DNA of 64,000 bases, taken from Bacteroidota bacterium (GTDB lineage Bacteria > Bacteroidota > Bacteroidia > UKL13-3). The position numbers and the translations under genes were made by a program. Location: NCBI GenBank assembly GCA_046309355.1, contig JBKCPL010000031.1, positions 70,520 to 134,519 of the forward strand. The letters run 5' to 3'. Positions within the stretch are counted from its first letter, which is position 1. Each line of letters starts with the position of its first letter. Below, piece by piece: positions 1-64,000 of this stretch. Under the pieces are notes generated by a model. That model worked only from the letters and a program-made list of their open reading frames with translations, was not told the DNA's origin and did not search any database.

Positions 1-725
1 TTTCGGGCCACACCCACCTGCAATAAGGGTGCTGTAAGTTCGAGTGAATTTTGCGGGAGCTTATTATTGGTTTGCAGCAATACCTGTTTTTCGGATTCCG
101 AAAATGAGAAATTCCATACATTAAAAGTTGTAGTGGCATCACGCAGCATAGCTCCAAATCGGTATTGTTTTAGTTGGTACTGCGCGCCTATATCAAAACC
201 AAAGCCCCACGCTCCGGCAAATTCACCTACTACTCTGCGTATGATTTTGGTATTAACCCCCACCGTCAAATTTTCAATCATGGTTTGACGGGCATAGGAA
301 GCCAGAAAAGCGTAATCGATAGCTGAAAAATTCTGAACACGACTAAGATCTAGCTGCCCGTTATTAAATAAATTAAGTGTATTCGGAATGTCATCTACAC
401 CAACACGTATAAACGAAAATGCCAGAGCCGATTTATTGGCCGAATTTAACCGGAAGGCAACTGTACCGTAATCATGTTTTACGATGCCTGCGAATTGCTC
501 GTTATGCATAAGGGCAAATTCCAGGTTGTGGGAAATTTGAGTTAACCCAGCCGGATTCCAGTAAGCAGCCGTAGCATCACTGACTGAAGCCAGACTGGCA
601 TTACCCATGCCTGCAGCACGCGCACCTACACCCAACATCAAAAACTGATTGCTGTATTTTAGTACCTGCGCCTGAACTGCAAATGAGGTACAAACTGCTG
701 CAATGGTGATTAACTTACGGTTCAT
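1..725 (-). CDS. FadL/PorV-family outer-membrane beta-barrel protein, partial. The N-terminus is in the window and the C-terminus lies beyond position 1.
   Basis: Minus-strand ATG at 725..723. My translation reads MNRKLITIAAVCTSFAVQAQ (a signal peptide) ...LGVGARAAGMGNASLASVSDATAAYWNPAGL, which resembles the FadL/TodX/PorV N-terminal 'G.G.RA.AMGGA...NPAgL' motif. The ORF runs off the window edge, so it is absent from the supplied track. Confidence 0.5.
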   Translation of the reverse strand, partial: MNRKLITIAAVCTSFAVQAQVLKYSNQFLMLGVGARAAGMGNASLASVSDATAAYWNPAGLTQISHNLEFALMHNEQFAGIVKHDYGTVAFRLNSANKSALAFSFIRVGVDDIPNTLNLFNNGQLDLSRVQNFSAIDYAFLASYARQTMIENLTVGVNTKIIRRVVGEFAGAWGFGFDIGAQYQLKQYRFGAMLRDATTTFNVWNFSFSESEKQVLLQTNNKLPQNSLELTAPLLQVGVAR

Positions 726-1390
726 CTCTCGGTGAAAATGTGACGCATTTCGTTAAGAATATTTTCTTGTGCGGCAAAATACGTATTTTCCAGCTCAAGC
801 ACTACCTGCCTTAATTTAAGGGCATCGGTAATATTCAGTTCGGATAATCCTGCACGTATCATAATTCTGTTTAACGAATACACAAACTTATTATTGTCGG
901 TATAGTATCGAATATACTGAACCTGCGTAAAATGCCGATATCGGGTAATAAAACCATCAGGGGCAGTAACACCTATTGAGCCAATAAAAATAGTGAGGTC
1001 TTTATCTGTGAGTGCACCTAAATCTTCATAAAACCGGTCGACATATACCTGATGAGATTTCAGTATGGTTCTATCAAGCAACAGTTCAAATAAGATGTGG
1101 GCTAAAAACCATTTGCGTTGTAGGTTTTGCGAAAATGCTGTTTTCTTAATCACCGCATTTACTTCATTTAAATAGTGCACAAAAAATGCCGATGCATGAA
1201 ATTTTTTGTCGGAAGCGATATGCTGTACACATCCGGCAAAAATATCTTTGTATGGATTATTAGAGGCATCAACATGATGCAACAAACCGGCTTTAAAATA
1301 ACCGCGTGCCAAATCGGGAATTATCAAACCGGCATTGTAATGTGCATTACCAACTTGATTATCGATATAATAGTGTGCGAGATAATTCAA
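722..1390 (-). CDS. acpH: Acyl carrier protein phosphodiesterase (AcpH family).
   Basis: The N-terminus MNYLAHYYIDNQ...GLIIPDLARGY resembles the AcpH consensus (MNFLAHLHLA...). The length of 222 aa fits. The start is TTG in the ORF track. The stop shares 4 bp with the start of the upstream outer-membrane-protein gene. Confidence 0.7.
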   Translation of the reverse strand: MNYLAHYYIDNQVGNAHYNAGLIIPDLARGYFKAGLLHHVDASNNPYKDIFAGCVQHIASDKKFHASAFFVHYLNEVNAVIKKTAFSQNLQRKWFLAHILFELLLDRTILKSHQVYVDRFYEDLGALTDKDLTIFIGSIGVTAPDGFITRYRHFTQVQYIRYYTDNNKFVYSLNRIMIRAGLSELNITDALKLRQVVLELENTYFAAQENILNEMRHIFTER

Positions 1391-1402
1391 CTGAAAGGTG
1401 GG

Positions 1403-1558
1403 TTATTTTTTTATTAGTCCCTTCTTGTTATACTTTACATGATAACTCTTGTTGGGATCTTCAAATGTGGCGCACCCTTTTTTTGATTTACACGATATAA
1501 AAAGTGTGAACACACAAAGCAGAAGCATACCAGTATAATGTGCTGTAGATTTTTTCAT
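1403..1558 (-). CDS. Small putative lipoprotein of about 51 aa.
   Basis: An internal ATG gives MKKSTAHYTGMLLLCVFTLFISCKS..., a signal peptide with a lipobox-like LFISC. The stop lies 13 bp upstream of the acpH start. There is no homology support. Confidence 0.3.
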   Translation of the reverse strand: MKKSTAHYTGMLLLCVFTLFISCKSKKGCATFEDPNKSYHVKYNKKGLIKK

Positions 1559-1570
1559 GCTATGCGAATA

Positions 1571-1604
1571 TAAATAGAAAAGTCCCACTTTTAAGGGTGG
1601 GACT
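1571..1604 (-). terminator. Rho-independent terminator downstream of the histone-like gene.
   Basis: Inverted repeat agtcccac / gtgggact with an 8-nt loop, followed on the minus strand by a T-rich run (ttttctattta). Confidence 0.5.
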
Positions 1605-1629
1605 TTCAATGTTGGAAACTGCAAGAAGC

Positions 1630-1842
1630 TTATTTCTTCTTAGGAGCAGCTTTCTTAGTAGCGGCTTTCTTAGGAGCAGCTTTCTTAGCGGCTTTCTTAG
1701 GAGCAGCTTTCTTAGCAGCTTTCTTAGGAGCAGCCTTCTTAGCAGCTTTTTTAGGAGCAGCTTTCTTAGCAGCTTTTTTAGGAGCGGCTTTCTTTGCAGC
1801 TGATTTAGTTGGAGCTGCTTTTTTGGTTTTTTTAGTTGCCAT
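1630..1842 (-). CDS. Histone H1-like, lysine- and alanine-rich nucleoid-associated protein.
   Basis: The 70-aa product is MATKKTKKAAPTKSAAKKAAPKKAAKKAAPKK... made of repeated PKKAAKKAA units. It is a low-complexity basic protein like the bacterial Hc1/H1-like proteins. Confidence 0.65.
   Translation of the reverse strand: MATKKTKKAAPTKSAAKKAAPKKAAKKAAPKKAAKKAAPKKAAKKAAPKKAAKKAAPKKAATKKAAPKKK
1648..1800. repeat. Tandem 27-nt repeat of about six copies inside the histone-like CDS.
   Basis: The unit ttaggagcagctttcttagc(g/a)gctttc repeats almost perfectly, and each unit encodes PKKAAKKAA on the minus strand. The plus-strand ORF 1597..1803 is a mirror artefact of this repeat. Confidence 0.85.
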
Positions 1843-2344
1843 GTTTTTAAATATTTAAATTGATTACGAAAACAAAGTTATATATCTCTTTAAATAATTC
1901 AAGTATGTGTTCATTATCAATGAAAAAAAATTCCCTCACAAAACTGTTGATAACTGTGTATACATATCTTAACATATTGATTTTACTAATACTCGCACGA
2001 ATCATCTATCAACAAAAAAAAATAAATATTTTTTGTGCGAGCGTTAAAATTTTATGCGTTACATAGTACTCAACGGCTGCATCACTATTTTTCAAAAGTA
2101 ATTTACATTGTCCGAAACAGTTGATTCTACTAATATCTTCAGCGATAAATCAACTTAATGCAATGTGATTTTACACAATACGGGCATTCATAGTAAAAAA
2201 ATCAAAAGTGGTTTGTACACGATTTTTTGAAGCTTTAGTAGTATATTTTTTTATACACGCCAATTACAACTCGTCTACTCATGTACATATCCTGAATTTA
2301 TTTATCATGCATGAATTCATCAATCAAAATGATAATATTGAAGA

Positions 2345-3601
2345 ATGAGTTACGCAAAAATAAATGCAGCTATTCTCACGATAGGTGATGAAATTTTAAT
2401 CGGTCAGGTTACTGATACTAACTCTGCATGGCTTGGTCAGGAATTGAGCAAAGCAGGTATACGCGTCAATTTCAGAATATCTGTCGGTGATGATGAATCG
2501 CACATACTCGATGCGCTCGACAAAGCTTCGAAATATGCAGATATAGTTATTACTACAGGTGGACTTGGTCCTACCAAAGATGATAAAACCAAACAAGCAT
2601 TTTGTACATACTTCCACACACATCTTATTGAACATGCTGAAGTGCTTGAGTGGGTGACTCGCATTTTCAGGATGCGTAAATTACCCATGCTGGAGTCAAA
2701 TAAATTTCAGGCAATGGTACCTGCTGCATGCGAGGTATTGTTTAACAGAAGTGGTACTGCTCCGGGTATGTTATTTAAAAAAGACAAAAAAGTTTTTGTA
2801 AGCATGCCGGGTGTTCCGTTTGAAATGAAAACTATTTTTACCGAACATGTGCTACCGGCTATTCAGTCATCCTTTGATCTTCCGTTCATACTTCACCGCA
2901 CTATACAAACGGCATCTATTGGCGAATCATTTCTGGCTGAGAAAATAAAACAATGGGAATCTGATTTGCCTGAACATATTCAATTGGCCTATTTGCCTTC
3001 TGTGGGTTTAGTGCGATTGAGATTAAGTGGATACAGCAACAACCAAAATCAACTTGAGCTTGAAATGAATAACTGTATTGCTGAACTGTACCGCATTGCA
3101 GGTGAGTATATTTTTGGTGAAGAAAATGATACGCTTGCCGATGTTGTAGGTAGGCTGCTAACTTCAAAAGGTTATTCAGTAGCAACAGCAGAAAGTTGCA
3201 CAGGTGGTTATGCAGCACATCTGATTACTTCCATTCCCGGAAGTTCGGCTTATTACAAAGGCAGCATTATCAGTTACGCCAACGAAATAAAAACATCCGA
3301 ATTAAATGTGACAGATGAAATACTGCGAACACATGGCGCAGTTAGCGAACAATGTGTAAAGCAGATGGCTGAAGAAGTGTGCAAAAAATTTAATACTACA
3401 TACGGTATTGCAACCAGCGGCATTGCCGGACCCGGTGGAGGAACAGATGAGAAGCCTGTAGGCACCGTTTGGATTGCCGTACACACACCGTCTGAAACCA
3501 TTGTCCGTAAATTTAATATGGGTGATAACCGCGAACGCACCATACAACGCACTGCATTACAGGCCTTGGATATGCTGCGTAAAGAATTACTAAAGAAGTA
3601 A
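2345..3601 (+). CDS. cinA: Competence/damage-inducible protein CinA (an MoCF-type N-terminal domain plus a PncC-like nicotinamide-nucleotide amidase C-terminal domain).
   Basis: MSYAKINAAILTIGDEILIGQVTDTNSAWL is the classic CinA N-terminus. The C-terminal half reads ...ATAESCTGG...GIATSGIAGPGGG, which is CinA_C-like. Confidence 0.9.
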   Translation: MSYAKINAAILTIGDEILIGQVTDTNSAWLGQELSKAGIRVNFRISVGDDESHILDALDKASKYADIVITTGGLGPTKDDKTKQAFCTYFHTHLIEHAEVLEWVTRIFRMRKLPMLESNKFQAMVPAACEVLFNRSGTAPGMLFKKDKKVFVSMPGVPFEMKTIFTEHVLPAIQSSFDLPFILHRTIQTASIGESFLAEKIKQWESDLPEHIQLAYLPSVGLVRLRLSGYSNNQNQLELEMNNCIAELYRIAGEYIFGEENDTLADVVGRLLTSKGYSVATAESCTGGYAAHLITSIPGSSAYYKGSIISYANEIKTSELNVTDEILRTHGAVSEQCVKQMAEEVCKKFNTTYGIATSGIAGPGGGTDEKPVGTVWIAVHTPSETIVRKFNMGDNRERTIQRTALQALDMLRKELLKK

Positions 3602-3677
3602 ACGACAACCTTTTTACTCAGCCGTTGGCATAAGTGAATCAAAAACATAAATTTGCCCGACATAACACATCTATAAT

Positions 3678-5012
3678 ATGGCAGAATTTCAGTTGGTCAT
3701 GCCCAAAATGGGCGAAAGCATTGCAGAGGCAACAATTATTCGATGGTCTAAAAACGAAGGAGATTCCATTGCAGCAGATGAAACCGTGCTGGAGATAGCA
3801 ACCGATAAAGTAGACAGCGAAGTCCCATCGCCAAAAGGAGGTGTGCTGAAGAAAAAATTATTTAAAGAAAATGATGTGGTAGCAGTGGGAACTGCTATAG
3901 CTATAATAGAAACAGAAGCATCGGCTGCCGCTGCGCCTACACCTACACCGCCTGCTGAGGTGAAAAAGGCTGCTGCAGAAGTTGAGAAAACTGTTGAGGT
4001 AGCTAAACAACTTATACAAACTACACCGGCACCATCTAATTCCGGAAACAGGTTTTACTCGCCTTTGGTTCTAAATATTGCCAAAGAAGAAAACATATCC
4101 ATGATTGAACTGGAAAAGATAGCGGGTACAGGAAGTGAAGGCCGTGTTACAAAACGCGATATATTAGCCTACGTGCAAAACAGAGCAGGAGCATCTGCAA
4201 ATACAACACCGTCAACAGCTGCTGCTCCGGTTCAGAATTACGTAAACGAAACTGCTCCGGCTGCAGTTTCAAAACCTACAAGTGGAAAAATCACCCTCAT
4301 GCAGGGCGATGAAATTATAGAAATGGACCGCATGCGCAAACTCATTGCCGATCACATGGTGATGAGCAAAGCAACTTCCCCTCACGTTACCTCATTTGTG
4401 GAAGCCGATGTTACCAATATGGTACTATGGCGTGAAAAGGTGAAAAAGAATTTTGAAAAACGCGAAGGAGAAAAAATCACATTTACTCCATTATTTATAG
4501 AGTGCGTAGTAAAAGCCATTAAAGACTATCCGATGATAAATATTTCGGTAGACGGCAATCAGATTATAAAACGCAAAAATATAAATATAGGTATGGCTGC
4601 TGCACTGCCAAGCGGTAACTTGATTGTTCCTGTTATTAAAAATGCGGACACCATGAATATGGTTGGCCTTACGAAATCTGTCAATGACATGGCTAACCGT
4701 GCACGTGCCAATAAACTCGCCCCGGATGAAATTCAGGGCGGAACATTTACACTAACCAATGTAGGAGGTTTTGGAAATGTAATGGGCACACCTATTATCA
4801 ATCAACCTCAGGTGGCCATTATGGCTACCGGATCTATTAAAAAGAAACCTGCTGTACTTGAAACCGAAATGGGAGATGTAATTGCCATTCGTCACATCAT
4901 GTTTCTTTCACTCAGCTACGACCACCGTGTGGTAGATGGATCACTGGGCGGATCTTTCCTGCGCAGGGTAGCCGACTACATGGAACAATGGGATATGAAT
5001 AGAGAGTATTAA
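3678..5012 (+). CDS. Dihydrolipoamide acyltransferase, the E2 component of a 2-oxoacid dehydrogenase complex.
   Basis: There is an N-terminal lipoyl domain (ATDKV region) and an Ala/Pro-rich linker. The C-terminal catalytic domain carries the SLSYDHRVVDG motif. Whether it is SucB, PdhC or a Bkd E2 cannot be decided by eye. Confidence 0.85.
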   Translation: MAEFQLVMPKMGESIAEATIIRWSKNEGDSIAADETVLEIATDKVDSEVPSPKGGVLKKKLFKENDVVAVGTAIAIIETEASAAAAPTPTPPAEVKKAAAEVEKTVEVAKQLIQTTPAPSNSGNRFYSPLVLNIAKEENISMIELEKIAGTGSEGRVTKRDILAYVQNRAGASANTTPSTAAAPVQNYVNETAPAAVSKPTSGKITLMQGDEIIEMDRMRKLIADHMVMSKATSPHVTSFVEADVTNMVLWREKVKKNFEKREGEKITFTPLFIECVVKAIKDYPMINISVDGNQIIKRKNINIGMAAALPSGNLIVPVIKNADTMNMVGLTKSVNDMANRARANKLAPDEIQGGTFTLTNVGGFGNVMGTPIINQPQVAIMATGSIKKKPAVLETEMGDVIAIRHIMFLSLSYDHRVVDGSLGGSFLRRVADYMEQWDMNREY

Positions 5013-5035
5013 TTCCTTTAAAGAAAAAATCCCCA

Positions 5036-5068
5036 CTTACACGTGGGGATTTTTTTTACGTAGCATAA
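5036..5068. terminator. Bidirectional rho-independent terminator between convergent genes.
   Basis: A ccccac / gtgggg stem is flanked by an A-run on one side and a T9 run on the other (aaaaaatccccacttacacgtggggattttttttt). Confidence 0.7.
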
Positions 5069-5103
5069 AGGCTAGTCACCTAAAGTTGAATTTCATTCAA
5101 AGG

Positions 5104-6475
5104 TTAATCAGGAAGAAATTTCATTCGGTAACCAAAATCGTTCAGACGCTCGAAATACGCAGCTCTTAATGTATCGGATGAGCAGTATGAATAGTGAATA
5201 TTCTGTCTTACACTCGGATTTAAAACATACACCACGCCTGCTACCCTGAATGGATAATAGCTATTGTCGCAGCTCTCTTTAAATATCAGAGGCCTAATGC
5301 CCGGTTTTACAGTTTGAATTCTTTGTGCACGCACTTTCCACTCATTTTTCCGAATTGTAGTTTCGTACACATCCCCGGTAACACGATTTAACTGCAATAC
5401 CAGAAAGGCAAACAATATCCACTGGAATTTTTTTTGAGTCAATGTACGTTGGAAAAGAGCCATGATAAAAAATGGAACGATATAAAAACCAAATGTAAAA
5501 TACCTGGACTCCCACACACGTATACCTGCAAAGGTCATAGCCAGAACCAGTAGCAGAACAAATGAGATAAAAACTATGGCAACAGCAGAAAGTGGATTAG
5601 TTAGTCGAATTTGCTTGTGCGATACGGAATAGTATACCAGAACCACAAACGTAGTGGATGTTAACAGCGCATCAACCTTGTCACTTACAAACGGAAAATC
5701 GGGAAGCAGTATCCATCTGAATGGCCACTCAGCTATGGAAGGATGAAACCGTAACGTAAACAACTCGGGACTATACGTATCGGTTATATACACATTGAAG
5801 GCAGAAATCTGAAAAAACAATGCATATATAAATGCAGCTACACATACCGAGAGCATGGCTTTAGCCACCTCACGAAAATCGGATGTGGTAAAAAAGCATA
5901 GAATAAGTAACAAGGCATGCCATATGATTAACTGCGGATTAATCAGCAAGGATATCAACTGAACAATGATGATATAAATACACTGACGCATTGTGAATGT
6001 GCGCACATTCATAAAAAGCTGTAATGACAATAGGGCGAACACCAGGGTTATTGCATAAAATCTGCCATCGCTGGCCAGATAAAAACCCAAATTAGAAAAC
6101 AAGGTGAGTACACCAGCTATACTAAGTGCCTGCTTGTGCTTGAAATAAGGAGCAAATATCCTGTACACTAAATAAGCAGCCACTAGCCAACAGGCAAGCG
6201 AAAGTAATCTTTGCACATATATGTGATAGCCAAACAGGCGAAACACCGCATGTAAAATTGTTGCGTGTAGGTACGAATGGTCGGCACCGGATGCTATATG
6301 CAACCATACGTCACCGACCGAAAACAAGTCGGGATCGGAATGCATGAAAGACAAGGCCTCATCTCCCCGCACCGGATTGTATAAAATATGCTGAGTTATG
6401 GTAAATAAACCTGTAGCTGAAATCAGCAAAAGGACAAGGTAGTTGAGCTGCTTAAGCCGCCTTAAGGTGAACATG
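5104..6475 (-). CDS. Polytopic membrane protein, probably a GT39/ArnT-like glycosyltransferase.
   Basis: The 459-aa ORF has more than ten hydrophobic helices and an overall PMT/ArnT-like layout. The start is set to the ATG at 6475 because the track's 6483 start is TTG. The family assignment is tentative. Confidence 0.45.
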
Positions 6476-6547
6476 CGTATCAAATGTAAGATTTCGGTTT
6501 CAAATACAAGGTATTGCTCTAATTTTGCTGCATAAACAACTCATCGG

Positions 6548-7282
6548 ATGATACTGGGAATAATTCCTGCACGCTATGCTTCAACCCGTCTGCCCGGCAA
6601 ACCATTGCTGGATATAGGCGGCAAAACCATGATACAACGTGTATATGAACAATGTGTGAAATGCGAATTATTGACCGATGTGGTTATTGCAACCGATGAT
6701 CAGCGCATAGCTGACCATGCTCGAACATTTGGAGCACAAGTTGTACTCACCTCCGCTGAGCATCAAAGTGGTACCGATAGGTGTGCCGAAGCGGTAAGCA
6801 AGTTACCCGGTAAGTACAGCGTAGTCATCAATATTCAGGGGGATGAGCCATTTATAGATCCCGAACAAATCAATACGTTAATCAAGTGTTTTGAAGACAA
6901 TTCCGTAACTATTGCATCGCTGTATAAGCAACTGCCGCGTGAACAAGATGCCCAATTTCCCAATGTGGTTAAAGTGGTATTAAATAAATCGGGCAATGCC
7001 TTGTACTTTTCGCGATCGGTTATTCCCTACCGCAGAAGCCCCGATGCTGCCATTGACTACTACAAACACATAGGACTGTATGGATACCGCACCGAAACCT
7101 TACTGGAATTAACGCGCCTTAAACCCACCATGCTTGAAACAGCTGAGTCGCTGGAACAATTACGCTGGCTCGAATCAGGCTACAGCATTCGTATGTGCGA
7201 AACGCATCTCGAAACACTATCTATTGATACACCCAATGATTTACTGCTTGTTGAAAAATACTTGAAAAGTAGTTTAGAATAA
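6548..7282 (+). CDS. kdsB: 3-deoxy-manno-octulosonate cytidylyltransferase (CMP-KDO synthetase).
   Basis: MILGIIPARYASTRLPGKPL... matches the KdsB consensus and the length is 244 aa. Confidence 0.9.
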   Translation: MILGIIPARYASTRLPGKPLLDIGGKTMIQRVYEQCVKCELLTDVVIATDDQRIADHARTFGAQVVLTSAEHQSGTDRCAEAVSKLPGKYSVVINIQGDEPFIDPEQINTLIKCFEDNSVTIASLYKQLPREQDAQFPNVVKVVLNKSGNALYFSRSVIPYRRSPDAAIDYYKHIGLYGYRTETLLELTRLKPTMLETAESLEQLRWLESGYSIRMCETHLETLSIDTPNDLLLVEKYLKSSLE

Positions 7283-7306
7283 TTTCGTTTGGCCGGGGAT
7301 GTCATA

Positions 7307-7314
7307 TACATTTG
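7307..7314 (+). promoter_or_regulatory. Candidate Bacteroidota sigmaA -7 box (TACATTTG) upstream of pyrG.
   Basis: It matches TAnnTTTG and lies 67 nt upstream of the pyrG ATG. It was read by eye only. Confidence 0.3.
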
Positions 7315-7380
7315 TATCCCGTACAGTAAATAACCGTGGCTTGCACATCAACTGTATTTCGCGGTTAAAATCAACAACTT

Positions 7381-8994
7381 ATGCATTCACCAAAATACAT
7401 CTTCGTTACTGGCGGGGTTACATCATCATTAGGCAAAGGAATTATCTCTGCATCGCTAGCCAAACTGCTGCAAGCTCGTGGCTATTCCGTTACCATTCAA
7501 AAATTTGACCCGTATATCAATGTTGACCCGGGCACTCTGAACCCCTACGAACACGGTGAATGCTATGTAACTGAAGACGGTGCCGAAACGGACCTTGACC
7601 TGGGACACTACGAGCGTTTTTTAAATGTTCCCACATCACAGGCCAACAATGTAACCACAGGACGAATTTATCAGTATGTTATAGACAAAGAACGTGAAGG
7701 CGCATACCTCGGAAAAACGGTGCAGGTTATTCCACATATTACCGATGAAATCAAGAGAAGGATGAAATTGTTAGGCGAGTCGGGCAAATATGAAATTGTC
7801 ATTACCGAACTGGGCGGCACGGTAGGCGATATTGAATCGCTGCCGTATATAGAAGCAGTAAGACAATTAAAGTGGGAACTAAAGCAGGAAGATTGCATGG
7901 TAATACATCTTACGCTACTACCCTACCTGGCTACTTCTCACGAGCTAAAAACAAAACCCACACAACACTCGGTTAAATTGTTGCTTGAATCAGGCGTGCA
8001 GCCTGATGTATTGGTGTGCCGTGCCGAACATCCCATCAGCAAGGAAATAAAAAAGAAAATTGCGCTGTTTTGCAACGTCACTTCCAATGCAGTTATAGAA
8101 GCACTGGATATGCCTACCATATATGATGTTCCAATGGCCATGCTGAAAGAGAAACTGGATAAAACCGTACTCTCACGTTTAAAATTATCGGCCAAGAATG
8201 AACCCGATATGGTAAGCTGGTTGAATTTTTTAACCCGGCATAAAAACCCCAAACACGAGGTGAAAATTGGCCTTATTGGTAAGTATGTAGAATTGCCTGA
8301 TGCATATAAATCCATTGCGGAGGCTTTTATACATGCCGGTGCATTTCATCAGTGCAGGGTAAAACTGGAGTACATCCACTCCGAGTTGATTACCGAAGAA
8401 AATGCCGAGCACAAATTAAACCACCTGGATGGGGTGCTGGTGGCACCGGGCTTTGGCGACCGAGGCATTGAAGGAAAAATTGCAGCTGTAAAATACGTAC
8501 GCGAAAATAAAATCCCATTCTTTGGTATATGTCTGGGTATGCAAATTTGTGTTATTGAATTTGGCCGGAGTATATTAGGATTTAAAGATGCACACTCAAC
8601 GGAAATGAATCCAAAAACAAAGCACCCCGTAATTGACATGATGCCCGAACAAAAGAAAATAAGCAACAAAGGGGGTACCATGCGATTAGGTGCATACGTG
8701 TGCGAATTGGTAAAAGGCAGTCATGCACAAAAAGCGTACGATAAATCGAAAGTGACTGAACGCCACAGACACCGTTTTGAGTTTAACAATAAGTTTCAAA
8801 AAGACTACGAGAAGGCCGGTATGGTAATAACAGGTGTGAACCCGGAAACCAAACTGGCCGAAATTGTAGAAATAAAAGATCATCCCTACTTTGTGGGTGT
8901 ACAATTTCACCCCGAATATAAAAGTACTGTACAAAACCCCCACCCGCTATTTATACGTTTTATTAAAGCGGCTATTGAGTATAGCAATAGTTAA
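7381..8994 (+). CDS. pyrG: CTP synthase.
   Basis: MHSPKYIFVTGGVTSSLGKGI... is the PyrG N-terminus. The C-terminal glutamine amidotransferase domain has GICLGMQ. Confidence 0.95.
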   Translation: MHSPKYIFVTGGVTSSLGKGIISASLAKLLQARGYSVTIQKFDPYINVDPGTLNPYEHGECYVTEDGAETDLDLGHYERFLNVPTSQANNVTTGRIYQYVIDKEREGAYLGKTVQVIPHITDEIKRRMKLLGESGKYEIVITELGGTVGDIESLPYIEAVRQLKWELKQEDCMVIHLTLLPYLATSHELKTKPTQHSVKLLLESGVQPDVLVCRAEHPISKEIKKKIALFCNVTSNAVIEALDMPTIYDVPMAMLKEKLDKTVLSRLKLSAKNEPDMVSWLNFLTRHKNPKHEVKIGLIGKYVELPDAYKSIAEAFIHAGAFHQCRVKLEYIHSELITEENAEHKLNHLDGVLVAPGFGDRGIEGKIAAVKYVRENKIPFFGICLGMQICVIEFGRSILGFKDAHSTEMNPKTKHPVIDMMPEQKKISNKGGTMRLGAYVCELVKGSHAQKAYDKSKVTERHRHRFEFNNKFQKDYEKAGMVITGVNPETKLAEIVEIKDHPYFVGVQFHPEYKSTVQNPHPLFIRFIKAAIEYSNS

Positions 8995-9051
8995 GTTGTA
9001 ATTATGAGGGTATTTATTAATTTGCTTGTGTAATTATTAAAACCATCACAC

Positions 9052-9669
9052 ATGAAATTTACTAAACACCTAATCATCATTTCAGCGTACGTTATTGCTG
9101 TTAGTTCTTGTTCAACTGAAAAATTTTCTTTTCGAACTAAATTAAAAGTATCTGACGAAGAACTTGCAGCGATTAAACATCAGCGAGAATCTCATCCAAG
9201 ACGAATTTCTCCAGAATTTCTAACAAATTCTTCAACTCAGCCAGTGCAGAACGAAGTGCTACAACAAAATCAGAGTAACACTACTGCATCAATCCAACTC
9301 GAATCTGTTCATGTCAATCCTGATGCACCGGCAAATAAGTTTGAAAATGAAACAACCGCACCTTTAGTAGAAGATAAAAGAACATCTGAAATCGATGAAC
9401 AGGTAAAAAACGACACCCCTGAAAAAAAATCTGACACTAAAGACGATGAAGGACAAACAGACGGAATGGCAATAGCAAGCTTTATACTTTCAATAGCAGG
9501 ATTTTTTATTGCAGGCTTAATACTCGGCACCTTAAGTATAATCTTTGGAGCAATTGGACTTGCCAGAACATCCGGTGGCAAGAAAAAGGGACTTGGACTG
9601 GCAATCGCGGGTTTAGTAATAGGAATACTTGATGTATTGTTAGTCTTAATTCTACTTTCTTCTTTGTAA
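9052..9669 (+). CDS. Lipoprotein with a C-terminal DUF4190-like double transmembrane segment.
   Basis: It has a signal peptide and an ...AVSSC lipobox, then an acidic, Ser/Thr/Glu-rich linker. The C-terminus reads AIASFILSIAGFFIAGLILGTLSIIFGAIGLARTSGGKKKGL..., which is DUF4190-like. Confidence 0.45.
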   Translation: MKFTKHLIIISAYVIAVSSCSTEKFSFRTKLKVSDEELAAIKHQRESHPRRISPEFLTNSSTQPVQNEVLQQNQSNTTASIQLESVHVNPDAPANKFENETTAPLVEDKRTSEIDEQVKNDTPEKKSDTKDDEGQTDGMAIASFILSIAGFFIAGLILGTLSIIFGAIGLARTSGGKKKGLGLAIAGLVIGILDVLLVLILLSSL

Positions 9670-9691
9670 GTGTCAGATTGTAAATACTAAT

Positions 9692-9722
9692 AAAAAGCTA
9701 CCACTCGGTAGCTTTTTTATTT
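9692..9722 (+). terminator. Rho-independent terminator.
   Basis: aaaaagctaccactcggtagcttttttatttt forms a perfect stem followed by a T-run. Confidence 0.7.
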
Positions 9723-9739
9723 TATTCCCCGATAAATAA

Positions 9740-9747
9740 TACTTTTG
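9740..9747 (+). promoter_or_regulatory. Candidate -7 box (TACTTTTG) upstream of yidC.
   Basis: It matches TAnnTTTG and lies 23 nt upstream of the yidC ATG. Confidence 0.3.
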
Positions 9748-9769
9748 CTTCCACTTTTTTGAATTAGTC

Positions 9770-11584
9770 ATGGACAGAAACTCAATTATCGGGCTCTCGC
9801 TCATTTTCATTATCCTCATCACCTTTGCTTACATCAATCAACCTTCGGAAGAAGAGTTGCGCCTTGCCCGCCAAAAGCAAGATTCTGTTGAGCGTGTAAA
9901 TGCTCAAATAGACTCGGCAGCTGCAATTATGCAAACTGCCGAGGCACTTAAACCTTCAACAAACGATTCGGTTTCGCTGACTCAGCAATACGGAGTATTT
10001 ACAGCTCTTACGCAAGGCACCGAGGAATGGGTAAGCATTGAAAACGATGAGGTAAAGCTCACCTTGTCAACCAAAGGGGGGCGTCCGTCCCGAATTGAAC
10101 TAAAGAAATACAAAACCTACACCGGTGCGCCTTTACTTATGCTGGATGGCGATAACAATGAATTTGGGTACACATTTGCCACCCGCGAGAACAAAACTAT
10201 CCAAACACAGGAACTGTATTTCGTTCCCAAAGTAAGTGAGAATGGCAAAAGCATTCAGATGATAGCCCAGCTTGCAGAAGGCAAACAACTGATTCAGATG
10301 TATGCACTCAACGAAAATGAAAACATCATTGACTACACGCTGAAATTAAACGGACTACAGGATGTTATTGCTCCCAATTCGAACTACCTCGACTTCAATA
10401 TTCGTCAGCGCATCTTATCACAAGAAAAAAATGCAGATAACGAAAAACGTACAAGTACAGTTTACTACAGGTTTACGGAAGATGAACCCACTTACATCAC
10501 CGAAACAGAAGACAAAAAAGAAAGCCTGAAAACACCTGTACAATGGATTTCATTCAAGCAACAGTATTTTAATACCACATTTATAGGAACACAGCCATTT
10601 AGCAACGCTGTGGTGGAAACCCGAAGCCAAGAAAACAGCCCGTATGTGAAAAATATGTATGCAAACCTTACTGTACCATACGAGCACAAAGCCGAAGAGT
10701 CATTCGGCATGAAAATATTTGTTGGACCCAATCTTTACAAAACACTGGCCAAACTTGACATTGAACTGGAACGCATTATCCCAATGGGCTGGGGTATTTT
10801 CCGTTGGGTTAATAAATATGTTGTTATTAACGTATTTCATTTTCTGAGTCAGTATATCACCGGATTTGGTCTGATCATTTTCATCCTTACACTCATTATC
10901 AAAACAGTACTTTTCCCTCTGGTATACCGCTCCTATTTAAGTACAGCCAAAATGCGTGTGCTTAAGCCCGAAATGGATGAAATAAAAGCCAAGTATGGGG
11001 ATGACCTTGGACGTACACAACAGGAAAACATGAAACTGTACCGCAAAGCAGGCGTAAACCCTATGGGTGGCTGCTTGCCTGTATTGCTGCAAATGCCCAT
11101 ACTTATTGCGCTATTTCAGTTTTTTCCATCCGCCTTTGAATTGCGTCAGCAAAGTTTTTTGTGGGCTGAAGATTTATCTACGTTTGACTCTGTATTTAAC
11201 TTACCGTTTACCATTCCAGGTTATGGTGCACACGTAAGCTTGTTCGCATTGCTTATGACCTTATCTTCGCTTGCGTATACCTATTACAACAATCAAAACA
11301 CAGGGGGTATAAACGAGCAAATGAAGTGGCTTACATACTTAATGCCTGTGGTATTCTTGTTTGTGCTGAACAGTTTCCCGGCAGGGTTAAATTACTACTA
11401 TTTCGTGTCTAACCTGTTTACCATCGGTCAGCAACTGGCCATACGCAGATTTGTAGACGACAAACAGCTGCATGCTCAAATACAGGAAAACAAGAAAAAG
11501 CCGGTGAAAAAATCACGGTTTGAGCAAAAACTGGAAGACATGGCGCGCAAGCGCGGTATCGACCCTAAAAACCTGAAACGCTAA
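9770..11584 (+). CDS. yidC: Membrane protein insertase YidC, the long Bacteroidota form.
   Basis: The conserved C-terminal core reads ...KPEMDEIKAKYGDD...NPMGGCLPVLLQMPILIALFQFF. It follows a large N-terminal periplasmic domain. Confidence 0.9.
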   Translation: MDRNSIIGLSLIFIILITFAYINQPSEEELRLARQKQDSVERVNAQIDSAAAIMQTAEALKPSTNDSVSLTQQYGVFTALTQGTEEWVSIENDEVKLTLSTKGGRPSRIELKKYKTYTGAPLLMLDGDNNEFGYTFATRENKTIQTQELYFVPKVSENGKSIQMIAQLAEGKQLIQMYALNENENIIDYTLKLNGLQDVIAPNSNYLDFNIRQRILSQEKNADNEKRTSTVYYRFTEDEPTYITETEDKKESLKTPVQWISFKQQYFNTTFIGTQPFSNAVVETRSQENSPYVKNMYANLTVPYEHKAEESFGMKIFVGPNLYKTLAKLDIELERIIPMGWGIFRWVNKYVVINVFHFLSQYITGFGLIIFILTLIIKTVLFPLVYRSYLSTAKMRVLKPEMDEIKAKYGDDLGRTQQENMKLYRKAGVNPMGGCLPVLLQMPILIALFQFFPSAFELRQQSFLWAEDLSTFDSVFNLPFTIPGYGAHVSLFALLMTLSSLAYTYYNNQNTGGINEQMKWLTYLMPVVFLFVLNSFPAGLNYYYFVSNLFTIGQQLAIRRFVDDKQLHAQIQENKKKPVKKSRFEQKLEDMARKRGIDPKNLKR

Positions 11585-11591
11585 GCTAAGC

Positions 11592-12458
11592 TTAACTGCT
11601 TATTTTTTCTAACACGGCAACAATAGTTTTATGGATAGTTTGTGCCGGATTGGCACTGAACGTGTTCGTAATTCTATTTGCTAATATAGCATTTACCGAT
11701 AGCGCACGATGGCCCATAGACGCAGCCAGCGCATAAATACCGGCAGTTTCCATCTCGAAATTGGTGATTCGGTAACCACCTGCATTTACATTACTTAGCC
11801 TGCTAACTAAATCAGTATACTGTGCCTGCGTTCTCAGCACACGACCTTGAGGTGCGTAAAATCCACAGCAAGTAGCCGTGATGCCGCGAGCGTACTGTTC
11901 CCCAAACTCACTCAGCCAACTGGGATGGGCTTTGTATAAATAAGGGTTTACAAAAAGCAAATCGAGTTGCTGATCAATCTCATCCAGCAAGGCTTCTGTT
12001 TCTTCGTCATCGGTACCGGTATAAAACTGCATAAGTGCATCGAGTCCAAGCCCGTGCGATGAAATCAAAATTGAATCCACATCAATGTCATGCTGCAATG
12101 CACCCGATGTACCAATTCGTATAATGTCCAAAGAAGTAAGTGCTGACTTAACCTGACGGGTTCTCAAATCAATATTTGCCAGTGTATCCAATTCGTTCAT
12201 GACAATGTCAATATTATCAGTTCCTATACCGGTTGATAATACGGTGATACGCTTTTGGCCAATGTAGCCTGTGTGTGTTACAAACTCACGTTTATGCTTG
12301 GTTAAGTCTATCCGGTCAAAATGCCTTGACACCTCTGGCACGCGCTCGGGGTCGCCCACCAGCAGTACCGTTTCTGCTATATCTTCAGGCAACAAATGAA
12401 GGTGGTAAACTGAGCCGTCATCATTTAAAATGAGCTCTGAAGCAGGTATTGTATGCAT
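11592..12458 (-). CDS. Nucleoside phosphorylase of the PNP/UDP phosphorylase family 1.
   Basis: ITNFEMETAGIYALAASMGHRAL resembles the Udp/DeoD/AMP-nucleosidase 'EME(S/T)A' active-site region. Confidence 0.65.
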   Translation of the reverse strand: MHTIPASELILNDDGSVYHLHLLPEDIAETVLLVGDPERVPEVSRHFDRIDLTKHKREFVTHTGYIGQKRITVLSTGIGTDNIDIVMNELDTLANIDLRTRQVKSALTSLDIIRIGTSGALQHDIDVDSILISSHGLGLDALMQFYTGTDDEETEALLDEIDQQLDLLFVNPYLYKAHPSWLSEFGEQYARGITATCCGFYAPQGRVLRTQAQYTDLVSRLSNVNAGGYRITNFEMETAGIYALAASMGHRALSVNAILANRITNTFSANPAQTIHKTIVAVLEKISS

Positions 12459-12560
12459 GCTGTTTTACTTAATGAAATGATGATACAAACATGATGAATA
12501 TCATCCTATTTTCTAGAAGAATATACTCATCTTTGTTGTCCATTTTTAATTTATCACGTT

Positions 12561-13445
12561 ATGAGTACTACTAAGAAAAATACCATGCTTATTCCGGTTG
12601 ATTTTTCACCCATTTCCATACGCGCTCTCGATCATGCTGTGCAACTTGCCCGGCATTTCGATAACAATCTGGCATTGCTTCATGTGATAGAAGAAGCATT
12701 TTTCAGTAGCCTTTTTAGCTTTTGGCAGGATGAAGAAAAGAAAAAAGATATTAAAGCCGAGCTTAGACAAAAAATGGAAGCACTGGCAGACGATATAAAA
12801 AAGAAACACGCTATTGAGTGTACAGTGGTTATTAAAGAGGGCAAGATATCAAAGGAAATTGCAGAGACCGCTACAGAATTAGGATGTGACAGTATAATAA
12901 TGGGGTCGAGCGGGGCTTCTGGACTGGAACAGTTGATAGGCAGCAATGCATCAAAAACTATTATGCAAGCCGGTGTTCCGGTAGTTGTAGTAAAATCTGA
13001 CAGAGAGGTTAATGCCTACAAAGACATTGTGTTTCCGCTTGATTTAACGATGGAATCGCGTCAAAAAGTAAAGTGGGCAATTTACCTGGCTAAAAGTTAT
13101 AAGTCAACCATTCATATTATAACCTATCAGATAAATGACGAAGATGAGAATATTCGCATGCGTGCTGCGCTCAAACAAATTACCCGAATGCTTGAACAAA
13201 ACGGTGTTTCATATACCGAAAAAATACTGTCGAAAATTGAAACGGACTTTGCATTGGATACCATTGCCTATGCCGAATCTATACAGGCCGATTTAATCAT
13301 GATAATGTCACAGCAAGAAAACTCAGGGCTAGAGGATTTTATCATAGGAACTGAGGCACAACAACTCGTAAATAAATCGCAAAATATTCCGGTCATGTGC
13401 ATAAAACCCGGTAAAACCGGATTTACATCTGAATTTGCTGTTTAA
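12561..13445 (+). CDS. Universal stress protein with tandem UspA domains.
   Basis: The first domain shows MLIPVDFSPISIRALDHAVQLA...LHV and ...IIMGSSG. The second domain shows DIVFPLD... and GTEAQQLVNKSQNIPVMCI. Confidence 0.8.
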   Translation: MSTTKKNTMLIPVDFSPISIRALDHAVQLARHFDNNLALLHVIEEAFFSSLFSFWQDEEKKKDIKAELRQKMEALADDIKKKHAIECTVVIKEGKISKEIAETATELGCDSIIMGSSGASGLEQLIGSNASKTIMQAGVPVVVVKSDREVNAYKDIVFPLDLTMESRQKVKWAIYLAKSYKSTIHIITYQINDEDENIRMRAALKQITRMLEQNGVSYTEKILSKIETDFALDTIAYAESIQADLIMIMSQQENSGLEDFIIGTEAQQLVNKSQNIPVMCIKPGKTGFTSEFAV

Positions 13446-13462
13446 ATACAGATTTCATTCCA

Positions 13463-13492
13463 AGAAAAGCCGCATCAGCGGCTTTTCTTATG
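13463..13492 (+). terminator. Rho-independent terminator after the usp gene.
   Basis: gaaaagccgcatcagcggcttttctta forms the hairpin and its tail. Confidence 0.5.
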
Positions 13493-13510
13493 TTGGCATT
13501 CGGGAAAAAT

Positions 13511-13518
13511 TATCTTTG
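13511..13518 (+). promoter_or_regulatory. Candidate -7 box (TATCTTTG) upstream of ettA.
   Basis: It matches TAnnTTTG and lies 23 nt upstream of the ettA ATG. Confidence 0.35.
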
Positions 13519-13540
13519 CATCCGTAATTAAAAATATCAG

Positions 13541-15217
13541 ATGGCAGACAATAAAATAATATTTTCAATGGCGGGAGTTGGTAAAACGTATCCGCCCAGT
13601 AAGCAAGTACTAAAAAATATTTACCTCTCCTTTTTCTATGGCGCTAAAATAGGTGTGCTCGGTTTAAACGGCTCCGGAAAATCAAGCCTGCTGCGCATCA
13701 TTGCCGGTATCGATAAAAATTATACAGGAGAAGTAGTATTTGATAAGGATTACAAAATAGGCTACCTGGAGCAAGAGCCCGAACTGGATGAAAATAAAAC
13801 CGTACTGGAATGTGTTAAAGAAGGCGTTCAGCATATTGTAGATCTGCTGAATGAATTTGATGAGGTAAACAATAAGCTGGCCGAACCCATGGACGATGCG
13901 GCTATGGAAAAACTAATGAATCGTCAGGCACAACTGATGGAACTGCTCGAACAACACGATGCCTGGGAACTGGACAATAAACTGGAAAAAGCGATGGATG
14001 CACTTCGATGTGCCGAGCCTGATACACCTGTAAAAATACTGTCGGGAGGTGAACGCAGACGTGTAGCCTTATGTAGGCTTTTGCTAAGCAACCCGGACAT
14101 TCTGCTGCTGGATGAGCCTACCAATCACCTTGATGCCGAATCGGTTGACTGGCTGGAACAATACCTGAAAAATTATCCCGGAACCGTTATTGCCGTAACC
14201 CACGACCGCTACTTTTTAGACAACGTAGCCGGCTGGATACTGGAACTGGACAGAGGCGAAGGTATTCCATGGAAAGGCAATTACAGCAGCTGGCTCGAGC
14301 AAAAGTCGAAACGACTGGAAGCTGAAGAAAAGCAAGAGAACAAACGTGCCAAAGCACTGGAGCGAGAATTGGATTGGGTGAGACAAGGACCTAAAGGAAG
14401 GCAAGCCAAGCAAAAAGCCCGACTCAATGCCTACGACCGCATGTTGAGTGAAGAGACCAAAGAAAAAGAGCAGCAACTGGAATTATTCATTCCGCCCGGC
14501 CCTCGACTTGGTGATGTGGTTATTGAGGCTAAAAACGTAAGCAAGGCCTATGGAAATAAATTGCTGTATGAAAACCTGAATTTTTCGCTTCCAAAAGGAG
14601 GTATCGTAGGTATTATTGGCCCTAACGGTGTGGGTAAAACCACCCTATTTCGAATGATTATGGGTCAGGAAAAACCTGAAAAAGGCGATTTTACTGTAGG
14701 CGATACGGTGAAGCTGGCTTATGTTGATCAAAGCCATAAAGACTTATTGCCTGAAAAATCTGTTTTTGATGTAATAAGCGGTGGCACCGAAACCATGATG
14801 GTAGCAGGTAAGCAAGTAAATGCCCGTGCTTATATTTCAAAATTCAATTTCAGCGGAACCGACCAAAGCAAAAAAGTAGGCATGCTGTCAGGTGGCGAAC
14901 GCAACCGGGTTCATCTGGCCATGACTTTAAAAGAAGGAGGCAATGTATTGTTGCTGGACGAACCTACCAACGATATTGATGTGAATACCCTTCGTGCACT
15001 TGAAGAAGCCATTCAAAATTTTGCAGGCTGCGTTGTCGTCATTTCACACGACAGGTGGTTTATTGACCGAATTGCTACCCACATATTGGCATTTGAAGGA
15101 AACTCGCAAGTATATTGGTTTGAAGGAAACTATTCAGATTACGAAGAAAACAAAAAGCAACGGCTTGGAGATACACAGCCTCACCGCACCCGATTTAAAA
15201 ACATGATGAATGTGTAA
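13541..15217 (+). CDS. ettA: Energy-dependent translational throttle EttA, an ABC-F ATPase.
   Basis: MADNKIIFSMAGVGKTYPPSKQVLKNIYLSFFYGAKIGVLGLNGSGKS matches the EttA/YjjK N-terminus. Two ABC cassettes are present. Confidence 0.9.
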   Translation: MADNKIIFSMAGVGKTYPPSKQVLKNIYLSFFYGAKIGVLGLNGSGKSSLLRIIAGIDKNYTGEVVFDKDYKIGYLEQEPELDENKTVLECVKEGVQHIVDLLNEFDEVNNKLAEPMDDAAMEKLMNRQAQLMELLEQHDAWELDNKLEKAMDALRCAEPDTPVKILSGGERRRVALCRLLLSNPDILLLDEPTNHLDAESVDWLEQYLKNYPGTVIAVTHDRYFLDNVAGWILELDRGEGIPWKGNYSSWLEQKSKRLEAEEKQENKRAKALERELDWVRQGPKGRQAKQKARLNAYDRMLSEETKEKEQQLELFIPPGPRLGDVVIEAKNVSKAYGNKLLYENLNFSLPKGGIVGIIGPNGVGKTTLFRMIMGQEKPEKGDFTVGDTVKLAYVDQSHKDLLPEKSVFDVISGGTETMMVAGKQVNARAYISKFNFSGTDQSKKVGMLSGGERNRVHLAMTLKEGGNVLLLDEPTNDIDVNTLRALEEAIQNFAGCVVVISHDRWFIDRIATHILAFEGNSQVYWFEGNYSDYEENKKQRLGDTQPHRTRFKNMMNV

Positions 15218-15249
15218 ATAAGAAATTGTGTAAACACACTTTGCGCTTA

Positions 15250-15864
15250 CTACATAACCAACTCGTAATTAGCTACGGGTTTTATATAGGTTTTAGTCGT
15301 GTGCTTATAGCCTGTTTTTGAAAGTAGCTTAAGTACCTGAGGCGAACGTGTACGTAAAGTTATGCGAAGGTCAATGGTGTTTTCAAACTCAATCGCATTG
15401 TTGTTGCAGTCTGTTGCTGAATAGATATCCTTACCCGCCACATTGATTCCAAACAACTTACCGATGACCTTATTCATCCGATCAAGTTCCTCGGTATGTT
15501 CTTTCTTGAAATAATAATTTAGCATGACGAGTTCACCATTCAGAAAGTGATACGTGATGCGGGTTTTTATACCTCGTATTTGCTTTTTATAGAGCATTAC
15601 TTCATAGCGTAATCCTTCTTTTTTCTCTAATCGAAAACAATACGGTTTCCCGAATTTTCCTACAATATATAGCAACGAGCGACCAAGCAGCAATGAGACC
15701 CGATCCTGTACATATACATATATAGTGTCGTTTTGCGGCTGATTTAGTTGGTGATTCAGTGCATACAATGAATCGTTGCTTAAATGTTGCACGTTGTTAG
15801 CTTTTTGCCGTCTTGAGTATTTAGACAACAGCATTGCGTAGAAATAATCGATATAAGCTTTCAT
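15250..15864 (-). CDS. Hypothetical cytoplasmic protein.
   Basis: The 204-aa ORF has no signal peptide and no motif I could recognise. Confidence 0.4.
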   Translation of the reverse strand: MKAYIDYFYAMLLSKYSRRQKANNVQHLSNDSLYALNHQLNQPQNDTIYVYVQDRVSLLLGRSLLYIVGKFGKPYCFRLEKKEGLRYEVMLYKKQIRGIKTRITYHFLNGELVMLNYYFKKEHTEELDRMNKVIGKLFGINVAGKDIYSATDCNNNAIEFENTIDLRITLRTRSPQVLKLLSKTGYKHTTKTYIKPVANYELVM

Positions 15865-15977
15865 AACCTAAAATTAATAACACGAAAGTAGTGAATATTG
15901 CCGTAAAACAAAACAAATAGCTGTTTTATGAAATAAATAGCAATTAATAGAAACGGGGAATAATTGGGTATTTATAG

Positions 15978-17117
15978 TCATTTAGTTTCATTTAACATGC
16001 TGGTTGCCAGATTTTCAGCAACTTGACTGCCTATTGCTACGCCCATTCCATTTAACCTGCCGGCAACCCAAGTTCCCCGCTTTACCATGCTCACCAAGGG
16101 TTGTTTTTGGGGGTGAAAAGCCATGATACCCGACCAATGATAGTCAATAGTGTATGGTTCGCCAGGCAAAATGATTTCATTTAGGTATTCCAACAGACGT
16201 GAATGAATCAACGGATGAATACCAAATTCGGTAGTTGTTTCTGCTCTAAAGTCTAAATTTCTTCCACCGCCCAACAGCACTCTGTTTCCATAATTACGAA
16301 AATAATAATAGCCCTCATCTATACTAAAAACTCCTTTAAACTTTAAGGAGGGTATGGCTGACGTGCAGATAACCTGACCGCGACCGGGATTTACTTCAAT
16401 TTCGGGTAGCAGCGAGGGTATAAATGCATTGGTACACACCGCTACTTTTTCAGCAGCCAGCCTAATTGTGCGGTTAATCACGTCCGATTTGCATACAATG
16501 TCAATCCTTTTGCCTGTATCTGAAAGCTCCAGTACCTCGGTACCTGTCATTAAATGAGCCCCAAGCGAAGAAGCCCGCTGCATGAGCGTACGCATCATCT
16601 TACCTGTGTTTATTTGAGCTTCCAACCAATTATAAATGAGTTGTCGGGTGTTACCGAAGCCGAATTCCTTTAGTTTATCGGGTGCAAGTTTAAAGACCTC
16701 GCTTTTAAAAAGCGGATACAATACTGCATTCATCGCATCCAAATCATCCTGAGAAACTGAAGGCATAGTGGGCAGTATAAGTTCATAACCTCCGTGATGC
16801 TCAAATTCCATATTCGCATCCCCTACTCGACTCCTTAGCTTGAGCAATCCGTTCATGCGCGCTTCTATTAGCTCAAGAAATGTATCTTCGCCCATCATCT
16901 TCAGATCATGTACTTTTTCTGTAAATGACCCTATACAAGCAAATCCTGCATTTTTGGTACTGGCACCTGAGGGCAATTGACCCCGTTCAAGCAAACACAC
17001 TTTTAGGTGCGGTTTTTTTTCAAGTAAACTACATGCCGTGGACAAGCCGGTAATTCCTGAACCAATAATAACCACATCATACTGCAAAAACTGCTCGTGC
17101 TCCCAAATACTGAACAT
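15978..17117 (-). CDS. FAD-dependent oxidoreductase of the DAO family (glycine or D-amino-acid oxidase-like).
   Basis: YDVVIIGSGITGLSTA is the GxGxxG Rossmann motif and the length of 379 aa fits. Confidence 0.8.
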   Translation of the reverse strand: MFSIWEHEQFLQYDVVIIGSGITGLSTACSLLEKKPHLKVCLLERGQLPSGASTKNAGFACIGSFTEKVHDLKMMGEDTFLELIEARMNGLLKLRSRVGDANMEFEHHGGYELILPTMPSVSQDDLDAMNAVLYPLFKSEVFKLAPDKLKEFGFGNTRQLIYNWLEAQINTGKMMRTLMQRASSLGAHLMTGTEVLELSDTGKRIDIVCKSDVINRTIRLAAEKVAVCTNAFIPSLLPEIEVNPGRGQVICTSAIPSLKFKGVFSIDEGYYYFRNYGNRVLLGGGRNLDFRAETTTEFGIHPLIHSRLLEYLNEIILPGEPYTIDYHWSGIMAFHPQKQPLVSMVKRGTWVAGRLNGMGVAIGSQVAENLATSMLNETK

Positions 17118-17149
17118 GCATCAAAGTAACAATGGCACTAATGAATAAG

Positions 17150-17187
17150 CAAAAAAAATCCCGTTGCTTATTCAACAACGGGATTAA
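17150..17187 (-). terminator. Rho-independent terminator downstream of the T9SS cargo gene.
   Basis: An aatcccgttg / caacgggatt stem is followed on the minus strand by a T8 run. Confidence 0.5.
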
Positions 17188-17207
17188 TATAGAAGATAAA
17201 ACTAGAC

Positions 17208-18572
17208 TTATTCTGTAATAGTTAGTTTTTTGCTAATAGTATTACCGTTTACAGTCATACTTACGAAGTAAACACCCGGCTTTACGCCACTGATATCCAC
17301 AAATTCAGCATGTGCTCCATCGCTGTAGCTTTTGCTGAAAGTTGGTTTTACTTGCTGACCAACCAGATTAAGTATGCTTACATGAACTGTAGCTGATTGC
17401 TTGAGGTTGAAAGCAATAACAGGACGATCAGTACTGCGAGCAGGGTTTGGATATACCTGGCTTAAAGCGAAATTATCGTTTTTGATATCAGCAATACCTA
17501 CGTTGCCTGAAGTGGATGTTAAATGAAAATCCATATCAACAAATTGCTCATTGATAAATGCTGCACCATTTATATAACCATTCCAGCCATTAAATGTTGC
17601 ATAGGCAGCTCTAGCTATACCAATCAAGGAAGAATTGAAGTAAGTAGGATTTGACCAATCTGTTGTACCCTGATTAGATGCATAGTAGTACCCGAAATAA
17701 TTTGTTCTTCTGCGGCCTGCAGGAAATGTTGTTGGATTTTGCTGATAAATCATTATAGCTGTATCACCGTTATCAACTGTACGAACACCTGACTTGAAAG
17801 TTACAGCAGCAGCAACCAGGTTGTTGGTATTGGCACCATTCAGTGCATCAATTGAAACTCCTTCCGGTGCGGGTACTTGAAGTGTTTTCACCTGCCAGCT
17901 GTTTTCAAAGCCATTGTTATTATTCGAAACACGGGTAGAATCATTTTTTCCTGCTCCCAAAAGAATGGTATCTGTTTTCAGATAGTTTGTTGGGAATCGT
18001 ACATTTCCACCAGTCCAACCTATGGATGCAATTTTTGTGGGATTTCCAACAATAGAAGGTTTAGTAATTTGCGCTCCTCTGAAATAGCTTATAAATAGTG
18101 TATCCGTAACCGGTAACTTACCTCCAATACCATCATCCAGTGAATCTACATTACGCACATATAAATAAGCCATGCGCATGGAGTCCATTTTATAGCTAAC
18201 AAATTTTGATAATTTACTAGCTGGATCATCAGTTTGATCAATTAAATCATCTTTGGGGTCAAGAACTTGGCCAATGCTAACACGACCAACTCCGGTAATA
18301 CGTTCACCCGTTGCATCAATATAAAGTGCATTCGAATCATGTTGCATAAAAGCAACATATTGCTGTAAGCTGGCACCTATATTTGACTTTGATATCATGT
18401 CAAGGTGATTATACCAGGTAGAAATATCAATTTTGTTTCGAACCTGTGAACTAGGCTTAGCAGGTTTGTTCATAGGTACACCGAATGGTGAATAGTCAAA
18501 AACCGGTGACTGGGCAAAAACCGAAGCCACAGTAGTAAGTAACAGTGTAGCAGGTAAGATTAACTTTTTCAT
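17208..18572 (-). CDS. Secreted protein with a T9SS C-terminal sorting domain (Por_Secre_tail).
   Basis: It has a signal peptide. The C-terminus ...SQVYPNPARSTDRPVIAFNLKQSATVHVSILNLVGQQV...GVYFVSMTVNGNTISKKLTITE is a typical T9SS CTD. Confidence 0.7.
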   Translation of the reverse strand: MKKLILPATLLLTTVASVFAQSPVFDYSPFGVPMNKPAKPSSQVRNKIDISTWYNHLDMISKSNIGASLQQYVAFMQHDSNALYIDATGERITGVGRVSIGQVLDPKDDLIDQTDDPASKLSKFVSYKMDSMRMAYLYVRNVDSLDDGIGGKLPVTDTLFISYFRGAQITKPSIVGNPTKIASIGWTGGNVRFPTNYLKTDTILLGAGKNDSTRVSNNNNGFENSWQVKTLQVPAPEGVSIDALNGANTNNLVAAAVTFKSGVRTVDNGDTAIMIYQQNPTTFPAGRRRTNYFGYYYASNQGTTDWSNPTYFNSSLIGIARAAYATFNGWNGYINGAAFINEQFVDMDFHLTSTSGNVGIADIKNDNFALSQVYPNPARSTDRPVIAFNLKQSATVHVSILNLVGQQVKPTFSKSYSDGAHAEFVDISGVKPGVYFVSMTVNGNTISKKLTITE

Positions 18573-18669
18573 TTTTTGAGATTTAGTAGTTATTAAAGCG
18601 TTGCGAATTTATAATTATTTAACAAAGTAACAATTAAGAGGCCACTTTTTTGATGATTGGTTACGAACA

Positions 18670-20631
18670 TTAATTCAGACGTTCCAGCCAATTGCCGTCT
18701 TCCCTTATCAGTCCTATTAATTCTTGTACTGCAGTTTCCTTATTCACCCCTTTTTTTACCACTTCTTTACCTCTGTACAGGGTTATTTTACCAGGTCCTG
18801 AGCCAACATATCCGTAATCGGCATCGGCCATTTCGCCCGGTCCGTTAACAATACAGCCCATCACAGCTATTTTAATTCCTTTCAGGTGATCGGTGTGCTT
18901 GCGAATAAGTGCGGTGGTTTCCTGTAAATCAAACAATGTACGGCCACAGCTGGGGCAACTGATGTACTCCGTTTTGGTGATGCGGGCACGCGCAGCTTGT
19001 AATATGCCAAATGCCAGCTCGTTCAAATGTGCGCGTTTCATACTTTCATTGGTCAACAGAATCCCATCTCCGTAACCTTCTATAAACAAAGTGCCTGAAT
19101 CTGTCGCGTGAAACAACATATCTGTTTCTACGTCTTGAATATCAATTGTAGACTGTAGGATTACAGGCATCTGATAGTTCAGAATTTTGATGCGGGTAAG
19201 TGTATTTCTTAAATCCGCTACTCGGTGCTCACTACTGGGCTGAAGTATAAGTACCGAGGTAGGAATACCGGATACTTTTCCCAAAAAATCGTCCGTACAA
19301 TCAGTAGTAGACGCCTTAATAAAGTTGAGCGTTTGTGAGAAAACCTTCTCACTCTCCAGTTGCTGTGGAGTATACAATGGAAAATTATTGACCTTATCGG
19401 TTAAATTTTTCCAGACATCTTTATCATAAATTCCTTTAACACCGTTGGGAAGCATGAATGATGTGTTATGACTCCCCCGGTAAATAAAATCACAACCTAA
19501 ATCAGTCATGTGCCATTTATCAAGTACAGAATCGTAGATGTGGCCTGCATCGGCAAGCATTTCGGGAGTTAATTGCTGTAGACTGCTAAAATCCGCTACT
19601 ACCCGTGGCACATTACTACCGCCTATAGTATGTACTTCATGAGTCAACCGTTTAGAGTATGTGTAAGGATTCCACGATGCAAGCAACTGTTCATCCGAAA
19701 GCGCATGTGCAATCGGTTTATGTACTGACCGTTGAGTGTACCGGTTAACCAGTTTCTGCGCTACGGGCACTTCGAATTCGGGGTCCTCGGTTAATGACAC
19801 CCTAACCGTATCACCAATGCCATCTTCCAGTAATGCACCAATGCCCAATGCTGACTTTATGCGACCGTCATTTCCGTCACCTGCTTCGGTTACGCCTAAG
19901 TGCAACGGATAGTGCATGTCATGTTCATTCATGGTTTGCACCAGTAATCGGTAAGCCTGAACCATAACCTGCGGGTTGCTCGATTTCATGGAGAGTACAA
20001 TGTTGTGAAAATTTTCATCGCGGCAAATGCGAAGAAACTCCATCGCACTTTCAACCATTCCATGTGGGGTATCTCCATACCGGCTCATAATACGGTCGCT
20101 TAGTGAACCGTGGTTTGTTCCTATACGCATGGCAGTTCCGTTTTCTTTACATATATGAACCAACGGAGTGAATTTTTCACGAATACGCTCAAGTTCTTCC
20201 GCATATTCAGCATCGGTATACTCAAACAATTCAAATTTTTTCTTGTCTACATAATTGCCCGGATTTATTCTTACTTTTTCTACAATTCGGGCGGCAACTT
20301 CGGCTGCGTTGGGTGTAAAATGTATATCGGCAACCAATGGAACATGTATGCCTCGCTGCTTCAGTTCGTTTTTTATCTGTTGAAGATTTTGAGCTTCTTT
20401 TATACTGGGAGCTGTGAGCCTTACCAGTTCGCAACCGGCCTCCACCATTCGTATGATTTGAGCAACAGAAGCGGCTGTATCCATCGTGTCGGTTGTAGTC
20501 ATAGATTGAACCCTGATGGGGAATTCGCTGCCCATGTACAGGTCACCTATTTTAACTGTATGTGTTTTTCTGCGCGAGTAGCGGTTTAGCGATTCGCAGT
20601 AGGATTTGAGTGTGGCTATTTGCTCATTCAT
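18670..20631 (-). CDS. ispG: 4-hydroxy-3-methylbut-2-enyl diphosphate synthase (IspG/GcpE), the long form with an insert domain.
   Basis: The C-terminal ...ISCPSCGRTLFDLQ...IAVMGCIVNGPGEMADADYGYVG carries the [4Fe-4S] Cys triad. Confidence 0.95.
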   Translation of the reverse strand: MNEQIATLKSYCESLNRYSRRKTHTVKIGDLYMGSEFPIRVQSMTTTDTMDTAASVAQIIRMVEAGCELVRLTAPSIKEAQNLQQIKNELKQRGIHVPLVADIHFTPNAAEVAARIVEKVRINPGNYVDKKKFELFEYTDAEYAEELERIREKFTPLVHICKENGTAMRIGTNHGSLSDRIMSRYGDTPHGMVESAMEFLRICRDENFHNIVLSMKSSNPQVMVQAYRLLVQTMNEHDMHYPLHLGVTEAGDGNDGRIKSALGIGALLEDGIGDTVRVSLTEDPEFEVPVAQKLVNRYTQRSVHKPIAHALSDEQLLASWNPYTYSKRLTHEVHTIGGSNVPRVVADFSSLQQLTPEMLADAGHIYDSVLDKWHMTDLGCDFIYRGSHNTSFMLPNGVKGIYDKDVWKNLTDKVNNFPLYTPQQLESEKVFSQTLNFIKASTTDCTDDFLGKVSGIPTSVLILQPSSEHRVADLRNTLTRIKILNYQMPVILQSTIDIQDVETDMLFHATDSGTLFIEGYGDGILLTNESMKRAHLNELAFGILQAARARITKTEYISCPSCGRTLFDLQETTALIRKHTDHLKGIKIAVMGCIVNGPGEMADADYGYVGSGPGKITLYRGKEVVKKGVNKETAVQELIGLIREDGNWLERLN

Positions 20632-20646
20632 GAATGATATAACAAT

Positions 20647-21360
20647 TTAGATATCGCCTTGTTGCGGCCTTATTAAAATTTCTTCTACAGCCGTTGATGG
20701 CGCCATTTTCCAGCAGTGGTAAATAGTTTCTGCAATATCAGTTGCCGGTATAAACCTCGACTCGGGCAAATTTGCACCCTCCCACGATGGCGTATACACT
20801 GCTCCGGGTAATAGTGCAGTAACTTTTACCGCTGTGTGTTGCAGTTCCATCCTAAGCTGACGGCTGAATCCAAGCAGGGCAAACTTCGTAATGCTGTATA
20901 ACCCGCCATTTTCGTATGCACGCAAACTGGCGATAGAACACATATTAAAAATGTGCCCGCGATTGTTTTTTACCATAGCTGGCAATAAGGCACGCGTGGT
21001 ATAGTATGCACTATACATATTTGCTGCCATCATTTTTTCCAGTTCACCATCCGCCTCTGTACTTAGTGTGCCCGGTTTGAATATACCTGCATTATTAACC
21101 AGTATATCTACATGGCCCAGGTGTTTCAAAACCGTTTCGGCAGTCGTTTTTACCTGCTCATTACTTGCCACATCACAGGGTATAAACAAGAATTGTTGAG
21201 ACGGATATTGATGGCTGAATTTCTTTTGCATAGCGGCAAGCAGTTCACCGCTGCGCGCACACCCGGCTACCGAAAACCCTTTTTCAGCAAAAAACGAAAC
21301 AATAGCCAAACCTATGCCTTGTGTGCATCCGGTAACAAATATGTTAGGAGATGAATTCAT
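20647..21360 (-). CDS. Short-chain dehydrogenase/reductase (SDR).
   Basis: IFVTGCTQGIGLAIV is the TGxxxGIG motif. The catalytic YxxxK lies in ...SITKFALLG. Confidence 0.85.
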   Translation of the reverse strand: MNSSPNIFVTGCTQGIGLAIVSFFAEKGFSVAGCARSGELLAAMQKKFSHQYPSQQFLFIPCDVASNEQVKTTAETVLKHLGHVDILVNNAGIFKPGTLSTEADGELEKMMAANMYSAYYTTRALLPAMVKNNRGHIFNMCSIASLRAYENGGLYSITKFALLGFSRQLRMELQHTAVKVTALLPGAVYTPSWEGANLPESRFIPATDIAETIYHCWKMAPSTAVEEILIRPQQGDI

Positions 21361-21435
21361 ATATATTTTAATGGTGACAAAATTAACTCGCAGTAATCAT
21401 ATATTTACACGCTTTTTCCAAGCACGATATTCATC

Positions 21436-22188
21436 ATGACTATTTTACGTTTTTTAGGAGAATATGCCCTGTTTTTAAGAAGCCTGTTTACACGGCCCGA
21501 GCGAGCCGGTGTGTTTTTCAGGCAAACGCTTTTACAAATGGACTCCATAGGCATAGGTTCATTCGGTATCATTTCGCTCATTTCTCTTTTTGTTGGCGCT
21601 GTTTCTACTATTCAAATCTCGTATCAGCTGGTTTCCAGCTTAGTTCCCGATTATATCTTAGGCCGTATTGTTCGCGATTCCAACATTCTTGAATTTTCGC
21701 CTACAGTTACGTGCTTGGTGTTAGCCGGCAAAGTTGGTTCGAGCATAGCTTCAGAAATTGGCACGATGAAAGTTACCGAGCAGGTAGATGCGCTGGAGAT
21801 TATGGGTATCAACTCACGAAATTATCTGGTGTTGCCCAAAATCACTGCAGGGGTTCTTACTATTCCTCTGTTGGTTGTTTATTCGATGGTTCTTTCACTG
21901 GCCGGAGGAGCCATTTCATCCCTATTCTCCGATGTGGTGGGATTGGATCCCTTTATCAAAGGGCTACGTACCGATTTTACTCCGTTCTCGGTTACGTTTG
22001 CCATGATTAAATCATTCACGTTTGCATTCATCATTACCAGTGTTTCGGCTTTTCACGGGTATCAAACCGAAGGCGGAGCGCTGGAAGTTGGGCAATCAAG
22101 CACAAGGGCTGTTGTGTATAGCTGTATTGGTATTATTTTATTCGACTATATCTGGTCCGATTTACTGCTGGGAACCAAACGCATATGA
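21436..22188 (+). CDS. mlaE: ABC transporter permease of the MlaE family.
   Basis: ...TCLVLAGKVGSSIASEIGTMKVTEQVDALEIMGINS... is the MlaE/YrbE signature. Confidence 0.85.
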   Translation: MTILRFLGEYALFLRSLFTRPERAGVFFRQTLLQMDSIGIGSFGIISLISLFVGAVSTIQISYQLVSSLVPDYILGRIVRDSNILEFSPTVTCLVLAGKVGSSIASEIGTMKVTEQVDALEIMGINSRNYLVLPKITAGVLTIPLLVVYSMVLSLAGGAISSLFSDVVGLDPFIKGLRTDFTPFSVTFAMIKSFTFAFIITSVSAFHGYQTEGGALEVGQSSTRAVVYSCIGIILFDYIWSDLLLGTKRI

Positions 22189-22913
22189 TAGAGGTAAAAC
22201 ACGTAAATAAAGGTTTTGGAGGTAAGCAGGTACTGTCCGACATTTCTGCTGTATTTTATCCGGGCAAGTGCAACTTTGTTATCGGGGCAAGCGGTTCGGG
22301 CAAAAGTGTACTCATGAAAAGCATGGTGGGATTGCTATCGGTAGATGAGGGACATATAAACTACAACGGCATTGATTTTCTGCACATCAGTTATGAAGAA
22401 AAGCAGCAACTGCGTAAGCAAATAGGTATGTTGTTTCAGGGTTCAGCACTTTTCGATTCATTGACTGTAGAAGAAAATGTAGCTTTCCCGCTGCGCATGC
22501 TTACACGGCAAAAGCCAACCGAAATAAAAGAACGGGTAAACTTTTGCCTTTCGCGTGTTGACCTGAACAATGTGAATCACCTCTACCCTTCGTCATTGAG
22601 TGGTGGCATGAAAAAACGTGTAGGTATAGCACGTGCCATAGCCCTTAACCCGAAATATCTGTTTTGCGATGAGCCTAACTCGGGCCTTGATCCTATTACA
22701 TCACGTAAAATTGATTATCTAATTCAAGAAATCACGCAGGAGTACAATATCACTACCATTATAAATACCCACGACATGAAAAGTCTCTTTGAAATGGGCG
22801 ATAACATCGTGTTTATATACAAAGGAAAAAAATTGTGGGAAGGACATAAAAACGATATTCGTAAAACCGATAAAACAGAACTCTTGGAATTTTTAAAAGC
22901 ATCCGAATTTTAA
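22185..22913 (+). CDS. mlaF: ABC transporter ATP-binding protein of the MlaF family.
   Basis: The Walker A box is GASGSGKS, the signature is LSGGMKKRV and the Walker B box is LFCDEP. It overlaps the mlaE stop by 4 bp. Confidence 0.85.
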   Translation: MIEVKHVNKGFGGKQVLSDISAVFYPGKCNFVIGASGSGKSVLMKSMVGLLSVDEGHINYNGIDFLHISYEEKQQLRKQIGMLFQGSALFDSLTVEENVAFPLRMLTRQKPTEIKERVNFCLSRVDLNNVNHLYPSSLSGGMKKRVGIARAIALNPKYLFCDEPNSGLDPITSRKIDYLIQEITQEYNITTIINTHDMKSLFEMGDNIVFIYKGKKLWEGHKNDIRKTDKTELLEFLKASEF

Positions 22914-22919
22914 GTATAT

Positions 22920-23606
22920 ATGAAAAAATCAATTCTATATATCCTGATGGCTGGGCTGCTCACTTTAGTAATGGCTGAAGCCTGCAAACACGATCCGGTA
23001 GAACCTATAACACAACCAACCACTACATCAGGAACTACCACCGGCAACCCCATACCATCAGATAGTGTATGTTTCAATACACAGATACTGCCCTTTTTTA
23101 TTTCAACCTGTGGAAGCAGCGGCTGCCACAGTGCTACCAATCCTCAAAAAGGATTTAACCTGACCACCTATACAGGTATTATGCAAGGTATTGTTCCAAA
23201 TAAACCCGCTGAAGGCAAAATAATGAAAGAGATTATTGACGGTGAAATGCCACCGGCCGGACCATTAACAGCAACTCAAAAAGCGCTGCTTGAAAAATGG
23301 ATTAGCGAGGGAGCTACACAGCGCAATTGCATCAATACATGCGATACGAATAATGTAACATATACCAATCAGGTAGCACCGGTTATTCAAACATATTGTG
23401 TAGGGTGCCACAACGGTTCATCAGGAAGCGGTGGAGTAAATTTAAACAGCTATACAGCCGTAAAAAATGAAACCCTAAATGGAAAACTTATATGTACTAT
23501 CCTACAAACGGGTGGTTGCTCTCCCATGCCGAAATCCGGACCAAAACTAAGTTTGTGTGATATTCGTAAATTTGAATTATGGAGGACTGCGAACTGCCCT
23601 CAATAA
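22920..23606 (+). CDS. Lipoprotein with two PSCyt1-like ('Planctomycete cytochrome c') heme-binding repeats.
   Basis: The signal peptide carries a MAEAC lipobox. Repeat 1 is CGSSGCH...NLTTY...MPPAGPLT...KWISEGA, a CX4CH variant. Repeat 2 is CVGCH...NLNSY...MPKSGPKLS, a CXXCH. Confidence 0.55.
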   Translation: MKKSILYILMAGLLTLVMAEACKHDPVEPITQPTTTSGTTTGNPIPSDSVCFNTQILPFFISTCGSSGCHSATNPQKGFNLTTYTGIMQGIVPNKPAEGKIMKEIIDGEMPPAGPLTATQKALLEKWISEGATQRNCINTCDTNNVTYTNQVAPVIQTYCVGCHNGSSGSGGVNLNSYTAVKNETLNGKLICTILQTGGCSPMPKSGPKLSLCDIRKFELWRTANCPQ

Positions 23607-23618
23607 ATGCACTAGTAC

Positions 23619-24071
23619 ATGAAAATATCCGCTGTTTCTTTTTTCCTATTCCTTTTCATCGCATCGTGCTCGCATTACGATGAAATTATGAGAAATGGTA
23701 AAGAAAGTACTTATAGCGGCAAAAGCCATAATGCAGGGGAGAATTGCATGACATGCCACAACAGCGGCAGTGACCTAAGTGAGGCGGTCAGAGAAGGAGG
23801 CTGGTGGTATGTAGCAGGTACTGTAAAAGGTGACTACGGAAAAGATATAGAATTATGGACTGGACCAAACCGAACGGGTGAGTTAGTATATTCGCTGCAA
23901 ATAGATCGTTCGGGTAATTTTTACAGTGCAAAAATTATCCCGGTTAACAAAGGAGTATACCCAACACTGATTAAAAAGGATGGAACTACCAAACACATGA
24001 GCACAATTACGGTAATAGGTGCGTGTACTAGTTGCCACGGGGAAACTACCGATGCTATTGATTCCAATTAA
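23619..24071 (+). CDS. Diheme c-type cytochrome lipoprotein.
   Basis: The signal peptide ends at ...FIASC. There are two CXXCH motifs, CMTCH and CTSCH. Confidence 0.55.
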   Translation: MKISAVSFFLFLFIASCSHYDEIMRNGKESTYSGKSHNAGENCMTCHNSGSDLSEAVREGGWWYVAGTVKGDYGKDIELWTGPNRTGELVYSLQIDRSGNFYSAKIIPVNKGVYPTLIKKDGTTKHMSTITVIGACTSCHGETTDAIDSN

Positions 24072-24078
24072 TTAACCC

Positions 24079-24423
24079 ATGAAAACGAAAATAATTACCA
24101 TCATCGGACTTTTGACCATTGCTTGTATGTCGGCCTGTTATTACGATAAAGAAGAGGAACTCTATCCGGCAGCTGCTGTTACAGATTTTAAATGGTCAAC
24201 AACCATTAAGCCAATTATTGATGTAAACTGTGCTACTCCGTATTGCCACAGTGCAAGTGCAGTATCACCGGACCTTACCACGTACGAGAAAGTTTTTAGC
24301 AACAGAGACCGAGTAAAAGCCAGAGCAGTTACGGAAGGTACTATGCCTAAATCAGGGCCTCTTAATACAAGCCAGCGAAACGCCCTTGCCAAATGGATTG
24401 AAGCCGGAGCACCCAATAATTAA
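24079..24423 (+). CDS. Lipoprotein with a single PSCyt1-like repeat.
   Basis: MKTKIITIIGLLTIACMSAC... is the signal peptide. CATPYCHSA...DLTTY...MPKSGPLNTSQRNALAKWIEAGA aligns with the repeats in the 22920 ORF. Confidence 0.5.
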   Translation: MKTKIITIIGLLTIACMSACYYDKEEELYPAAAVTDFKWSTTIKPIIDVNCATPYCHSASAVSPDLTTYEKVFSNRDRVKARAVTEGTMPKSGPLNTSQRNALAKWIEAGAPNN

Positions 24424-24432
24424 ACCTAACGG

Positions 24433-25344
24433 ATGAAAAAAGTAATTTACCTTTTACTCCTTTTGCTTGCGAATGGTATAGCCTATGCACAGGATGATTT
24501 ACTGAATATGTTGAATGATGAACCAGCGAAAGCTAAACCGGTATTCGCCTCGTTTAAATCAACACGCATCATTAATTTACACAGCAACGAAACCATGCGT
24601 GCCAAGCACCTCGATTTTCGTATACAACACCGTTTCGGAAACATTGGACTGGATGCCGCTAATAATTATGGATTCTACAACATGTTTGGTGTGGATGGAG
24701 CACGCATCCGACTTGGACTCGAATATGGTATAACAAATGACCTGATGGTAGGTATTGGGCGCAGCAGTGAAGGAAAAACTTATGATGGATTTGTTAAATA
24801 TAAAATCCTTAAACAATCCAGAGGCAAGAAAGCCGTTCCATTTAGCCTTAACTATTTTGGAAACATAGCCGTTGTAACACAGGAGTGGGCAGATAAATCG
24901 CGTAATAACTTTGAGTCATCCCGATTGTCGTTTGTAAATCAACTTATACTGGTGAATAAACTTAACGAACACATTTCCGTTTGCTTAAGTCCTACAGTGG
25001 TTCACTATAATTTGGTTCAAACCAAAAATCAACCGAACGATATTTATGCACTGGGCATCGGTACAAGTATTAAAATAAGCCGGAGTACTCGTTTTAACCT
25101 AGAATATATTCCACGATTGAATGGACGAAATGAGCCCAAAGACATATCCGGTAATAGCCTGTACTACGATGCTTTTGCCATTGGATTTGATATTGAAACC
25201 GGTGGCCACGTATTTCAACTTCATTTCACCAATGCATCGGGTATGATTGAGCAACAATTCATTGCACAAAATACAGGGCAATTTAATTTTAGTCAAATTC
25301 GATTAGGATTTAATATTTCCAGAACTTTTTCGTTTGAACACTAA
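24433..25344 (+). CDS. Putative outer-membrane beta-barrel protein.
   Basis: The signal peptide is MKKVIYLLLLLLANGIAYAQ. Amphipathic beta-strands alternate throughout, and the C-terminus ends in an aromatic residue (...TFSFEH). There is no family assignment. Confidence 0.45.
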   Translation: MKKVIYLLLLLLANGIAYAQDDLLNMLNDEPAKAKPVFASFKSTRIINLHSNETMRAKHLDFRIQHRFGNIGLDAANNYGFYNMFGVDGARIRLGLEYGITNDLMVGIGRSSEGKTYDGFVKYKILKQSRGKKAVPFSLNYFGNIAVVTQEWADKSRNNFESSRLSFVNQLILVNKLNEHISVCLSPTVVHYNLVQTKNQPNDIYALGIGTSIKISRSTRFNLEYIPRLNGRNEPKDISGNSLYYDAFAIGFDIETGGHVFQLHFTNASGMIEQQFIAQNTGQFNFSQIRLGFNISRTFSFEH

Positions 25345-25358
25345 ACCCCATCAATAAC

Positions 25359-25901
25359 ATGAATAAAGTAATCCTCTCATTCGTTGCCTTGGCAACAAGC
25401 TTTTCGGCAAATGCACAGCTATTCTCTACACAGTCGGGTGAAATAGGTTTCTTTTCAAAGACACCGGTAGAAGATATCGAGGCTAAATCAAAGCATGTGC
25501 TTGCTGTATTACATACTGAAAAATTAACTGTAGCATTTAAAGTAGACAATACCGGTTTTGAGTTTCCCAATAAATTGATGCAGGAGCACTTCAACGAGAA
25601 ATACATGGAAAGTGAAACATACCCTAACAGCAGTTTCACAGGTAAAATAAATGAACAGATTGATTTAACCAAGGAAGGTGAATATGATGTAACGGTGAGT
25701 GGCAAACTGCTTATTCATGGAGTAGAGCAGGAACGTACAATACCGGGCAAAGTCATTGTTAAACCGGGTGAACTTGTATTGCAATCGGACTTTAAGGTGA
25801 AAGTGGTCGACCACAAAATAGCCATACCAAAACTCGTTGTAGCAAAAATAGCAGAAGAAATCAGCGTAAAGGTGAATGCTGCATTACAACCCAAAAAGTA
25901 A
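25359..25901 (+). CDS. Periplasmic protein of the polyisoprenoid-binding YceI family.
   Basis: The signal peptide is followed by ...FDYSGKVEIHGV-like strands (LLIHGVEQERTIPGKV). The length and pattern are YceI-like. Confidence 0.6.
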   Translation: MNKVILSFVALATSFSANAQLFSTQSGEIGFFSKTPVEDIEAKSKHVLAVLHTEKLTVAFKVDNTGFEFPNKLMQEHFNEKYMESETYPNSSFTGKINEQIDLTKEGEYDVTVSGKLLIHGVEQERTIPGKVIVKPGELVLQSDFKVKVVDHKIAIPKLVVAKIAEEISVKVNAALQPKK

Positions 25902-25903
25902 TT

Positions 25904-26632
25904 TCAAAACGTCAGACTAACAGCAGCTGCAAGCATTACACCTAGAAGGATAGCTATTACTTTGCCCGTAGTGAATTTGTGGTTTTCACTGTTCTCGAAT
26001 AAAATAGTGGTAGCGATATGTAAAAATGTACCCACTACAAAGGCCATCACATACTCGAGTATGTGCGTGCTGAGAAAGCCGGTCAATTTTTGGCTGCTAA
26101 GCACGCCCAGCATAGACATACAGGCATAAATGGCTACAAAAAATAAAATACGTGATCTGTTAAAAGAATGAGCTTTTAGTATACTCACCATAGCAAATGC
26201 AGCCGGAAATTCATGCAGCACAATACCAAATAAAAAAGACAGCTTACCTGTATCATTCAACAAAAAATCACTACCAAGAGGTAAGCCTTCCATGAAACTA
26301 TGCAAACACAGGCTTATTAAAATTTCGTAGGGAACGAAGGATGATATTTTTGCATGCTTGTGAATATGAAGATGGCCATGTTCAACTCCGCGAGAGAAAC
26401 GCTCAATAAACAACTGAAAAAAGAATCCGGCCAGCAAAAGTATACCCGACCACACATTCATTTCCGTATACAAATGCGGTATAAAATGAAAAAGCACTAC
26501 CGAAAGCAGGTAGGCACCGCCAAAAGCCAGTACCAAACGAAAATTGTTCAGCTTTTGAACCTTGCTGTAATAAGCAATTAATCCACCAGCAAGCGGAAAA
26601 CCAATTAACAGCAGGTAGTAATACGGTTTCAT
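25904..26632 (-). CDS. Metal transporter of the ZIP family.
   Basis: It has multiple transmembrane helices, a His-rich loop (HGHLHIHKH) and the ZIP signature HSFMEGLPLG. Confidence 0.75.
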   Translation of the reverse strand: MKPYYYLLLIGFPLAGGLIAYYSKVQKLNNFRLVLAFGGAYLLSVVLFHFIPHLYTEMNVWSGILLLAGFFFQLFIERFSRGVEHGHLHIHKHAKISSFVPYEILISLCLHSFMEGLPLGSDFLLNDTGKLSFLFGIVLHEFPAAFAMVSILKAHSFNRSRILFFVAIYACMSMLGVLSSQKLTGFLSTHILEYVMAFVVGTFLHIATTILFENSENHKFTTGKVIAILLGVMLAAAVSLTF

Positions 26633-26635
26633 TTT

Positions 26636-27211
26636 CTAGTTGTTCGGTTGAAGTAAATCAGGTAATAAACGAATGATTAATTTCACAAACACGTATGCGA
26701 GCATACTACCCAGAATTCCACCCGAAATTACATCGGCCGGATAATGCACGCCCACATATACCTGCGAAAAAGCTATGCATGCCGCCCACATAAGCAAAGC
26801 CATGCGCAGCCAGCTAATATTTTTGAGCATAGCAGAAAGAAATACTGCCAACGCAAAATGATTGGAGGCATGTGCCGAAACAAAGCTGTACCCTTTCCCA
26901 CAATTAACCAGCAAGCGCACCTGATTCTTAAACAATTCATCGTTGCATGGCCTCAATCGCTGCACGGCATTTTTTATCAGGTTGGCACTCACCTGATCAG
27001 ATAGTAAAATAAGCAAAGCCGTGGCTGCAATCACATACAGTGCCCTGAAATTGTATTGCCTGTATAACAAGTACGCGAATACGGCATACAGAAGATACCA
27101 GTTTTTTTGATTTCTAAAAAAAGGGCACAGCATATCCAGTACCGGATTGGCCAGCACACTATTGATAAACACAAAAAGTTGTTTGTCGATATGTAGAATG
27201 AATTCGGTCAA
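26636..27211 (-). CDS. PAP2 (acid phosphatase / phosphatidic acid phosphatase type 2) family membrane protein.
   Basis: The PAP2 motifs are KNAVQRLRP (KxxxxxxRP), SFVSAHAS (PSGH-like) and SRxxxxxHxxxD-like (VGVHYPADV). The start is TTG. Confidence 0.8.
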   Translation of the reverse strand: MTEFILHIDKQLFVFINSVLANPVLDMLCPFFRNQKNWYLLYAVFAYLLYRQYNFRALYVIAATALLILLSDQVSANLIKNAVQRLRPCNDELFKNQVRLLVNCGKGYSFVSAHASNHFALAVFLSAMLKNISWLRMALLMWAACIAFSQVYVGVHYPADVISGGILGSMLAYVFVKLIIRLLPDLLQPNN

Positions 27212-27945
27212 ATGCGCTTGGTCAGCAATATTAATCTATCCGATTCAGAAATACGAAATGGATCCAAGTTATAGTTACCCATTACTTCCAGTATCTGAAA
27301 GCCCGTACGTTGAAGAAGCTGTTCAAATTTAGCACGCGAGATGAGCTGTACCTTTTCGGTAAATTCAAACGTTGTAGAAGATTCAGTAAATTGAATTTTT
27401 TTATACAAAAACTGATCATCAGTCCACCGGCTTATGGTAAACTGTATTCCATCTAGAGTTTTGCTTTCATGCTCAACAAGAGTGCTAAGCACTTTCTCTA
27501 TATTCATAAAATCAATCAGCAGTAATCCGTTTTCCGTTAACGATTCGTGTATATTCAGTAGCACCTGCTCATCTTCTTCAGCCGATTGAAAATAACCGAA
27601 ACTGGTAAATAGATTCAAGGCTAAATCAAACTTATCCCTACTTATATAATTTCTTAGATCATGTACTTCGAAACGCAAACGGCTGTTGGAGTATGTTGCC
27701 GCCTGTGCAATGCTTCTTACCGATAAATCCACACCGGTTACATCAAAACCCAGCTTATTTAAATAAACTGCGTGGCGTCCCTTTCCGCAAGCTAAATCAA
27801 GAATGCGAATATCCGGATGCATAGCTGTTTTTTTAACTACATTATCCAAAAAAAATTCAGCCTCCTGCTCATCGCGTTGATGATACAGAATATGATAATA
27901 AGGCGAATCAAACCACTCACTAAACCATTCTTTATGGGTATTCAT
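27208..27945 (-). CDS. Class I SAM-dependent methyltransferase.
   Basis: ILDLACGKGRHAVYL is SAM-binding motif I. The start is set to the ATG at 27945 (MNTHKEWF...) because the track's 27963 start is TTG. Confidence 0.8.
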   Translation of the reverse strand: MNTHKEWFSEWFDSPYYHILYHQRDEQEAEFFLDNVVKKTAMHPDIRILDLACGKGRHAVYLNKLGFDVTGVDLSVRSIAQAATYSNSRLRFEVHDLRNYISRDKFDLALNLFTSFGYFQSAEEDEQVLLNIHESLTENGLLLIDFMNIEKVLSTLVEHESKTLDGIQFTISRWTDDQFLYKKIQFTESSTTFEFTEKVQLISRAKFEQLLQRTGFQILEVMGNYNLDPFRISESDRLILLTKRI

Positions 27946-28083
27946 GCTGCAAGTATAGCACAAAGTCTGTATTGACTTAACGTATCCTAGCCTGTTGAAC
28001 CTTCAAAACAACCGACTTCTATGCACATAAACTGCTCATATCTATACCCTTATTAATAAATTTTGCTATTGAACGGGCAGCAT

Positions 28084-28091
28084 TAAATTTG
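28084..28091 (+). promoter_or_regulatory. Candidate -7 box (TAAATTTG) upstream of glmM.
   Basis: It matches TAnnTTTG. It overlaps the TTG 'start' at 28089 used in the ORF track, which argues for a downstream GTG start. Confidence 0.35.
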
Positions 28092-28115
28092 CGGTCCTTA
28101 AAAACATATACATAC

Positions 28116-29528
28116 GTGACGTTAATCAAATCCATTTCAGGAATACGAGGCACCATAGGAGGTGCAGCAGGCGATGCCTTAACACCCATTGATATTGTAA
28201 AATATACGGCTGCTTTTGCATCCATCATGAAAGGGAATCACGCATCGTGCAGTATTGTAGTGGGCCGAGATGCCCGAATTTCGGGTGATATGGTAAACCG
28301 ATTAGTAACCGGCACATTACTGGGGATGGGCATTGATGTAGTTGACCTTGGACTTTCAACCACGCCAACGGTAGAAGTTGCCGTAAAAGATGAAAAAGCT
28401 CAGGGAGGTATCATACTTACTGCAAGCCACAATCCCAAACAGTGGAATGCTTTGAAACTTTTGGACAGCAATGGAGAATTCATATCGGAAGACTTGGGGA
28501 AGCAATTACTGGCGCTGGCCGATTCACAGCAATTCTCATTTGCCGAAGTAGATAAACTAGGTACACTAATCCACAAACACGACTGGCTAAAAAAACATAT
28601 TGATAAAATTCTGGCTTTGGATTTGGTTGATTCAGACGCTATCCGTTCACGCAAATTTAAAATTGTAGTGGATGCGGTAAACTCTTCAGGTGGAGTAGCA
28701 GTACCTATGCTTTTAAAGGCATTGGGAGTAGATAATGTTATCGAGTTGTACTGTACACCCGATGGAAAATTTCCACACAATCCGGAGCCTTTGCCCGAGC
28801 ACCTGACTGAAATTTCTTCGTGGGTAAAACGTCATCAAGCCGATTTGGGCATTGTAGTGGACCCGGATGTAGACCGACTGGCATTGGTATGCGAAGACGG
28901 ACAGCTTTTCGGAGAAGAATACACCTTGGTATCGGTAGCTGATTATGTGCTTCGAAATACTACTGATGAGGTGTTGAAACAAAAAGGATTTAACCGTCAT
29001 ACCGTATCTAACCTTTCATCAACCCGTGCACTTCGCGATGTAACTGAAAAATCAGGTGGAAGCTATTCGGCAAGTGCTGTAGGTGAAGTGAATGTGGTAA
29101 AGATGATGAAAGAAACCAAAGCCATTATTGGGGGCGAAGGAAACGGTGGTGTTATACTTCCCGAATTGCATTACGGACGAGATGCATTGGTAGGCATAGC
29201 TTTATTTCTATCGAATCTGGCCAGACAAGCTAAACTTTGCTCTATTCTGCGTAGTTCATATCCCGATTACTTTATTGCTAAAAAGAAGATTGAACTGACA
29301 CCGGAAATAAATATTGATATGCTGATGGAACGTATCAAAGACAAGTATAAAAAACAACCTATTAACACTACCGATGGAGTTAAAATTGAGTTTGACAAAG
29401 AGTGGGTTCACCTGCGCAGATCGAATACCGAACCCATCATACGTATATATGCCGAAAGCCAAAGTGAAACAACTGCCGAAAACCTGGCCGAAAAACTCAT
29501 TTCGGATATGAAGCAATTCATCAACTAA
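28116..29528 (+). CDS. glmM: Phosphoglucosamine mutase / phosphohexomutase.
   Basis: SGIRGTIGG is the active-site Ser loop, TASHNP is the phosphoserine signature and ...GGEGNGG is the sugar-binding loop. The start is moved to the GTG at 28116 (MTLIKSISGIRG) because the 28089 start is TTG and overlaps the putative -7 box. Confidence 0.75.
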   Translation: MTLIKSISGIRGTIGGAAGDALTPIDIVKYTAAFASIMKGNHASCSIVVGRDARISGDMVNRLVTGTLLGMGIDVVDLGLSTTPTVEVAVKDEKAQGGIILTASHNPKQWNALKLLDSNGEFISEDLGKQLLALADSQQFSFAEVDKLGTLIHKHDWLKKHIDKILALDLVDSDAIRSRKFKIVVDAVNSSGGVAVPMLLKALGVDNVIELYCTPDGKFPHNPEPLPEHLTEISSWVKRHQADLGIVVDPDVDRLALVCEDGQLFGEEYTLVSVADYVLRNTTDEVLKQKGFNRHTVSNLSSTRALRDVTEKSGGSYSASAVGEVNVVKMMKETKAIIGGEGNGGVILPELHYGRDALVGIALFLSNLARQAKLCSILRSSYPDYFIAKKKIELTPEINIDMLMERIKDKYKKQPINTTDGVKIEFDKEWVHLRRSNTEPIIRIYAESQSETTAENLAEKLISDMKQFIN

Positions 29529-29540
29529 TAAATCTTTATC

Positions 29541-30638
29541 ATGTCATTAAAATGCGGAATAGTAGGGTTACCTAATGTTGGGAAATCAACCTTGTTCAAT
29601 TGCTTATCCAATGCCAAGGCACAAGCTGCCAATTTCCCTTTTTGCACCATTGAACCCAATGTGGGTGTAATTACGGTTCCTGATGAGCGGCTGAATGAAT
29701 TAGCAAAATTGGTAACCCCTCAGCGAGTTGTACCTACTACCATAGAAATAGTGGACATTGCCGGATTGGTAAAAGGAGCCAGTAAAGGCGAAGGTTTAGG
29801 CAATCAATTTTTAGCCAACATTCGAGAAACCGATGCCATTTTGCATGTACTCAGATGTTTTGATAATGACAATATTATTCATGTGGATGGCTCTGTTGAT
29901 CCGGTAAGGGATAAAGAGATCATTGATACTGAGCTTCAACTAAAGGACTTAGATTCGGTAGAAAAAAAACTACAACGTGTATCACGTGCAGCTAAAACTG
30001 GCGATAAGGATGCCGCTAAGGCCGAAGCAGTTTTACTGAAATACAAGACCCAGCTGGAACAAGGTAAAAGTGCGCGAACGGTTGAGGTATCGGAAGATGA
30101 CAAGAAGCACATAGAAGATTTGCAGTTACTGACCATAAAGCCGGTATTGTACGTATGCAATGTGGATGAAGCATCCGTAGTAAATGGCAATAAATACGTA
30201 GATAAGGTACAACAAGCTATTCAGGATGAAAATGCAGGTCTGCTAATAATTAGTGCAGCAATCGAAGCCGATATCGCACAGCTTGAAAATTACGATGACC
30301 GTGTAGCGTTTCTGTCCGACTTAGGTTTAACCGAATCGGGTGTGGCCAAACTTATACGTGAAGCGTATGCATTGTTAAATCTGATAACCTATTTTACAGC
30401 AGGTGTTCAGGAAGTACGTGCATGGACCATTACACGGGGCATGAAAGCGCCTCAGGCTGCAGGTGTAATTCATACCGATTTTGAAAAAGGGTTTATACGT
30501 GCCGAAGTAATCTCATTCAATGATTATACCCGACTGGGCTCAGAAGCTGCCGTAAAAGAAGCCGGTAAAATGAGGGTTGAAGGAAAGGATTACATTGTAC
30601 TAGATGCTGATGTGATGCACTTTAGGTTTAACGTTTAA
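29541..30638 (+). CDS. ychF: Ribosome-binding ATPase YchF.
   Basis: [23 protein letters not shown]...[12 protein letters not shown] is the canonical YchF N-terminus. The C-terminus is a TGS domain. Confidence 0.95.
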
Positions 30639-33600
30639 TCCTGCACCACTTTATCTATTTCAGCAAGTATCTGTTTCTTCAAATCGTCAATTGAATTAGC
30701 CAGCAAGGCTGATTTCTTATCAAAGTCAACTGAGCGAATACGCATATTCAACACAAAGGTATCGCCATGTTTCTTGTAGGTACCGCTAAGCTTGTACGCC
30801 TCGGGAAAGTCTTTAACATCCAAAAATACCAGCGACCCGCCTTTAGCTCCTGAAACGCTTCTTTCGTTTAGCTCACCATCAATTAACTTACTTAAGCCGA
30901 GTTGGTCTTCCGACTCATCCACATCAATAAAAGTAGAACGTACAAACATAGGCTTGGCCTGCGCCAGCGGAATACTTGAACGAACGTCTTCGCTTACCTG
31001 ACCTATATCAAAACTTTCCGCTCCGTAAGGGCTGAATACTTTTGGCTCTTGTATTCCGCCAATACCTGCAGCTATTTGCGGAACACGCTCGCGGGCAAAA
31101 TTGAGCAAAGGCAATACGTCCACAAACTCACTCTCACGCAGCGATGCACCTTTTATACCCTGAAGCAACGAATAGGTGAGCAGACCTTGACCGTAACGTG
31201 AGGCCTCGTAACTTACTGCATCAGCAGCGCAACCAGTAATGATGTGTGTGCCCGTGCGGTCTTTTAAGCGATCGAGGGCTCGCAGTGCAGAAGAAGAAAT
31301 ATCGCGTTTAGAAACCAGATTATCTACCACCCTGCCCGATGCACATGCATCAATCATCATCACCTGTTTGAGTGCACGTATCTGTTTTAACTTTTCGGTG
31401 AGTTCACCCGATGAAATTCCGACTTTAGCTCTCAACTGAGGATCTGAATACGCTTCAGCCTGAGCTGAATGAGCAGTTTGTGTCAGGTAATAAAAATCTC
31501 CATCGGCACCCCCAATATTGATACCGTGGCCGCTCAAGTAAAGCAAAAACAAATCTTCCGGTTTAGCCTTTTGACTTACTTCATCAAGCACCTGAAGTAT
31601 TTGCTCCTTACCCGGCTTATAAGACGATGCAGTATCGGTTGTAATAAGATAGCCGAATACCTGCGAACGGTTAAATAATTTTGACGCTGATAAATTGATA
31701 GCCCTGTAAATATCTGTGGCATCTTTAGACGCATATCTTAAATCAATAGATGATCCTTCGTAGTCAGATGTCCCAATACATACCACATATACCGATGGCT
31801 TAACCACAGCATTGGTTACTGCCTGCTTCAGCGGAATGCGTGCACCCCTGCTCACTATGGTTTCATCTAAATTGTAAGCCCTCACCTCTATGTCATTACT
31901 TCCACCTTTAAGAAAAGGATAACTGGCAGTAGGGAGAACAAGGTACAACGAATCCGATGATTCACTCACTGACTGTGGCCTAATATCGGTGATTACCTCT
32001 TTTCCATTTATAAACATAGTTGCCTTGCCTATACCCCCACCCTGGTTGTACAAAGTGATTTTCAAATCACCATTTTGCTGCTCTGGATTCTGCCATTCAA
32101 GTTTAACTTTCGGGTATAATTTTACTTCTTCAAATGTGTTGACCTTTCGAGCTGCCTCTGCTGAAATACCCAAAACCTTTTGAAGCAGATTGGGCTCATA
32201 GTATTTGGATTTCAACTGTGACAATTCAATAATTTCATTTCCTGCAACATAGTACATGAGTTTCATGGCACCGGGAGAAGCATCAAACATTCCTCCGGGT
32301 GTTATAACAACCCAATCGGCAGAATCAATTGGATAGAAAGAAGCCATTGGTTGCGATGTATGAATATCCCAAAACTTAACACACTGATCAAATCCTGTAC
32401 TAACAACAAAACTGTTAAATCTGAAAAATCCGTTTGCCTGGCGTTTGTGTCCCGTATATCTGTTTTTCTCTGAAACGGTTTCTTTCAGCCACATAACGAT
32501 ATCTGCATTGGGTGCATTGCTTATAATATCGGTATTGTTTATCAATGCATCCCATATGTTATATTTCAGGTCAATAATTTGCGATGTAGCCGCAGCAGCA
32601 TCAATAGCTACAATGCTGGGATTAATCCCAAACGAATAAAATTTGCCGTTATCGTATCGTATTTTCTGTGCCCCATTGGTACGTTGTGCAGGGAAAATTT
32701 CCAAGCGCTTGGCGGTTTTAGCATCCCATAAAATTACGGTTGAATCAGTTGAACCGGTAGCTATATATTTTCCATCAGCAGAAAATGCTCCACAGGTAAC
32801 CATTGACCGATGAGCCGCAAGTGTAAAAAGACGTGCACCTGTTTTCAAATTCCATACAGCAGAGGTTCCATCTTTTGATGTAGTAAGCGCGAGCGAATCG
32901 TTCCATACATCAATATCCGTGATTATATCACTATGCCCTTTCAGTACGTTCATATACGTGCGGTCTGAGCGCTTAAACACATATACGTTCCCATCTCGGG
33001 AGCCTGAAAGAATTAAGTCGTTTCCTGAAAATTTTGCAGCCAGAAATTCGGATTGCCCTGCACGTCTTAATGAGCCTGTATGATTGATAATATTAAATAG
33101 CCTGATTTGATTGGTACGACCTGCAAAAATCAATTCGCCTGACTGGGCATGCATATCGGCCTCGTTAAAGTTGAAACTATATCCTCGTAACAAAGGTTTC
33201 GCATTGGTTCCATTAAAGCTGAACACAGCATTGCCTGAACTTAATATGGCTGCTGTTGGCATAACCGAAATGGCATCAGCCGAAAACGGGAGTGTAGCTA
33301 CACGTTGTGCTTTGGCATTATCCAGTAAAAAGATGTGGCCGCTTTTATTAATGGCATAAGTTAGGTTATTGAATACAAACACGGAAGCCGCATCTGTGAG
33401 TGTGCCGGCCGGCTGTTGTTTATTTTGCTGCAGGTCGTACTGTATCAACTCACCTTTAGCAGTGAGTAGCCATAGTGTATTTTTACGCAAAAATGCATGA
33501 ATAATTTTTTCCGGTAATTGAATTATACGCAGCGGTTCGGGTTGATTGATATCGCGTTCAATACATTTTCCTGTAATATCAACCGATATACATGTTGAAT

Positions 33601-34108
33601 TTCCTGTTGCAGCAAGCAGCACCACTTCATCGTAAGCTTCATAGTTACGCACAACTTCGCCAGTGGAAAGCGATACTGCCTGAATGCTTTTATCAGTAGC
33701 ATATGAAAGTAAAAATTTATTGTCGGCAGAAAGCGCCAATTTCTTCACTGCCCCCCGATGGTGAATGAATTCTTTGATGACCTGAGCGGTAGCAATGTTC
33801 CAAAGCTTAATGGTGTGATCGGCAGATGCACTGAAAAAGAATTTCCCATTGGCGGACACGGCCAGAGCGTGAACAGCATCCTCATGCTGTTCATAACTTC
33901 GTATTTCTTTTTTCTCGTTTACATTCCACAGCTTAATGGTTTTATCGCGGCTGGCAGTAAGCACATACTGATTATCGGACAAGGCTACAACATCGTGAAT
34001 AATACTGCTGTGGCCTAACGGCAATACCAGCTCAGGTTTTTGTGCGTAAGTGTTGTGCAAACACAAAAAGCACACTATGTACGATATGTACAGCCATTTA
34101 TTCAGCAC
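30635..34108 (-). CDS. Secreted 1157-aa multidomain protein with an N-terminal signal peptide, two WD40 beta-propeller regions and a C-terminal caspase-like (clan CD, C14-type) peptidase domain.
   Basis: The start is GTG. The signal peptide is [23 protein letters not shown]. More than ten WD repeats are present (TIKLWNV, TIKLWNI, SAVWNL, TVILWDA, CVKFWDI ...) across aa 35-590. The caspase block spans aa 772-1000. It begins [13 protein letters not shown], the catalytic His is in LYLSGHG (codon 31526..31528) and the catalytic Cys is in MMIDACASG (codon 31343..31345). Confidence 0.8.
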
Positions 34109-35711
34109 AATATACTTTTACTCCGTATTTGTCAATATATAACCACGTGTCGTCTTTACGAACCAGGCATAGCCCCTCTACAAAATCCAATATCTGATCG
34201 TATGTAGGCTCTACAATCTGCCGGTTGTTGCGATCGACAAGGCCCCATTTACCGCCCTTTTTAACTTTAGCTAAACCTTCAGCATTAAAGTCAGAAATGT
34301 CATCGTAAATTACAGGAATAACTACTTCGCCTTTGCGGTTTAATATGCCCCACATCTTATTGGCTCGCACACGAGCATAGTCCCCTTTAAAATCATAAGC
34401 ATTGTCGTATGTAATTGGAATGACTACGGTATTGCCTTTATTTACGTATCCGAACTTACCGTCTTTTTGCACCATAGCCAGCCCATTGTAGAAATTTTGT
34501 GCCTTCTCATATCCGGCAGCAATAAGCAGTTTACCGGTTTCATCCATAAATCCCCATTTGCCATTTTTAGCCTTTACGGGGTAAAGTACTTTTTGGTATT
34601 GCAACATAATTTTCTGCAACTTGGAAACATTCGGGTAGTTTTTGTATTTATTCAGGAATAGTGTTATAGTGCTTGTATCGCTGTAGTTGATTTCCATTTG
34701 CTCAATCATTTGCCAGGCATCTTTTACATAGCGGTTAGTTGGATACGACTGTATAAAATTGGAATAGGTTAAAGAGGTTTTTTCTCCTTTAATGGCAAGC
34801 AAATAAATCTGCTCCTCGGCTTGTGCTATGTAGGGACTTGTTGGATACTGATTGATAAAAAGCTGAAACTCTTCTATGGTTTTTCCTTTTGTTCTGGTCT
34901 CGTACAACATCTTTTCATATTTGCTTTTAGCTTCTGTCAAATACATGTTATCCGCACGTGTTCTAATAAACTCTTCAAACGCTTCCAGGGTGTTATCAAG
35001 TAAACACTTATCATATATTAAACGGTCAAATTTCTCTTTAGCTTCTTTGGCATACGGACTTTTTGGATGTTTCTTTGAGAATTCCAGATAGGAGTCGGGT
35101 TGCTTATCGTTGGTGTTTTCCTGATAAAACTTTAAATCATAATTGTCTTTTGCCGTTTTTGCTTCTGCTGCGTCCGGATATTTTTTAAGAAACTGATCAA
35201 AAGCAGCAGATGTGTTTTCCTTTTCTGCATCGGCAAAAGCCAGTGCATTTCGTTTTTGTAGCACTTCCGCTCTAAGGTGGGTTTCGTGAAATGAATTGAG
35301 GTATTGCTCAATTGCTGACAGAGTTCCTGTTCTTAATGCAATCGCATAGGCAGACTTTTCAATTTGTTCTTTGAGCGCTACAATTTCAGTTTCGCCTATT
35401 TGTACTGAACCCATTTCTTTTTTCATTGCCGAATTGGCATCACGGGCTGTCTGTTGTGCTTTGATGATAAATTCATATCCTTTTTCATAGTTAAATGCCG
35501 GATTATCTTCTGCTGCAAAATATCGGGCCATACCATACAAGGCTGCGGGATGTGCAGGGTAATCGGCCAATATGTCTTCAAGTATATCTTTTGCTTTTGT
35601 GTACTGTTTCTCATTTAGTAGCTTAATTCCCTTTTCTATTTTGGTGGCTGATACAGTCAGGGCTAAAATTGCCAATGCAAAGGCTAATGTAATTTTCTTG
35701 TATGCAATCAT
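34098..35711 (-). CDS. Secreted protein with N-terminal TPR-like helical repeats and C-terminal WG (KWG-type) beta repeats.
   Basis: The signal peptide is MIAYKKITLAFALAILALTVSA. At least five copies of a helical motif of about 38 aa are present, of the form ..F..F..KYP.S.Y...A. The C-terminus has at least four WG repeats (KWGFMDETGKLLI, KFGYVNKGNTVVIP, KMWGILNRKGEVVIP, KWGLVDRNNRQIVEP). Confidence 0.6.
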   Translation of the reverse strand: MIAYKKITLAFALAILALTVSATKIEKGIKLLNEKQYTKAKDILEDILADYPAHPAALYGMARYFAAEDNPAFNYEKGYEFIIKAQQTARDANSAMKKEMGSVQIGETEIVALKEQIEKSAYAIALRTGTLSAIEQYLNSFHETHLRAEVLQKRNALAFADAEKENTSAAFDQFLKKYPDAAEAKTAKDNYDLKFYQENTNDKQPDSYLEFSKKHPKSPYAKEAKEKFDRLIYDKCLLDNTLEAFEEFIRTRADNMYLTEAKSKYEKMLYETRTKGKTIEEFQLFINQYPTSPYIAQAEEQIYLLAIKGEKTSLTYSNFIQSYPTNRYVKDAWQMIEQMEINYSDTSTITLFLNKYKNYPNVSKLQKIMLQYQKVLYPVKAKNGKWGFMDETGKLLIAAGYEKAQNFYNGLAMVQKDGKFGYVNKGNTVVIPITYDNAYDFKGDYARVRANKMWGILNRKGEVVIPVIYDDISDFNAEGLAKVKKGGKWGLVDRNNRQIVEPTYDQILDFVEGLCLVRKDDTWLYIDKYGVKVYCAE

Positions 35712-35719
35712 AGGTAAAC

Positions 35720-37165
35720 TCAATATTCAATAACTATTTTATCTTTCGCATTTCCTTTAATGTTTGGATTTTGTTGCTGTCCGATGAGTCTTGCCTGGTA
35801 AGGCACTCCTGCATTGTGATCATTAACAAAATCATACACCTCATCCAGCGTTACTTTGTTGTCCGTATTTTTATCCGTTTTCTGCGGATTTTGCAAGGCT
35901 TTCAGAAAAAAGTATGTAAACATCCCATGCTGTTGTTCAGGGTACCAGTTAGCTGTTTCGTTGCTTGATGTTGCCGTAATAACAGCACCGTTTGGCAGCT
36001 CTACCTTGGTTTCTTCAACCGGAATACCCAGCGGACTGATATTTTCATAAATATTGCCTGAATAGCATGCATCGATAATAACTGTTGTAAATTTAGTTCT
36101 GATCTTAGCCAGATTTCCATAGAGCAACTCTGTTGGATATCCACCAAACTGAACGTTATTGGGCTTACACTCTACCGGCACCAGGTAGCTTTTTTTGTCG
36201 TACTGCGAGGGAGCTCCGTGTCCTGAATAATAAATGAACACTTCGGCATTGGGGTTTTTAACCAATTCATACAACTCAGCTTTGTAATTTTCACGTGTAC
36301 CGAATATGGCTTCAAAATCGCCTTTGGCTGCATTCTCCCGGTATATGACATTACCCGGCATAAAACCCATTACATCTACCAGGTATTTTTTAATCATAAC
36401 AGCATCATTAATTGCAAAATCAACATCCTTTCCTTTGATGTTTTTGTAATCCTTATTCCCAATAACCACTGCGTATGCATTTTCATTTTTACTTTTGGTT
36501 ACCGGAAGGTTTATATCAACATCTGAGTTCCCTACTGATATTACCTTAACTCGTTCGTTGATTTTTTGCACGTTGGAACTCAGATTAATATCAATGTTTC
36601 CGATATTAATGTCGAGTGCGGTTACGAAGTGATTCTGAACTGAACGGTCAAGCTGATACTCTGTATCCAGAAAAGGGTCTTTAATAACTAGGTCAGTCAC
36701 AGCAAACTCTTCACCTTGCAGTGTATACTTGATGTCATTAAAAATTAGTTCGTGCAAATTATCCTGAAAACTCTGAGCCTGCTCACCATGTGGAACTTTA
36801 ATAAGAAACGGCAGCATATTGGCTACTGTAATTTTATAGGTTTCATTTTCGCTGTCGTATACGGCATCAATTTTAGACCAGTCAATAACCTTTTCAGCTA
36901 TGGATGCAATTACAATCTGGGTGAATTCATCCACTTTACGCTGCTTGTTTTGCTTATCAACCCGCACCTGATATTCTTCCAGTTTTTCCATCGGATCTTT
37001 TTGTAACCACTCGGTAAGTTTAGCTTTCACGGTGGCTTCAATCTGCTCTGCATAAGTTGGTTTGTAGGTAACCATTATTTCGTTGCTGAACGCAACCTGT
37101 TTCTGCGCAAACACATGAAGTGTTAGCCAAATGAAACATACAACCAATAGTACTCCTTTTTTCAT
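35720..37165 (-). CDS. Secreted protein whose C-terminal half is a caspase-like (clan CD, C14-type) peptidase domain. The N-terminal domain is unknown.
   Basis: The signal peptide is MKKGVLLVVCFIWLTLHVFAQ, and a GGAGG Shine-Dalgarno sequence sits 5 nt upstream of the ATG at 37165. The caspase block begins YAVVIGNKDYK. The His is in FIYYSGHGAP (codon 36218..36220) and the Cys is in VIIDACYSG (codon 36065..36067). Confidence 0.75.
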   Translation of the reverse strand: MKKGVLLVVCFIWLTLHVFAQKQVAFSNEIMVTYKPTYAEQIEATVKAKLTEWLQKDPMEKLEEYQVRVDKQNKQRKVDEFTQIVIASIAEKVIDWSKIDAVYDSENETYKITVANMLPFLIKVPHGEQAQSFQDNLHELIFNDIKYTLQGEEFAVTDLVIKDPFLDTEYQLDRSVQNHFVTALDINIGNIDINLSSNVQKINERVKVISVGNSDVDINLPVTKSKNENAYAVVIGNKDYKNIKGKDVDFAINDAVMIKKYLVDVMGFMPGNVIYRENAAKGDFEAIFGTRENYKAELYELVKNPNAEVFIYYSGHGAPSQYDKKSYLVPVECKPNNVQFGGYPTELLYGNLAKIRTKFTTVIIDACYSGNIYENISPLGIPVEETKVELPNGAVITATSSNETANWYPEQQHGMFTYFFLKALQNPQKTDKNTDNKVTLDEVYDFVNDHNAGVPYQARLIGQQQNPNIKGNAKDKIVIEY

Positions 37166-37178
37166 ATTTACCTCCATT

Positions 37179-38186
37179 TTATTCTACTGAACAAGCGCAG
37201 CGGAAGCCAATGCTACCAAAGCTATTGCTCATATATTCAAAAAATTTATAGTTAAGCATCAACTCAAGCTCATCGCTGTATATCGAGCCACCTTTTACAG
37301 CTTTCTTATCCGGATCAGAAAGTTCTGCATCTTCGCACCATTCAGATGCATTGCCTGACATGTCGTAGATAAATAGCTCATTGGCCAATTTTGTTCCAAC
37401 GGTTCCCAAAAGTGTCAAATCAGCATTTTTAGTATACCATGCAATGTCACGAATAATATTACCGCCACTGTACACATAACCTCTACTGTACAGTCCACCA
37501 CGTGCTGCATATTCCCACTCAGCTGCCGAAGGCAGGCGCTTATTTTTCCACTTGCAATAGGCCTGCGCATCATTCCAAGAAACAAATACAACCGGTTCTT
37601 TCCATTCGTCTTGCTTTTTTACCTGTCCGTTAGGGTTGTTAAACCAACGGGCATTTTTGTTCAACTCCCACTTGTTGTTCTTAGTTCGTGCGTAAGCAGG
37701 CATCTTTTTCTCGGCATCTGTGGTGTAGCCTGTAGCCTTTACAAATTGCTCAAAATCTTTGTACGATACTTCGTACTGATCTATCCAATAGTCTTTTTTT
37801 ACCTGATTATTCTTTTCTGAGTCTGATGTTACGTAGATCATGCCCGATTTGTACTTAAGTGCTTCAACACGAATTTTCCCTTTGCTGTGGAACAGTGTAT
37901 CATTCAGGTAAGGATTCCATGAAAACTTCATATTGCCATGTGGCTTGATGTTATCTCCAACGTCTCCAATAGCATATTTCAACTCAAAGGTGATGGTATC
38001 TTTCTGACTGGGAACAAACCAGGCTCTTACTTTATACCTGCTGTTGGTATCGGTATCTTCCAGTGCATAACTCACCTCTATAATTCGCTGATCATCTTTT
38101 TGCGCAACCACATTTTTCAAAAACTCCTGTGCTTTCAAGAGTTCAGGTGCAATTAACAATGCTATATATACTATCGCGTATCTCAT
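37179..38186 (-). CDS. Secreted protein with an FGE-sulfatase (SUMF1/formylglycine-generating-enzyme fold) domain.
   Basis: The signal peptide is [20 protein letters not shown]. The C-terminal domain shows [16 protein letters not shown]...[15 protein letters not shown]...GNASEWCED...GGS...GFRCA, all conserved FGE-sulfatase blocks. Confidence 0.75.
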
Positions 38187-38190
38187 CTTT

Positions 38191-39135
38191 CTATCTTTCT
38201 ATAGTTATATCCTTATAATCAAAGGTACATTGTGCACTACCCATTTTCAGCTTATGTACCCAGCGCTGAAACTCTTCTGATTCCATATTCGAAGGTAACT
38301 TATATTTTTCAGTTGCAACTCCCGTATACAGGGTATTTGTGGAGGAAAGCATTGGGGATGGAATAGGTTGCTTAGAGAATATAACAAACATTCGCAACTG
38401 CTCCCTGTACTTACCATCGCTTACATATGCACTTATGTTATGAAACCCTGCATTCTCAAATACATTATTACGTGAACTAAAGAATAGATAGTCTTCGTTG
38501 GCATTTACCGGCATTCCGTTTTCAAATTCGGTTGATGCTTTGTCGTAAGGTAAAAGTCGATAACTTTTACCATCAAACATATCGTAATACACCATAAGGT
38601 AACCCGATTCGGGAGAGCGGAAATACAAATAGAACGGATCACCATGTTTGTAGACGGTTGCCTGGCAACGCCTAAACTCGTCCTCGCAGGGTGTAGGACG
38701 TGCAATAAAGTCTACTTTCGGTTCGGTTAGTTCCCTAACTCGTACTTTTAGTGTACATATTAACTCAACAATATCGGTTTTTTGACCTCCCAGTTTTACC
38801 GTTTGCCGTACTTCTTCAAATTGTTTATCGAGCACTTCCACTACTTCACCCTTTACAAATGTATTGGCTATGGTACTGAACATAGATTTTGTTTCGATGC
38901 GTGAACCGTTGTTGCTATTTTCTATGTAAGTAGAATTACCCTGTATAATAACCTTACCGAATGCTTTCTCAATGGCATTGACTGTAGCCAGTTCTTCGGT
39001 TTTATTTTCAGCCTCTAGTCTGCTTTCATTTCGAGTCCATTCTCGCTGTGCTGTACCTGTTACAACAGCTATATTTTGTGCATGTACATAATACGCCATG
39101 AATTCTATTACAAGAAGTAAACAAATTTTATGCAT
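38191..39135 (-). CDS. Hypothetical secreted protein.
   Basis: The ATG at 39135 gives the signal peptide [20 protein letters not shown]. There is no family I recognise. Gaps to both neighbouring genes are short. Confidence 0.45.
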
Positions 39136-39149
39136 GCTAGTGGAGTGTT

Positions 39150-39770
39150 TCAATTGAGCGTTAGAAGTTTATCGAGTTGTTCGCCTGTCAGTTTATTTGA
39201 AGGGCTGTTCGCAATAACTGATTTAGCAGCTTCTACAGTTTGTTTCAAGGGATAGCATACGTGAACACTCACTTCATAGGTATTGCCCTGCTGCCTGTAT
39301 ATTTTAAGTATCGGCTCAACATATCCAAGCCGTGTTGTTATGGTATTTTTGGTTTGCCTAACCAATTCACTAACCGATTGTAATTCGTCTTTCGCAATGC
39401 GGGCATTCGACAAATTGGCCTCCATGACTGAAATTAATGCCGACTCAATAAGACCGGCTACGGCTATTTTAGCAAATTCAACCGCTTGTGCCTCAGCTAC
39501 CGACTTTACATTGGCCGAAGCCTGTGCATCGGTAACTACATTTACAGACATTCCGCGCTCGTCTTTAAGGCGCTGTTTTTGCCAAACTGTACTAAGCTGC
39601 TCAGATAAAGGCAATGAGCCCGGGAAGGTAACCCAGCCTTCTTTTTCAAGTCGCTTCAACTCTTTCTTAAGTTCTTTTTGCTGAGCATCTGATTGTGCAT
39701 AGGACTCCTGAGTATTGAATACCAATAAACATAGCCATACTAGCTGAAATATATATTTTTTCATATTCAT
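39150..39770 (-). CDS. Hypothetical secreted protein, possibly LPP20-like.
   Basis: The internal ATG at 39770 gives MNMKKYIFQLVWLCLLVFNTQESYAQ. After a charged coiled-coil-like stretch comes an Ala/Val-rich amphipathic region (AEAQAVEFAKIAVAGLIESALISV). Confidence 0.4.
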   Translation of the reverse strand: MNMKKYIFQLVWLCLLVFNTQESYAQSDAQQKELKKELKRLEKEGWVTFPGSLPLSEQLSTVWQKQRLKDERGMSVNVVTDAQASANVKSVAEAQAVEFAKIAVAGLIESALISVMEANLSNARIAKDELQSVSELVRQTKNTITTRLGYVEPILKIYRQQGNTYEVSVHVCYPLKQTVEAAKSVIANSPSNKLTGEQLDKLLTLN

Positions 39771-39886
39771 GAATATAAACTGCGTCATCAATTTTTTACG
39801 AAGACGTAATGTATTGAATACCCGAAAATAACAATTCTTTCCTATTGGCAATAAAAAAAGAACCCACATTAAAAAGTCTTAATCTC

Positions 39887-40861
39887 TTAGCTGATTCGGT
39901 TCATCAAATCCATAGCACTGTTTACCAGCAATCTTTTCCGGTCTTGTGAAACAGATATTTTCTCTAATTTTTCAAATGCTGACTTCAGGTAATGCTCTTT
40001 GTGTGTTTCGCATACAGCTCGAATATCTAGTCTATTAAAAACATCTATCGTACCGTTAATTTTAGCAGCTAAGTCTGTAGAAAGCTGCCATCTGTCAAGC
40101 TCTTGATGGTCGTGCTCGGTTGCCCTGTTTCGGGCTTCTACCATGAGCAATGTTTTTTTATTGGCAGCAATATCGCCCCCGATTGTTTTGCCTACACTGG
40201 ACTCATCGCCAAATGTATCCAGCAAATCGTCCTGAATCTGAAATGCAATACCGATATTTTTTCCAAATTCATACATGCAACTAGCATCGTGAGTGGATGC
40301 TCCTGCTGTGATTGCTCCTAATTGCAAGGCAGCTCCCAACAATACGGCTGTTTTTAAAGTTATCATCTGTATGTACTCGTCTACGCTTACCTGTTCTCGT
40401 TGTTCAAAATCCATGTCGAGTTGCTGACCTTCGCATACCCCGATAGCAGCCGCATTGAATACCTTCAGCAATTCGGGAAACACTGCAGCATCTGACTGCG
40501 ACAGCAATTCAATGGCCTTTATCATCATCAAATCACCTGAAAGTATGGCAACAGTTTCGTTCCACTTCTTGTGTACGGTAGGCTTGCCTCTTCTCAATTC
40601 AGCTTTATCCATAATATCATCGTGAACCAAGGTGAAATTATGAAAAACTTCGACCGCTATGGACGTATGAAAAGCTTGCTCAGGCTTACCTCCAAAAAGG
40701 TCATTCGCCATCAATACAAGAACAGGCCTAAGGCGTTTGCCGCCTAGCGACATAAAATAATGTATAGGATCGTATAAGTTTGAAGGACTAGACCCAAAAT
40801 TGTATCCGGCTAAGCGTTCCTCTACTAGGGTTTGTATTTGGCGGTAAGATGTAAAGTGCAT
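39887..40861 (-). CDS. ispB: Polyprenyl diphosphate synthase of the IspB/octaprenyl-diphosphate synthase type.
   Basis: The first DDxxD motif is LVHDDIMDKAELRRGKPT and the second is FQIQDDLLD. Confidence 0.85.
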   Translation of the reverse strand: MHFTSYRQIQTLVEERLAGYNFGSSPSNLYDPIHYFMSLGGKRLRPVLVLMANDLFGGKPEQAFHTSIAVEVFHNFTLVHDDIMDKAELRRGKPTVHKKWNETVAILSGDLMMIKAIELLSQSDAAVFPELLKVFNAAAIGVCEGQQLDMDFEQREQVSVDEYIQMITLKTAVLLGAALQLGAITAGASTHDASCMYEFGKNIGIAFQIQDDLLDTFGDESSVGKTIGGDIAANKKTLLMVEARNRATEHDHQELDRWQLSTDLAAKINGTIDVFNRLDIRAVCETHKEHYLKSAFEKLEKISVSQDRKRLLVNSAMDLMNRIS

Positions 40862-40885
40862 GTGGGTGTCTTAATCTGCAATAAA

Positions 40886-40920
40886 CAAAAAACGGAAGAC
40901 AAAGTTGTCTTCCGTTTAAT
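40886..40920 (-). terminator. Rho-independent terminator downstream of trxA.
   Basis: An aaacggaagac / gtcttccgttt stem is followed on the minus strand by a T-run. Confidence 0.6.
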
Positions 40921-40939
40921 AAATAAAGATTAGTTGCTG

Positions 40940-41260
40940 TTAAGCCAACTGTGCGTTCAGTTTATTGGCCAAAACATGTTTAGGTACTGCGCCTACTTGT
41001 TTATCTACCAGCTGACCGTTTTTAAAGAACAACAAAGCAGGAATACTCATAATACCATACATAGTAGCTACCTGTGGATTAAAATCTACGTTTAATTTCC
41101 CGATTATTGCTTTGCCATCGTATTCTTTAGCTAATTCTTCAACCACAGGACCTACCATGCGGCACGGCCCACACCATTCTGCCCAAAAATCAACAAGCAC
41201 CGGTTTGTCTGATTCTAAAACAACTCTTTGAAAGTTGCCGTCTGTAATTTCTATTGCCAT
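40940..41260 (-). CDS. trxA: Thioredoxin.
   Basis: WAEWCGPCRMV is the WCGPC active site and the length is 106 aa. Confidence 0.95.
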   Translation of the reverse strand: MAIEITDGNFQRVVLESDKPVLVDFWAEWCGPCRMVGPVVEELAKEYDGKAIIGKLNVDFNPQVATMYGIMSIPALLFFKNGQLVDKQVGAVPKHVLANKLNAQLA

Positions 41261-41359
41261 ATTCTTTTTTATTTAAATCTGTGTTATTCGGTGCGCAATT
41301 TATAATCCAATCGTCAAGATAACACATATTGGCAGTCATTGTTTGTCCACCTGCTGTGT

Positions 41360-44300
41360 TCATTTTATTTTATAACTGATGTCGAGCTGATTAAGTGACG
41401 TTATAAACTCGTTAGTAAATGACACTTTATATTTTGTTGAACTAGTTGATACCGCTAACTTTTGCTCATCATCATGCACATTTATTTTAATGCCCACACC
41501 TCCTTTATTATTCTCCAGCAGGTGTGTAAACTGTTGAATAAACGGCTTATCAATCTGTTCCGATTTTACAGTCAAAGTGACACGTTGCAACAGCTTTTCC
41601 CTAACCTCGGGCAAAAGGATTATCTGATTTACTTTGAACTCATACTGATCGGTAGAGTTAAACCTTAGGCGCATGGCACCTTTTATGTGCAGCATATGTC
41701 CCGATGCTATCAGGTGTTTAAATTTCAGGTAATCTTCGCTCCACATGGTAATTCGGTACGAATCGGTATAGTCTTCCAGCGTAAAATTAGCGTAGGGCTT
41801 ATTGTTTTTCGAAATTTTCTCGAACACCTCTGTGACTATTCCTGCAATGGATACCTCTTTGTTTCGGATGTTGGCCAATTCAATAAGCGGAGTAATATTA
41901 AAGTGAGTAAACTCAAATCTATAGTCATCAAGCGGGTGACCAGATAAGTACATGCCAATTACTTCTTTCTCACGCCTGAGTTTTTCCATTAAACTCCAAG
42001 TCTCGCAAGGTTGAATGACCGGTGTAGCCAATTGCACAGTGCTTCCGCCTCCAAACAACGATTGCTGATTGGCAGCTTGATTGGTTTGCAGTGCATTGGC
42101 ATATTTTATAGCTTTCTCGATTAGGTTTGGTTCTTCACCGGTTTCTGGGAAAAAGTACTGTGCCCGATGTATGTTTTCAAAGCAATCGAATGCACCGGCC
42201 AATGCCAGCACCTCAAAGTTGCGCTTGTTTACGGTTCGTAAGTTTACCCGTGTGGTAAGTTCAAAAATGCTGCTGTAGGGACCATTCTGCTCACGCTCGG
42301 CTATAATTTCGGCAACGGCTGCCTCACCCACTCCTTTAATACCCATTAGGCCAAAACGTATTTCGCCTTTCTTATTGGGTGAAAATTTTTCGAGCGATTC
42401 ATTAATATCCGGACCTAATACAGGAATACCCATACGTTTACATTCTTCCATGAAGAACGTAACTTTATCAATATTGCTCTGGTTGTGGGTGAGCACACAG
42501 GACATGTATTCAGCCGGATAATGCGCTTTCAGATAACCGGTTTGAAAGGCCACAAATGCGTAGCATGTAGAATGCGATTTGTTAAATGCATACGAGGCAA
42601 AAGCTTCCCAGTCAGTCCACACTTTTTCAAGTACCGTTTTGTCATGACCAAGTTCCACAGCGCCTTTCAAAAAAGTTTCTTTCAGGCTATCGAGTGTGCC
42701 TTTATCTTTTTTGCCCATCGCTTTTCGCAGGGTATCGGCCTGCCCCTTCGAGAAACCGGCCAGCTTTTGCGAAAGCAACATTACCTGTTCCTGATACACT
42801 GTGATACCGTATGTATCTTTCAGGATTTCTTCCATAGCTGCTATATCATAAGCCACCTGCTGCTTGCCATGTTTTCGGGCAATGTAATCAGGAATGTAAG
42901 CCAATGGACCCGGCCTGTAAAGCGCGTTCATGGCTATTAAATCCTCAAAACGGTCGGGCTTCAGCTCCTTCAGGTATTTTTGCATTCCTGTACTTTCAAA
43001 CTGAAACGTTCCGTTGGTTTCTCCACGGGCAAAAAGCTGAAGTGTTTTTTCATCATTCAGCGGAATAGCATCAATATCCAAATCTATTCCGTGGTTGTGC
43101 TTAATCAGTTTTAGCGTATCCTTTATAATGGATAGGTTTTTTAAACCCAGAAAATCCATTTTTATTACGCCTGCATCTTCTATAACTTTTCCTTCGTACT
43201 GTGTGATCAGCAGGTTTACGTCTTTAACAGTTGCAACGGGAACTATTTCAGTCAGGTCTTTCGGAGCAATGATAATTCCGGCTGCATGTATGCCTGTTCC
43301 ACGTACAGAGCCTTCCAGTACCAGCGCTTCTTTCAGTACCTCCGATCTTAAATCTTTGCCTGCGTATATTTCGCGCAATTTCTTTACATCGTCCAGCTCT
43401 TCTGATGCAAGCGTTTCTTCTTCTTTCAGGCTTTTCTCTCCTTCCAGCGGAGCATGCAAAACCCTATCCAGGCTAATGCCCGGCTTTTCGGGAACGAGCT
43501 TTGCCAGTATGTTCGACTCGGCAAGTGGCAAATCAAGTACTCGGGCCACATCCTTAATACTCATCTTAGCAGCCATTGAGCCGTAGGTAACAATGTGTGC
43601 CACCTGATTTTTGCCGTATTTGTCCACCACATAATCAATAACCCGCTGTCTGCCTTCGTCATCAAAGTCGGTATCAATATCGGGCATCGATTTACGTTCG
43701 GGGTTTAAGAATCGTTCGAACAGCAAGTCGTACTTTATCGGATCTATATTTGTTATACCAATGCAATACGCTACAGCCGACCCGGCAGCTGAACCCCGAC
43801 CGGGCCCGACAAATACCCCCATATCTCGACCGGCTTTAATAAAATCGGATACAATTAAAAAATAGCCTGCAAAACCCATCGTGCGAATGGTGTGCAATTC
43901 AAATTTAATACGCTCTTCTATTTCCGGAGTTAGTTCTTTGTACCGTTCGCGTGCTCCAGTCCATGTTAGATGTTCGAGGTAATCATCCTGTGATAAAAAT
44001 CCTTCAGGCAACGGGAAATTAGGCAACAGTATATCACGCTTCAAATCAAGTAACTCTACTTTATCAACAATAAGGTTCGTGTTATCAATGGCCTCGGGTA
44101 TATCTGAAAACAGATCAGACATTTCCTGGGTGGTTTTGAAGTAAAACTGATCGTTGGCAAACGCAAAACGCTTGCCCTTCCCTATGGTATCTTCATCGGC
44201 AAATTCCTTAACGCTGGGTGTACTTTTTTTCTCTCCGGTATTAATACATAACAATATATCGTGTGCATTGTAATCCTTCTGGTCTACATAATGCGAATCG

Positions 44301-44938
44301 TTGGATGCAATAACCGGAACATTGTATTTAGCAGCAAAACGAAGCAATACCTCGTTCACTTTAGTTTGTTCAGGAATATTGTGGCGCTGCAATTCAACAT
44401 AGTAATCATCGCCAAACAGATTAAGCCACCATTTAAATTCTTCTTCTGCTTCAACCTCGCCTTTTTTAAGTATCGTTTTGGGAACGGATGCACCTATGCA
44501 ACATGTAGTGGCAATTAATCCTTCATGATATGTAAGTATTAGCTCTTTATCAATGCGTGGATATTTCCCATACAGGCCTTCCATGTAACCAAGCGAGCAT
44601 AGTTTTATGAGATTTCGGTAACCTTGCTCATTTTTGGCCAGCAGCAATTGATGGTAGCGTATGTCCTTATCTTCTTTGGTAAAACTTCTTTTATGCCTGT
44701 CGGTTACTACATAAAACTCACAACCAACTACAGGTTTAACCAGAGGTTTGCCGTCAGCTCCTTTATGTTTATAGGCCTCGGCAACAAACTTAAATGCCCC
44801 GAACATATTGCCGTGGTCGGTTATGGCTATGGCAGGCATCTGGTCGGCCAGGGCTTTTTTATACAATTTACCAATATTGGCTGCTCCATCTAACAGCGAG
44901 AATTGTGTGTGAACATGCAGGTGAGAAAATGATGGCAT
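41360..44938 (-). CDS. dnaE: DNA polymerase III alpha subunit.
   Basis: The PHP domain starts MPSFSHLHVHTQFSLLDGA, and the polymerase core and OB fold are present. The start is moved to the ATG at 44938. The track's 45040 start adds 34 implausible N-terminal residues. Confidence 0.95.
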   Translation of the reverse strand: MPSFSHLHVHTQFSLLDGAANIGKLYKKALADQMPAIAITDHGNMFGAFKFVAEAYKHKGADGKPLVKPVVGCEFYVVTDRHKRSFTKEDKDIRYHQLLLAKNEQGYRNLIKLCSLGYMEGLYGKYPRIDKELILTYHEGLIATTCCIGASVPKTILKKGEVEAEEEFKWWLNLFGDDYYVELQRHNIPEQTKVNEVLLRFAAKYNVPVIASNDSHYVDQKDYNAHDILLCINTGEKKSTPSVKEFADEDTIGKGKRFAFANDQFYFKTTQEMSDLFSDIPEAIDNTNLIVDKVELLDLKRDILLPNFPLPEGFLSQDDYLEHLTWTGARERYKELTPEIEERIKFELHTIRTMGFAGYFLIVSDFIKAGRDMGVFVGPGRGSAAGSAVAYCIGITNIDPIKYDLLFERFLNPERKSMPDIDTDFDDEGRQRVIDYVVDKYGKNQVAHIVTYGSMAAKMSIKDVARVLDLPLAESNILAKLVPEKPGISLDRVLHAPLEGEKSLKEEETLASEELDDVKKLREIYAGKDLRSEVLKEALVLEGSVRGTGIHAAGIIIAPKDLTEIVPVATVKDVNLLITQYEGKVIEDAGVIKMDFLGLKNLSIIKDTLKLIKHNHGIDLDIDAIPLNDEKTLQLFARGETNGTFQFESTGMQKYLKELKPDRFEDLIAMNALYRPGPLAYIPDYIARKHGKQQVAYDIAAMEEILKDTYGITVYQEQVMLLSQKLAGFSKGQADTLRKAMGKKDKGTLDSLKETFLKGAVELGHDKTVLEKVWTDWEAFASYAFNKSHSTCYAFVAFQTGYLKAHYPAEYMSCVLTHNQSNIDKVTFFMEECKRMGIPVLGPDINESLEKFSPNKKGEIRFGLMGIKGVGEAAVAEIIAEREQNGPYSSIFELTTRVNLRTVNKRNFEVLALAGAFDCFENIHRAQYFFPETGEEPNLIEKAIKYANALQTNQAANQQSLFGGGSTVQLATPVIQPCETWSLMEKLRREKEVIGMYLSGHPLDDYRFEFTHFNITPLIELANIRNKEVSIAGIVTEVFEKISKNNKPYANFTLEDYTDSYRITMWSEDYLKFKHLIASGHMLHIKGAMRLRFNSTDQYEFKVNQIILLPEVREKLLQRVTLTVKSEQIDKPFIQQFTHLLENNKGGVGIKINVHDDEQKLAVSTSSTKYKVSFTNEFITSLNQLDISYKIK

Positions 44939-45157
44939 TTGAAATGTGTATAGAACTGGCGAAATTACAGAAACCAAAAGTTTATTAAAGTGGTGTTGAT
45001 AATTGGTTAAATAGTTATGTGAGCGGTGTGAATAGCACACGTAAAATATACAATATATTGCTAACCAACATTTTATTAAAATTCAATCGCTTTTGTTTTT
45101 TATGAAAGTTCAATAGTTTTGACATTCAGAAAAATCTTAACAATTAATTTATACATC

Positions 45158-47044
45158 ATGAAAAAAATCTACTTCGTTGGATTACTCGCAGCATGTGCCA
45201 ATGCATTTGCACAGGCTCCTAAAGTAAGCTCTACTATTACCGATGCAGTTTCTACCGTACAGCCGGTAAAAGACCATGTATCGCCATCACCGGTGCGTGT
45301 AAATCCGGACAACCGTGTTTTTCCGTCTACTTATTTCGGCAAAAGTGCGCGTATTACAAAAATTGGCACTACGCAGAACGACCAGCAAACAAACGCTGCT
45401 ATCTATAGACGCATTGAGGTGTTGCCTGAAGGCAAGATGTCTGCTTCTTGGACAACCTCAACTGACCAGTCGCCATACGTACAACGCGGATCAGGATACA
45501 ACCATGCAGGAAGCAACGGCTGGGGACCTGTTTCTGATATCCGAATTGAGCCAGAACGTGCAGGTTTCCCGAACTACGCATTTAACCCCACCACCAATGA
45601 GGAAATAATTACCTCTCACATTGTAAAAGCTCAAGGTACAACTAATGCAGGTGCAGCGGGTGGATTACTAATGAATAAATCAGCAGTAGGCTCACGTACT
45701 TGGACTACTACAACCATTTTAGACACAACTGTAACTATTCCCGGAATTCTATGGAACCGCACAGCCATTTCAGGTGATTATATGCATGTAGTTGCATCGT
45801 ATACCGACTCATCGGCACAGCAACCAACACGTGTGGTAATGGGCGGAGTTCGTACGCCACAAGTTTACTCGCGTTACAAATTCAGCACCGATACCTGGGA
45901 AGTAAAAAATCAATTGCTTCCTGGTTATGACAATACACGTTACTACGCAGGTGGTGGCGATAATTACAGCATTGATGCTGTTGGATCAAACGTTGCCGTA
46001 CTTATTGGCGGATTAACTGATGATTTGACATTGTGGAAATCTACGGATAACGGTACAAACTGGACTAAAACTATTATCGATTCATTCCCGGTTGCAGCTT
46101 ACAACTACAAAATGTTAGTTGATACTTCCATATCAAATGACGGTGGAGTTCACCTGTTGCTTGACAATTCAGGTAAAGCACATTGCTTCTGGCCAATTGC
46201 TCGTGTATTAGATGTTGACACCAACGATGAAAGCATCAGCTATTTCCCAGGCCAAACTCAGCTTCGCTACTGGCAAGAAGGCTGGCCTATTGACACATTC
46301 CGTGTTGTAGGTGGTGGCATGGATGAAGATAATGACGGCCAATATTCTCTTGGTTCATCGTGGAATGCAACAGGTGCTCGCTACGGCAACCATTCTATTG
46401 TTACCATGCCTTATTCGGGTATTACTGCTAATGGACATATTTACATGATTTATTCAGCCCTTACTGAAAAAGATGAGGCAACTGACGGACGTAATTACCG
46501 CGATGTGTATGTTAGCCGTTCGGTTGATGGCGGTGAGACCTGGCAAGGACCTGTTAACCTTACTTCATGGATAGGTCTTAACGTAGAGCAAATTTTTGCA
46601 TCGATGGCCAAAACCGTTAACGATAAACTACACATCACATTTATGCAAAAAACAAGTATAGGTCGCTACGATGCAACAAATAACCCTGGTGCAGTAGGCC
46701 CTTACGATATTTATTACATGAGTGTAGATACTGCTGATTTGTTTGCTAGCGGTGGTGTATTAAGCACTAAAAAAGCAGTTGCCGATGTGATGTCAGTTGA
46801 ACAAAACTTCCCTAATCCGTTCAGTGAGTATACCAGCATAGCTGTTACATTCAAAAACACTACGGATGCCGTTGTGCGTGTTACCGATATCATGGGCCGC
46901 GAAATGCTGGTGAAAGAATTTAAAAATCTATCAGCAGGCAAATCTGTACTCGACCTAAATCTTGGAAACATTCCGGCAGGTGTATATATGTATACTATTT
47001 CTGCCGATGGCGTAGAGGTTACGAACCGTATGATGGTTAAATAA
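45158..47044 (+). CDS. Secreted BNR/Asp-box repeat (sialidase-like beta-propeller) protein with a T9SS C-terminal sorting domain.
   Basis: The ATG at 45158 gives the signal peptide MKKIYFVGLLAACANAFAQA. The Asp-boxes are STDNGTNWT and SRSVDGGETWQ. The C-terminus ...FPNPFSEYTSIAV...GVYMYTISADGVEVTNRMMVK is a Por_Secre_tail. Confidence 0.7.
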   Translation: MKKIYFVGLLAACANAFAQAPKVSSTITDAVSTVQPVKDHVSPSPVRVNPDNRVFPSTYFGKSARITKIGTTQNDQQTNAAIYRRIEVLPEGKMSASWTTSTDQSPYVQRGSGYNHAGSNGWGPVSDIRIEPERAGFPNYAFNPTTNEEIITSHIVKAQGTTNAGAAGGLLMNKSAVGSRTWTTTTILDTTVTIPGILWNRTAISGDYMHVVASYTDSSAQQPTRVVMGGVRTPQVYSRYKFSTDTWEVKNQLLPGYDNTRYYAGGGDNYSIDAVGSNVAVLIGGLTDDLTLWKSTDNGTNWTKTIIDSFPVAAYNYKMLVDTSISNDGGVHLLLDNSGKAHCFWPIARVLDVDTNDESISYFPGQTQLRYWQEGWPIDTFRVVGGGMDEDNDGQYSLGSSWNATGARYGNHSIVTMPYSGITANGHIYMIYSALTEKDEATDGRNYRDVYVSRSVDGGETWQGPVNLTSWIGLNVEQIFASMAKTVNDKLHITFMQKTSIGRYDATNNPGAVGPYDIYYMSVDTADLFASGGVLSTKKAVADVMSVEQNFPNPFSEYTSIAVTFKNTTDAVVRVTDIMGREMLVKEFKNLSAGKSVLDLNLGNIPAGVYMYTISADGVEVTNRMMVK

Positions 47045-47067
47045 TTCTCTTTTGCGAATACATACTC

Positions 47068-47109
47068 AGAAAGGCACTTGTTATCCAACAAGTGCCTTTC
47101 TTTTTTTTA
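47068..47109. terminator. Bidirectional rho-independent terminator between convergent genes.
   Basis: A 12-bp gaaaggcacttg ... caagtgcctttc stem is followed by a T9 run. Confidence 0.75.
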
Positions 47110-47154
47110 GGTCTATGCTTTGTAACGCTAAAATGCAGCACAACTAACCAGTTC

Positions 47155-48552
47155 TTAAAATATTTTTCCGGGGTTAAGAATGCCGTTGGGATCAAACGCC
47201 TGTTTAATTCTACGCATAAGATCCAGCTGAACCTCCGGCATCACAACATGCATGTAAGGTTTTTGAACCAACCCTATGCCATGCTCACCGCTAATAGTTC
47301 CTCCAAGTTTTTTGCACCAACTGAAAATTTCTTCTATGGCATGGGGTATATCCGTATTCCACTGTTCATCCGTTAATGCATCGCGCAGTATATTCACATG
47401 TAAATTGCCATCGCCCGCATGTCCGTAGCATACTGTTCTGAAACCATACCGGGCTCCTATCTCCTTTACTGCCCGGTATAATTGAGGCAGCTCGGCACGA
47501 GGCACTACGGTATCTTCTTCTTTGTATGTATTATTCAGCTTTGTAGCTTCACCTATGCTTCTGCGCAACTTCCACAAATACTCTTTTTCATCGGCACTTT
47601 GCGCAAATAGAACATCCACACTCCCAAACTCTTCCAACACAACTGCTATCTGTTCGGATTCTTTCATTATTTCTTCATCCTCATTTCCGTCCACTTCAAT
47701 TAATAGGTAAGCTTCAATATCGTTTTTTACCTCAAAATGCATGGAAAGCATGCCTGCGGATAACCTGAATCCTTCGGGTTCAACAAACTCGCACGCACTC
47801 GGCTTACAACCTGCCAGAAATAATGCATTTACTGCCTCACACGCTTTTTCGGGAGAGGTGAACGGTGCCAGCATAAGAACAGTTTTCGCAGGATGCGGAA
47901 TTAACCTGAATACAATTTTGGTTACTATACCCAGCGTACCTTCACTGCCAATTAGTAAATGTGTCAGATTATATCCGGTCGAGTATTTCAACGTGTTGGC
48001 ACCTGTCCACATAATTTCACCGGTAGGCAAAACAACTTCGAGGTTCAAGACATAATCACGTGTAGTGCCGTACTTCAAGGCTCTTGGTCCACCACTGGCA
48101 TGGGCTATATTTCCACCCAGGAAACAACTTCCCTTACTGGCCGGGTCGGGCGGGTAGAAAAGTCCGTGTTCTTTCACGGTTTGCTGCAATACTTCATTGA
48201 TGACTCCCGGCTCAACGGTTACCTGAAAATTGCGTGTATCCACTTTCAAAATTTCATTAAAACGCTGCATGCTTAACACTACACCCCCATGCACCGGAAG
48301 AGCTGCACCGCTTAGTCCGGTACCCGCACCGCGTGGTGTAACCGGAATGTGCGATTCATGACACATTTTAAGTATCTGTGAAACCTGCTCAGCAGTTCGG
48401 GGCTTAAGCACAACCTCGGGTGTATAGTGCAAATCTTCCGTATAATCGCGGCTGTATTCCACTTTTGCATCGTCAGAAATTATGACGTGCTCTTCACCAA
48501 CTAGTTCAATAAACTGCTTTATTTGCTTTTCAGTAACCCTGTTATATTGCAT
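47155..48552 (-). CDS. FAD-linked oxidase (GlcD / D-lactate dehydrogenase-like, FAD_binding_4 plus FAD-oxidase_C).
   Basis: PRGAGTGLSGAA is the FAD-binding motif. The C-terminal ...GTISGEHGIGLVQKPYM is typical of GlcD. The start is the ATG at 48552. Confidence 0.8.
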   Translation of the reverse strand: MQYNRVTEKQIKQFIELVGEEHVIISDDAKVEYSRDYTEDLHYTPEVVLKPRTAEQVSQILKMCHESHIPVTPRGAGTGLSGAALPVHGGVVLSMQRFNEILKVDTRNFQVTVEPGVINEVLQQTVKEHGLFYPPDPASKGSCFLGGNIAHASGGPRALKYGTTRDYVLNLEVVLPTGEIMWTGANTLKYSTGYNLTHLLIGSEGTLGIVTKIVFRLIPHPAKTVLMLAPFTSPEKACEAVNALFLAGCKPSACEFVEPEGFRLSAGMLSMHFEVKNDIEAYLLIEVDGNEDEEIMKESEQIAVVLEEFGSVDVLFAQSADEKEYLWKLRRSIGEATKLNNTYKEEDTVVPRAELPQLYRAVKEIGARYGFRTVCYGHAGDGNLHVNILRDALTDEQWNTDIPHAIEEIFSWCKKLGGTISGEHGIGLVQKPYMHVVMPEVQLDLMRRIKQAFDPNGILNPGKIF

Positions 48553-48605
48553 ACACAATAGTACACCTTACCCTTAATAACCCACAACACGAAATATTCA
48601 CATCT

Positions 48606-50759
48606 ATGATGAAAAGACTGACTCAACTCTTAGCTGTATTTGCCTTGCTTATTGCTCCCACTGTTCGTGCTCAGCAGTTTATTACGTTGGAAGATATCTG
48701 GAGCAAAGGAACCTTTAGCGCTAAAGGAATAAGCGGTTTCAATTCCATGAGTGATGGCCGGTATTATACGGCTCAGGATGATAATGAAAACATTATTCGA
48801 TATGCATTTGCTACAGGAAAAGCAATTGATACACTCGCTAAAAAATCTGAAATAGGACTATCCCGATTTAGCTATACATTCTCAGCCAATGAACAAATGC
48901 TGCTATTACAAACCAATTTCAAGCAACTATACCGTCATTCCTACTCAGCCGACATTTACCTGTTTGATTTAACATCTAAAAAACTCTTGCAGCCTACCAC
49001 TCGAAAAGTAATGCTGCCCGAAATTTCTCCAAGTGGTAAACATCTGGCCTATGTGTTCGAAAATAACCTGTACATATATGATTTAGCCACAGGAAAGGAA
49101 AAGCAACTCACAACCGATGGAAAACTAAACAGCATTATAAACGGAGCTACCGATTGGGTGTACGAAGAGGAATTCGGGCTTTCGAAAGGATTTTACTGGA
49201 ATGCAGATGGCAGCCGTATTGCCTACTACAGGTTTGATGAAAGTCAGGTAAAGGAATTCAGTATGGCCATGTATGGTGAGCTGTATCCGGAAAACTACAC
49301 CTTTAAATACCCTAAGGCAGGTGAAGCCAATTCTGTCATACAAATCATCACCTATCAACTAAGTACCGATACAAAAACGATGATAGATATAGGTACTGAC
49401 GAAAACATTTACATACCTCGCATATGCTGGTCTCGAAACACAGATGAACTGATGGTAATGCGTATGAATAGGTTGCAAAACAAACTTGAACTGATGCTTA
49501 ACAATCTGAGTAAAAAAACGAGCTCCGTTATTTACACCGAAGAAAATGCGGCATATGTTGAAGTGCCCGAAATTACATTTATGAATGACGGATCAACATT
49601 TATACTGAACAGCGAAAAGGATGGATGGAACCACTTGTACCGATATTCCTTAAACGGTTCGCTTGTGCGTAAACTAACATCGGGAAACTGGGACGTAGAT
49701 AAATTTTATGGAGTGAACGAAAAACGAAAAGAATTTTACATCTGTGCCGGACAACAAAACAGCACCGAGCGCTATGTGTATGCCTTGTCAATGGATGGCA
49801 AACAACAACGAATACTTACTACACGCAAAGGATGGAATTCGGCTACCTTCAACAGCGACTTTTCATATTTCATGCTTGCCCATTCATCCCTGGTTTCACC
49901 TCCTTACTTTGCGCTGTGCACCACTGCCGGCAAAGAAGTGCGTGTACTTGAAGACAACCAATCACTTTCTGATAAATTAAAAAACTACAGCCTATCATCG
50001 GCTGAAATGTCTCCATTTAAAAACGAAAATGGCGATACGCTGAACGGTTTCATCATTAAACCTACGTCATTCAATGCAAACACTAAATATCCGGTATTGA
50101 TGTACGTGTATGGCGGACCGGGACATCAGCTGGCTGTGAATCGCTGGATGGGTGCTTACTACTTCTGGTTTCAGATGCTGGCCGCAAAAGGCTATATAGT
50201 CGTATGTACCGATGGACGCGGAACGGGCTTCAAAGGCGAAAAATTTAAAAAATGTACCTATCTGCAACTTGGTAAATATGAACTAGAAGACCAAATTTAT
50301 GTGGCCCGGCAATTGGGCAAACTACCGTATGTGGATGCAACCCGTATAGGTATGTTTGGCTGGAGCTTTGGCGGATACATGTCAAGCCTGGCCATCACCA
50401 AAGGTGCCGATATATTTAAAACTGCAATTGCAGTGGCTCCGGTTACAAACTGGCGCTATTACGACAATATATATACCGAACGTTTTATGCGTACACCACA
50501 GGAAAACGGCAAAAACTATGACGACAATTCACCTATTCACTTTGTAGATAAAATAAAAGGAAACTACCTAATTATTCATGGAACAGCCGATGATAATGTA
50601 CATTTTCAAAATGCAGTAGAAATGGTGAATGCGATGATCAACAAGGGGGTGAGATTCGACAGCGAGTTTTACCCGAATAAAAACCATGGAATTGGCGGTG
50701 GGAAAACACGCCTGCACCTGTTTGAACGTATGACACGCTACATCACCGAAAAATTGTAA
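48606..50759 (+). CDS. Dipeptidyl-peptidase IV-like S9B serine peptidase.
   Basis: There is a signal peptide. The beta-propeller region has DWVYEEEF. The catalytic Ser is in GWSFGGYMS, followed by an Asp and a His (...HGTADDNVHF...). Confidence 0.9.
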   Translation: MMKRLTQLLAVFALLIAPTVRAQQFITLEDIWSKGTFSAKGISGFNSMSDGRYYTAQDDNENIIRYAFATGKAIDTLAKKSEIGLSRFSYTFSANEQMLLLQTNFKQLYRHSYSADIYLFDLTSKKLLQPTTRKVMLPEISPSGKHLAYVFENNLYIYDLATGKEKQLTTDGKLNSIINGATDWVYEEEFGLSKGFYWNADGSRIAYYRFDESQVKEFSMAMYGELYPENYTFKYPKAGEANSVIQIITYQLSTDTKTMIDIGTDENIYIPRICWSRNTDELMVMRMNRLQNKLELMLNNLSKKTSSVIYTEENAAYVEVPEITFMNDGSTFILNSEKDGWNHLYRYSLNGSLVRKLTSGNWDVDKFYGVNEKRKEFYICAGQQNSTERYVYALSMDGKQQRILTTRKGWNSATFNSDFSYFMLAHSSLVSPPYFALCTTAGKEVRVLEDNQSLSDKLKNYSLSSAEMSPFKNENGDTLNGFIIKPTSFNANTKYPVLMYVYGGPGHQLAVNRWMGAYYFWFQMLAAKGYIVVCTDGRGTGFKGEKFKKCTYLQLGKYELEDQIYVARQLGKLPYVDATRIGMFGWSFGGYMSSLAITKGADIFKTAIAVAPVTNWRYYDNIYTERFMRTPQENGKNYDDNSPIHFVDKIKGNYLIIHGTADDNVHFQNAVEMVNAMINKGVRFDSEFYPNKNHGIGGGKTRLHLFERMTRYITEKL

Positions 50760-50769
50760 ACGTAAACTT

Positions 50770-51240
50770 CTACTGGGGCTGTGGTCGGTAAAAATCCATA
50801 GTACCCGTTTTTACGTTATTCAGGTTCCACGTGTTAGTCATTACCTTACGTACGCCATCCACATTTTGTTCGGCAATCACAATTTCACCTTGCGGTTTAA
50901 CCTCGTATACCACCGCTGTATGCTTAAGCATTTTCCATCGCATTATCTCTTTCTCGGTTTTCTTTTCCATTGTTACATGGCTAAGCTGTATGATATCGCC
51001 TGGTAAAATCTGAGCCGCTTTACAGGAGTATTTCTTTCCAAAACCGTAAGGGGCATCCCATTTAGCACCTGCGTAATCAAGCGCTTCTGCAGCCAGATCC
51101 CAGCACTCCCCTCGACCTACCTGCTTACCCATTACTGAATTTACATATTCAATAACTTTGGTATTTACGGCAGGCAATTCATTCTTAACCGAGGTTTTAA
51201 AACTTAGAAAAATGGCAGCTAGCAGAATAAGTTGTTTCAT
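50770..51240 (-). CDS. Secreted papain-fold (NlpC/P60 or CHAP-like) putative amidase/peptidase.
   Basis: There is a signal peptide. The candidate Cys is in GECWDLAAEAL, PGDIIQLSHV is a GD-type strand and the candidate His is in HTAVVYEV. The motif assignment is by eye only. Confidence 0.4.
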   Translation of the reverse strand: MKQLILLAAIFLSFKTSVKNELPAVNTKVIEYVNSVMGKQVGRGECWDLAAEALDYAGAKWDAPYGFGKKYSCKAAQILPGDIIQLSHVTMEKKTEKEIMRWKMLKHTAVVYEVKPQGEIVIAEQNVDGVRKVMTNTWNLNNVKTGTMDFYRPQPQ

Positions 51241-51251
51241 GCTATTGAAAG

Positions 51252-52610
51252 TTATTTTGGTTGTTGAATTTCCTGACTAATATTCTCGTCACCCTGCTGA
51301 TAAGGCACATACGTAATGATTAATTGAAACATTTCATCTGTTGTTTTCATACTCCCTTCACGTTCCCGAATTTCTCGAGGCGGTTGAAACGGATTATTGG
51401 GATTTTCAGCTGTGTTGTCGTACACACCCTCCACGTAAATGGTAGTGCCACGCGGAAGTTTCAATAAGTTTTTAAACTGATAGAAATACTGCCAGCGAAA
51501 ATCCCAGCGAGGTATACGTATTAGTGGAATGGTATCGCCATTAGGTTTCACTGCATAAGCAAGGTATGATTTGCCTATAAGGTGCATATGTGGCACAATG
51601 CTGATAAGTGAAATATCTTCTGGTATGGTAGCCTGTATTCGAAATGTTTTTACCTCGCCAGCAGGAACAATAAGAGCCGGTACAACAGGTGCAATTCCCA
51701 ACGTACCAAGCTGAAATTCTTTCACAGGTCGCTTAGGAGGGTGAGAAGTAAAGTATATTTTAAAATAGGAACTGTCTTTGGCATCAACCGGTGTGGGGCC
51801 GTAGTGCAAATCATTTAGGTAAAAAGCATTCTTTTTACCGATTCTATAACCTCCAATTTCAGACGGATAAAAACTGAACAATGAGCCCGGTAAATAATTA
51901 CTTACGCTGGGCGACATGGTCGGATAGCTGCCATCATCGTGCAACAGGTTTAACTGACGGTGCACGCCTTGCAAATCGGTTTTATTTTGATTTATCCAGT
52001 ACTTTCCGTCAAATACATTCTTTTTCTTTCCGGTGTCAAACGTTATCAGGTGTGTATTGACGTGATGTACCAGTTTCTTATTTCCGGGTACAAATTCAAT
52101 AGCACGAATACATGTATCGGCTGGTAATTCAAACGGTATTTTCATAACCAGAAACAAGTCTTCATTGTTTCCGGGAATGGGCACATCGGGTACTTTCACA
52201 ATCATATCCGGTTCACCAAATACCTTCCTTTTTTTTACATCAGCTGCTGTGTATCGAATAGTTGAATCGCCCACGGGCATACCCGCATCAATCCATGTAT
52301 TGATAGTTTCAAGCTCAGTATCGGTTAATACCAACTCATTGGCAAAATGAGAATACGAAGCATCAGCAGGCCACGGAGGCATGATACGTTCATTGACTAG
52401 ATACCGAATAAGTTTGGCTCTGCCGGTTACATCTTCATAATTTAACAAACTGAAGGGGCCCGCCTCTCCTTCTAAGTGGCATTGGGCACACTTATTATGA
52501 ATAATAGGAGCAATATCGTCCGTAAATACCGGTGCGTGATGGACAGGCGCAATACTGCACGCTAGCATACACAAGCATACTATGGCTATAAAAATTATTC
52601 TATAAAACAT
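51252..52610 (-). CDS. Lipoprotein that fuses an N-terminal PSCyt1-like heme c domain to a copper type-II ascorbate-dependent monooxygenase (DBH/PHM)-like catalytic region.
   Basis: The lipobox is MLAC. The heme c domain reads CAQCH...MPPWP...LTDTELETINTWIDAG. The CuH-like site is LVHHVNTHL. The CuM-like site is PHMHLIG, with a downstream Met in EGSMKTTDEM. Confidence 0.5.
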   Translation of the reverse strand: MFYRIIFIAIVCLCMLACSIAPVHHAPVFTDDIAPIIHNKCAQCHLEGEAGPFSLLNYEDVTGRAKLIRYLVNERIMPPWPADASYSHFANELVLTDTELETINTWIDAGMPVGDSTIRYTAADVKKRKVFGEPDMIVKVPDVPIPGNNEDLFLVMKIPFELPADTCIRAIEFVPGNKKLVHHVNTHLITFDTGKKKNVFDGKYWINQNKTDLQGVHRQLNLLHDDGSYPTMSPSVSNYLPGSLFSFYPSEIGGYRIGKKNAFYLNDLHYGPTPVDAKDSSYFKIYFTSHPPKRPVKEFQLGTLGIAPVVPALIVPAGEVKTFRIQATIPEDISLISIVPHMHLIGKSYLAYAVKPNGDTIPLIRIPRWDFRWQYFYQFKNLLKLPRGTTIYVEGVYDNTAENPNNPFQPPREIREREGSMKTTDEMFQLIITYVPYQQGDENISQEIQQPK

Positions 52611-53137
52611 CCCACTGCTTTTGTTTTGGAAACGGGAACAGGCTTGCCTGCCACATATGCATCCAGCGCGTTTCGTAAATCATGTTCAGTAACTATTGTT
52701 CGCTTTCGGCCGGGTGCATATGCCCAGTTATCAATGCGGCCTGCATAAACCAATCCTTTATCGGGTACAAATAAAAATGCTTCAGGAGTGATTGTCGCTT
52801 TAAAATATCTGGTCAGCTTCTTGTTTTCATCTATAAATACTGAAAATTTAACCTTGTAGGTACGTGCGAAATCTGCTACTTGCTTGCTTGTGTATGCTTT
52901 ACCGGGTACAATTGCCACCAGGGCTATTTGCTTAGATGCATAGGTTTGATGAAACTCATTGAGGGTTTTGGTATAATTCTGACAGAGCGGACACTCAGGT
53001 GAAATAAAAACATACACTGCTGTCTGCTTTTTAAGGTCTAAGTAAAAGGTAGTACCATTAGTGTTTTTAACTGCAAAGCGCTGTGCATGCACAAAGGCAA
53101 AACACCCTATCAGTAAAAGACAAAGTACATAACGCAT
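52595..53137 (-). CDS. Thioredoxin-fold protein of the TlpA/redoxin family.
   Basis: There is a signal peptide. The CxxC site is ISPECPLCQ. The length is 180 aa. Its stop overlaps the downstream monooxygenase gene by 16 bp. Confidence 0.6.
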   Translation of the reverse strand: MRYVLCLLLIGCFAFVHAQRFAVKNTNGTTFYLDLKKQTAVYVFISPECPLCQNYTKTLNEFHQTYASKQIALVAIVPGKAYTSKQVADFARTYKVKFSVFIDENKKLTRYFKATITPEAFLFVPDKGLVYAGRIDNWAYAPGRKRTIVTEHDLRNALDAYVAGKPVPVSKTKAVGCFIE

Positions 53138-53155
53138 GAGGCAAAAATAGTATAA

Positions 53156-54913
53156 TCACCCTATCATTTCATAGGTTTCTTGGGGTACTTCTTTCATATC
53201 CATGACCAAAAACCCATCTAACGAATGGTTAAACTTAGGGTCAATATTGAAGGCTATAATTTTCGCGTTTTGCTTCAGGTATTTTTTCAGCAATACCGGC
53301 ACTTTATTGTGTGTCGTTTCAATATCGGAAATCATACTATCCAGCATTTTCATATCATCTGTAGTGTGATTAAGCAACTCTTTGCCTTCGCCTTTGTGCT
53401 GGTAGTGATACTTTTTCCGCGGTTTCACATGAGCAGAAAGTTTGTTGTCGAAATGATACTTTTTGATGTAATCTACCAGCAGATCTTTGCTCAACGATGA
53501 AAAGCTATTGCTTATGCTTACCGGCCCAATCAAATACCTGTATCGGTAATCGGTTTGTTTTAAAAACTCATTGATTCCTTTCCAGAGCAGCATTAGGCTT
53601 AATGGTTTACGCTGATATTCCTTTACTACAAACGACCGTCCCAATTCCATCGATTGCTTGAGTATGTCGTTAAATGGTTTAGCTATTTTAAATAACTCAT
53701 TCAGGTAAAATCCTTTCTTTTTGTATCGCCTGAACAACACATCCCCAAGTCCTATGCGGTAAGCACCTACAATTTTTTTAGCCGCTGAATCCCATATAAA
53801 CAAATGCTTGTAGTGCACATCAAATTCATCCGAATCAAAACTGTGGTTGGTGCCCTCTCCTACTTCACGAAACGTAATTTCACGCAATCGGGTAATCTCT
53901 TTTAAGATATTGGGGATAAAACGTGCACCTGAAATATATACTTCAAATTGCTCTTGCACGAATAATAGGTGTTTTCTGCCTTTCACTCGTACAATGTCTT
54001 CCTCCAGCAATGCTGTGCTTACAGCTTCAATAATGGGCTGAGGTTGCTCCAATACCGGACGAATTCGGAATTTAAAATGCTCGGTTACATCAAGCGATGA
54101 ACCCAGCGAGTAGGTTTTAGCTCTTAAAAATCGCAACAAACTTTCGGGATCGGTAAATTCTTGTACCGTTTTAATAGAAACCGGTTTACCAATTCGAACC
54201 TGAATAGGTTCTTTCTGCTTTTTGAATAGCTCAGAGGGCAGTTTTGCAGTACGCAATACCGGGTGAACAAGTCCAAGCAAATTAAATATTAGGCTGTTGT
54301 TGCCTGAAAAATAAAGAGGCACAACTTTTACCCCAGCTTTCATAATCATTTTTCCTACCACCGGATTCCACTCTTTATCTCGTATGGTAAAATTATTCAG
54401 CCTGAGCGATGAAACTTCGCCAGCTGGGAAAAGGCCTATAGGATGCCCTTCATCAACAAGTCTCATGGCTTTCTTTATTCCGGATACATTCATCGACTTT
54501 TTATCGGATTTATCGAACGGATTAACAAGAACAAAGTGATTGCTGATTGGAGTTATTTGCTGCAATAGATAATTGGCCATTATTTTAAAATCGGGACGCT
54601 TGCGGGCAATCAGCGATAACATAATTAATCCGTCAATGCCCCCGTAAGGGTGATTAGCTACCACAATGAAGGGCTCATTCGCAGGAATGTTCCGAAAGTC
54701 TTCGTCATCTAGTTCATATCGTATATTCAGCTTTTCCAAAATTTTATCTACAAAATCCATTCCTTCATACAGATGGGCTGTTTGGTAAACCTTATTTACC
54801 TCCTTCAACTTCAGCAACTTCATCAGTATAGGTGCCAGCTTATTAATTTTATACTGCTCCAGTTTCAGGTCCTGTGCCAGTTTATTTTCCGATATAAGTT
54901 CTTTGTCTGCCAT
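53156..54913 (-). CDS. Bifunctional acyltransferase, OlsF-like. The N-terminal domain is a PlsC-type O-acyltransferase and the C-terminal domain is an OlsB/GNAT-like N-acyltransferase.
   Basis: The HXXXXD motif is VANHPYGGIDG. The C-terminal region reads FIWDSAAKKIVGAYRIGLGD, which resembles aminolipid N-acyltransferases. The start is the ATG at 54913 because the track's start is GTG. Confidence 0.55.
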   Translation of the reverse strand: MADKELISENKLAQDLKLEQYKINKLAPILMKLLKLKEVNKVYQTAHLYEGMDFVDKILEKLNIRYELDDEDFRNIPANEPFIVVANHPYGGIDGLIMLSLIARKRPDFKIMANYLLQQITPISNHFVLVNPFDKSDKKSMNVSGIKKAMRLVDEGHPIGLFPAGEVSSLRLNNFTIRDKEWNPVVGKMIMKAGVKVVPLYFSGNNSLIFNLLGLVHPVLRTAKLPSELFKKQKEPIQVRIGKPVSIKTVQEFTDPESLLRFLRAKTYSLGSSLDVTEHFKFRIRPVLEQPQPIIEAVSTALLEEDIVRVKGRKHLLFVQEQFEVYISGARFIPNILKEITRLREITFREVGEGTNHSFDSDEFDVHYKHLFIWDSAAKKIVGAYRIGLGDVLFRRYKKKGFYLNELFKIAKPFNDILKQSMELGRSFVVKEYQRKPLSLMLLWKGINEFLKQTDYRYRYLIGPVSISNSFSSLSKDLLVDYIKKYHFDNKLSAHVKPRKKYHYQHKGEGKELLNHTTDDMKMLDSMISDIETTHNKVPVLLKKYLKQNAKIIAFNIDPKFNHSLDGFLVMDMKEVPQETYEMIG

Positions 54914-55120
54914 AAATAACCTCACGAAGGTGTTCGTAACACGTTAAGTGAACCTTAAGCATACATTAAGTTAGCATGAAATAATAGGTGAAGTAGGTAG
55001 TATATATTACTTGCTTAGTAGGTGTATCGGGTCATTTGCATGCAGCGTTAATTCAGCATGTTCGATTCGTGCAAGGCTTGTATTTCTCATTTCCTATGAA
55101 ATTCCACTACATTTGATGCC

Positions 55121-56026
55121 ATGCCCGAATTGAGCGAAGACCTATTGCTGCAAACTCCTTTGGAGCTGCTGGCCACGCAAGTGGTAGAAGGCTTTATAAC
55201 GGGTATGCATAAAAGCCCGTTTCACGGATTTTCGGTCGAATTTGCCGAACACCGCTTGTACAACACCGGAGAATCAACCCGGCATATTGACTGGAAATTA
55301 TTTGGACGAACAGATAAGCTGTTTGTAAAACGGTACGAAGAGGAAACCAATCTGCGTTGTCAAATTATTATTGACAATTCAGGTTCGATGTACTATCCCG
55401 AAAAGGGGCTAAACAAAATCCGATTTTCGGTATATGCCGCTGCATCCATCATTCACCTGCTGAAGAAACAACGCGATGCCTCGGGACTGAGTATTATCAA
55501 TAACGATATAGCCTTTCACGTACAACCTAAGCTGCAAAGTGCGCATCAGAAGCTGATGATGCATGAACTTGAAAAGTTGCTGAAAAAGCCAGAAAGTCCC
55601 CGGCAAAGTCTTATTGTGAATGCCCTACATAAATTGGCTGAACGTATACACCGAAGGTCGCTGGTAGTATTATTCAGCGACATGTTCGACTCCGCAGCCA
55701 ATATGGATAAACTGTTTGAGGCTTTACAACATCTTAAATTCAACAAGCACGAGGTTATTCTTTTCCATGTAACCGATAAGCGAACCGAGATGGAATTTGA
55801 CTTCCAAAACAGACCCTATATTTTCATTGACAGCGAAACCAACGAGAAGGTAAAACTATTTCCATCGCAGATAAAGGAAAAGTACCAGAGCGAGCTTAGC
55901 CGGTTTAATCACGAATTGAAATTGAAATGTGCCCAGTTTAAAATCGATTTATTCGAAGCATCTGTAAGCAATGACTTCAATCAGCTGCTTACTGCATTTT
56001 TAGTCAAGCGAGCGAAGATGTACTGA
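55121..56026 (+). CDS. DUF58-family protein (a vWA-like protein that usually partners a MoxR ATPase).
   Basis: ...HIDWKLFGRTDKLFVKRYEEETNLRCQIIIDNSGSM is the characteristic DUF58 block. Confidence 0.7.
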   Translation: MPELSEDLLLQTPLELLATQVVEGFITGMHKSPFHGFSVEFAEHRLYNTGESTRHIDWKLFGRTDKLFVKRYEEETNLRCQIIIDNSGSMYYPEKGLNKIRFSVYAAASIIHLLKKQRDASGLSIINNDIAFHVQPKLQSAHQKLMMHELEKLLKKPESPRQSLIVNALHKLAERIHRRSLVVLFSDMFDSAANMDKLFEALQHLKFNKHEVILFHVTDKRTEMEFDFQNRPYIFIDSETNEKVKLFPSQIKEKYQSELSRFNHELKLKCAQFKIDLFEASVSNDFNQLLTAFLVKRAKMY

Positions 56027-56034
56027 GAGACTAA

Positions 56035-56505
56035 CTAATCATTGTGATAAGGCTCCCCTCTGATGATGGTAAATGCCCTGTATAACTGCTCCAGAAAAAT
56101 TAGCCGAATAAGCTGATGCGAAAACGTCATAGCTGATAGTGAAAGTTTGTTATTGGCACGGGCATATACCTCATCACTAAATCCAAATGCTCCACCAATT
56201 ACAAATGATATTGATGCATGATGCAGTTGTGTTTTCTCGATTAATGCAGCGAACTTTCGTGAGTTATACGATTGCCCTTCTTCATCCAGTAGAAACACAT
56301 ACTCAGTATGCTGGAATTGTTTCAAGAGCAACTCCCCTTCCATTTTCTTAACCACTGATGGCTCTGCACTGCGGTACTTAGCTGGCAGCTCCAGCACAAC
56401 TTGCTCAAACTTACAGTAATGTTTGAGGCGGCTTTCAAAAAGCGTTACCCCATCCTGTACAAAACTGAAGTGCGTTTTACCAATTTGAATGAGTTTAATT
56501 TTCAT
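56035..56505 (-). CDS. rlmH: 23S rRNA (pseudouridine1915-N3)-methyltransferase RlmH.
   Basis: MKIKLIQIGKT...HYCKFEQVVLELP... matches the SPOUT RlmH consensus and the length is 156 aa. Confidence 0.9.
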   Translation of the reverse strand: MKIKLIQIGKTHFSFVQDGVTLFESRLKHYCKFEQVVLELPAKYRSAEPSVVKKMEGELLLKQFQHTEYVFLLDEEGQSYNSRKFAALIEKTQLHHASISFVIGGAFGFSDEVYARANNKLSLSAMTFSHQLIRLIFLEQLYRAFTIIRGEPYHND

Positions 56506-56510
56506 ACAAT

Positions 56511-56541
56511 AAAAAAAGCGGGCAGTGCCCGCTTTGTGTTA
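56511..56541 (-). terminator. Rho-independent terminator of clpC.
   Basis: A gcgggcag / ctgcccgc stem (aaaaaagcgggcagtgcccgctttgtg) is followed on the minus strand by a T7 run. Confidence 0.6.
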
Positions 56542-59079
56542 TTCCGGTTTTTCAGACGCAGGATCTTTTTTCTTGCGCTCCTTTTTGCGAATGGTAGAAA
56601 TTTTTAATTCAGTTGCATCGGATTCGTGGTCAACTTCAATAGTTGCACCTTCCGGTGATTCTCCTTTTAGTACCTCTTCGGCAATGGGGTCCTCAACATA
56701 CTTTTGTATGGTGCGCTGCAAAGGTCTTGCACCTAAATCCGGATCGAAGCCTTTTTCTGCCAGAAACACTTTAGCAGCATCTGTAATTTTAAATGCAAAG
56801 CCTAATTCCTCTACACGCTTAATCAGTTTCTCCATGTTCAATTCCAGAATTTTGCTGATAGATTCTTTATCCAGTGAGTTGAATACAATTACATCATCAA
56901 TCCTGTTCAAAAACTCGGGTGAAAAGAAACGCTTAAGTGCATTTTCAATCACAATTTTAGCATTGCTGTCGGCTGAAGCCATTTTGCTGGGTGTACCAAA
57001 TCCCACACCCTGACCAAAATCTTTTAGCTGACGCGAACCGATATTGCTGGTCATGATAATGATGGTATTTCGGAAATCAATTTTGCGTCCCAGACTATCA
57101 GTAATAAAACCTTCATCCAGTACCTGAAGTAATATGTTGAATACATCGGGGTGTGCTTTTTCAATTTCATCAAGCAGTACCACCGCATAAGGTTTTCTGC
57201 GAATTTTTTCAGTGAGTTGTCCGCCTTCTTCATATCCAATGTAACCCGGAGGTGCACCTACCAAACGAGACACCGCAAATTTCTCCATGTATTCACTCAT
57301 GTCAATACGTACTAAGGCATCTTCAGTGTCGAATAAGTACTTCGCCAGTACTTTAGCCATTTCTGTTTTACCTACACCTGTTGGCCCTAAAAACACAAAT
57401 GAGCCTATGGGTTTATTCGGGTTTTTAAGTCCTGCACGTGTGCGTTGAATAGCTTTTGCCAATTTTTTTATGGCTTCATCCTGTCCGATAACTTTGCCTT
57501 GAAGTTCTGAGCCCATATTTAGCAGACGTTGTCCTTCGCTTTGTGCGATTCGTTTAACCGGCACACCAGTCATCATGGCTATTACTTCGGCTACATCTTC
57601 TTCAGTAACACGGTAGCGCTGCGACTTGGTTTCTTCTTCCCACTTAATTTTAGCTTCTTCTAATTGCTCAATCAGTTCTTTTTCTTTGTCGCGCAATTTG
57701 GCAGCCTCCTCATATTTTTGGCTTTTTACAACTTTGTTCTTTTCTACTTTGATATCTTCAATGGCCTTTTCCAGTTCAAGTATATCATCGGGAACATGAA
57801 TATTTCCTATGTGGACACGTGCACCAGCTTCATCCATTACATCAATCGCTTTGTCGGGCAAATGACGATCGGTAATGTAACGGTTACTCATTTTCACACA
57901 CGCATCCAATGCCGCTTCATCGTACGTCACCGAATGGTGATCTTCGTATTTGCTCTTGATGTTATTCAGAATTTGTACGGTTTCTTCAGGCGAGGTAGGA
58001 TTTACCATTACCGGTTGAAACCTGCGCTCAAGTGCACCGTCTTTTTCGATATACTGACGGTACTCGTCAAGTGTGGTTGCACCAATGCATTGAATTTCGC
58101 CTCTGGCCAATGCCGGCTTAAACATATTGGATGCATCCAGCGAACCTGATGCTCCGCCTGCTCCTACAATGGTGTGGAGTTCGTCAATGAATAAAATTAC
58201 ATCAGGCGATTTTTCCAATTCGTTCATCACCGCCTTCATACGTTCTTCAAACTGACCGCGGTATTTAGTACCGGCTACCAGCGATGCCAGATCTAGCATG
58301 ATTACACGTTTGTTGAATAAAACACGTGAAACTTTACGCTGAACAATCCGTAGTGCAAGGCCTTCGGCTATGGCCGTTTTACCCACCCCGGGTTCTCCAA
58401 TAAGTATCGGATTGTTTTTCTTTCTGCGAGATAGTATTTGCGATACCCGTTCTATTTCTTTTTCACGTCCTACTATAGGATCTAGCTTTCCATCCTCAGC
58501 GGATTTGGTCAAATCGCGACCGAAATTATCCAGCACCGGAGTCTTGGATTTAGGATCTGCTTTACGCACAGGCTCCTGCGGACGATTGCGTTCTTCGCGG
58601 TAGTATTCCTCTTCCGAATCGGACGACATTTCGTTTTTGGTTTCGGTAATGTTGTTTTCTATAGCCGATTTGAAAACATCGTAAGCCACGCCATACTGTG
58701 CCAGTATTTGCGAAGCCAGGTTATCTTCATCGCGCAATATCGATAGCAGCAGATGCTCTGTGCCAATAATATCGGTTTTGAAAATTTTAGCCTCGAGGTA
58801 CGTAATCTTCAATACTTTTTCAGCCTGTTTTGTCAAGGGAATATTCACCAGGTTTGCATTTCCTGTGGCAGTTCCCCGTATGGCGTCTTCAATACTGCGC
58901 TTCAATCGAATGGTATCTATGTCTAGCGCTTTGAGGGTTTTGATGGCTTTGCCATCGCCTTCCCTTATTAATCCCAGCAATAGGTGCTCGGTCCCTATGT
59001 AATCATGCCCTAAGCGAATTGCCTCTTCGCGGCTGTAGCTGATTACATCTTTAACACGTGGTGAAAATTTTGCTTCCAT
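56539..59079 (-). CDS. clpC: Class III Clp/Hsp100 ATPase ClpC, with double Clp_N, two AAA+ modules and a UVR-like linker.
   Basis: The Clp_N repeats are [20 protein letters not shown] and ...[14 protein letters not shown]. The Walker A boxes are GEPGVGKT and GPTGVGKT. There is a short coiled-coil linker, which points to ClpC rather than ClpB. Confidence 0.9.
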
Positions 59080-59126
59080 ACATTTTTATTATAGACAAAA
59101 AGTTGTCAATAATTGGTGTTTATAGT

Positions 59127-59134
59127 CAAATATA
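59127..59134 (-). promoter_or_regulatory. Candidate -7 box (TATATTTG on the minus strand) upstream of clpC.
   Basis: It matches TAnnTTTG and lies 48 nt upstream of the clpC ATG. Confidence 0.3.
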
Positions 59135-59197
59135 GTTCCAAATTACGGCAATCGCAAAGATGTCAGTTTTAGGTTTATCAACAGGTGTGGGAATGAC

Positions 59198-60229
59198 CTA
59201 AAATTTGATGGATTGAAAGCCATCTATCAGGCTTGGGGCTACGCGTACTTCGCCTGTCACCAGTTTGTTAAAATTATGAACCGGATATGTTGCATAGCTA
59301 CTTAGGCCTGTCAGCATTTCAGCAGAAAAAAATCCGCACGACTCAATCAGTGCCTGAGCAACATTGTACTGTGGCTGCATTTTACCATCATCTATTTTTA
59401 TGCATACCCCCCAGTTGCGTTCGGTAAACGACATACAAAAAACTCCTTCAGCTCCCGTTTTACCAATTATTTGCGGAGCAGTAACCTTCATCATATCTGT
59501 GCAGTAGCGTTTTGTTCCTGCAACCATAAATGGATATTCCGATACAGCTTTTACCACTACCGAACATGCTTTATTGATGTGCTCATCGGCCATTTTGCCA
59601 CTTACCAACCGTGCGTAAGCCCATGCCTGATTATACACAGGAATACTAAATATGGGTGCAGAACACCCATCAAGTGCTTTGTGCATATCGGTACGCGAAT
59701 AGCCGTACATCAATTCGCACAACTCCAGTATGCGCTGCTGAAGTGGATGTGTCGGATGAATATACTGTTTCGTGGGCACATTCATCAACCTGCACCAGGC
59801 AAGCATACCTGCATGTTTTCCGCTACAATTATTGTGAATAGCTGATGGAGGTGTGCCGCTGCAAAGAAGCTCATCAGCATGTTTTTTACTGGTTGGGTAT
59901 TGTGCCCCACATTCCAGATCCGCTTCGGTACACTGTATCTTATGCAAAATAGATCGAACTACGCGCAAGTGCTCAGGTTCTGCATTATGCGAACCGCACA
60001 TAATGGCTATTTCTTCAAGCGTAAGCCCAAAGCGCTCCATCCCTCCACTCATTATAAGGGGCAAAACCTGTAAAAACTTCATAGCTGAACGCGGATAACA
60101 CAATTGGTGGCTGTTGCCTGCGCTGAATAGAATTTCGCCTTCTGCATCTACGATGCACACCACACCACGATGAAAGCTTTCAAGCACACCGCCACGGTAC
60201 ACTTCAACCAATACAGGGTTTGCTGACAT
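59198..60229 (-). CDS. Asparaginase II family protein (PF06089-like).
   Basis: The N-terminus VLVEVYRGGVLESFHRGVVCIVDAEGEILFSAGN...PRSAMKFLQ is typical of this family. Confidence 0.7.
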   Translation of the reverse strand: MSANPVLVEVYRGGVLESFHRGVVCIVDAEGEILFSAGNSHQLCYPRSAMKFLQVLPLIMSGGMERFGLTLEEIAIMCGSHNAEPEHLRVVRSILHKIQCTEADLECGAQYPTSKKHADELLCSGTPPSAIHNNCSGKHAGMLAWCRLMNVPTKQYIHPTHPLQQRILELCELMYGYSRTDMHKALDGCSAPIFSIPVYNQAWAYARLVSGKMADEHINKACSVVVKAVSEYPFMVAGTKRYCTDMMKVTAPQIIGKTGAEGVFCMSFTERNWGVCIKIDDGKMQPQYNVAQALIESCGFFSAEMLTGLSSYATYPVHNFNKLVTGEVRVAPSLIDGFQSIKF

Positions 60230-61515
60230 TAGTTTATACCTCTGAATAATCGGTTCCAGCGAATCTTTTTGAAAAACCCGGATGCATTGCTGTCCCAGCT
60301 CATCCAGATGAACAACGCCTTACCAACTATGTGATCGTGCGGAACAAAACCCCAGAATCGGGAATCGGCTGAATTATGGCGGTTATCGCCCATCATAAAG
60401 TAATAATCCTGCTTGAACGTATAAGTAGAAATACGTTTGCCCTGAATGAAAAATCCTTTTTCGTTCATTTCAAAAGTCGGGTTATTTTCATACACGCGTA
60501 TTACCCGTTCGTACAGGTAATAGTTAGAACTGTCAAGGGTAATGGTATGGCCTGCCTGGGGTACATACAAAGGCCCGTAATTATCAACGTTCCAAGGCAA
60601 AGGCTTGAAGTGGGGAAAAATATAATCTACATAGGTGCCGGCAGGTTGCACAACCGAGTCTACCAATTGTACGTTATTCAGTGTTTTTATTTTTTTTCTG
60701 GCTTCGTTTGTTAAAATAAGTTCAAAATCGCCATACTGAGACAGTGCCGAACCCTCGGTAATATCAAGCCCGCGAATTGTTTTCTCGCTAAATCCCGAAC
60801 CGTCTGTTTTGACGTAGTACTTAAACTGCATTTTAGGAGGATTTTCAGCCGGCTTACCATTAATAAAAACCTGCTGATTGATAACCTGTATCACATCACC
60901 TGCCACTGCCAGGCAGCGCTTGATGTAATTTTCTTTTTTGTCAATGGGACGTCCATCTTCGGCCGGATAATTAAATACCACCACATCGTTGTTTTTTATT
61001 GTTTGAAAACCGGGCAGCCTGAAGTAGGGCATACTGAAGGCCTCGGTGTACGACTTAGTGCCGATAACCGGCATGGTGTTATGAGCGAATGGGAATGAAA
61101 TGGGCGTTAGTGGAGCACGAGCACCGTAGTTCACTTTACTTACAAACAGAAAATCGCCTACCAGCAGTGATTTTTCCATGGAAGGAGTAGGAATAGTGTA
61201 TGCTTCAATTAAAAAAGTACGTATAAGAGTAGCTGCTACTACTGCAAAGGCCAGCGCTTCTATCCATTCGCGGGCTATACTTTTGCGTTTAAGTTTATTA
61301 ACCAGTATGTAATAAACTATGATGGCAGCTTGTATCACAGTCCAAAACGCGAGTGAGTACAAAATTCCTGCATCGGTAAACAGCACAATGACAATCAGAA
61401 AAAATGTGTTAATGACTGACATAAGCCAGAATGCCCGCTTTTCGCGTTTTGTGAGCATGCTAAAAAAAGAAGAGACCGGTGAAGGAGTTAATTTTTGTTC
61501 GGGTGTATCGTTCAT
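60229..61515 (-). CDS. lepB: Signal peptidase I, the long Bacteroidota form.
   Basis: Box E is [17 protein letters not shown]. The catalytic Ser region is [17 protein letters not shown]. The stop overlaps the downstream start by 1 nt. Confidence 0.9.
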
Positions 61516-61606
61516 ACCTAACTAATTGGATTATGCGGTGCTAACGTAAACAAGTACATTTTATGACAGGGTATTCGTGCTGTTTGTGATAAGCGGTACG
61601 TTTGCC

Positions 61607-62350
61607 TTATAACTGTAAAATATCATCCATCGTGTAAATGCCTTTTTTACCAATAATCCATTCGGCTGCAAGGATAGCGCCTTTGGCAAAACCATACCGC
61701 GATTTGGCTTTGTGGGTAATTTCAATTTCATCAATCATGGATTCGTATTTTACCGTATGATCTCCGGTAACATCGCCAATTCTGCGTGATTCGATAAGCA
61801 GTTGATGGGGTTTTACACTTTGTGATGGCGTATTTTGATTATACAGCAAACGGTTCACCCACTCGGTCTTGCTTTTATTTTCGGCCAGAATCTGGCGGGC
61901 TAGCGTAAGTGCTGTTCCACTCGGATGGTCTTTTTTTTCTGTGTGGTGTACTTCATCTATCATCACGTTGTATTCCGCCTGATCGGTCATCATTTTTGCC
62001 AGAATACGGTTAAGCTTATAGAATATGTTTACACCTATGCTAAAATTAGTAGAATAAACCATAGACTGCCCTTCGGTGACGCAGCGTTCTTGAATCTGGT
62101 CAAACTGTTCGTACCAGCCTGTTGTGCCAACTACAATAGGCACATGGGCTTCAAAGCATTTCTCAATATTATCAACCGCTGCTGATGGCATGCTAAAATC
62201 AATGGCCACATCAACATTTTCTAAGCTGATAGGCATAAAGTCGTAGGCATTCTCCAGATTGACTTTGTAAACAATGTCATGCCCTTTGGAAAGCGCTATT
62301 TTTTCAACAGCCTTTCCCATTTTACCATAACCCAGAAGTGCTATTTTCAA
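61607..62350 (-). CDS. dapB: 4-hydroxy-tetrahydrodipicolinate reductase.
   Basis: MKIALLGYGKMGKAVE is the NAD-binding motif. The C-terminal region reads ...IEITHKAKSR. The start is TTG. Confidence 0.9.
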   Translation of the reverse strand: MKIALLGYGKMGKAVEKIALSKGHDIVYKVNLENAYDFMPISLENVDVAIDFSMPSAAVDNIEKCFEAHVPIVVGTTGWYEQFDQIQERCVTEGQSMVYSTNFSIGVNIFYKLNRILAKMMTDQAEYNVMIDEVHHTEKKDHPSGTALTLARQILAENKSKTEWVNRLLYNQNTPSQSVKPHQLLIESRRIGDVTGDHTVKYESMIDEIEITHKAKSRYGFAKGAILAAEWIIGKKGIYTMDDILQL

Positions 62351-62901
62351 TGTGTGTTTAGTTTTAAATTCAGTTGTATTCCGGCTGCGGCTACAGGCCC
62401 TGCAGGAATAAAACCGGGGTGAATATTCAAAGATAAGTCATCGTTTATATTAAATTCAAAAAAATGTGCTTCCACGGCAGCATCAACTGCCTGTAGAGCA
62501 TACAGCAATACCAGACCTATAATCATTTCATCGCGTGCCTGCCGGTAGCTTGTGCGTACGGCTGCCAGTGTGGTTGTTTGAAAACGGTCGAAACGTATGT
62601 CTCCGTTTTGCTCCACATTATTATTAATGCGGTATAAATAGGCATTGTTGTAATCTACATAATTGGAATGGTAGAACTGTGCTCCGTATACGAGCAGGCC
62701 ACCCCCACCGTATATAATAGGCACCTTCCACCACCAGTTTTTCTTATTGTAAATCTGGCCGGCACCGGGTAATGCCAGCGAAAGCAGGGTTGCCTTTTTG
62801 GGCGAATGCCTGAGTGGCGGGGTTTTCGCTGCAGTAGTGTCTTGTGCGTGCATTGTTGTAACGCATGCACAAAAAAACAAACAGAGGATTAGCCCACGCA
62901 T
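62347..62901 (-). CDS. Hypothetical secreted or periplasmic protein, DUF5683-like.
   Basis: The ATG at 62901 gives the signal peptide MRGLILCLFFCACVTTMHAQ. The Gly-rich region reads LALPGAGQIYNKKNWWWKVPIIYGGGG. It overlaps the dapB start by 4 bp. Confidence 0.45.
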   Translation of the reverse strand: MRGLILCLFFCACVTTMHAQDTTAAKTPPLRHSPKKATLLSLALPGAGQIYNKKNWWWKVPIIYGGGGLLVYGAQFYHSNYVDYNNAYLYRINNNVEQNGDIRFDRFQTTTLAAVRTSYRQARDEMIIGLVLLYALQAVDAAVEAHFFEFNINDDLSLNIHPGFIPAGPVAAAGIQLNLKLNTH

Positions 62902-62943
62902 ACTACGAAAATAATGCATTTATTCTGTTCTAATGTGTTATAA

Positions 62944-62976
62944 AACAAAAACGGGCATTATAGAATGCCCGTTTCA
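62944..62976 (-). terminator. Rho-independent terminator of the rplU-rpmA operon.
   Basis: aacgggcattatagaatgcccgtt is followed on the minus strand by a T-run. Confidence 0.65.
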
Positions 62977-63000
62977 ATTTGTATGCTCCATGAACTGGAA

Positions 63001-63264
63001 TTAAGCTTGTGCTACCGGATCTATGGAAACGAATGAGCGGTCGTTGGCTTTTTTCTTAAACACCACTTTTCCATCAATCAACGCAAACAGGGTATGATCT
63101 TTACCGATGCCTACATTGTTTCCGGGATGATGTTTAGTGCCACGCTGACGTACTATAATGTTGCCGGCAGCTGCAAACTGTCCACCAAATATTTTAACAC
63201 CGAGACGCTTGCTGTGCGACTCACGGCCGTTTTTCGAACTACCTACACCTTTTTTGTGTGCCAT
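63001..63264 (-). CDS. rpmA: 50S ribosomal protein L27.
   Basis: [29 protein letters not shown]... matches L27. Confidence 0.95.
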
Positions 63265-63298
63265 TGTATTCTGTTATTTAAAGGTTATTACTATTAAC

Positions 63299-63610
63299 TT
63301 AAGCTTTGATGGATTCGATTTGTATTTTTGTCAAATACTGACGATGTCCATTCATTTTGCGGTACCCTTTTCTGCGTTTTTTCTTAAAAACCAATACTTT
63401 ATCGCCTTTCAGGTGAGTGAGTACTTTGGCTTTTACAGAAGCTCCGCTAACTGCAGGTGCACCTATTGTTACTTTTCCGTTGTTGTCTACCAACAATACG
63501 TTGTTCAGTTCAATGCTGGCGCCTTCCGCTTCGGGCAAACGATGCACGTATAGCGTTTGGTCTTTTTCTACTTTGAACTGTTGGCCAGCGATTTCCACTA
63601 TTGCAAACAT
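63299..63610 (-). CDS. rplU: 50S ribosomal protein L21.
   Basis: [25 protein letters not shown]... matches L21. Confidence 0.95.
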
Positions 63611-63641
63611 GTTATTTATTATTTATTTGTTAAAAGGACGG

Positions 63642-63649
63642 CAAATATA
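63642..63649 (-). promoter_or_regulatory. Candidate -7 box (TATATTTG on the minus strand) upstream of rplU.
   Basis: It matches TAnnTTTG and lies about 32 nt upstream of the rplU ATG. Confidence 0.35.
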
Positions 63650-63725
63650 GGGCTGCTTACCTTGAATAGCAAATAATCTGTAAATCTTTTTGGAGAGCAC
63701 CGAATCTGAATCAAACATATGATTA

Positions 63726-64000
63726 TCAATTACTTAATAAAAAATTGCTGATATATTGATTCACTTCCTCGGCTTTTTCCATCTGTAGAAAATGTCCGGC
63801 ACCTGAAATTACCTTTACTTGTGCATGCATCATTAGCGCTTCGCATTCCAACGCGAGCGTTTGTACACTTAAAGTTGGATGGAGCAACCGATTAGGAATC
63901 ATTTTATCGTTTTCGCCTAATACTACTAAAGCTGGTTGCTTAATATCGGGTATAAATTGATGCACTTGCTCATTGAGCATTCCATTTATGGACTTGTATG
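63726..64000 (-). CDS. Alpha/beta-hydrolase fold protein, C-terminal part only. The N-terminus lies beyond the window end.
   Basis: ...VLGENDKMIP...ISGAGHFLQMEKAEEVNQYISNFL carries the C-terminal catalytic His motif of alpha/beta hydrolases. The frame stays open to position 64000. Confidence 0.6.
   Translation of the reverse strand, partial: YKSINGMLNEQVHQFIPDIKQPALVVLGENDKMIPNRLLHPTLSVQTLALECEALMMHAQVKVISGAGHFLQMEKAEEVNQYISNFLLSN

Follow-up and report, generated by a model that had tools for sequence, protein, structure and literature searches.

What is the role of a compact bacterial operon that encodes two caspase-like proteases together with repeat and lectin-like proteins, when all its products look to be exported and none is an NTPase? 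The operon lies in a 64,000-nucleotide stretch of a Bacteroidota contig (JBKCPL010000031.1), which we call the window. Six ORFs, here g1 to g6, are all present and packed on the minus strand between 30635 and 39770, neighboring genes overlapping by 11 bp at most or standing up to 14 bp apart, according to the start codons chosen. This bears out the tight six-gene packing reported in a preliminary description, and the housekeeping genes that it placed on either side are also present, with ispB and trxA (and also dnaE) upstream and the convergent ychF downstream. The same description regarded the cluster as an accessory island and suggested examining gene order in related Bacteroidota. In relatives the order dnaE-trxA-ispB-[six genes]-ychF-pgm is retained with protein identities of 80-90%, and the GC content of the cluster is that of its flanks. 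The flank-like GC content and the shared slot therefore indicate that the cluster has been vertically inherited and is not a recent island, and that part of the description is set aside. Another locus (L012) carries a cassette that is 45-60% identical in a different genomic context.

The overall divergence of the cluster between relatives is similar to that of ispB. The most conserved product is g4 (93-99% identity) and the fastest evolving part is the WD40 region of g6 (65-82%), with dnaE and ychF at 89-96%. Purifying selection thus appears strongest at the caspase domains and weakest at the WD40 region. A terminator scan detected nothing terminator-like between ispB and g1, and the closest strong site of this kind lies downstream of trxA (40917-40890). 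The 116-bp spacer between ispB and g1 (39771..39886, minus strand) may contain the operon promoter, with read-through from ispB as the alternative. The promoter scan employed a sigma-70 consensus that is ill-suited to Bacteroidota promoters, and the spacer promoter is for this reason a candidate only.

The two proteases are encoded by g4 and g6. g4 (35720..37177, or with a start at 37165; minus strand; 481 or 485 aa) has a region of about 200 amino acids without domain assignment preceding a metacaspase-type Peptidase_C14 domain at residues 235-475 (E = 7e-18; PF00656 65.5 bits, cut-off 21.4). Its catalytic dyad lies in YSGH320G...DAC371YSG, with His320 encoded at 36218-36220 and Cys371 at 36065-36067, and the acidic S1 residues are Asp258 and Asp369. 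g6 (30635..34108, minus strand) has a GTG start and is 1157 amino acids long, a length called identically in orthologous contigs. One or more WD40 beta-propellers occupy approximately residues 23-600, with many WD40-type Pfam matches and propeller matches over about 23-480, and the Peptidase_C14 domain lies at 776-1026 (E = 7e-15; PF00656 55.7 bits). The g6 dyad is found in LSGH861G...DAC922ASG, with His861 at 31526-31528 and Cys922 at 31343-31345. The linker (600-770) and the 128-aa C-terminal region have no Pfam match at E <= 10. The preliminary description was correct in assigning intact dyads to two caspase-like domains. It had listed the WD40 repeats as a separate product, giving seven items for six genes, and here it was mistaken, as WD40 repeats and second caspase form the single protein g6. 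The family profile places both dyads on the catalytic His and Cys of metacaspases from plants (AtMC4 and AtMC9), yeast (Yca1) and trypanosomes (TbMCA2), and these columns are invariant in neighboring caspases (His 45/45, Cys 44/44). The acidic S1 residues are of the metacaspase type, and specificity for Arg/Lys is therefore predicted for g4 and g6.

Of the remaining products, g5 (34098..35723, or with a start at 35711; minus strand; 537 or 541 aa) has four C-terminal WG (KWG) beta repeats (WG_beta_rep E = 6e-47), preceded by helical repeats of TPR, BamD-like or YbgF-like character that give weak matches to TPR_14, TPR_19, YfiO and tol_pal_ybgF. It is presumably a binding module, and its earlier reading as a TPR-like plus WG-repeat protein stands. 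Of the profiles proposed for searching the cluster, Peptidase_C14, WD40, FGE-sulfatase and WG_beta_rep were all detected, with the TPR matches being weak. The FGE-sulfatase match is to g3 (37179..38186, minus strand, 335 aa), where the fold, which is C-type-lectin-like, spans residues 121-331 (PF03781 E = 4.7e-40, 138 bits). The top PDB match is 1y4j, which is pFGE/SUMF2, an inactive paralogue. Between KGGS and GFRCA there is no cysteine in g3, whereas active FGEs have CxxxxC at this position. Since the catalytic Cys pair is missing the FGE-sulfatase label holds for the fold and not for catalysis, and the domain is non-catalytic and lectin-like. Residues ~20-125 of g3 (37812-38129) form an N-terminal beta domain for which there is no Pfam model.

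Two products had been described as secreted partners of unknown type, which is only partly so. g1 (39150..39770, minus strand, 206 aa) has an Lpp20-like fold, and its predicted signal peptide and cleavage site are MNMKKYIFQLVWLCLLVFNTQESYA|Q. Some gene callers give a longer form of 239 amino acids starting at 39869; we rejected this as orthologues start at the internal Met at 39770, the start chosen previously. g2 (38191..39135, minus strand, 314 aa) comprises an N-terminal alpha/beta domain followed by a beta-sandwich related to DUF4384, the match to which is sub-threshold. The g2 family is uniform at ~300 aa; clustering at 50% identity divides it into about 1,000 groups, almost all of which come from Bacteroidota. 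It serves as the marker of the module described below, of which g1 is a core component. g2 has an alternative start codon.

All six proteins begin with a hydrophobic segment followed by a small-x-small site, with no later transmembrane segment, and the A|Q cleavage motif of Bacteroidetes is found in five of the six, matching the Q-rule for SPI substrates in that group (PMC5837995). The h-region of g2 contains a Glu and fails our heuristic, which 48/59 g2-like homologues pass. In related loci export-type N-termini are found in 29/29 g1-like proteins and 32/34 caspases, compared with 0/15 of the adjacent sigma/anti-sigma proteins. The heuristic also flags 15/43 other ORFs in the window, a background of 35%, and its calls are therefore supportive of export rather than proof. 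Further support comes from the resemblance of g5 to the periplasmic TPR proteins BamD and YbgF, and from partner proteins in relatives that include lipoproteins, an OMP-like protein ending in GxGxxF and T9SS cargo. No Por_Secre_tail domain or lipobox was found in the six proteins. They thus look to be exported without a T9SS sorting domain or lipid anchor, in agreement with the preliminary description.

We have counted gene linkage in same-strand blocks around g2 in 60 species-level loci. These blocks also contain a caspase in 33/60, g1 in 28/60 and proteins with the g3 N-terminal domain in 21/60, together with SBBP-type propellers (23/60), Kelch repeats (9/60) and an ECF sigma/anti-sigma pair (8/60). 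The 27/60 loci with no caspase in the block include many short contigs. Twenty-one partner proteins encoded beside a caspase gene share the N-terminal domain of g3, and their C-termini are either FGE or OMP-like. The binding modules (WD40, WG, TPR, Kelch, SBBP and the lectin-like FGE fold) vary between loci and are often fused to the protease, giving WG-caspase, WD40-caspase, TPR-caspase and caspase-FGE proteins; in one g1/g2-linked locus (L040) WG repeats are joined directly to caspase domains. Where the ECF pair is present it stands at the head of the operon, and its anti-sigma-like member is a single-pass protein with a periplasmic domain of ~125 aa. The module is widespread in Bacteroidota.

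There is no NTPase within the cluster, as originally stated, and none recurs in the 60 related loci. Walker-A motifs occur in 12/317 flanking ORFs of those loci, none recurrent, and the same-strand blocks lack any Walker-A family. The preliminary description had allowed that orthologous clusters might lie beside a cytoplasmic STAND NTPase, making this an ordinary conflict system; no such NTPase was seen in the 60 loci. The NTP-dependent conflict systems (STAND, vWA-MoxR and GAP1 ternary; Kaur, Burroughs, Iyer & Aravind 2020, PMC7159879) share caspase, FGS/FGE, WD40 and TPR domains with the cluster and also combine variable parts around a constant core, but they are cytoplasmic and are defined by their NTPase core. 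Unlike them, the cluster has no EAD or Death-like adaptor and no DGR.

Neither PADLOC nor NCBIfam places the cluster in a described system, with PADLOC giving a generic caspase match. The earlier statement that it matches nothing described holds to that extent, but its ingredients have been seen before. A 2012 survey of prokaryotic metacaspases (Asplund-Samuelsson et al., PMC3501461) listed fusions to WD40, TPR or FGE-sulfatase domains, some of them with possible signal peptides. That survey and another (Klemencic & Funk 2018, PMC5756287) describe the same C14 domain, His/Cys dyad, acidic S1 residues and accessory domains, and noted Bacteroidetes multi-metacaspase operons, possible signal peptides and a link to sigma-factor operons. 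They did not define a core of g1, g2 and the g3 N-terminal domain, establish export or assign function. The studied orthocaspases such as Microcystis MaOC1 are cytoplasmic, whereas the proteins in the window look exported. Genomic island 15 of Psychroflexus torquis (Feng et al. 2014, PMC3914696) contains several WD40-metacaspases with CHASE2 proteins, several flagged with signal peptides. It is thus also a Bacteroidota metacaspase cluster, but it spans 35 kb, was acquired horizontally and is bordered by transposases and tRNA genes, whereas our operon is compact (9 kb) and has a stable position in the core genome. The core and its role are undescribed in the 2012 and 2014 accounts. The Lpp20 operon of Helicobacter pylori (HP1454, HP1456, HP1457; Lpp20/FlgP family) has no protease, and unlike that family g1 has no lipobox and no sequence-level match to Pfam LPP20. 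The gingipains of Porphyromonas, also a member of the Bacteroidota, are exported cysteine proteases of clan CD that have Arg/Lys specificity at P1 and carry Ig-like accessory domains. They belong to family C25, have a T9SS C-terminal domain (CTD) and act at the cell surface, whereas the proteases here are C14 and lack a CTD.

We therefore favor, with a probability of about 0.55, the view that Bacteroidota possess a conserved extracytoplasmic module built on caspase homologues and free of NTPases, and that the cluster is one of its configurations. The core of the module would comprise g1 with its Lpp20 fold, the beta-rich DUF4384-related g2, the g3 N-terminal beta domain (joined in other species to an OMP-like beta-barrel) and at least one metacaspase-type C14 protease, around which ligand-binding modules would be swapped between species. 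In the window the swapped parts would be the double-propeller-sized WD40 region fused to the g6 caspase, the WG and TPR repeats of g5, and the lectin-like FGE domain of g3. All six proteins would cross the inner membrane via Sec and signal peptidase I, and g1, g2 and the g3 N-terminal domain might then assemble into a scaffold on the periplasmic side of the envelope, rather than at the cell surface. The repeat and lectin modules would bind a protein or glycan ligand, either recruiting it to the two proteases or activating them, leading to limited periplasmic proteolysis. In relatives with the ECF pair at the operon head the module is probably controlled by an envelope signal, or feeds into one. 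The cluster itself has no outer membrane-anchored partner, lipoprotein or ECF pair, and envelope anchoring and signaling are consequently extrapolated from the relatives.

If the N-terminal segments were uncleaved, or the starts miscalled, this might instead be a cytoplasmic or inner-membrane orthocaspase cluster as in cyanobacteria. The background of the heuristic, the GTG start of g6, the alternative starts of g2 and g5, and the inability of the 2012 survey to separate N-terminal transmembrane helices from signal peptides (PMC3501461) are consistent with this. Yet the n-h-c layout and small-x-small site are present in all six proteins and in ~80-100% of the homologues of every core family, and a Gln frequently follows the site, in keeping with the Q-rule. 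The envelope partners in relatives and the absence of a cytoplasmic partner argue likewise, and DUF4384 and FGE-sulfatase are alternative C-terminal domains, together with a transmembrane region, in one bacterial Ser/Thr kinase family. We regard a cytoplasmic location as highly improbable.

For an exported module two other roles may be considered, each of which we think unlikely. The preliminary description conjectured roles in envelope stress or in defense against predators or phages, for which gene context offers a single hint, the ECF pair heading eight related operons. The module could be a housekeeping protease that processes or quality-controls envelope proteins, or it could serve an ECF sigma/anti-sigma pathway reporting on envelope or surface signals, as its site-1-type protease or as its regulon. 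This would fit the ECF pair in the eight loci, a histidine kinase and response regulator beside the module in L004 and L052, the recurrence of sigma-70/metacaspase operons in Myxococcus, Fibrobacter and others (PMC3501461), inheritance between core genes and strong purifying selection on the catalytic domains. But the window and most related loci lack the sigma/anti-sigma pair, and wide swapping of binding modules would be odd in a fixed maturation pathway. Moreover the marker family is patchy, being found in 62 species representatives among those scanned, and the module is thus not universal housekeeping. Swapping of sensor-like modules around a constant core would suit envelope-level immunity. 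In this reading the variable modules (WD40, Kelch, SBBP, WG, TPR and lectin) would serve as pattern receptors in the periplasm, detecting components of phages, toxins of T6SS or bacteriocin type, or proteins of predators, and the caspases would destroy the invader or, abortively, the cell's own envelope proteins. The module would then parallel the STAND-caspase systems, with the same domain vocabulary (PMC7159879), but would work in the periplasm and independently of ATP, and the lack of an NTPase would be logical in a compartment that has no ATP. The rapid evolution of the WD40 region (65% identity, where housekeeping genes have ~90%) also agrees. Against it, the PADLOC match is generic, the cluster has normal GC content, is present in single copy and keeps a stable, syntenic location, and it diverges overall as ispB does. 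We saw no toxin/effector, mobile-element or defense-island neighbors and no DGR or hypervariable repeat in the cluster, and viral contigs contain no member of the g2 family.

Whichever role the extracytoplasmic module plays, its marker is found in other company as well. In four to five loci g2 adjoins unrelated CheR and arginine deiminase genes, and it may therefore also act alone.

Six co-directional open reading frames lie on the minus strand between window positions 30635 and 39770, and these are numbered from g1 (first) to g6 (last). They encode g1 (39150-39770; 206 aa), g2 (38191-39135; 314 aa), g3 (37179-38186; 335 aa), g4 (35720-37165, or 37177; 481 or 485 aa), g5 (34098-35711, or 35723; 537 or 541 aa) and g6 (30635-34108; 1157 aa, with a GTG start). 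The genes are as tightly packed as had been claimed in the preliminary description, with junctions ranging from an 11-bp overlap to a 14-bp gap, and the housekeeping flanks are also as it placed them. Upstream of g1 is ispB (39887-40861), followed further upstream by trxA and dnaE, while the convergent ychF lies downstream with a 4-bp overlap with the 3' end of g6 (30635-30638). A terminator-like hairpin was sought at the 3' ends of g6 and ychF and detected for neither gene, and a consensus scan of the ispB-g1 interval revealed no terminator, with the closest strong site lying 3' to trxA. The g1 reading frame continues upstream (39771-39869) to an in-frame ATG at 39869, and the resulting 239-aa form is present in public gene calls (P0084). 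This is probably a miscall, because orthologues of 204-206 aa begin at the internal methionine, which is followed by the signal peptide.

Identical copies of the cluster with the same flanks are present on metagenome contigs, and the order dnaE-trxA-ispB-[six genes]-ychF-pgm is kept in two relatives that have 80% and 90% identity in g1. From this conserved order and flanking context we infer that the cluster is vertically inherited in this lineage. It had been described as an accessory island, but a recent island is unsupported since the cluster does not differ in GC content (0.38-0.45) from its flanks and its position is syntenic in relatives. The sequence identity to the same two relatives is 93-99% for the caspase domain of g4 and 88-95% for that of g6, compared with 89-96% for dnaE, 91-96% for ychF and 71-81% for ispB, and falls to 65-82% in the WD40 region of g6. 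These values point to strong constraint on the proteases, with the weakest on the binding propeller.

Both g4 and g6 contain a Peptidase_C14 domain (PF00656), scoring 65.5 bits over residues 235-475 of g4 and 55.7 bits over residues 776-1026 of g6, against a cut-off of 21.4. Pfam and NCBIfam matches to a WD40 propeller extend over residues ~23-480 of g6; these repeats had been ascribed to a third product, but they form the N-terminal half of the second caspase protein. The His/Cys dyad lies within the motifs YSGH320G and DAC371YSG in g4, and LSGH861G and DAC922ASG in g6. Searched singly against the PDB with phmmer the two caspase domains returned nothing, and a family profile was needed for matches. 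This profile, made from 27 domains of the cluster and related loci (alignment A4), matches the plant metacaspases AtMC4 (6w8s) and AtMC9, yeast Yca1, T. brucei MCA2 (TbMCA2) and MALT1. In the profile alignment YSGHG and DxCxSG pair with the His and Cys motifs of AtMC4, AtMC9, Yca1 and TbMCA2, in full accord with the original assignment of clan CD peptidase domains with intact dyads. Moreover, the catalytic columns are invariant among the caspases that neighbor g2 homologues (His in 45/45 and Cys in 44/44).

Two further aspartates are invariant in alignment A4. These are D33 within an N-D-x motif and D144 two residues before the cysteine, corresponding to D258 and D369 in g4, and D796 and D920 in g6. 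In solved metacaspase structures the aspartates at these positions line the S1 pocket, giving specificity for Arg or Lys at P1. Because both S1-pocket aspartates are invariant we predict that g4 and g6 would be specific for Arg or Lys, and not Asp. The two caspase domains are ~20% identical and give no mutual tblastn match at E ≤ 1e-3, and they are paralogues of ancient divergence, not products of a recent duplication. Three regions have no Pfam match at E ≤ 10, comprising residues 26-230 of g4 (36488-37102) and residues 600-775 (31784-32311) and 1030-1157 (30638-31021) of g6. All are conserved in orthologues, with 92-93% identity at the g6 C-terminus.

The predicted N-termini of all six products have a short basic n-region, a hydrophobic h-region and a small-x-small site, with predicted cleavage at SYA|Q, VHA|Q, LKA|Q, VFA|Q, VSA|T and TYA|Q. 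The glutamine at +1 in five of the six fits the Q-rule for signal peptidase I substrates in Bacteroidetes (PMC5837995). Our export heuristic is crude, as it also flags 15 of the 43 remaining ORFs of the window and fails g2 itself, which has a glutamate in the h-region. Within related loci it is positive for all 29 g1-like proteins, 32 of 34 caspases and 48 of 59 g2-like proteins, and for none of 15 adjoining sigma and anti-sigma proteins. The contention that everything is exported is thus supported by export-type N-termini in all six products, and a cytoplasmic location of the products is unlikely. There is no later transmembrane segment in any of the six, and neither a lipobox nor a Por_Secre_tail sorting domain of the type IX secretion system (T9SS) was detected, as had been noted earlier; the Pfam-negative C-terminus of g6 is included in this.

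The predicted structure of g1 has the three-dimensional fold of Lpp20. Pfam LPP20 gives no match to it even at E ≤ 10, Pfam and NCBIfam are otherwise blank, and its predicted cleavage (SYA|Q) is of signal peptidase I type rather than that of a lipoprotein. The match of g2 to DUF4384 (PF14326) scores 21 bits, below the gathering cut-off of 27; one cluster of g2 homologues (P0046) carries a precomputed DUF4384 domain, and the model is passed at 31 bits by a 512-aa neighbor in the related locus L010. The predicted model of g2 (pLDDT 81) comprises an α/β N-terminal domain and a generic β-sandwich, for which Foldseek found no significant structural neighbor in the PDB. Kinship between this N-terminal domain and g1 is unsupported (hhalign probability 17%). 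The C-terminal domain in one bacterial Ser/Thr kinase family can be either DUF4384 or FGE-sulfatase. The g5 protein has four WG repeats, together with a TPR-like region weakly resembling the periplasmic proteins BamD and YbgF.

The assignment of g3 as an FGE-sulfatase protein holds for the fold (PF03781, 138 bits, E = 4.7e-40) and fails for the catalytic cysteine pair. Its PDB matches include FGE and pFGE, the best being the inactive paralogue pFGE/SUMF2, and there is no cysteine where active FGEs have a CxxxxC pair before the C-terminal GFRCA motif. With these cysteines missing and no sulfatase in the cluster, we rejected an active FGE modifying a sulfatase, and judged from its sequence the domain is a lectin-like binding fold and not an enzyme. 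The T9SS and gliding lipoproteins GldK/PorK and GldJ also have the FGE fold. Neither is a candidate for g3, which scores 54 against a cut-off of 350 for TIGR03525 and 20.7 against 458 for TIGR03524, and has no lipobox. A lectin diversified by a DGR was similarly discarded, as no part of the cluster is repeated elsewhere in the 64-kb window that could constitute a template/variable repeat pair, and other DGR features are likewise absent. The N-terminal domain of g3 has no Pfam match, and its profile gave a single weak match in a set of 5.8 billion proteins, a scarcity probably due to the word filter.

The g2 protein provides a marker for related loci. Its family is uniform at ~300 aa, with 83 clusters at 90% identity, and a profile search yielded 1076 clusters (50% identity) at E ≤ 1e-3, 578 of them at E ≤ 1e-30. 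Where organisms are named they are almost all Bacteroidota and mostly MAGs, with complete chromosomes from Pontibacter sp. G13 and Bacteroidetes bacterium UKL13-3, both culturable carriers; none was found in the viral contigs scanned. Using the g2 profile we gathered 62 species-representative loci, called ORFs and clustered the same-strand blocks containing g2, which were obtained for 60. These blocks contain a C14 caspase in 33 loci, g1 in 28, SBBP-type β-propeller proteins in 23, Kelch lipoproteins in nine, and an ECF sigma factor with a single-pass anti-sigma-like protein in eight. The BLAST family F4 that holds g3 is present in 21, although this clustering also brings in Fib_succ_major lipoproteins. 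Families F8-F10 and F12 beside g2 are unrelated housekeeping proteins (epimerase, CheR, arginine deiminase and oxidoreductase) and were rejected as parts of the module. The full six-gene order occurs only in L012 (45-60% identity, with other flanks) and in close relatives.

The g3 N-terminal domain, ~100 aa long, recurs in 21 partner proteins, all but a few of them in family F4. What follows it is an FGE-sulfatase fold in some and, in the others, a region of ~170 aa that ends ...GxGxxF, of a kind typical of outer-membrane barrels. Proteins of ~280-291 aa directly 3' to the caspase gene (L052:12702-13553, and also in L053, L054, L055, L057, L058, L071, L024 and L035) combine the g3 N-terminal domain with a C-terminus ending ...GxGxxF and a weak OMP_b-brl match. 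They look like an outer-membrane-anchored partner that is absent from the window cluster. Elsewhere the caspase is fused to WG repeats (L040), WD40 (L037, L043 and L069), TPR and CARDB Ig-like domains (L003, L039, L024 and L066) or an FGE domain (L010). Thus, for each accessory module in the window cluster there is a locus of the family in which it is covalently joined to the protease, and such fusions provide strong evidence for functional coupling.

The sigma and anti-sigma-like pair forms the head of the operon. In eight species (L024:6387-9191, and likewise L022, L035, L061, L062, L064, L067 and L069) the operon opens with the ECF sigma factor, the anti-sigma-like protein and a ~490-aa exported protein before g1 and g2. 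The anti-sigma-like protein has a single transmembrane segment at ~81-100 and a ~125-aa periplasmic domain. Another common variant ends, after a Kelch lipoprotein, with a T9SS cargo of 1300-2100 aa containing DUF7948/PKD_6 and Por_Secre_tail (L004:14623-19686 and L052:14539-20904), so that some members of the family reach the cell surface.

NTP-dependent caspase conflict systems (STAND, vWA-MoxR and GAP1) have a core P-loop or AAA+ NTPase and cytoplasmic components, and the window cluster has neither. Those described by Kaur et al. draw on the same domain repertoire but are founded on cytoplasmic NTPases (PMC7159879). By Pfam and NCBIfam none of the six proteins has an NTPase domain, and no Walker-A family is present in the same-strand blocks of the 60 loci. 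A Walker-A motif occurs in 12 of 317 flanking ORFs, none recurrent and all ≤ 566 aa, so that the earlier observation that no NTPase is present extends to the related loci. The caspases score 59-72 bits against a cut-off of 140 for NF047832 (caspase_w_EACC1), and no effector-associated or EACC1-type adaptor domain was detected in the six products. PADLOC matches were limited to a generic sub-family caspase and HEAT, giving no grounds for a known defence system.

The six-gene exported caspase cluster is thus real. The sequence data support a metacaspase-type module that is exported and lacks an NTPase, in which binding modules are exchanged around a conserved, scaffold-like core comprising g1, g2 and the g3 N-terminal domain. 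Such a module most probably acts by limited proteolysis, dependent on a ligand, on the periplasmic side of the envelope, and in part of the family this would have a regulatory tie to ECF signalling. Among the roles that this may serve we place modest and roughly equal weights on surveillance or defence on the one hand and on envelope signalling or maturation on the other. In its most specific form, the former would be a periplasmic, ATP-independent device of innate immunity, in which the propeller, repeat and lectin modules would recognize foreign proteins or glycans in the envelope (from phage, T6SS effectors, bacteriocins or predators) and activate scaffolded caspase homologues specific for Arg or Lys. 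We consider this rather unlikely; if true, it would be an extracytoplasmic counterpart of caspase activation by the apoptosome or NLRs.

The bacterial caspase homologues studied experimentally are mainly cytoplasmic, including orthocaspases, the CHAT proteases of CRISPR type III-E and gasdermin-activating proteases. We found no functional study of an exported homologue in the literature, and searches that included ECF with Peptidase_C14, Lpp20 with caspase, and periplasmic orthocaspase revealed no definition of the core of g1, g2 and the g3 N-terminal domain. The statement that the cluster matches no described system was nevertheless too strong, as it belongs to the known class of prokaryotic metacaspase operons (PMC3501461, PMC3914696). 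The catalogue of 2012 lists fusions of prokaryotic metacaspases with WD40, TPR and FGE-sulfatase, and records N-terminal helices that 'might be signal peptides', Bacteroidetes operons containing several metacaspases, and operons of sigma factors with metacaspases (PMC3501461). A paper of 2014 described a 35-kb island of Psychroflexus torquis that has four WD40-metacaspases along with CHASE2 proteins and genes bearing signal peptides (PMC3914696), and the accessory domains of cyanobacterial orthocaspases include DUF4384 (PMC7475262). The cluster is notable for its conserved extracytoplasmic core, which had not previously been delineated. Together with the g2 family of roughly 1,000 clusters it presents a compact genetic unit, in which caspase-type proteases accompany scaffold-like and ligand-binding proteins outside the cytoplasm without an NTPase. 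This raises the testable question of how a caspase homologue is controlled without ATP, and of its substrates in the envelope, for which the recurrent link to ECF sigma and anti-sigma factors is a possible experimental read-out.

Some loci depart from the general pattern. In four to five Bacteroidales MAGs (L031-L034 and L068, around 10001) g2 stands alone beside genes for a CheR-type methyltransferase and arginine deiminase, with no caspase or g1 within 10 kb, and g2 may therefore act independently of the protease. L010 (8611-17753) has, over both strands, a g1 homologue with a CHASE2 protein, an 880-aa SBBP-like protein, a 402-aa caspase, the 512-aa DUF4384 protein and a caspase-FGE-sulfatase fusion. 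Lastly, L015 (2596-9978) has two tandem g1 paralogues preceded by same-strand genes of 392, 1064 and 457 aa, whose sizes alone suggest an efflux trio of RND type.

Follow-up and report, generated by a model that had tools for sequence, protein, structure and literature searches.

The 64,000 bp window analyzed here is the whole stretch of DNA from positions 70,520–134,519 of contig JBKCPL010000031.1 (GCA_046309355.1; a Bacteroidota bacterium of lineage UKL13-3). The gene at 30635–34108 on its reverse strand encodes a 1157-aa protein that joins two WD40 propellers to a caspase-type protease behind a predicted signal peptide. We propose, with a probability of roughly 0.55, that this WD40-caspase protein is exported by the Sec route and acts in the periplasm as a soluble cysteine endopeptidase carrying its own targeting platform, and that it works within an envelope-located module for selective proteolysis. 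Bacterial caspase-like proteases have been studied almost wholly as cytoplasmic cell-death or defence effectors. The locus represents a very large, cross-phylum family whose caspase-type enzyme appears to be active and is predicted to reach the periplasm as a fusion with a variable double propeller and a domain that has the fold of envelope proteins. If so, the bacterial cell envelope is a further site of regulated caspase-type proteolysis, and the family would provide a defined entry point to it: a constant 560-aa module with predicted Arg/Lys specificity and a putative activation loop.

The gene begins with a GTG codon, and the coordinates and length given by an earlier, sequence-only reading of this DNA are correct, as is its observation that the gene overlaps the convergent ychF gene (29541–30638; TIGR00092, E=1.5e-151) by exactly 4 bp (30635–30638). 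An identical protein was found in public metagenomes (P0001). NCBI labels it 'caspase family protein' and has translation begin farther downstream, so that the signal peptide is lost: the starts in records MFN4971903.1 (1141 aa) and MFN6341698.1 (1143 aa) are TTG codons lying 14–16 codons downstream of the GTG. Taken at face value, these records describe a cytoplasmic WD40-caspase that starts at TTG codon 15 or 17, the hydrophobic stretch being an untranslated leader, and the 11 bp by which the GTG start overlaps the upstream gene could be read in the same way. We consider this very improbable. The hydrophobic N-terminal segment is retained in frame, with conservative substitutions, in orthologues at 88% and 75% identity—which supports the GTG start—and distant homologues show a signal peptide followed by QKPELV..GHS from unambiguous ATG starts. 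Further, the tail of the protein has an envelope-protein fold, and all five operon partners are predicted to be exported. The NCBI gene models start too late, and hide the export signal.

The signal peptide (aa 1–22; 34043–34108; this and all further features of the protein and its operon lie on the reverse strand) was judged from sequence features. It shows the type I pattern of n-, h- and c-regions (MLNK, 13 residues and HNTYA, followed by Q), with small residues at −3 and −1 and Gln at +1, as expected of a Sec/signal peptidase I substrate in Bacteroidota. The Ala-Gln junction at the predicted cut (TYA↓QK, mature start QKPELV) fits the Q-rule for Bacteroidetes signal peptidase I sites, i.e., Gln at +1 (PMC5837995, PMC10653852). 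Among 28 aligned homologues, 21 share Ala22 and 21 share Gln23. Almost every full-length member of the family has a signal peptide ahead of the conserved QKPELV..GHS start, and a strict hydrophobicity test detects a signal-peptide-like N-terminus in 119 of the best 147 family representatives (the remainder are mostly fragments). The signal peptide is conserved family-wide, and in this very large family predicted export is the rule, not something unusual.

In the proposed mechanism, signal peptidase I would cut after Ala22 and leave Gln23 as the N-terminus; in Bacteroidota, an N-terminal Gln is typically cyclised to pyroglutamate. Two alternative export classes were rejected. Firstly, type IX secretion cargo does not agree with the absence of a C-terminal sorting domain (no match to TIGR04183/Por_Secre_tail in NCBIfam and Pfam) and with the alpha/beta, TolB-N-like fold of the C-terminus. 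Secondly, a lipoprotein does not agree with the predicted A↓Q cut and the lack of a lipobox around C13 or C16. The protein is predicted to be periplasmic rather than surface-secreted, because its tail shares a fold with TolB-N, LptE, CsgG and LpoB, it has no T9SS domain, and all six products of the operon have signal peptides.

The mature protein opens with two WD40 propellers, at aa 23–350 (33059–34042) and aa 351–596 (32321–33058). Both are recognized by Pfam (WD40, PF00400: 139 bits, cut-off 27; other beta-propeller families also match the first), by strands in the AlphaFold (AF2) model and by Foldseek, whose top matches for the region are tandem WD40 propellers (E about 1e-31). The model contains 57 predicted strands, corresponding to ~14 four-stranded blades and hence two 7-bladed propellers, with low confidence (pLDDT <50) at aa 159–235. 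Of the two runs of WD40 repeats originally read at aa 35–590, the propellers stand, while the division into separate runs gives way to one continuous region. Blades within aa 159–350 are degenerate in sequence, and nowhere else in the protein is conservation as low as in this stretch of the first propeller (13.8% identity with distant homologues).

Divergence is unevenly spread along the protein. Compared with distant homologues, the propellers are 22% identical and the linker and caspase 42–44%, and the tandem paralogues of one locus (L001) share 27–31% identity in their N-terminal halves versus 52–72% in their C-terminal halves. The faster divergence of the propellers, together with the invariably C-terminal position of the module, points to a design of variable targeting and constant effector parts. 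The propellers would be the variable part, most likely capturing a protein partner or substrate; the constant unit of ~560 aa would consist of the linker, the Ig-like spacer and the metacaspase-type C14 domain. The divergence pattern is consistent with the suggestion that the propellers serve as a recognition platform. Relaxed constraint on repeats, as opposed to changing targets, is another conceivable source of fast propeller divergence.

The region following the propellers (aa 600–765) had been described as being of unknown fold, and can now be divided in two on the basis of AF2 secondary structure. The first part is a linker (aa 597–660; 32129–32320), modelled as a hairpin and short helices. 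It is the segment most conserved against distant homologues (44% identity), with D609 and P639 invariant among aligned homologues, and has no Pfam or PDB sequence match. The second part (aa 661–765; 31814–32128) is all-beta, with seven strands (at aa 667–761; pLDDT 71–87), an NxGGGIG motif and invariant residues G691, G692 and N738. Its predicted secondary structure, from which alone the assignment is made, suggests an Ig-like sandwich; no Pfam family matches it. Across the linker, the Ig-like region and the C-terminal tail, Pfam and PDB profile searches returned chance-level matches only (e.g., OspA, E=0.013; malate dehydrogenase, E=0.054).

The protease domain (aa 766–1037; 30998–31813) is a Peptidase_C14 domain of metacaspase/orthocaspase type. 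The claim of a caspase-like domain is borne out by PF00656, which matches aa 776–1026 with 55.7 bits (cut-off 21.4; E=7e-15), and the proposed catalytic residues lie at the codons named for them: His861 (31526–31528) within LSGHG and Cys922 (31343–31345) within IDACASG, i.e., in the G-H-G and D-x-C motifs of C14 peptidases. The beta-alpha-beta order of the AF2 model places His after strand 853–865 and Cys after strand 914–923 (pLDDT 74–94), an order compatible with the caspase-haemoglobinase alpha/beta fold, where His follows the third and Cys the fourth main strand. The sole PDB sequence match, a weak one (E=0.014), is metacaspase-4; in the alignment, D796 falls on the Asp of its GCVND motif. 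The best NCBIfam model is NF047832 ('caspase, EACC1-associated type'; E=5e-16); membership of that family was rejected, since the score of 58.8 bits is far under the 140-bit cut-off and there is no EACC1 component.

None of the 28 aligned homologues lacks D796, D852, H861, D920, C922 or E968, and 145 of the 147 family representatives retain both catalytic motifs. Such conservation makes it barely credible that the domain is a pseudo-protease retained for binding only, even though bacteria do have pseudo-orthocaspases (PMC6426788). The acidic S1 pocket of metacaspases and orthocaspases is also in place, and E968 counts as a further pocket residue; given the invariant pocket residues D796 and D920, the His861/Cys922 dyad would be expected to cleave after Arg or Lys, not after Asp. 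Just past the catalytic Cys lies a disordered loop (aa 924–935; 31304–31339) containing R926, K934 and R935. No other part of the domain stays below pLDDT 50 for as long (a stretch of three residues does so at aa 962–964), and 23 of the 28 homologues have Arg or Lys at position 935. We infer that the loop, which joins the two halves of the protease domain, is a candidate site of autoprocessing, and that a cut within it may activate the enzyme.

What had been taken for a C-terminal tail of about 150 aa is indeed present, but is better described as a folded domain of 120 aa (aa 1038–1157; 30638–30997). Its identity came from fold search only, sequence profiles being uninformative: the model matches the fold of the TolB N-terminal domain, LptE, CsgG and LpoB. 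Among the fold matches listed, this is a fold of periplasmic and outer-membrane-associated proteins. Its probable role is to attach the enzyme to a partner in the envelope or to bring about oligomerisation. Similarity to TolB of the Tol-Pal system is in fold alone, with no sequence similarity. TolB has the opposite domain order, a PD40 propeller and no protease, whereas the present protein has WD40 propellers and a protease; it was rejected as a TolB, which would call for an N-terminal TolB-N domain ahead of a six-bladed PD40 propeller, encoded in a tol-pal operon.

At E≤1e-30, the C-terminal 562-aa module defines no fewer than 1,927 clusters of sequences (clustered at 50% identity); it always lies at the C-terminus, in proteins of 600–2050 aa. 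A scan of genome contigs found only relatives at 29–30% identity. Tandem arrays of 3–4 paralogues are found in Saprospiraceae, Lewinellaceae and other Bacteroidota MAGs. While the family is widespread and already annotated, our literature search found no paper on the exported WD40-caspase architecture, which may still be described somewhere.

The family is frequent in protein-degrading environmental Bacteroidota, Planctomycetota and Acidobacteriota, as might be expected of a nutritional enzyme whose propellers filter peptides and whose protease trims imported peptides in the periplasm. Designs that pair a propeller with a peptidase are known from the S9 family (prolyl oligopeptidase, DPP-IV) and from tricorn protease, and in the distant locus L009 a related caspase has an S9/tricorn-like gene close by. 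Several features make a peptide-gating role rather unlikely here: (i) in the model, the Ig-like spacer and linker stand between propellers and protease, (ii) two full propellers and a docking domain exceed what gating needs, (iii) the propellers vary far beyond what would be expected of a structural lid, and (iv) none of the loci examined shows linkage to SusC/D, TonB-dependent or peptide transporters. The protein itself has no S9 or tricorn catalytic domain in Pfam.

Among known systems, bacterial orthocaspases and metacaspases with WD40 repeats are similar, for instance the cyanobacterial metacaspase-(NACHT)-WD40 proteins covered by two surveys (PMC3501461, PMC7475262); no accessory domain is commoner in bacterial metacaspases than WD40, which 10.9% of them carry. 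Those proteins likewise combine Peptidase_C14, a His-Cys dyad and an acidic pocket with WD40 repeats thought to bind proteins. They differ in that the protease is N-terminal and the WD40 region C-terminal, the reverse of the order seen here, and in being cytoplasmic or membrane-spanning, often with a STAND NTPase, where the present protein is predicted to be exported and has no NTPase. The Ig-like spacer and TolB-N-like domain go unmentioned in the surveys. Gingipains and other exported clan CD peptidases of Bacteroidota are cysteine peptidases of the same caspase-like clan, with Arg or Lys specificity and an Ig-like domain after the protease; gingipains belong to family C25 and are surface-secreted by way of a T9SS C-terminal domain, in contrast to a C14 enzyme with propellers and no T9SS domain.

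The WD40-caspase gene is the last in a run of six same-strand genes with no gap or overlap above 11 bp, which we infer to be co-transcribed; all six products have signal peptides. Directly upstream, and overlapping its start by 11 bp, is the gene for a 541-aa exported protein with TPR (YbgF/CpoB/BamD-like) and four WG repeats (34098–35723). Next come a 485-aa exported second Peptidase_C14 caspase (35720–37177; PF00656, E=7e-18), which belongs to a large family of its own with variable accessory domains; a 335-aa exported FGE-sulfatase protein of C-type-lectin fold (37179–38186; PF03781, E=5e-40; signal peptide LKA↓QE); a 320-aa exported protein with a weak DUF4384 match (38191–39153); and the first gene of the operon (39150–39770), discussed below. 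We propose that the WD40-caspase protein is co-expressed with the second caspase, the FGE-sulfatase/lectin-fold protein, the TPR and WG-repeat protein and the two proteins without an assigned role, and that the six exported products would together form the envelope module. Gene order is identical in the 75% relative. Distant homologues do not keep these partners in their neighbourhood, and several have none, so the partners cannot be essential to the core function of the family. The idea of a horizontally acquired island is not supported: GC content matches the flanks, and the synteny from dnaE to ychF is the same in the 75% relative. Between positions 28000 and 42000, an Rfam scan gave no matches. 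A search for promoters was uninformative: there are 77 copies of the Bacteroidetes −7 motif TAnnTTTG where chance alone predicts 75, and none in the gap upstream of the operon.

The protein can also be viewed as an envelope immune sensor and executioner, in which the propellers bind foreign periplasmic proteins (phage tail or ejection proteins, bacteriocins, type VI effectors), the ligand clusters the protein by way of its TolB-N-like domain, and the caspase destroys the invader or kills the cell through its own envelope proteins. A constant protease joined to fast-diverging propellers, the tandem paralogue arrays and the binder-type domains of the operon (FGE-sulfatase/C-type-lectin fold, WG repeats, TPR) would suit such a role; cytoplasmic WD40/TPR-caspase proteins are proposed conflict effectors (PMC7159879), and one homologue adjoins CHAT-TPR proteins and an ECF sigma factor. 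Nevertheless, we regard an immune function as unlikely. The neighbourhood is one of housekeeping genes (dnaE, thioredoxin, polyprenyl synthetase, ychF) rather than a defence island, with no shift in base composition, and several homologues stand alone among metabolic genes. PADLOC defence models gave only weak, generic 'caspase' and repeat matches, and the general Pfam, NCBIfam and PADLOC scans indicated no gasdermin-type partner in the operon. No template/variable-region repeats of a diversity-generating retroelement were detected in 28000–42000, and the FGE-sulfatase gene is therefore no visible target of one.

A more specific version draws on the apoptosome. Apaf-1 is among the Foldseek structural matches (3j2t, 3sfz), and shares the pairing of a tandem 7+7(8) WD40 propeller with a caspase-family protease; it differs in having an ATPase domain, a separate, recruited caspase and a cytosolic location, whereas the present protein is a single polypeptide without a nucleotide-binding domain. 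The periplasm, its predicted compartment, contains no ATP. An ATP-independent periplasmic counterpart—diversifying propellers that detect intruders, and TolB-N-like clustering that switches on the fused caspase and so destroys intruder or envelope—is distinctly unlikely; if it did exist, the more than 1,900 clusters and the tandem arrays would amount to an unrecognised layer of envelope immunity. Classification as a STAND/apoptosome-like WD40-caspase conflict protein was rejected: Pfam and NCBIfam detect no STAND NTPase (NACHT, NB-ARC etc.) in the protein or its five partners, and the conserved signal peptide is at odds with a cytoplasmic location.

The first gene of the operon encodes an exported protein of about 204–206 aa with a signal peptide and no family match, for which the search gave close relatives only. 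Its orthologues measure 203–206 aa, and translation probably begins with the ATG at 39770 or 39764 instead of at 39869. Two homologues of this gene flank the related caspase in L009, where a homologue of the 320-aa DUF4384-like protein also adjoins that caspase.

We consider WD40-caspase, the 1157-aa product of a minus-strand ORF at 30635..34108, to be most likely a Sec-exported, selective periplasmic endopeptidase, judging by its sequence and predicted structure. The gene itself is real: its coordinates, GTG start and length (1157 codons) were confirmed, and the start lies within an 11-bp overlap with the end of the gene upstream. The catalytic residues are encoded on the minus strand exactly where the sequence-only reading had placed them: His861 at 31526..31528 (in LYLSGHG) and Cys922 at 31343..31345 (in MIDACASG). 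The reported overlap with the convergent ychF (29541..30638; identified by TIGR00092, E=1.5e-151) is likewise exact, with 4 bp in common and interlocking stop codons. Pfam detects WD40 repeats (139 bits, cut-off 27), with many propeller families matching over aa 32-160 and 320-590, as well as a Peptidase_C14 domain at aa 776-1026 (55.7 bits, cut-off 21.4; E=7e-15). This profile score and the catalytic motifs place WD40-caspase in Peptidase C14. The EACC1-associated caspase subfamily was excluded (58.8 bits, against a 140-bit cut-off), and assignments as type IX secretion cargo, TolB or an S9-type propeller peptidase were all rejected.

The N-terminus of WD40-caspase opens with a basic n-region, followed by a hydrophobic core of 13 residues and by HNTYA/QK as c-region (the slash marks the predicted cleavage site). 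An Ala-Gln pair at this site follows the Q-rule, the hallmark of Bacteroidetes signal peptidase I substrates (PMC5837995, PMC10653852); of 28 aligned sequences, 21 have Ala22 and 21 have Gln23. Nearly all full-length homologues, from several phyla and mostly with ATG starts, carry a signal peptide followed by QKPELV(V/L)xxGH(S/T), the conserved beginning of the first propeller blade. Under a strict hydrophobicity test, 119 of the 147 best family representatives have a signal-peptide-like N-terminus, the rest being mostly fragments or near misses. In the 88% and 75% identical orthologues, the hydrophobic stretch is in frame and shows conservative changes. Signal peptides are also present in all five upstream operon genes, four of them with the Ala-Gln junction, and neither a lipobox nor a type IX secretion domain was found in WD40-caspase by sequence inspection and profile searches. 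The signal peptide proposed earlier is thus upheld by its n, h and c regions, its Ala-Gln junction and the family-wide conservation of such N-termini, and we strongly infer from sequence that the protein is exported.

Two NCBI records of the identical protein, both from Bacteroidota MAGs and both named 'caspase family protein', give shorter products: MFN4971903.1 (1141 aa) and MFN6341698.1 (1143 aa). These start at TTG codons 17 and 15, respectively (within 34060..34108), which would delete the signal peptide. A later TTG start would imply a cytoplasmic WD40-caspase, a reading that is contradicted by the family-wide signal peptides and that we regard as very improbable; the same conservation argues that the NCBI gene models begin too late. 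The JGI and ENA gene models of the identical protein start at the GTG at 34108.

An AlphaFold2 model of WD40-caspase, built from 28 full-length homologues (pLDDT 79.5, pTM 0.70), places 57 beta strands in aa 26-610. These correspond to ~14 four-stranded blades, those at aa 159-235 having low model confidence. In a Foldseek comparison with the PDB, the model is matched best by tandem double WD40 propellers, among them 2ymu (E=1e-31) and those of the EML-like, Utp21 and Apaf-1 types. Given the modelled blades and these tandem-propeller matches, the propeller region of the model is continuous. Of the two separate WD40 runs described previously, the propellers themselves therefore stand (Pfam, model, Foldseek), but the apparent gap at ~aa 160-350 is made up of sequence-degenerate blades.

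The model divides the remainder of the protein into a linker (aa 597-660; a hairpin and short helices), an all-beta sandwich of seven strands bearing an invariant GG..N motif (aa 661-765), a caspase domain (aa 766-1037), and a TolB-N/LptE-like tail (aa 1038-1157). The sandwich, called Ig-like from its predicted secondary structure only, has no sequence match in Pfam or PDB. The caspase domain shows the expected beta-alpha-beta order, with His861 and Cys922 at the ends of strands 853-865 and 914-923, respectively. Directly after Cys922 lies the longest disordered stretch of the domain, loop aa 924-935, which contains R926, K934 and R935; 23 of the 28 homologues have a basic residue, Arg or Lys, at position 935.

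The sequence-only reading implied that an exported WD40-caspase is a rarity. This is refuted: the protein is an ordinary member of a very large, already annotated family. The full-length search returned 1,556 matches at E<=1e-10, many covering 85-100% of the length, and the named ones are again 'caspase family protein'. They occur in Bacteroidota (Ferruginibacter, Puia, Saprospiraceae, Aequorivita, Phaeodactylibacter) and beyond (Pirellulaceae, Acidobacteriota, Spirochaetota, Chlorobi). A search of 1.84 billion cluster representatives with the C-terminal 562 residues gave 1,927 matches at E<=1e-30; each of the best 150 spans the whole module, with 42-57% identity. Among the best family representatives, the module is always C-terminal, in host proteins of 600-2050 aa (median 1232). 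Both catalytic motifs are retained in 145 of 147 representatives; a catalytically dead scaffold, contradicted by the invariance of these residues, is the least probable of the alternatives weighed here.

Sequence comparison indicates that the N-terminal half of the family diverges much faster than the C-terminal module. Against distant homologues, the propellers retain ~22% identity and the caspase domain 42%; no segment of the protein is better conserved than the linker, at 44%. A Bacteroidota MAG (L001, 2-13531) carries three complete head-to-tail paralogues, plus a fourth partial copy at the contig end; between the complete copies, N-terminal halves are 27-31% identical and C-terminal halves 52-72%. 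Similar arrays, of three or four paralogues, are found in Saprospiraceae and Lewinellaceae MAGs (L002, 11758-25155; L003, 5550-17838). Variable propellers, a constant effector and paralogue arrays favour an immune-type surveillance of the periplasm, which we nonetheless judge unlikely: the locus lies in no defence island, and searches for PADLOC systems and diversity-generating elements gave no support. Somewhat less likely still is a nutritional role, in which the propellers would gate peptide trimming: spacer domains lie between propellers and protease, propeller variability is high, and the loci examined show no transporter linkage.

For the preferred reading, a selective periplasmic endopeptidase, we infer each functional step from sequence, predicted structure and knowledge of the family. 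WD40-caspase would leave the cytoplasm through Sec and lose its signal peptide, so that the mature chain should begin with Gln23 or its pyroGlu form; the variable double propeller may then bind a protein partner or substrate and so provide targeting. Catalysis would fall to the constant C-terminal module, which holds a metacaspase-type protease together with a spacer. Two protease residues predict cutting C-terminal to Arg or Lys: the invariant Asp796, the counterpart of the metacaspase-4 pocket Asp in an alignment, and Asp920, two positions ahead of Cys922. In caspases and metacaspases, the processing linker is located after the catalytic Cys; the basic loop at aa 924-935 occupies this place and is thus a plausible site of self-activation, with cutting predicted behind K934 or R935. 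The TolB-N/LptE-like domain could plausibly mediate docking or oligomerisation on the periplasmic side of the outer membrane.

A 2012 survey of bacterial metacaspases ranked WD40 as the commonest accessory domain and FGE-sulfatase as the fifth, and noted N-terminal helices, possibly signal peptides, and Bacteroidetes operons with several metacaspases (PMC3501461). Described WD40-caspases have an N-terminal protease, are cytoplasmic or membrane-spanning, and in many cases contain STAND NTPases (PMC7475262, PMC7159879). The protein studied here differs in that (i) its domain order is opposite, (ii) it has no NTPase, (iii) it is predicted to be exported as a whole, and (iv) it has an Ig-like spacer and a TolB-N-like domain. 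A literature search of incomplete coverage found no description of an exported propeller-then-caspase arrangement. The earlier interpretation of the protein is essentially right, and the family to which it belongs is large, annotated and functionally unexplored; the main value of the present work is a clean domain map and the prediction that a caspase-type enzyme resides in the periplasm.

WD40-caspase is the last of six same-strand genes separated by gaps or overlaps of <=11 bp. The five others encode proteins predicted to be exported: (1) ~205 aa without known family, (2) 320 aa with a weak DUF4384 match, (3) 335 aa with an FGE-sulfatase (C-type-lectin-fold) domain, (4) a second caspase of 485 aa (Peptidase_C14; 35720..37177, minus strand), and (5) 541 aa (34098..35723) with YbgF/CpoB/BamD-like TPRs, all below threshold, and four WG (KWG) repeats. 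With this 541-aa protein and the TolB-N-like tail, the operon may bear a loose likeness to Tol-Pal accessory proteins in structure. The block is bounded by polyprenyl synthetase, thioredoxin and dnaE at one end and by ychF at the opposite end; no compositional anomaly was seen relative to these flanks, and gene order is identical in the 75% relative. Distant WD40-caspase homologues often stand alone, or beside an ECF sigma factor, S8 peptidase or CHAT-TPR proteins; the operon partners were thus added locally and are not obligatory. Three of them—the ~205-aa protein, the DUF4384-like protein and the ~485-aa caspase (35720..39770), all exported—recur as a cassette in an unrelated genome (L009, 5628-11149), grouped about a caspase of 37% identity, which suggests a conserved exported caspase module independent of WD40-caspase.

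The second caspase has a large family of its own (879 matches), in which one catalytic core is combined with different additional domains: a single WD40 propeller (~770 aa), CARDB, TPR, WG repeats, ankyrin repeats, or PDZ plus S41 peptidase. The first operon gene, as a mechanical ORF of 239 aa (ATG 39869), probably starts too early (39762..39869): its orthologues measure 203-206 aa, and ATG 39770 or 39764 marks the beginning of the signal peptide. The later start leaves ~115 bp of non-coding DNA after the polyprenyl synthetase gene. Lastly, the gene upstream of ychF (28089..29528) best matches the archaeal-type phosphoglucosamine mutase TIGR03990 (E=2e-152; bacterial GlmM TIGR01455, E=1.5e-55).

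Follow-up and report, generated by a model that had tools for sequence, protein, structure and literature searches.

The question raised by this locus is what an exported-looking caspase of 481 aa does beside a second and much larger caspase encoded in the same cluster of genes, and whether the two enzymes depend on each other. The window, that is the whole 64-kb stretch of DNA that was analysed, does contain the predicted minus-strand reading frame, which is a real gene with 481 aa counted from the ATG at 37165, and both of the motifs originally quoted, YYSGHGAP with the His and IIDACYSG with the Cys, are found in its translation (Table 1). The mechanically called reading frame is four codons longer (485 aa), starting from an ATG at 37177, and this alternative ATG is overlapped by a GGAGG sequence. 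A relative with 87% identity (locus L001) reads TAAAAGGAGGTATGTTATG at this site, where GGAGG and the downstream ATG are kept while the upstream ATG is absent, which makes the 481-aa start preferable.

Table 1. Positions in the window of the 481-aa caspase gene, its parts and the other genes of the cluster
Feature	Position	Strand	Basis or remark
Gene for exported N-domain + caspase (C14) protein, 481 aa	35720..37165	-	stop codon 35720-35722
Signal peptide, residues 1-21, MKKGVLLVVCFIWLTLHVFA with Q following	37103..37165	-	sequence, AF2 helix 2-18, hydropathy heuristic, Q-rule
Family-specific N-domain, residues ~35-172, three helices + six-stranded sheet	36650..37063	-	AF2, profile searches
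Predicted disordered linker, residues 176-212, pLDDT < 50	36530..36640	-	AF2
Caspase/hemoglobinase-fold catalytic domain, residues ~225-481	35723..36493	-	Pfam, AF2, Foldseek, family alignment
GGAGG, 5 nt before ATG 37165, after the FGE-like stop codon (TAA, 37179-37181)	37171..37175	-	
G239, exported ~204-aa helical protein	39150..39764	-	no Pfam family; 17 related loci
G320, exported FlgT_N-like + DUF4384 protein	38191..39135	-	most persistent neighbour of the caspase clade
Exported FGE-sulfatase-fold protein	37179..38186	-	without catalytic Cys pair; best PDB match inactive SUMF2/pFGE
Exported TPR + WG-repeat protein	34098..35711	-	WG repeats fused to N-domain caspases elsewhere
Exported WD40 (two propeller regions) + second caspase domain (776-1026) + C-terminal extension, 1157 aa	30635..34108	-	

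The Shine-Dalgarno (SD)-like sequence that had been noted before the gene, GGAGGTAAATATG, is present at 37163-37175 of the minus strand, and of some 50 proxy genes in the window the 481-aa gene alone carries a full GGAGG at the correct spacing. GGAGG occurs 44 times in the 128 kb formed by both strands of the window, and from these counts the probability of finding it within a 7-nt window before one or more of 50 genes was estimated at about 0.1. The motif is longer in L001, being AAGGAGGT followed by 6 nt and ATG, and GGAGG is absent from a relative at 60% identity and from more distant ones. In Bacteroidia the ribosome keeps its anti-SD sequestered and does not respond to SD sequences, apart from exceptionally strong SDs of the rpsU type, which are read by ribosomes lacking bS21; such strong SDs are defined by a pairing free energy below -13 kcal/mol, and helices of 9-13 bp are typical of rpsU (PMC7797042, PMC9976891). 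Because all but exceptionally strong SDs are ignored, a match of 6-8 nt is weak evidence for high expression or coupling. The motif was present as noted, but the meaning given to it does not follow, as GGAGG is not conserved beyond the 87% relative and the ribosomes concerned are blind to ordinary SDs. More generally, GGAGG before a Bacteroidota gene is no evidence of high expression.

The caspase-like character of the C-terminal half was supported by both profile and structure. Peptidase_C14 (PF00656, Pfam) covers residues 231-471 with an E value of 7.3e-18 and 65.5 bits, against a cutoff of 21.4. An AlphaFold2 (AF2) model of the protein, built from 29 homologues, has a mean pLDDT of 80.6, with most of the caspase region at 85-97. 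Comparison of the model with PDB structures by Foldseek gave 144 matches at E<=1e-3, the MALT1 paracaspase coming first (E 4.5e-12, TM to target 0.72) and yeast and plant metacaspases and caspases-7/8 after it. The catalytic residues are His316 in YYSGHG (codon 36218-36220) and Cys367 in DACYSG (codon 36065-36067). In a profile alignment His316, Cys367 and Asp254 are invariant in 186 of 186 relatives, and Asp365 is kept in 185, the remaining one having Glu; His316 and Cys367 are also invariant in a set of 29 relatives. The INDA, SGHG and DAC-SG motifs of the family profile align with CVNDV, SGHG and DSCHSG of Arabidopsis metacaspase-4 and -9, and Asp254 and Asp365 align with the S1 aspartates of metacaspases. 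From metacaspase and MALT1 structures we take these two aspartates to line the S1 pocket and to confer Arg/Lys specificity. Because both of them align with their metacaspase counterparts, the 481-aa protein is predicted to cleave after Arg or Lys, an S1 assignment based on alignment and not on a substrate complex. It is likewise predicted to be an active C14 peptidase. The caspase domain contains an EF-hand-like loop (D431-E442), and such a loop is found in about 56% of the family.

A profile score above the curated threshold, a His-Cys dyad in its motif context and a caspase/hemoglobinase fold together assign the protein to Peptidase C14, and an Asp in (C/A)-x-N-D with another Asp two residues before the Cys assigns it to the basic-P1 group of metacaspases, orthocaspases and paracaspases. 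Judged by these features, the gene is of the bacterial metacaspase/orthocaspase kind within clan CD/C14. Legumain/Peptidase C13 was considered and rejected, since PF01650 gave a partial match of 22.9 bits (cutoff 22.8) against the much higher score for C14, and the PDB legumain sequence matches only at E > 0.06. An EACC1-type caspase (NCBIfam NF047832) was rejected with 71.8 bits against a cutoff of 140, and no EACC1-like gene for a membrane effector was found in the six-gene operon. Pseudo-orthocaspases are known in bacteria (PMC6426788), but that the 481-aa protein is a pseudo-protease acting only as a scaffold is hardly credible, with His316 and Cys367 in all 186 relatives and both S1 aspartates kept. 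The loss of pocket residues, which was to have exposed one of the two caspases as a pseudo-protease, was seen in neither, and the claim of two active caspases is upheld so far as residues can predict activity, the catalytic His and Cys and two acidic S1 residues being intact in both.

Comparison with characterised enzymes places the protein among known relatives and also sets it apart from them. Bacterial metacaspase-like proteins, or orthocaspases (MEROPS C14B, e.g. Microcystis MaOC1), share with it Peptidase_C14, a His-Cys dyad in SGHG and D-x-C-x-SG, and two acidic S1 residues predicting Arg/Lys specificity. Unlike them, the 481-aa protein is predicted to be exported and carries a dedicated alpha/beta N-domain of no Pfam family. 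MaOC1 autoprocesses after an Arg, whereas the 481-aa family is without a conserved basic autoprocessing site. The family profile reached no PDB sequences other than those of plant and fungal metacaspases (AtMC4, AtMC9, Yca1; E 3.7e-4 to 4e-3). Their Asp, His and Cys motifs align column for column, but the match is a weak one that covers residues ~231-374 only, and the prodomain or linker of types I and II is absent here. MALT1, the best structural match to the model, is Arg-specific through acidic S1 residues. However, the identity is only 14-17%, and MALT1 is a eukaryotic, cytoplasmic protein with death and Ig domains; by analogy, the likeness suggests a way of working and not membership.

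From the N-terminus the protein consists of a signal peptide, an alpha/beta N-domain of ~140 aa, a disordered linker of ~37 aa and the caspase domain, the respective AF2 segments being a helix at 2-18, then ~35-172, 176-212 and 225-481. A pTM of 0.58 leaves the orientation of the N-domain relative to the caspase undefined. The N-terminal domain had been given as about 210 aa; the folded N-domain takes up ~140 aa and the disordered linker another ~37 aa. The N-domain had no significant Pfam family and no fold match among PDB structures. Its profile showed no similarity to the partner proteins G239 or G320 (hhalign probabilities < 1%), and homology to either was rejected. When 1.84 billion cluster representatives were searched with this profile, 1435 proteins matched at E<=1e-3, 925 of them at E<=1e-10. 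Among the best 137 new matches, the domain lies directly before the caspase clade in 125, with the architectures N-CASP (94), WD40-N-CASP (16), WG-N-CASP (11) and N-N-CASP (4), where CASP denotes the caspase domain and N the N-domain; the remaining 12 are short matches and probably fragments. Since it stands in front of the caspase in 125 of these 137, the N-domain is taken to be a dedicated companion of this caspase clade, almost always directly before it, and the 481-aa protein to be the minimal architecture. A previously unnamed N-terminal domain with at least 1435 sequence clusters is thereby defined, and by homology the 481-aa protein belongs to a family that is large and uncharacterised and that occurs in Bacteroidota and allied phyla.

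The N-terminus, MKKGVLLVVCFIWLTLHVFA with QK following, resembles a Sec/SPI signal peptide with n-, h- and c-regions according to a crude hydropathy test, a heuristic that took the place of a dedicated predictor for all signal-peptide calls. In Bacteroidetes the Q-rule describes a Gln after the signal-peptide cleavage site (PMC5837995), and the Gln after the predicted cleavage site of the 481-aa protein fits this rule. By the same test signal-peptide-like N-termini are found on all six operon proteins and on 148 of 176 family members. A C-terminal sorting domain of the type IX secretion system (T9SS; Por_Secre_tail/CTD) was found by Pfam in none of the six operon proteins, which rules out T9SS cargo. 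Because no such domain was detected, the 481-aa caspase likely sits in the periplasm or at the inner face of the outer membrane. The protein had been described as secreted, which is retained in the sense of predicted export across the inner membrane, but not as regards a T9SS C-terminal domain.

That both caspase genes belong to the same operon was confirmed, as between 39764 and 30635 six genes follow one another on the minus strand, either overlapping or separated by no more than 13 nt, and no convincing terminator was found inside the cluster. Further upstream, trxA is followed by a strong terminator. The order of the genes is G239, G320, FGE-fold, 481-aa caspase, TPR + WG and 1157-aa WD40 + caspase, and the whole operon is found in this order in relatives at 87% (L001) and 60% (L005) identity. 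The set is located among housekeeping genes, with synteny kept in L001. G239 has no significant Pfam family, and homology between G239 and G320 was rejected because their alignment covers the signal peptide only.

The 1157-aa protein contains SGHG and DACASG motifs, and both caspases keep the catalytic His and Cys and the acidic S1 residues (the Asp of INDA or SKDA and the Asp of D-A-C). When the two caspase domains were aligned pairwise, as the original prediction had proposed, they were 22-23% identical (BLASTP E 1e-4 over 134 aa; 45 of 198 HMM columns). Because the identity is only this high, the sequences argue that they are not recent duplicates; the term paralogous is a generous one, and they belong to two separate widespread families. 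The family of the C-terminal module of the 1157-aa protein (CASP2) had 300 matches at E<=1e-10, in Bacteroidota, Ignavibacteria, Acidobacteriota, Planctomycetota and Desulfobacterota. At four distant loci CASP2 genes occur alone or in arrays of their own paralogues, and the N-domain caspase, G239 and G320 are absent from all four. Conversely, only 4 of 83 loci with an N-domain caspase (L001, L005, L064 and L072) contain a CASP2-type gene, and about 12 of the 83 contain a second caspase of any type.

A processing cascade or an obligate heteromer of the two caspases, as first suggested, would be in keeping with a tightly packed operon encoding both, with the catalytic and S1 residues kept in each, with a pairing that is conserved in the four loci just named, with two or more caspase genes in about 12 of the 83, and with the multi-metacaspase operons reported in Bacteroidetes in 2012 (PMC3501461). 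It is nevertheless unlikely. The second caspase is missing from most loci with an N-domain caspase, and the contexts of CASP2 genes contradict obligate pairing of the two families. The 1157-aa caspase is only ~23% identical and comes from a separate family that occurs elsewhere without the 481-aa gene, so the sequences give no support to an obligate cascade or heteromer, and caspase genes lying side by side are no evidence of a cascade. The cleavage sites that a cascade might use also failed to appear. The linker between N-domain and caspase, which was to be searched for autoprocessing sites, has no conserved basic residue, no position exceeding 34% K/R among 186 relatives; that of Lys224 is K or R in 32% of them. 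Position 382, in the loop after the Cys, is K or R in 68% of relatives and Pro in the 481-aa protein. A conserved basic residue such as that of MaOC1 and type II metacaspases is thus lacking. MALT1 needs no inter-subunit cleavage and is activated by scaffold-driven dimerisation. The missing basic linker site, Pro382 and the rank of MALT1 as top structural match favour activation without inter-subunit cleavage, in part by analogy.

A scan of one genome per species gave at least 553 related loci, in Bacteroidota (Microscillaceae, Cytophagaceae, Saprospiraceae, Bacteroidales), Cloacimonadota, Marinimicrobia, Nitrospirota, Ignavibacteriae, Desulfobacterota and others. Neighbourhoods were counted in 83 fetched loci (84 with one duplicate fetch). 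The G320 family adjoins the caspase in about 41 of the 83, in several phyla and often overlapping the caspase stop codon; it was not found in about half of them, many of which are truncated contigs. Of 32 family members, 26 match DUF4384 (best 3.7e-16) and six match FlgT_N. G239 is present in 17 of the 83 loci, and the FGE-like and TPR-WG genes in a few only. WD40-N-CASP fusions are found in about 25 of 84 loci (including the duplicate fetch), and WG repeats are fused in one fetched locus, in two copies. Culturable carriers of a related caspase-clade gene include Flexithrix dorotheae DSM 6795 (L071), whose copy lacks the N-domain, and marine bacterium AO1-C. Because N-domain caspases of other genomes carry fused WD40 and WG repeats, the sequences suggest that the separately encoded scaffolds of this operon work with the 481-aa enzyme, and the fusions point to its neighbouring proteins as candidate interactors. 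Associations of bacterial caspases with WD40, TPR, FGE-sulfatase and DUF4384 have already been catalogued (PMC3501461, PMC7475262). In literature searches aimed at other features, the N-domain, the export of the whole set and the recurrent FlgT_N-like/DUF4384 partner were not found described.

The conserved DUF4384 partner is an obvious candidate regulator or substrate; in this genome G320 has a basic stretch between its domains. Craspase (type III-E CRISPR; Csx29 and Csx30) resembles this arrangement in having a caspase-like protease gene beside a non-enzymatic, sometimes DUF4384-bearing partner. Csx30 is the cleaved substrate, some Csx30 proteins carry DUF4384, and DUF4384 is often fused to proteases (bioRxiv 10.1101/2022.08.17.504292). 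The idea of the partner as substrate derives from this analogy, although Craspase is a cytoplasmic, RNA-guided system with a TPR-CHAT protease, and CRISPR components are absent from the present locus.

With a probability of roughly 0.6, the best explanation is that the gene encodes an exported, catalytically competent C14 peptidase predicted to be specific for Arg/Lys, which would be activated by scaffolds and act with a DUF4384 partner. A Sec signal peptide would take the peptidase to the periplasm. Here the adjacent TPR-WG and WD40-caspase proteins would provide the WD40 and WG scaffolds in trans. Within the cell envelope these repeat scaffolds may recruit the protease or bring about its assembly, and activation would then come from proximity or oligomerisation, in the manner of MALT1, and not from inter-subunit cleavage. 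G320 would then be a regulator or substrate of the protease. The analysis shows the gene with its fold, its catalytic and S1 residues and its domain layout, as well as the size of the family, the fusions, the neighbourhood and the signal peptides. We infer the specificity, location, activation mode and substrate of the enzyme, with scaffold-induced activation and the role of the DUF4384 protein as substrate or regulator being drawn from analogies. A counterpoint is that a thiol protease in an oxidising periplasm needs Cys367 to be protected. The role of bacterial caspase homologues is largely unsettled, and a minimal exported enzyme of 481 aa, whose catalytic machinery appears intact, makes the locus a well-defined experimental handle.

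Two other readings treat the protease either as a digestive enzyme or as part of a defence system. A nutritional or degradative exoprotease, digesting environmental protein and unrelated to its neighbours, would account for the signal peptide and the broad protease type, and it has been speculated that Bacteroidetes metacaspases help to degrade phytoplankton-derived polymers (PMC4933709). We consider it improbable, given that the T9SS sorting domain is lacking, that the N-domain is dedicated and fusions to WD40/WG protein-interaction scaffolds are common, that linkage to the non-enzymatic DUF4384 partner is tight across phyla with genes often overlapping, and that no PUL/SusCD-type or peptide-uptake genes were found in the operon (Pfam). 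A cytoplasmic conflict or defence system, NTPase-based or linked to a diversity-generating retroelement (DGR), of the caspase + WD40/TPR + FGE-sulfatase type, draws on the same domain vocabulary in such systems of multicellular bacteria (PMC7159879, PMC10907252), on a match to the generic 'caspase' model of PADLOC, which otherwise gave only a WD40/HEAT match, and on the surroundings of one relative locus, L002, which adjoins an integrase and an FtsK-like gene. This is very improbable: no STAND, MoxR or vWA NTPase, nor any NTPase domain, was found among the six operon genes (Pfam, NCBIfam), all six proteins bear signal peptides, the EACC1-type score is far under its cutoff, and the locus lies among housekeeping genes with synteny conserved in L001. 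Neither a reverse transcriptase nor a template repeat matching 37179-37400, at the 3' end of the FGE-fold gene, was found in the window, and within that window a DGR-diversified FGE-fold sensor was rejected on the same grounds. A cytoplasmic system built on an NTPase was rejected for the missing NTPase and the six signal peptides.

The scaffold-activated periplasmic peptidase may be extended to a broader proposal, which we put forward tentatively and regard as doubtful. The N-domain caspase and its FlgT_N-like/DUF4384 partner would together form an undescribed and widespread periplasmic caspase-based sensing device or proteolytic switch, spread over Bacteroidota, Cloacimonadota, Marinimicrobia, Nitrospirota and related phyla. 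WD40/WG scaffolds, a non-catalytic FGE-fold protein, an outer-membrane beta-barrel and a transglutaminase-like protein could be added to this core. The repeat scaffolds would sense an envelope cue (damage, a phage, a predator or a neighbouring cell), and the cue would lead to Arg/Lys-specific cleavage of the DUF4384 partner. If true, this would be an extracytoplasmic counterpart of activation of the apoptosome or MALT1 type.

Additional recurrent neighbours were noted around the N-domain caspases. The N-terminal domain of the FGE-fold protein is joined to an outer-membrane beta-barrel in 11 loci, and a protein of ~510 aa whose C-terminus looks transglutaminase-like recurs in nine.

The FGE-sulfatase-fold protein encoded within the six-gene cluster has no Cys pair between GGS and GFRC. 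Among full-length matches in the PDB, the best is to SUMF2/pFGE (E 2.4e-18), which is catalytically inactive. The FGE-fold protein is therefore probably a binding module and not a formylglycine-generating enzyme. Its N-terminal domain (~100 aa) recurs at 11 other loci, there fused to an outer-membrane beta-barrel; one of these loci is listed in the table.

Within the Peptidase_C14 domain of the exported 481-aa caspase, two helices flank an EF-hand-like loop with a conserved E442, and ~104 of 186 relatives have its D431. The loop may bind Ca2+; it is not the classical Ca2+ site of metacaspases.

Coordinates of features in the window and at related loci
Feature	Position	Strand	Detail
EF-hand-like loop	35840-35875	-	D-K-N-T-D-N-K-V-T-L-D-E; caspase residues 431-442
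FGE-sulfatase-fold gene	37179-38186	-	
FGE-fold N-terminal domain/beta-barrel fusion	L003:1616-2746		
~510-aa recurrent protein	L003:6428-7960, plus 8 other loci		downstream of DUF4384 gene
Strong intrinsic-terminator-like hairpin	40890-40917	-	12-bp stem, then T run; directly after trxA
Lys/Ala-rich 70-aa ORF	1630-1842	-	KKAAPKKAA repeats
Direct repeats	1618-1848		12 overlapping copies; spacing 12/15 nt

The polyprenyl synthetase gene lies downstream of the trxA hairpin, as does the six-gene cluster, and no comparable terminator was found between them.

At locus L002 (ENA ERZ21878204 ctg8634l) a 35%-identical N-domain caspase (N-CASP) gene and its G320 (DUF4384) partner adjoin tyrosine integrase, FtsK/SpoIIIE-like and HTH_17 genes, so the module may sometimes be carried by an integrative element. 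The ~510-aa recurrent neighbour of the DUF4384 gene gave no match in Pfam; by its motifs (YSDCEDRS...NHLATAV...CDPTY) the C-terminus looks transglutaminase-like. The window operon has no gene for this protein.

At L085 and L088, in Lewinellaceae and in a JGI metagenome contig, the family of the second caspase (CASP2 type) occurs as tandem arrays, each made up of three WD40-caspase genes of very large size. Many members of this family have no obvious signal peptide, whereas the window copy has one.

The sole direct-repeat family of the window arises from the internal repeats of the Lys/Ala-rich ORF, the product of which resembles histone H1.

What the first reader, a model, noticed from the sequence alone, without database searches (positions are those of the whole stretch)
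51252..53137. Heme c domain fused to a DBH/PHM-like copper monooxygenase and paired with a thioredoxin-fold protein.
The lipoprotein starts with a PSCyt1-like domain (CAQCH...MPPW...TWIDAG). It then shows the two copper-site signatures of type-II ascorbate-dependent monooxygenases: HH...H as in LVHHVNTHL, and HxH...M as in PHMHLIG with a downstream Met. A fused cytochrome could supply electrons in place of ascorbate. The gene upstream in the operon encodes a secreted TlpA-like CxxC protein and overlaps it by 16 bp. This would be a periplasmic copper hydroxylase with a built-in electron donor, an architecture I do not recognise. This is the fourth PSCyt1-like domain in the window.
Basis: partly seen in the sequence, partly recalled or inferred. 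Interest (0 to 1): 0.55.

Follow-up and report, generated by a model that had tools for sequence, protein, structure and literature searches.

The report
Heme-fused bacterial PHM-like copper monooxygenase
A Bacteroidota lipoprotein joins a c-type heme domain to a two-copper oxygenase core of the kind that makes noradrenaline and amidated peptide hormones in animals, is almost always encoded with a dedicated thioredoxin-fold partner, and belongs to a very large, uncharacterised bacterial branch of an enzyme class usually listed as eukaryote-only.

Summary
Two overlapping minus-strand genes encode a secreted thioredoxin-fold protein (52595-53137) and a 452-aa lipoprotein (51252-52610). The lipoprotein has a heme c domain (C41-x-x-C44-H45, M77) followed by a two-domain core. 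An AlphaFold model of that core matches human DBH and rat PHM (Foldseek E 5e-13 to 1e-8). A profile alignment to PHM (hhalign 96%, E 1.7e-9) puts all six copper ligands on residues conserved in at least 109 of 111 diverse relatives: H182/H183/H269 (CuH) and H341/H343/M427 (CuM). Pfam gives no PSCyt1 hit. The partner is closer to uncharacterised PRX-like1 proteins than to TlpA. The partner gene is adjacent in 71 of 78 informative genomes, often with the same 16-nt overlap. In distant relatives it lies downstream or is fused to the enzyme. PHM's peptide-anchoring residues are absent, so the substrate differs and is unknown. The most likely function is a periplasmic O2-dependent hydroxylase whose fused heme replaces ascorbate. 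The partner's role (reductant, heme or copper maturation, or repair) is unresolved. I found no published description. I rate it a new variant of a known kind.

The parts
52595..53137 (-). Gene for the secreted thioredoxin-fold partner (180 aa). It belongs to the AhpC-TSA/Redoxin clan, PRX-like1-type subfamily.
   Evidence: ORF. Pfam AhpC-TSA 49.2 bits and Redoxin 38 bits. Closest solved relatives are 2ywi, 2cvb and 3u5r at E 3e-20 to 3e-17. Adjacent to the enzyme gene in 71 of 80 loci.
53081..53137 (-). Partner signal peptide (MRYVLCLLLIGCFAFVHA|Q), probably cleaved by signal peptidase I.
   Evidence: Read from the sequence. The N-terminus is not conserved among 70 partners. The cleavage site is inferred.
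52982..52993 (-). Partner active site C49-P-L-C52. C49 is conserved across the superfamily. C52 is conserved only in the close clade.
   Evidence: CPLC in 63 of 70 partners. Fusion proteins and distant partners keep only [ED]-C-P.
52781..52789 (-). Partner T117-P118-E119, the presumed cis-Pro loop of thiol-disulfide oxidoreductases.
   Evidence: P118 is invariant. The cis conformation is inferred from family knowledge.
52724..52747 (-). Partner Y131-x-G-R-I-D-N-W138 motif, shared with the PRX-like1 structures.
   Evidence: Invariant Y131, G133, I135 and D136. Aligned to YRGQLDD in 2ywi and YHGRVND in 2cvb.
52598..52612 (-). Partner C-terminal G176-C177-F-I-E motif carrying the third invariant cysteine. 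It is dual-coded with the enzyme's start.
   Evidence: G176 and C177 are invariant. The motif is kept in fusion proteins 20-30 aa before the heme CxxCH. Junction sequence.
52595..52610 (-). 16-nt gene overlap. The enzyme's ATG lies inside the partner's Gly176-Cys177 codons, which implies translational coupling.
   Evidence: The identical -16 overlap occurs in about 40 of 71 loci.
51252..52610 (-). Gene for the 452-aa lipoprotein: heme c domain followed by a PHM/DBH-like two-copper core.
52557..52610 (-). Lipoprotein signal peptide with lipobox ending at C18.
   Evidence: C18 is invariant and is preceded by A, S or G in all 45 homologues, within an otherwise variable N-terminus. Lipidation is inferred.
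52251..52538 (-). Class-I-like c-type cytochrome domain (about residues 25-120).
   Evidence: Helices 29-40, 58-62, 65-74 and 97-108 in the model. Sub-threshold Cytochrome_CBB3 at 16.7 bits. Cytochrome_CBB3 in 35 and Haem_bd in 20 of 102 relatives.
52476..52490 (-). Heme attachment motif C41-A-Q-C44-H45.
   Evidence: Kept in 111 of 111 representatives.
52371..52382 (-). M77-P-P-W. M77 is the presumed distal heme ligand.
   Evidence: M77 is kept in 111 of 111 representatives. Its role as ligand is inferred.
51741..52223 (-). N-terminal beta-sandwich (CuH domain, about residues 130-290). It has a clade-variable insertion at about 192-230 relative to PHM.
   Evidence: Foldseek. hhalign to PHM residues 89-190. 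Cu2_monooxygen hits in 24 of 102 relatives.
52062..52067 (-). H182-H183, aligned to PHM H107-H108 (CuH ligands).
   Evidence: Kept in 110 and 109 of 111 representatives.
51798..51806 (-). H269-Y-G, aligned to PHM H172-Y-G (third CuH ligand).
   Evidence: Kept in 109 of 111 representatives.
51291..51740 (-). C-terminal beta-sandwich (CuM domain, about residues 291-440).
   Evidence: Pfam Cu2_monoox_C on residues 326-403..
51582..51590 (-). H341-M-H343, aligned to PHM H242-T-H244 (CuM ligands).
   Evidence: Kept in 110 of 111 representatives each.
51489..51491 (-). Q374, aligned to PHM Q272 (second-sphere residue).
   Evidence: Kept in 111 of 111 representatives.
51330..51338 (-). D425-E426-M427, aligned to PHM D312-E313-M314. 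M427 is the CuM methionine ligand.
   Evidence: E426 is kept in 111 of 111 and M427 in 109 of 111 representatives.

Best explanation
The 452-aa gene encodes a periplasmic, lipid-anchored enzyme with two separated (non-coupled) copper sites, of the PHM/DBH type. CuM (H341, H343, M427) binds and activates O2 and hydroxylates a C-H bond, or oxygenates a heteroatom, of an unidentified substrate. That substrate is not a glycine-extended peptide. CuH (H182, H183, H269) stores and passes on the second electron. Animals use ascorbate, recycled by cytochrome b561. Here a covalently fused c-type heme domain (C41/C44/H45, M77) is the entry point that delivers the two electrons one at a time to CuH. The heme is itself reduced by a periplasmic donor. 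The translationally coupled thioredoxin-fold partner (conserved thiols C49 and C177, plus C52 in this clade) works directly with the enzyme. My preferred role for it is a thiol-based reductant or redox accessory, kept reduced by the CcdA/DsbD route. Maturation (keeping the apo-CxxCH reduced, or handing over Cu(I)) is nearly as likely.

Shown here: the fold, the conservation of both metal-site ligand sets, the architecture, the gene pairing, and the fusions.

Inferred: metal occupancy, O2 chemistry, direction of electron flow, the partner's role, and the cellular location.
For: - Fold: the model (pLDDT 84.9) matches DBH and PHM across both domains at E down to 5.5e-13.
- Ligands: hhalign of a 123-sequence profile to rat PHM gives Prob 96.3% and E 1.7e-9. 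All six ligands, plus Q272 and E313, are matched. The PHM sequence used was verified as 100% identical to PDB chains.
- Selection: across 111 cluster representatives at 50% identity, essentially the only invariant side chains are the 4 heme residues, the 6 copper ligands and a few structural residues.
- Pfam through relatives: Cu2_monoox_C in 78 of 102 and Cu2_monooxygen in 24 of 102 (best E 1.4e-11 and 5.6e-12).
- Heme is universal: every full-length member has CxxCH about 285-300 residues before HxH.
- Partner linkage: adjacent in 71 of 78 informative loci while all other neighbours vary. The identical 16-nt overlap occurs in about 40 loci. The partner lies downstream in a distant locus, and one partner serves three tandem paralogues in L086. 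N- or C-terminal fusions occur in 7 of 150 representatives, and one of them is seen on at least 24 contigs.
- Location: invariant lipobox Cys. Heme c attachment is periplasmic by established knowledge.
Against: - No experiment and no model coordinates were available, so ligand geometry and the heme-to-CuH distance are untested.
- The window protein's own Pfam hit is sub-threshold, and its profile finds no PHM or DBH chain by sequence alone.
- The substrate is unknown. PHM's anchors R240, N316 and Y318 correspond to V339, Q429 and I431, and no conserved neighbour hints at a pathway.
- Two candidate electron sources (heme and dithiol) in one system is unexplained. Thiol-to-heme transfer without a flavin or metal is unusual.
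- One T9SS-exported member keeps the partner, and the enzyme's only conserved cysteines are the heme CxxCH. Both facts fit a maturation role better than a catalytic one.
- Seven loci lack an adjacent partner.
Confidence: 0.62

Rival explanations
1. Same enzyme, but the partner is purely a maturation factor. Either it is a dedicated ResA/CcsX-like reductase that keeps the apo-cytochrome CxxCH reduced for System II heme attachment, or it is a Sco-like thioredoxin-fold Cu(I) insertase that uses C49, C52 and C177. Under this reading, catalytic electrons reach the heme from the respiratory chain or another cytochrome.
For: The only conserved cysteines in the enzyme are C41 and C44 of the heme motif, so they are the only possible thiol-disulfide target in it. 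The closest characterised relatives of the partner are ResA and StoA (NCBIfam ResA 35.9 bits; PDB ResA about 1e-11). A T9SS-exported member still has a periplasmic partner-type gene directly upstream. One partner serves three tandem enzyme paralogues in L086. Three invariant thiols in this clade could bind Cu(I).
Against: Exact translational coupling and repeated fusion into one polypeptide suggest 1:1 stoichiometry, which is unusual for a maturation factor. The CxxC needed for ResA-type chemistry is lost in most fusion proteins, where only C49 and C177 remain. There is no Sco-type CxxxC plus His and no PF02630 hit. Three of four T9SS-type loci and seven close loci lack the partner, and other cytochromes manage with the general machinery.
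Confidence: 0.25
2. Electron flow is the reverse. The copper/heme protein is an oxidase that re-oxidises the thioredoxin-fold partner, passing electrons to O2 at CuM or to the respiratory chain through the heme. That would make it a periplasmic disulfide-generating or thiol-oxidising system, or a protective or repair module linked to methionine oxidation.
For: No substrate or pathway genes are conserved with the pair. The partner is the only constant companion. Lipoprotein MsrA genes lie divergently next to the pair in 26 of 80 loci, and a PF06491 disulphide-isomerase family gene lies nearby in 22 of 80. By my own knowledge, PHM-type sites can reduce O2 to H2O2 when uncoupled.
Against: Full conservation of the His2Met CuM site, Q272 and E313 equivalents points to controlled O2 activation for substrate oxygenation. 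No PHM-family oxidase of this kind is known. The MsrA and PF06491 neighbours are lineage-restricted and could be plain synteny. T9SS-secreted members mostly lack the partner.
Confidence: 0.08
3. It is a true orthologue of peptidylglycine alpha-hydroxylating monooxygenase and carries out the first step of C-terminal peptide amidation in bacteria.
For: Same fold and same six ligands as PHM.
Against: The residues that hold the glycine carboxylate in PHM (R240, N316, Y318, from my own knowledge of the 1OPM complex) align with V339, Q429 and I431, and these positions are variable across the superfamily. No lyase (PAL) partner is conserved nearby. Identity to PHM is about 15-21%.
Confidence: 0.03
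4. The beta-sandwich region is a non-catalytic binding module (a PNGase F/PHM-superfamily jelly roll), and the histidines are coincidental or structural.
For: The window protein's own Pfam score is below threshold, and jelly-roll folds recur widely (lower hits).
Against: The six ligand positions, plus Q272 and E313 equivalents, are nearly the only invariant side chains over a superfamily with 15,349 clusters at E no greater than 1e-3. Profile alignment gives E 1.7e-9. DBH and PHM outrank all other folds by 7 orders of magnitude.
Confidence: 0.02

Closest known systems
Peptidylglycine alpha-hydroxylating monooxygenase (PHM, catalytic core of PAM; e.g. PDB 1PHM, 1OPM, 1SDW)
   Same: Two beta-sandwich domains (Foldseek E about 1e-12, TM about 0.6 on the PHM length). 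All six copper ligands match: H107/H108/H172 and H242/H244/M314 align to H182/H183/H269 and H341/H343/M427. Local motifs also match (VHH, HYG, HxHxxGK, DEM), as do second-sphere Q272 and E313.
   Different: About 15-21% identity. The substrate anchors R240 and Y318 are absent. None of PHM's disulfides are present, since the mature core has no conserved Cys. There is an insertion at about 192-230. The protein is bacterial, lipid-anchored and periplasmic. It has an N-terminal heme c domain, no PAL partner, and no ascorbate/cytochrome b561 context.
Dopamine beta-hydroxylase / tyramine beta-monooxygenase / MOXD1 (PDB 4ZEL)
   Same: Best structural hit (E 5.5e-13, 361 columns). Same catalytic core. 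Like this protein, these enzymes carry an extra N-terminal domain in front of the core (DOMON, from my own knowledge).
   Different: The N-terminal domain here is a c-type cytochrome with covalent heme, not a DOMON domain (no DOMON hit). There is no C-terminal dimerisation domain. The substrate is unknown.
Copper monooxygenases served by a cytochrome electron donor, for example cellobiose dehydrogenase cytochrome domain to LPMO (own knowledge; context in PMC11725913 and PMC5987398, listed but not read)
   Same: The same logic: a heme domain delivers single electrons to an O2-activating copper site in an extracytoplasmic compartment.
   Different: LPMOs have a mononuclear histidine-brace copper and an unrelated fold. 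There the cytochrome is on a separate protein and carries heme b. Here the heme is c-type and is fused to a two-copper PHM-type core.
PRX-like1 / TlpA-like thioredoxin-fold proteins of unknown function (PDB 2YWI, 2CVB, 3U5R) and ResA/StoA
   Same: The partner profile hits 2ywi, 2cvb and 3u5r at E 3e-20 to 3e-17 over the full length. This includes the Y-x-G-R-[ILV]-[DN]-D motif and the C-terminal G-C-x-I cysteine. It has a Trx fold with C-P at the active site and a conserved Pro in the cis-Pro loop. ResA and StoA are more distant (1e-9 to 1e-11).
   Different: The solved proteins have C-x-x-C-P, with their second Cys aligned to C49. The window partner has C49-P-L-C52. None of the solved proteins has a known function or a known link to a copper enzyme. 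NCBIfam ResA scores 35.9 bits against a cutoff of 170.

Membership tests
Copper type II ascorbate-dependent monooxygenases (PHM/DBH/TBM superfamily; Pfam PF01082 + PF03712) | Two-domain beta-sandwich catalytic core | tested here: met
   The AF2 model (pLDDT 84.9) matches 4zel and about 25 PHM entries over 310-360 columns at E 5.5e-13 to 1.3e-8, probability 1.00.
Copper type II ascorbate-dependent monooxygenases (PHM/DBH/TBM superfamily; Pfam PF01082 + PF03712) | CuH site: His-His pair plus a third His in the N-terminal domain | tested here: met
   H182, H183 and H269 align to PHM H107, H108 and H172. They are kept in at least 109 of 111 representatives. Geometry was not checked because no coordinates were available.
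Copper type II ascorbate-dependent monooxygenases (PHM/DBH/TBM superfamily; Pfam PF01082 + PF03712) | CuM site: H-x-H plus a downstream Met in the C-terminal domain | tested here: met
   H341, H343 and M427 align to PHM H242, H244 and M314 in two independent hhalign runs. They are kept in at least 109 of 111 representatives.
Copper type II ascorbate-dependent monooxygenases (PHM/DBH/TBM superfamily; Pfam PF01082 + PF03712) | Pfam profile matches above gathering score for both domains | tested here: inconclusive
   The window protein scores 21.6 bits on PF03712 against a gathering score of 23, and has no PF01082 hit. Relatives pass: PF03712 at 33.8 bits in P0122 and PF01082 at 34.1 bits in P0228. 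At E no greater than 0.01, 78 and 24 of 102 relatives hit the two models.
Copper type II ascorbate-dependent monooxygenases (PHM/DBH/TBM superfamily; Pfam PF01082 + PF03712) | Binds two Cu, consumes O2 and hydroxylates a substrate; ascorbate as reductant | not testable with these tools
   This needs purified protein. Ascorbate dependence is not expected here (bacterial periplasm, fused heme).
PHM proper (peptidylglycine-specific) | Carboxylate and backbone anchors R240, N316 and Y318 for glycine-extended peptides (own knowledge of the 1OPM complex) | tested here: not met
   These align to V339, Q429 and I431, and the positions are variable across the superfamily.
DBH/TBM/MOXD subfamily | N-terminal DOMON domain | tested here: not met
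   No DOMON hit in the window protein or in 102 relatives. The N-terminal domain is a cytochrome c.
c-type cytochrome (class I-like) | CxxCH heme attachment motif, a distal Met, and a small helical domain exported to the periplasm | tested here: met
   C41, C44, H45 and M77 are kept in 111 of 111 representatives. The model shows four helices. There is a signal peptide with a lipobox. Pfam Cytochrome_CBB3 is only 16.7 bits against a cutoff of 27. Heme occupancy was not tested.
PSCyt1 (PF07635, planctomycete cytochrome c) | Match to the PF07635 profile | tested here: not met
   No hit at E no greater than 1 for the window protein and 0 of 102 relatives at E no greater than 0.01. There is only a weak pairwise resemblance to the window's true PSCyt1 protein (E 3e-5).
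TlpA/ResA-type periplasmic thiol-disulfide oxidoreductases | Secreted Trx fold with a CxxC active site and a cis-Pro loop | tested here: met
   AhpC-TSA 49.2 bits and Redoxin 38 bits, both above cutoffs. CPLC in 63 of 70 partners and invariant P118. Signal peptide present.
TlpA/ResA-type periplasmic thiol-disulfide oxidoreductases | Orthology to ResA or TlpA (NCBIfam cutoffs; CxxC retained throughout the family) | tested here: not met
   ResA model scores 35.9 bits against a cutoff of 170. The closest solved proteins are the PRX-like1-type 2ywi, 2cvb and 3u5r rather than ResA. The second Cys of the CxxC is lost in fusion proteins and distant partners.
Sco/SenC copper chaperones | Trx fold with CxxxC plus a conserved His copper ligand; PF02630 | tested here: not met
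   No PF02630 hit. The motif is CxxC, and there is no invariant His in 70 partners.
Peroxiredoxins | PxxxT/SxxC peroxidatic motif plus a conserved Arg | tested here: not met
   Ser or Thr three residues before C49, and R134, are not conserved in fusion proteins or distant partners. Peroxidase activity was not tested.

The most novel reading that the evidence does not exclude
A thiol-driven periplasmic hydroxylase. Reducing power from cytoplasmic NADPH/thioredoxin would cross the membrane via CcdA/DsbD to the dedicated PRX-like1-type partner (C49/C177). The partner would then feed the fused heme c, or the coppers directly, of a PHM-type enzyme. This would be an electron-supply chain for an O2-activating copper monooxygenase that has no known precedent. 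It would mark a bacterial enzyme class, thousands of clusters strong, acting on an unknown envelope or environmental substrate.
Probability: 0.2. Interest if true: 0.85.

Novelty: new variant of a known kind. Interest (0 to 1): 0.68.

Why it matters
PHM and DBH are the textbook enzymes with two separated (non-coupled) copper sites. A 2020 metalloproteome review lists them as eukaryote-only cuproproteins (PMC7435645, Table 3).

This locus represents a very large bacterial superfamily. It has 15,349 clusters at 50% identity with E no greater than 1e-3, and 2,192 with E no greater than 1e-30. The family keeps the complete two-copper ligand set and adds a covalently bound heme.

If it is active, three things follow:
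1. The prokaryotic cuproproteome gains a new enzyme class.
2. Researchers gain a soluble, disulfide-free, ascorbate-independent bacterial model with a built-in spectroscopic electron donor. That would help with long-standing questions about how electrons cross the roughly 11 Å gap between CuH and CuM.
3. It points to an unknown oxidative modification in the Bacteroidota envelope, or outside the cell for the T9SS-secreted subfamily.

The conserved partner also gives the first functional context for the orphan PRX-like1 thioredoxin-fold proteins solved by structural genomics (2YWI, 2CVB, 3U5R).

Tried and rejected
- Sequence searches of the PDB with the single protein and with the 45-sequence profile found no PHM or DBH chain. 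Homology appeared only through fold search and a more diverse profile. The first hhalign, with the narrow profile, aligned only the C-terminal domain at E 0.039.
- Model coordinates are not exposed, so His/Met geometry and heme-to-copper distance could not be measured.
- Ten literature searches found no description of bacterial cytochrome c-PHM-like proteins. PMC2938197 cites PHM only as a fold example.
- I rejected the window neighbours as functional partners. OlsF-like, the CHAP/AIM3-fold protein, DPP-IV-like peptidase and the DUF58-like protein each recur in at most 2 of 80 loci.
- I rejected H187, H217 and M421 as extra metal ligands, because they are conserved only in the close clade.
- I tested whether T9SS-exported members lack the partner, as a way to separate a maturation role from a redox role. 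The result was mixed (3 without, 1 with), so it is not decisive.
- The sigma-70 promoter and terminator scan was at chance level and is of little value for Bacteroidota.
- The window protein's exact sequence is not in the contig index.


Full report
**1. Observation**

Both ORFs are on the minus strand exactly where reported: 52595-53137 (180 aa) and 51252-52610 (452 aa). They overlap by 16 nt. The junction reads GGA TGT TTT ATA GAA TAA (G C F I E stop). In the other frame it reads ATG TTT TAT AGA (M F Y R). The enzyme's start codon therefore lies inside the partner's Gly176-Cys177 codons.

The four minus-strand genes here are tightly packed: an OlsF-like gene, then 18 nt, the partner, a -16 nt overlap, the enzyme, then 11 nt and a CHAP/AIM3-fold protein. 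A sigma-70 promoter and terminator scan is at chance level.

Near-identical proteins occur in Bacteroidota metagenome-assembled genomes. NCBI annotates one of them from an internal Met (438 aa), which would remove the signal peptide. The longer form, with an invariant lipobox Cys18, is the better call.

**2. What the large protein is**

Pfam on the window protein alone gives only two sub-threshold hits. Cu2_monoox_C scores 21.6 bits against a gathering score of 23 (residues 326-403). Cytochrome_CBB3 scores 16.7 bits. There is no hit to the N-terminal Cu2_monooxygen model or to PSCyt1. Sequence searches of the PDB find nothing.

Three further lines settle the question.

(a) Fold. An AlphaFold2 model built on 45 homologues (pLDDT 84.9, pTM 0.78) has a four-helix N-terminal domain and two beta-sandwiches. 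Foldseek against the PDB returns human dopamine beta-hydroxylase (4zel, E 5.5e-13) and about 25 rat PHM entries (E 1.6e-12 to 1.3e-8). The alignments span 310-360 columns, which covers both catalytic domains. The next hits are unrelated viral jelly rolls at E above 2e-5 with TM below 0.2.

(b) Ligands. I reproduced the rat PHM core sequence from memory and verified it as 100% identical to PDB chains, with position 1 equal to residue 88. A 123-sequence superfamily profile (Neff 5.6) aligns to it with probability 96.3% and E 1.7e-9 over residues 165-436. The matches are:

| This protein | PHM | Site |
|---|---|---|
| VHH 182/183 | VHH 107/108 | CuH |
| LHYG 269 | VHYG 172 | CuH |
| PHMHLIGK 341/343 | VHTHHLGK 242/244 | CuM |
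| TTDEM 427 | SSDEM 314 | CuM |

The invariant Q374 and E426 correspond to PHM Q272 and E313. Q272 is the residue mutated in PDB entries 8dsl and 8dsn.

(c) Pfam through relatives. Among 102 relatives from different 50%-identity clusters, 78 hit Cu2_monoox_C (best 1.4e-11) and 24 hit the N-terminal Cu2_monooxygen model (best 5.6e-12). Some exceed the gathering scores.

**3. Selection on the metal sites**

Across 111 representatives of 50%-identity clusters, the side chains kept in at least 93% are:
- the four heme residues (C41, C44, H45, M77, all 111 of 111);
- the six copper ligands (109-110 of 111);
- Q374 and E426;
- a handful of Trp, Pro, Asn and Gly positions.

So are H217 and M421. The correct third ligand is H269.

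The mature protein has no conserved cysteine outside the heme motif, so PHM's disulfides are absent. PHM's peptidylglycine anchors (R240, N316, Y318, from my own knowledge of the substrate complex) align with V339, Q429 and I431, and these positions vary across the family. The enzyme is therefore a member of the PHM/DBH superfamily but not a PHM orthologue. Its substrate is unknown.

**4. The heme domain**

CxxCH, followed by M-P-P-W 32 residues later, is universal in full-length members. It always lies about 285-300 residues before HxH.

Pfam places it nearest Cytochrome_CBB3 or Haem_bd, and never PSCyt1. It does resemble the window's genuine PSCyt1 protein at 22920-23606 weakly (pairwise E 3e-5). 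'PSCyt1-like' is acceptable as a description of a resemblance but not as a family assignment.

**5. The partner**

It has a signal peptide and hits AhpC-TSA (49 bits) and Redoxin (38 bits). In 70 orthologues the conserved features are C49-P-L-C52, Y55, D103, T-P118-E, Y131-x-G-R-I-D-N-W and a C-terminal G176-C177-[FY]-I-[EN].

Its closest solved relatives are three structural-genomics proteins of unknown function: 2ywi, 2cvb and 3u5r (E 3e-20 to 3e-17). They share the YxGRxDD and GCxI motifs. ResA and StoA are more distant (about 1e-9 to 1e-11).

In fusion proteins and distant partners, the second Cys of the CxxC is replaced, while C49 and C177 persist. The thiol pair conserved across the superfamily is therefore C49 + C177. 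Sco-type and peroxiredoxin-type signatures are not conserved.

**6. Linkage of the two genes**

In 80 loci from different species, the partner lies directly upstream on the same strand in 71. Two further loci lack upstream sequence. Seven have no partner nearby even by HMM search. About 40 loci have the identical 16-nt overlap. No other gene is conserved with the pair; the next most frequent neighbour occurs in 26 loci.

In more distant members the arrangement varies:
- the partner lies downstream (P0153 locus);
- one partner precedes three tandem enzyme paralogues (L086);
- the partner is fused to the enzyme's N-terminus (P0122, P0248, P0255, P0258, P0261, and twice in the duplicated P0147) or C-terminus (P0198).

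These fused domains score 76-230 bits against the partner HMM. The P0122 fusion occurs on at least 24 contigs, including TARA ocean samples.

Conserved adjacency, variable gene order and recurrent fusion together are strong evidence for direct functional interaction.

**7. Subfamilies**

Of 102 relatives, 36 carry a T9SS C-terminal sorting domain, so many members are exported to the cell surface or the medium. Others carry PKD, Ig, EF-hand or Kunitz modules. Of four informative T9SS-type loci, three lack an adjacent partner and one has a partner-type gene directly upstream.

**8. Mechanism**

Best explanation: a periplasmic, lipid-anchored monooxygenase with two separated copper sites. O2 is activated at CuM (His2Met). 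The second electron comes from CuH (His3). Both coppers are re-reduced through the fused heme c, which takes the place of ascorbate. This follows from the established PHM/DBH mechanism and the architecture, but it is an inference.

The partner's role is open.
- Its coupling and fusions argue for a stoichiometric redox partner. This could be a dithiol reductant fed by CcdA/DsbD. Cu(II) is readily reduced by thiols, whereas thiol-to-heme transfer is less usual.
- The enzyme's only conserved cysteines are the heme CxxCH. The nearest characterised homologues are cytochrome-maturation reductases. One exported member retains the partner. These facts argue for a maturation role.
- A reversed-flow oxidase or repair role cannot be excluded. 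It is hinted at by lipoprotein MsrA genes lying divergently beside the pair in 26 loci and PF06491 genes in 22.

**9. Novelty**

Pfam already flags the C-terminal domain in many members, so membership of the superfamily is visible in databases. However, sources name the proteins only 'hypothetical' or 'cytochrome c'. Ten full-text searches found no description. A 2020 review lists PHM and DBM as eukaryote-only cuproproteins.

The family is very large: 15,349 clusters at E no greater than 1e-3.

I classify it as a new variant of a known kind. The catalytic core is known. The fused c-type heme, the dedicated thioredoxin-fold partner and the bacterial periplasmic or T9SS setting are new.

Confidence:
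- about 0.8 that this is a PHM/DBH-type two-copper protein with a heme c domain;
- about 0.62 for the full mechanism stated above.

Noticed in passing
window 52595-52612 (-); also about 40 of loci L001-L080: Dual coding at the gene junction. The enzyme's ATG lies inside the partner's invariant Gly-Cys codons (GGATGT). The partner's conserved GCFIE tail and the enzyme's unusually conserved signal-peptide start MFYR therefore constrain each other. The exact 16-nt overlap recurs across genomes whose proteins are only 50-68% identical.
   Followed up: partly
loci L001, L004-L011, L013, L014, L019, L022, L034 and others (26 of 80), immediately upstream of the partner on the opposite strand: A peptide methionine sulfoxide reductase (PMSR/MsrA) with a lipoprotein signal peptide is transcribed divergently from the partner-enzyme pair. 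This suggests a periplasmic Met-oxidation repair link, or a shared reductant. It could equally be lineage synteny.
   Followed up: partly
22 of 80 loci, e.g. L048:1953-2438 (-), just downstream of the enzyme: A PF06491 'disulphide isomerase' family gene (193 bits) lies next to the pair in a subset of genomes. It is a second thiol-redox neighbour.
   Followed up: no
relatives P0148-P0270 (36 of 102 scanned), e.g. L084, L087, L088, L089: A subfamily of about 520 aa carries a T9SS C-terminal sorting domain (Por_Secre_tail). That makes it a heme c plus two-copper protein apparently exported out of the cell. The electron source for a secreted form is unexplained.
   Followed up: partly
L086:2283-7576: One partner-type Trx gene is followed by three tandem paralogues of the enzyme (439, 421 and 437 aa, each with CxxCH, HH and HxH). 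A TPR gene is inserted between the first and second paralogue.
   Followed up: partly
P0147 (1251 aa), P0127 (1064 aa): P0147 repeats the whole Trx-cytochrome c-PHM-like module twice in one polypeptide. P0127 has two cytochrome c-PHM-like units plus EF-hand calcium-binding motifs.
   Followed up: no
window 22920-23606 (+) and 23619-24071 (+): Two adjacent small heme proteins. The first is a 228-aa lipoprotein-like protein with a PSCyt1 domain (44 bits) whose heme motif is CX4CH (CGSSGCH), plus a second CxxCH domain. The second is a 150-aa protein with two CxxCH motifs and weak multiheme-like hits.
   Followed up: partly
window 53156-54925 (-): A bifunctional OlsF-like ornithine/glycine-lipid synthase (NCBIfam OlsF 415 bits, below its cutoff of 620; Acyltransferase plus GNAT domains) ends 18 nt upstream of the partner gene. 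It is not conserved next to the pair in other genomes.
   Followed up: partly
window 50770-51240 (-): A secreted 156-aa protein with an AIM3/BBC1 cysteine-proteinase-fold / CHAP-like domain (71 bits) starts 11 nt after the enzyme's stop. A homologue follows the enzyme in only one other locus (L014).
   Followed up: partly
P0003 (NCBI annotation of a protein 100% identical to the window enzyme over 97% of its length): The public annotation starts at an internal Met (438 aa), which removes most of the signal peptide and the gene overlap. The 452-aa form with the lipobox is supported by conservation.
   Followed up: partly
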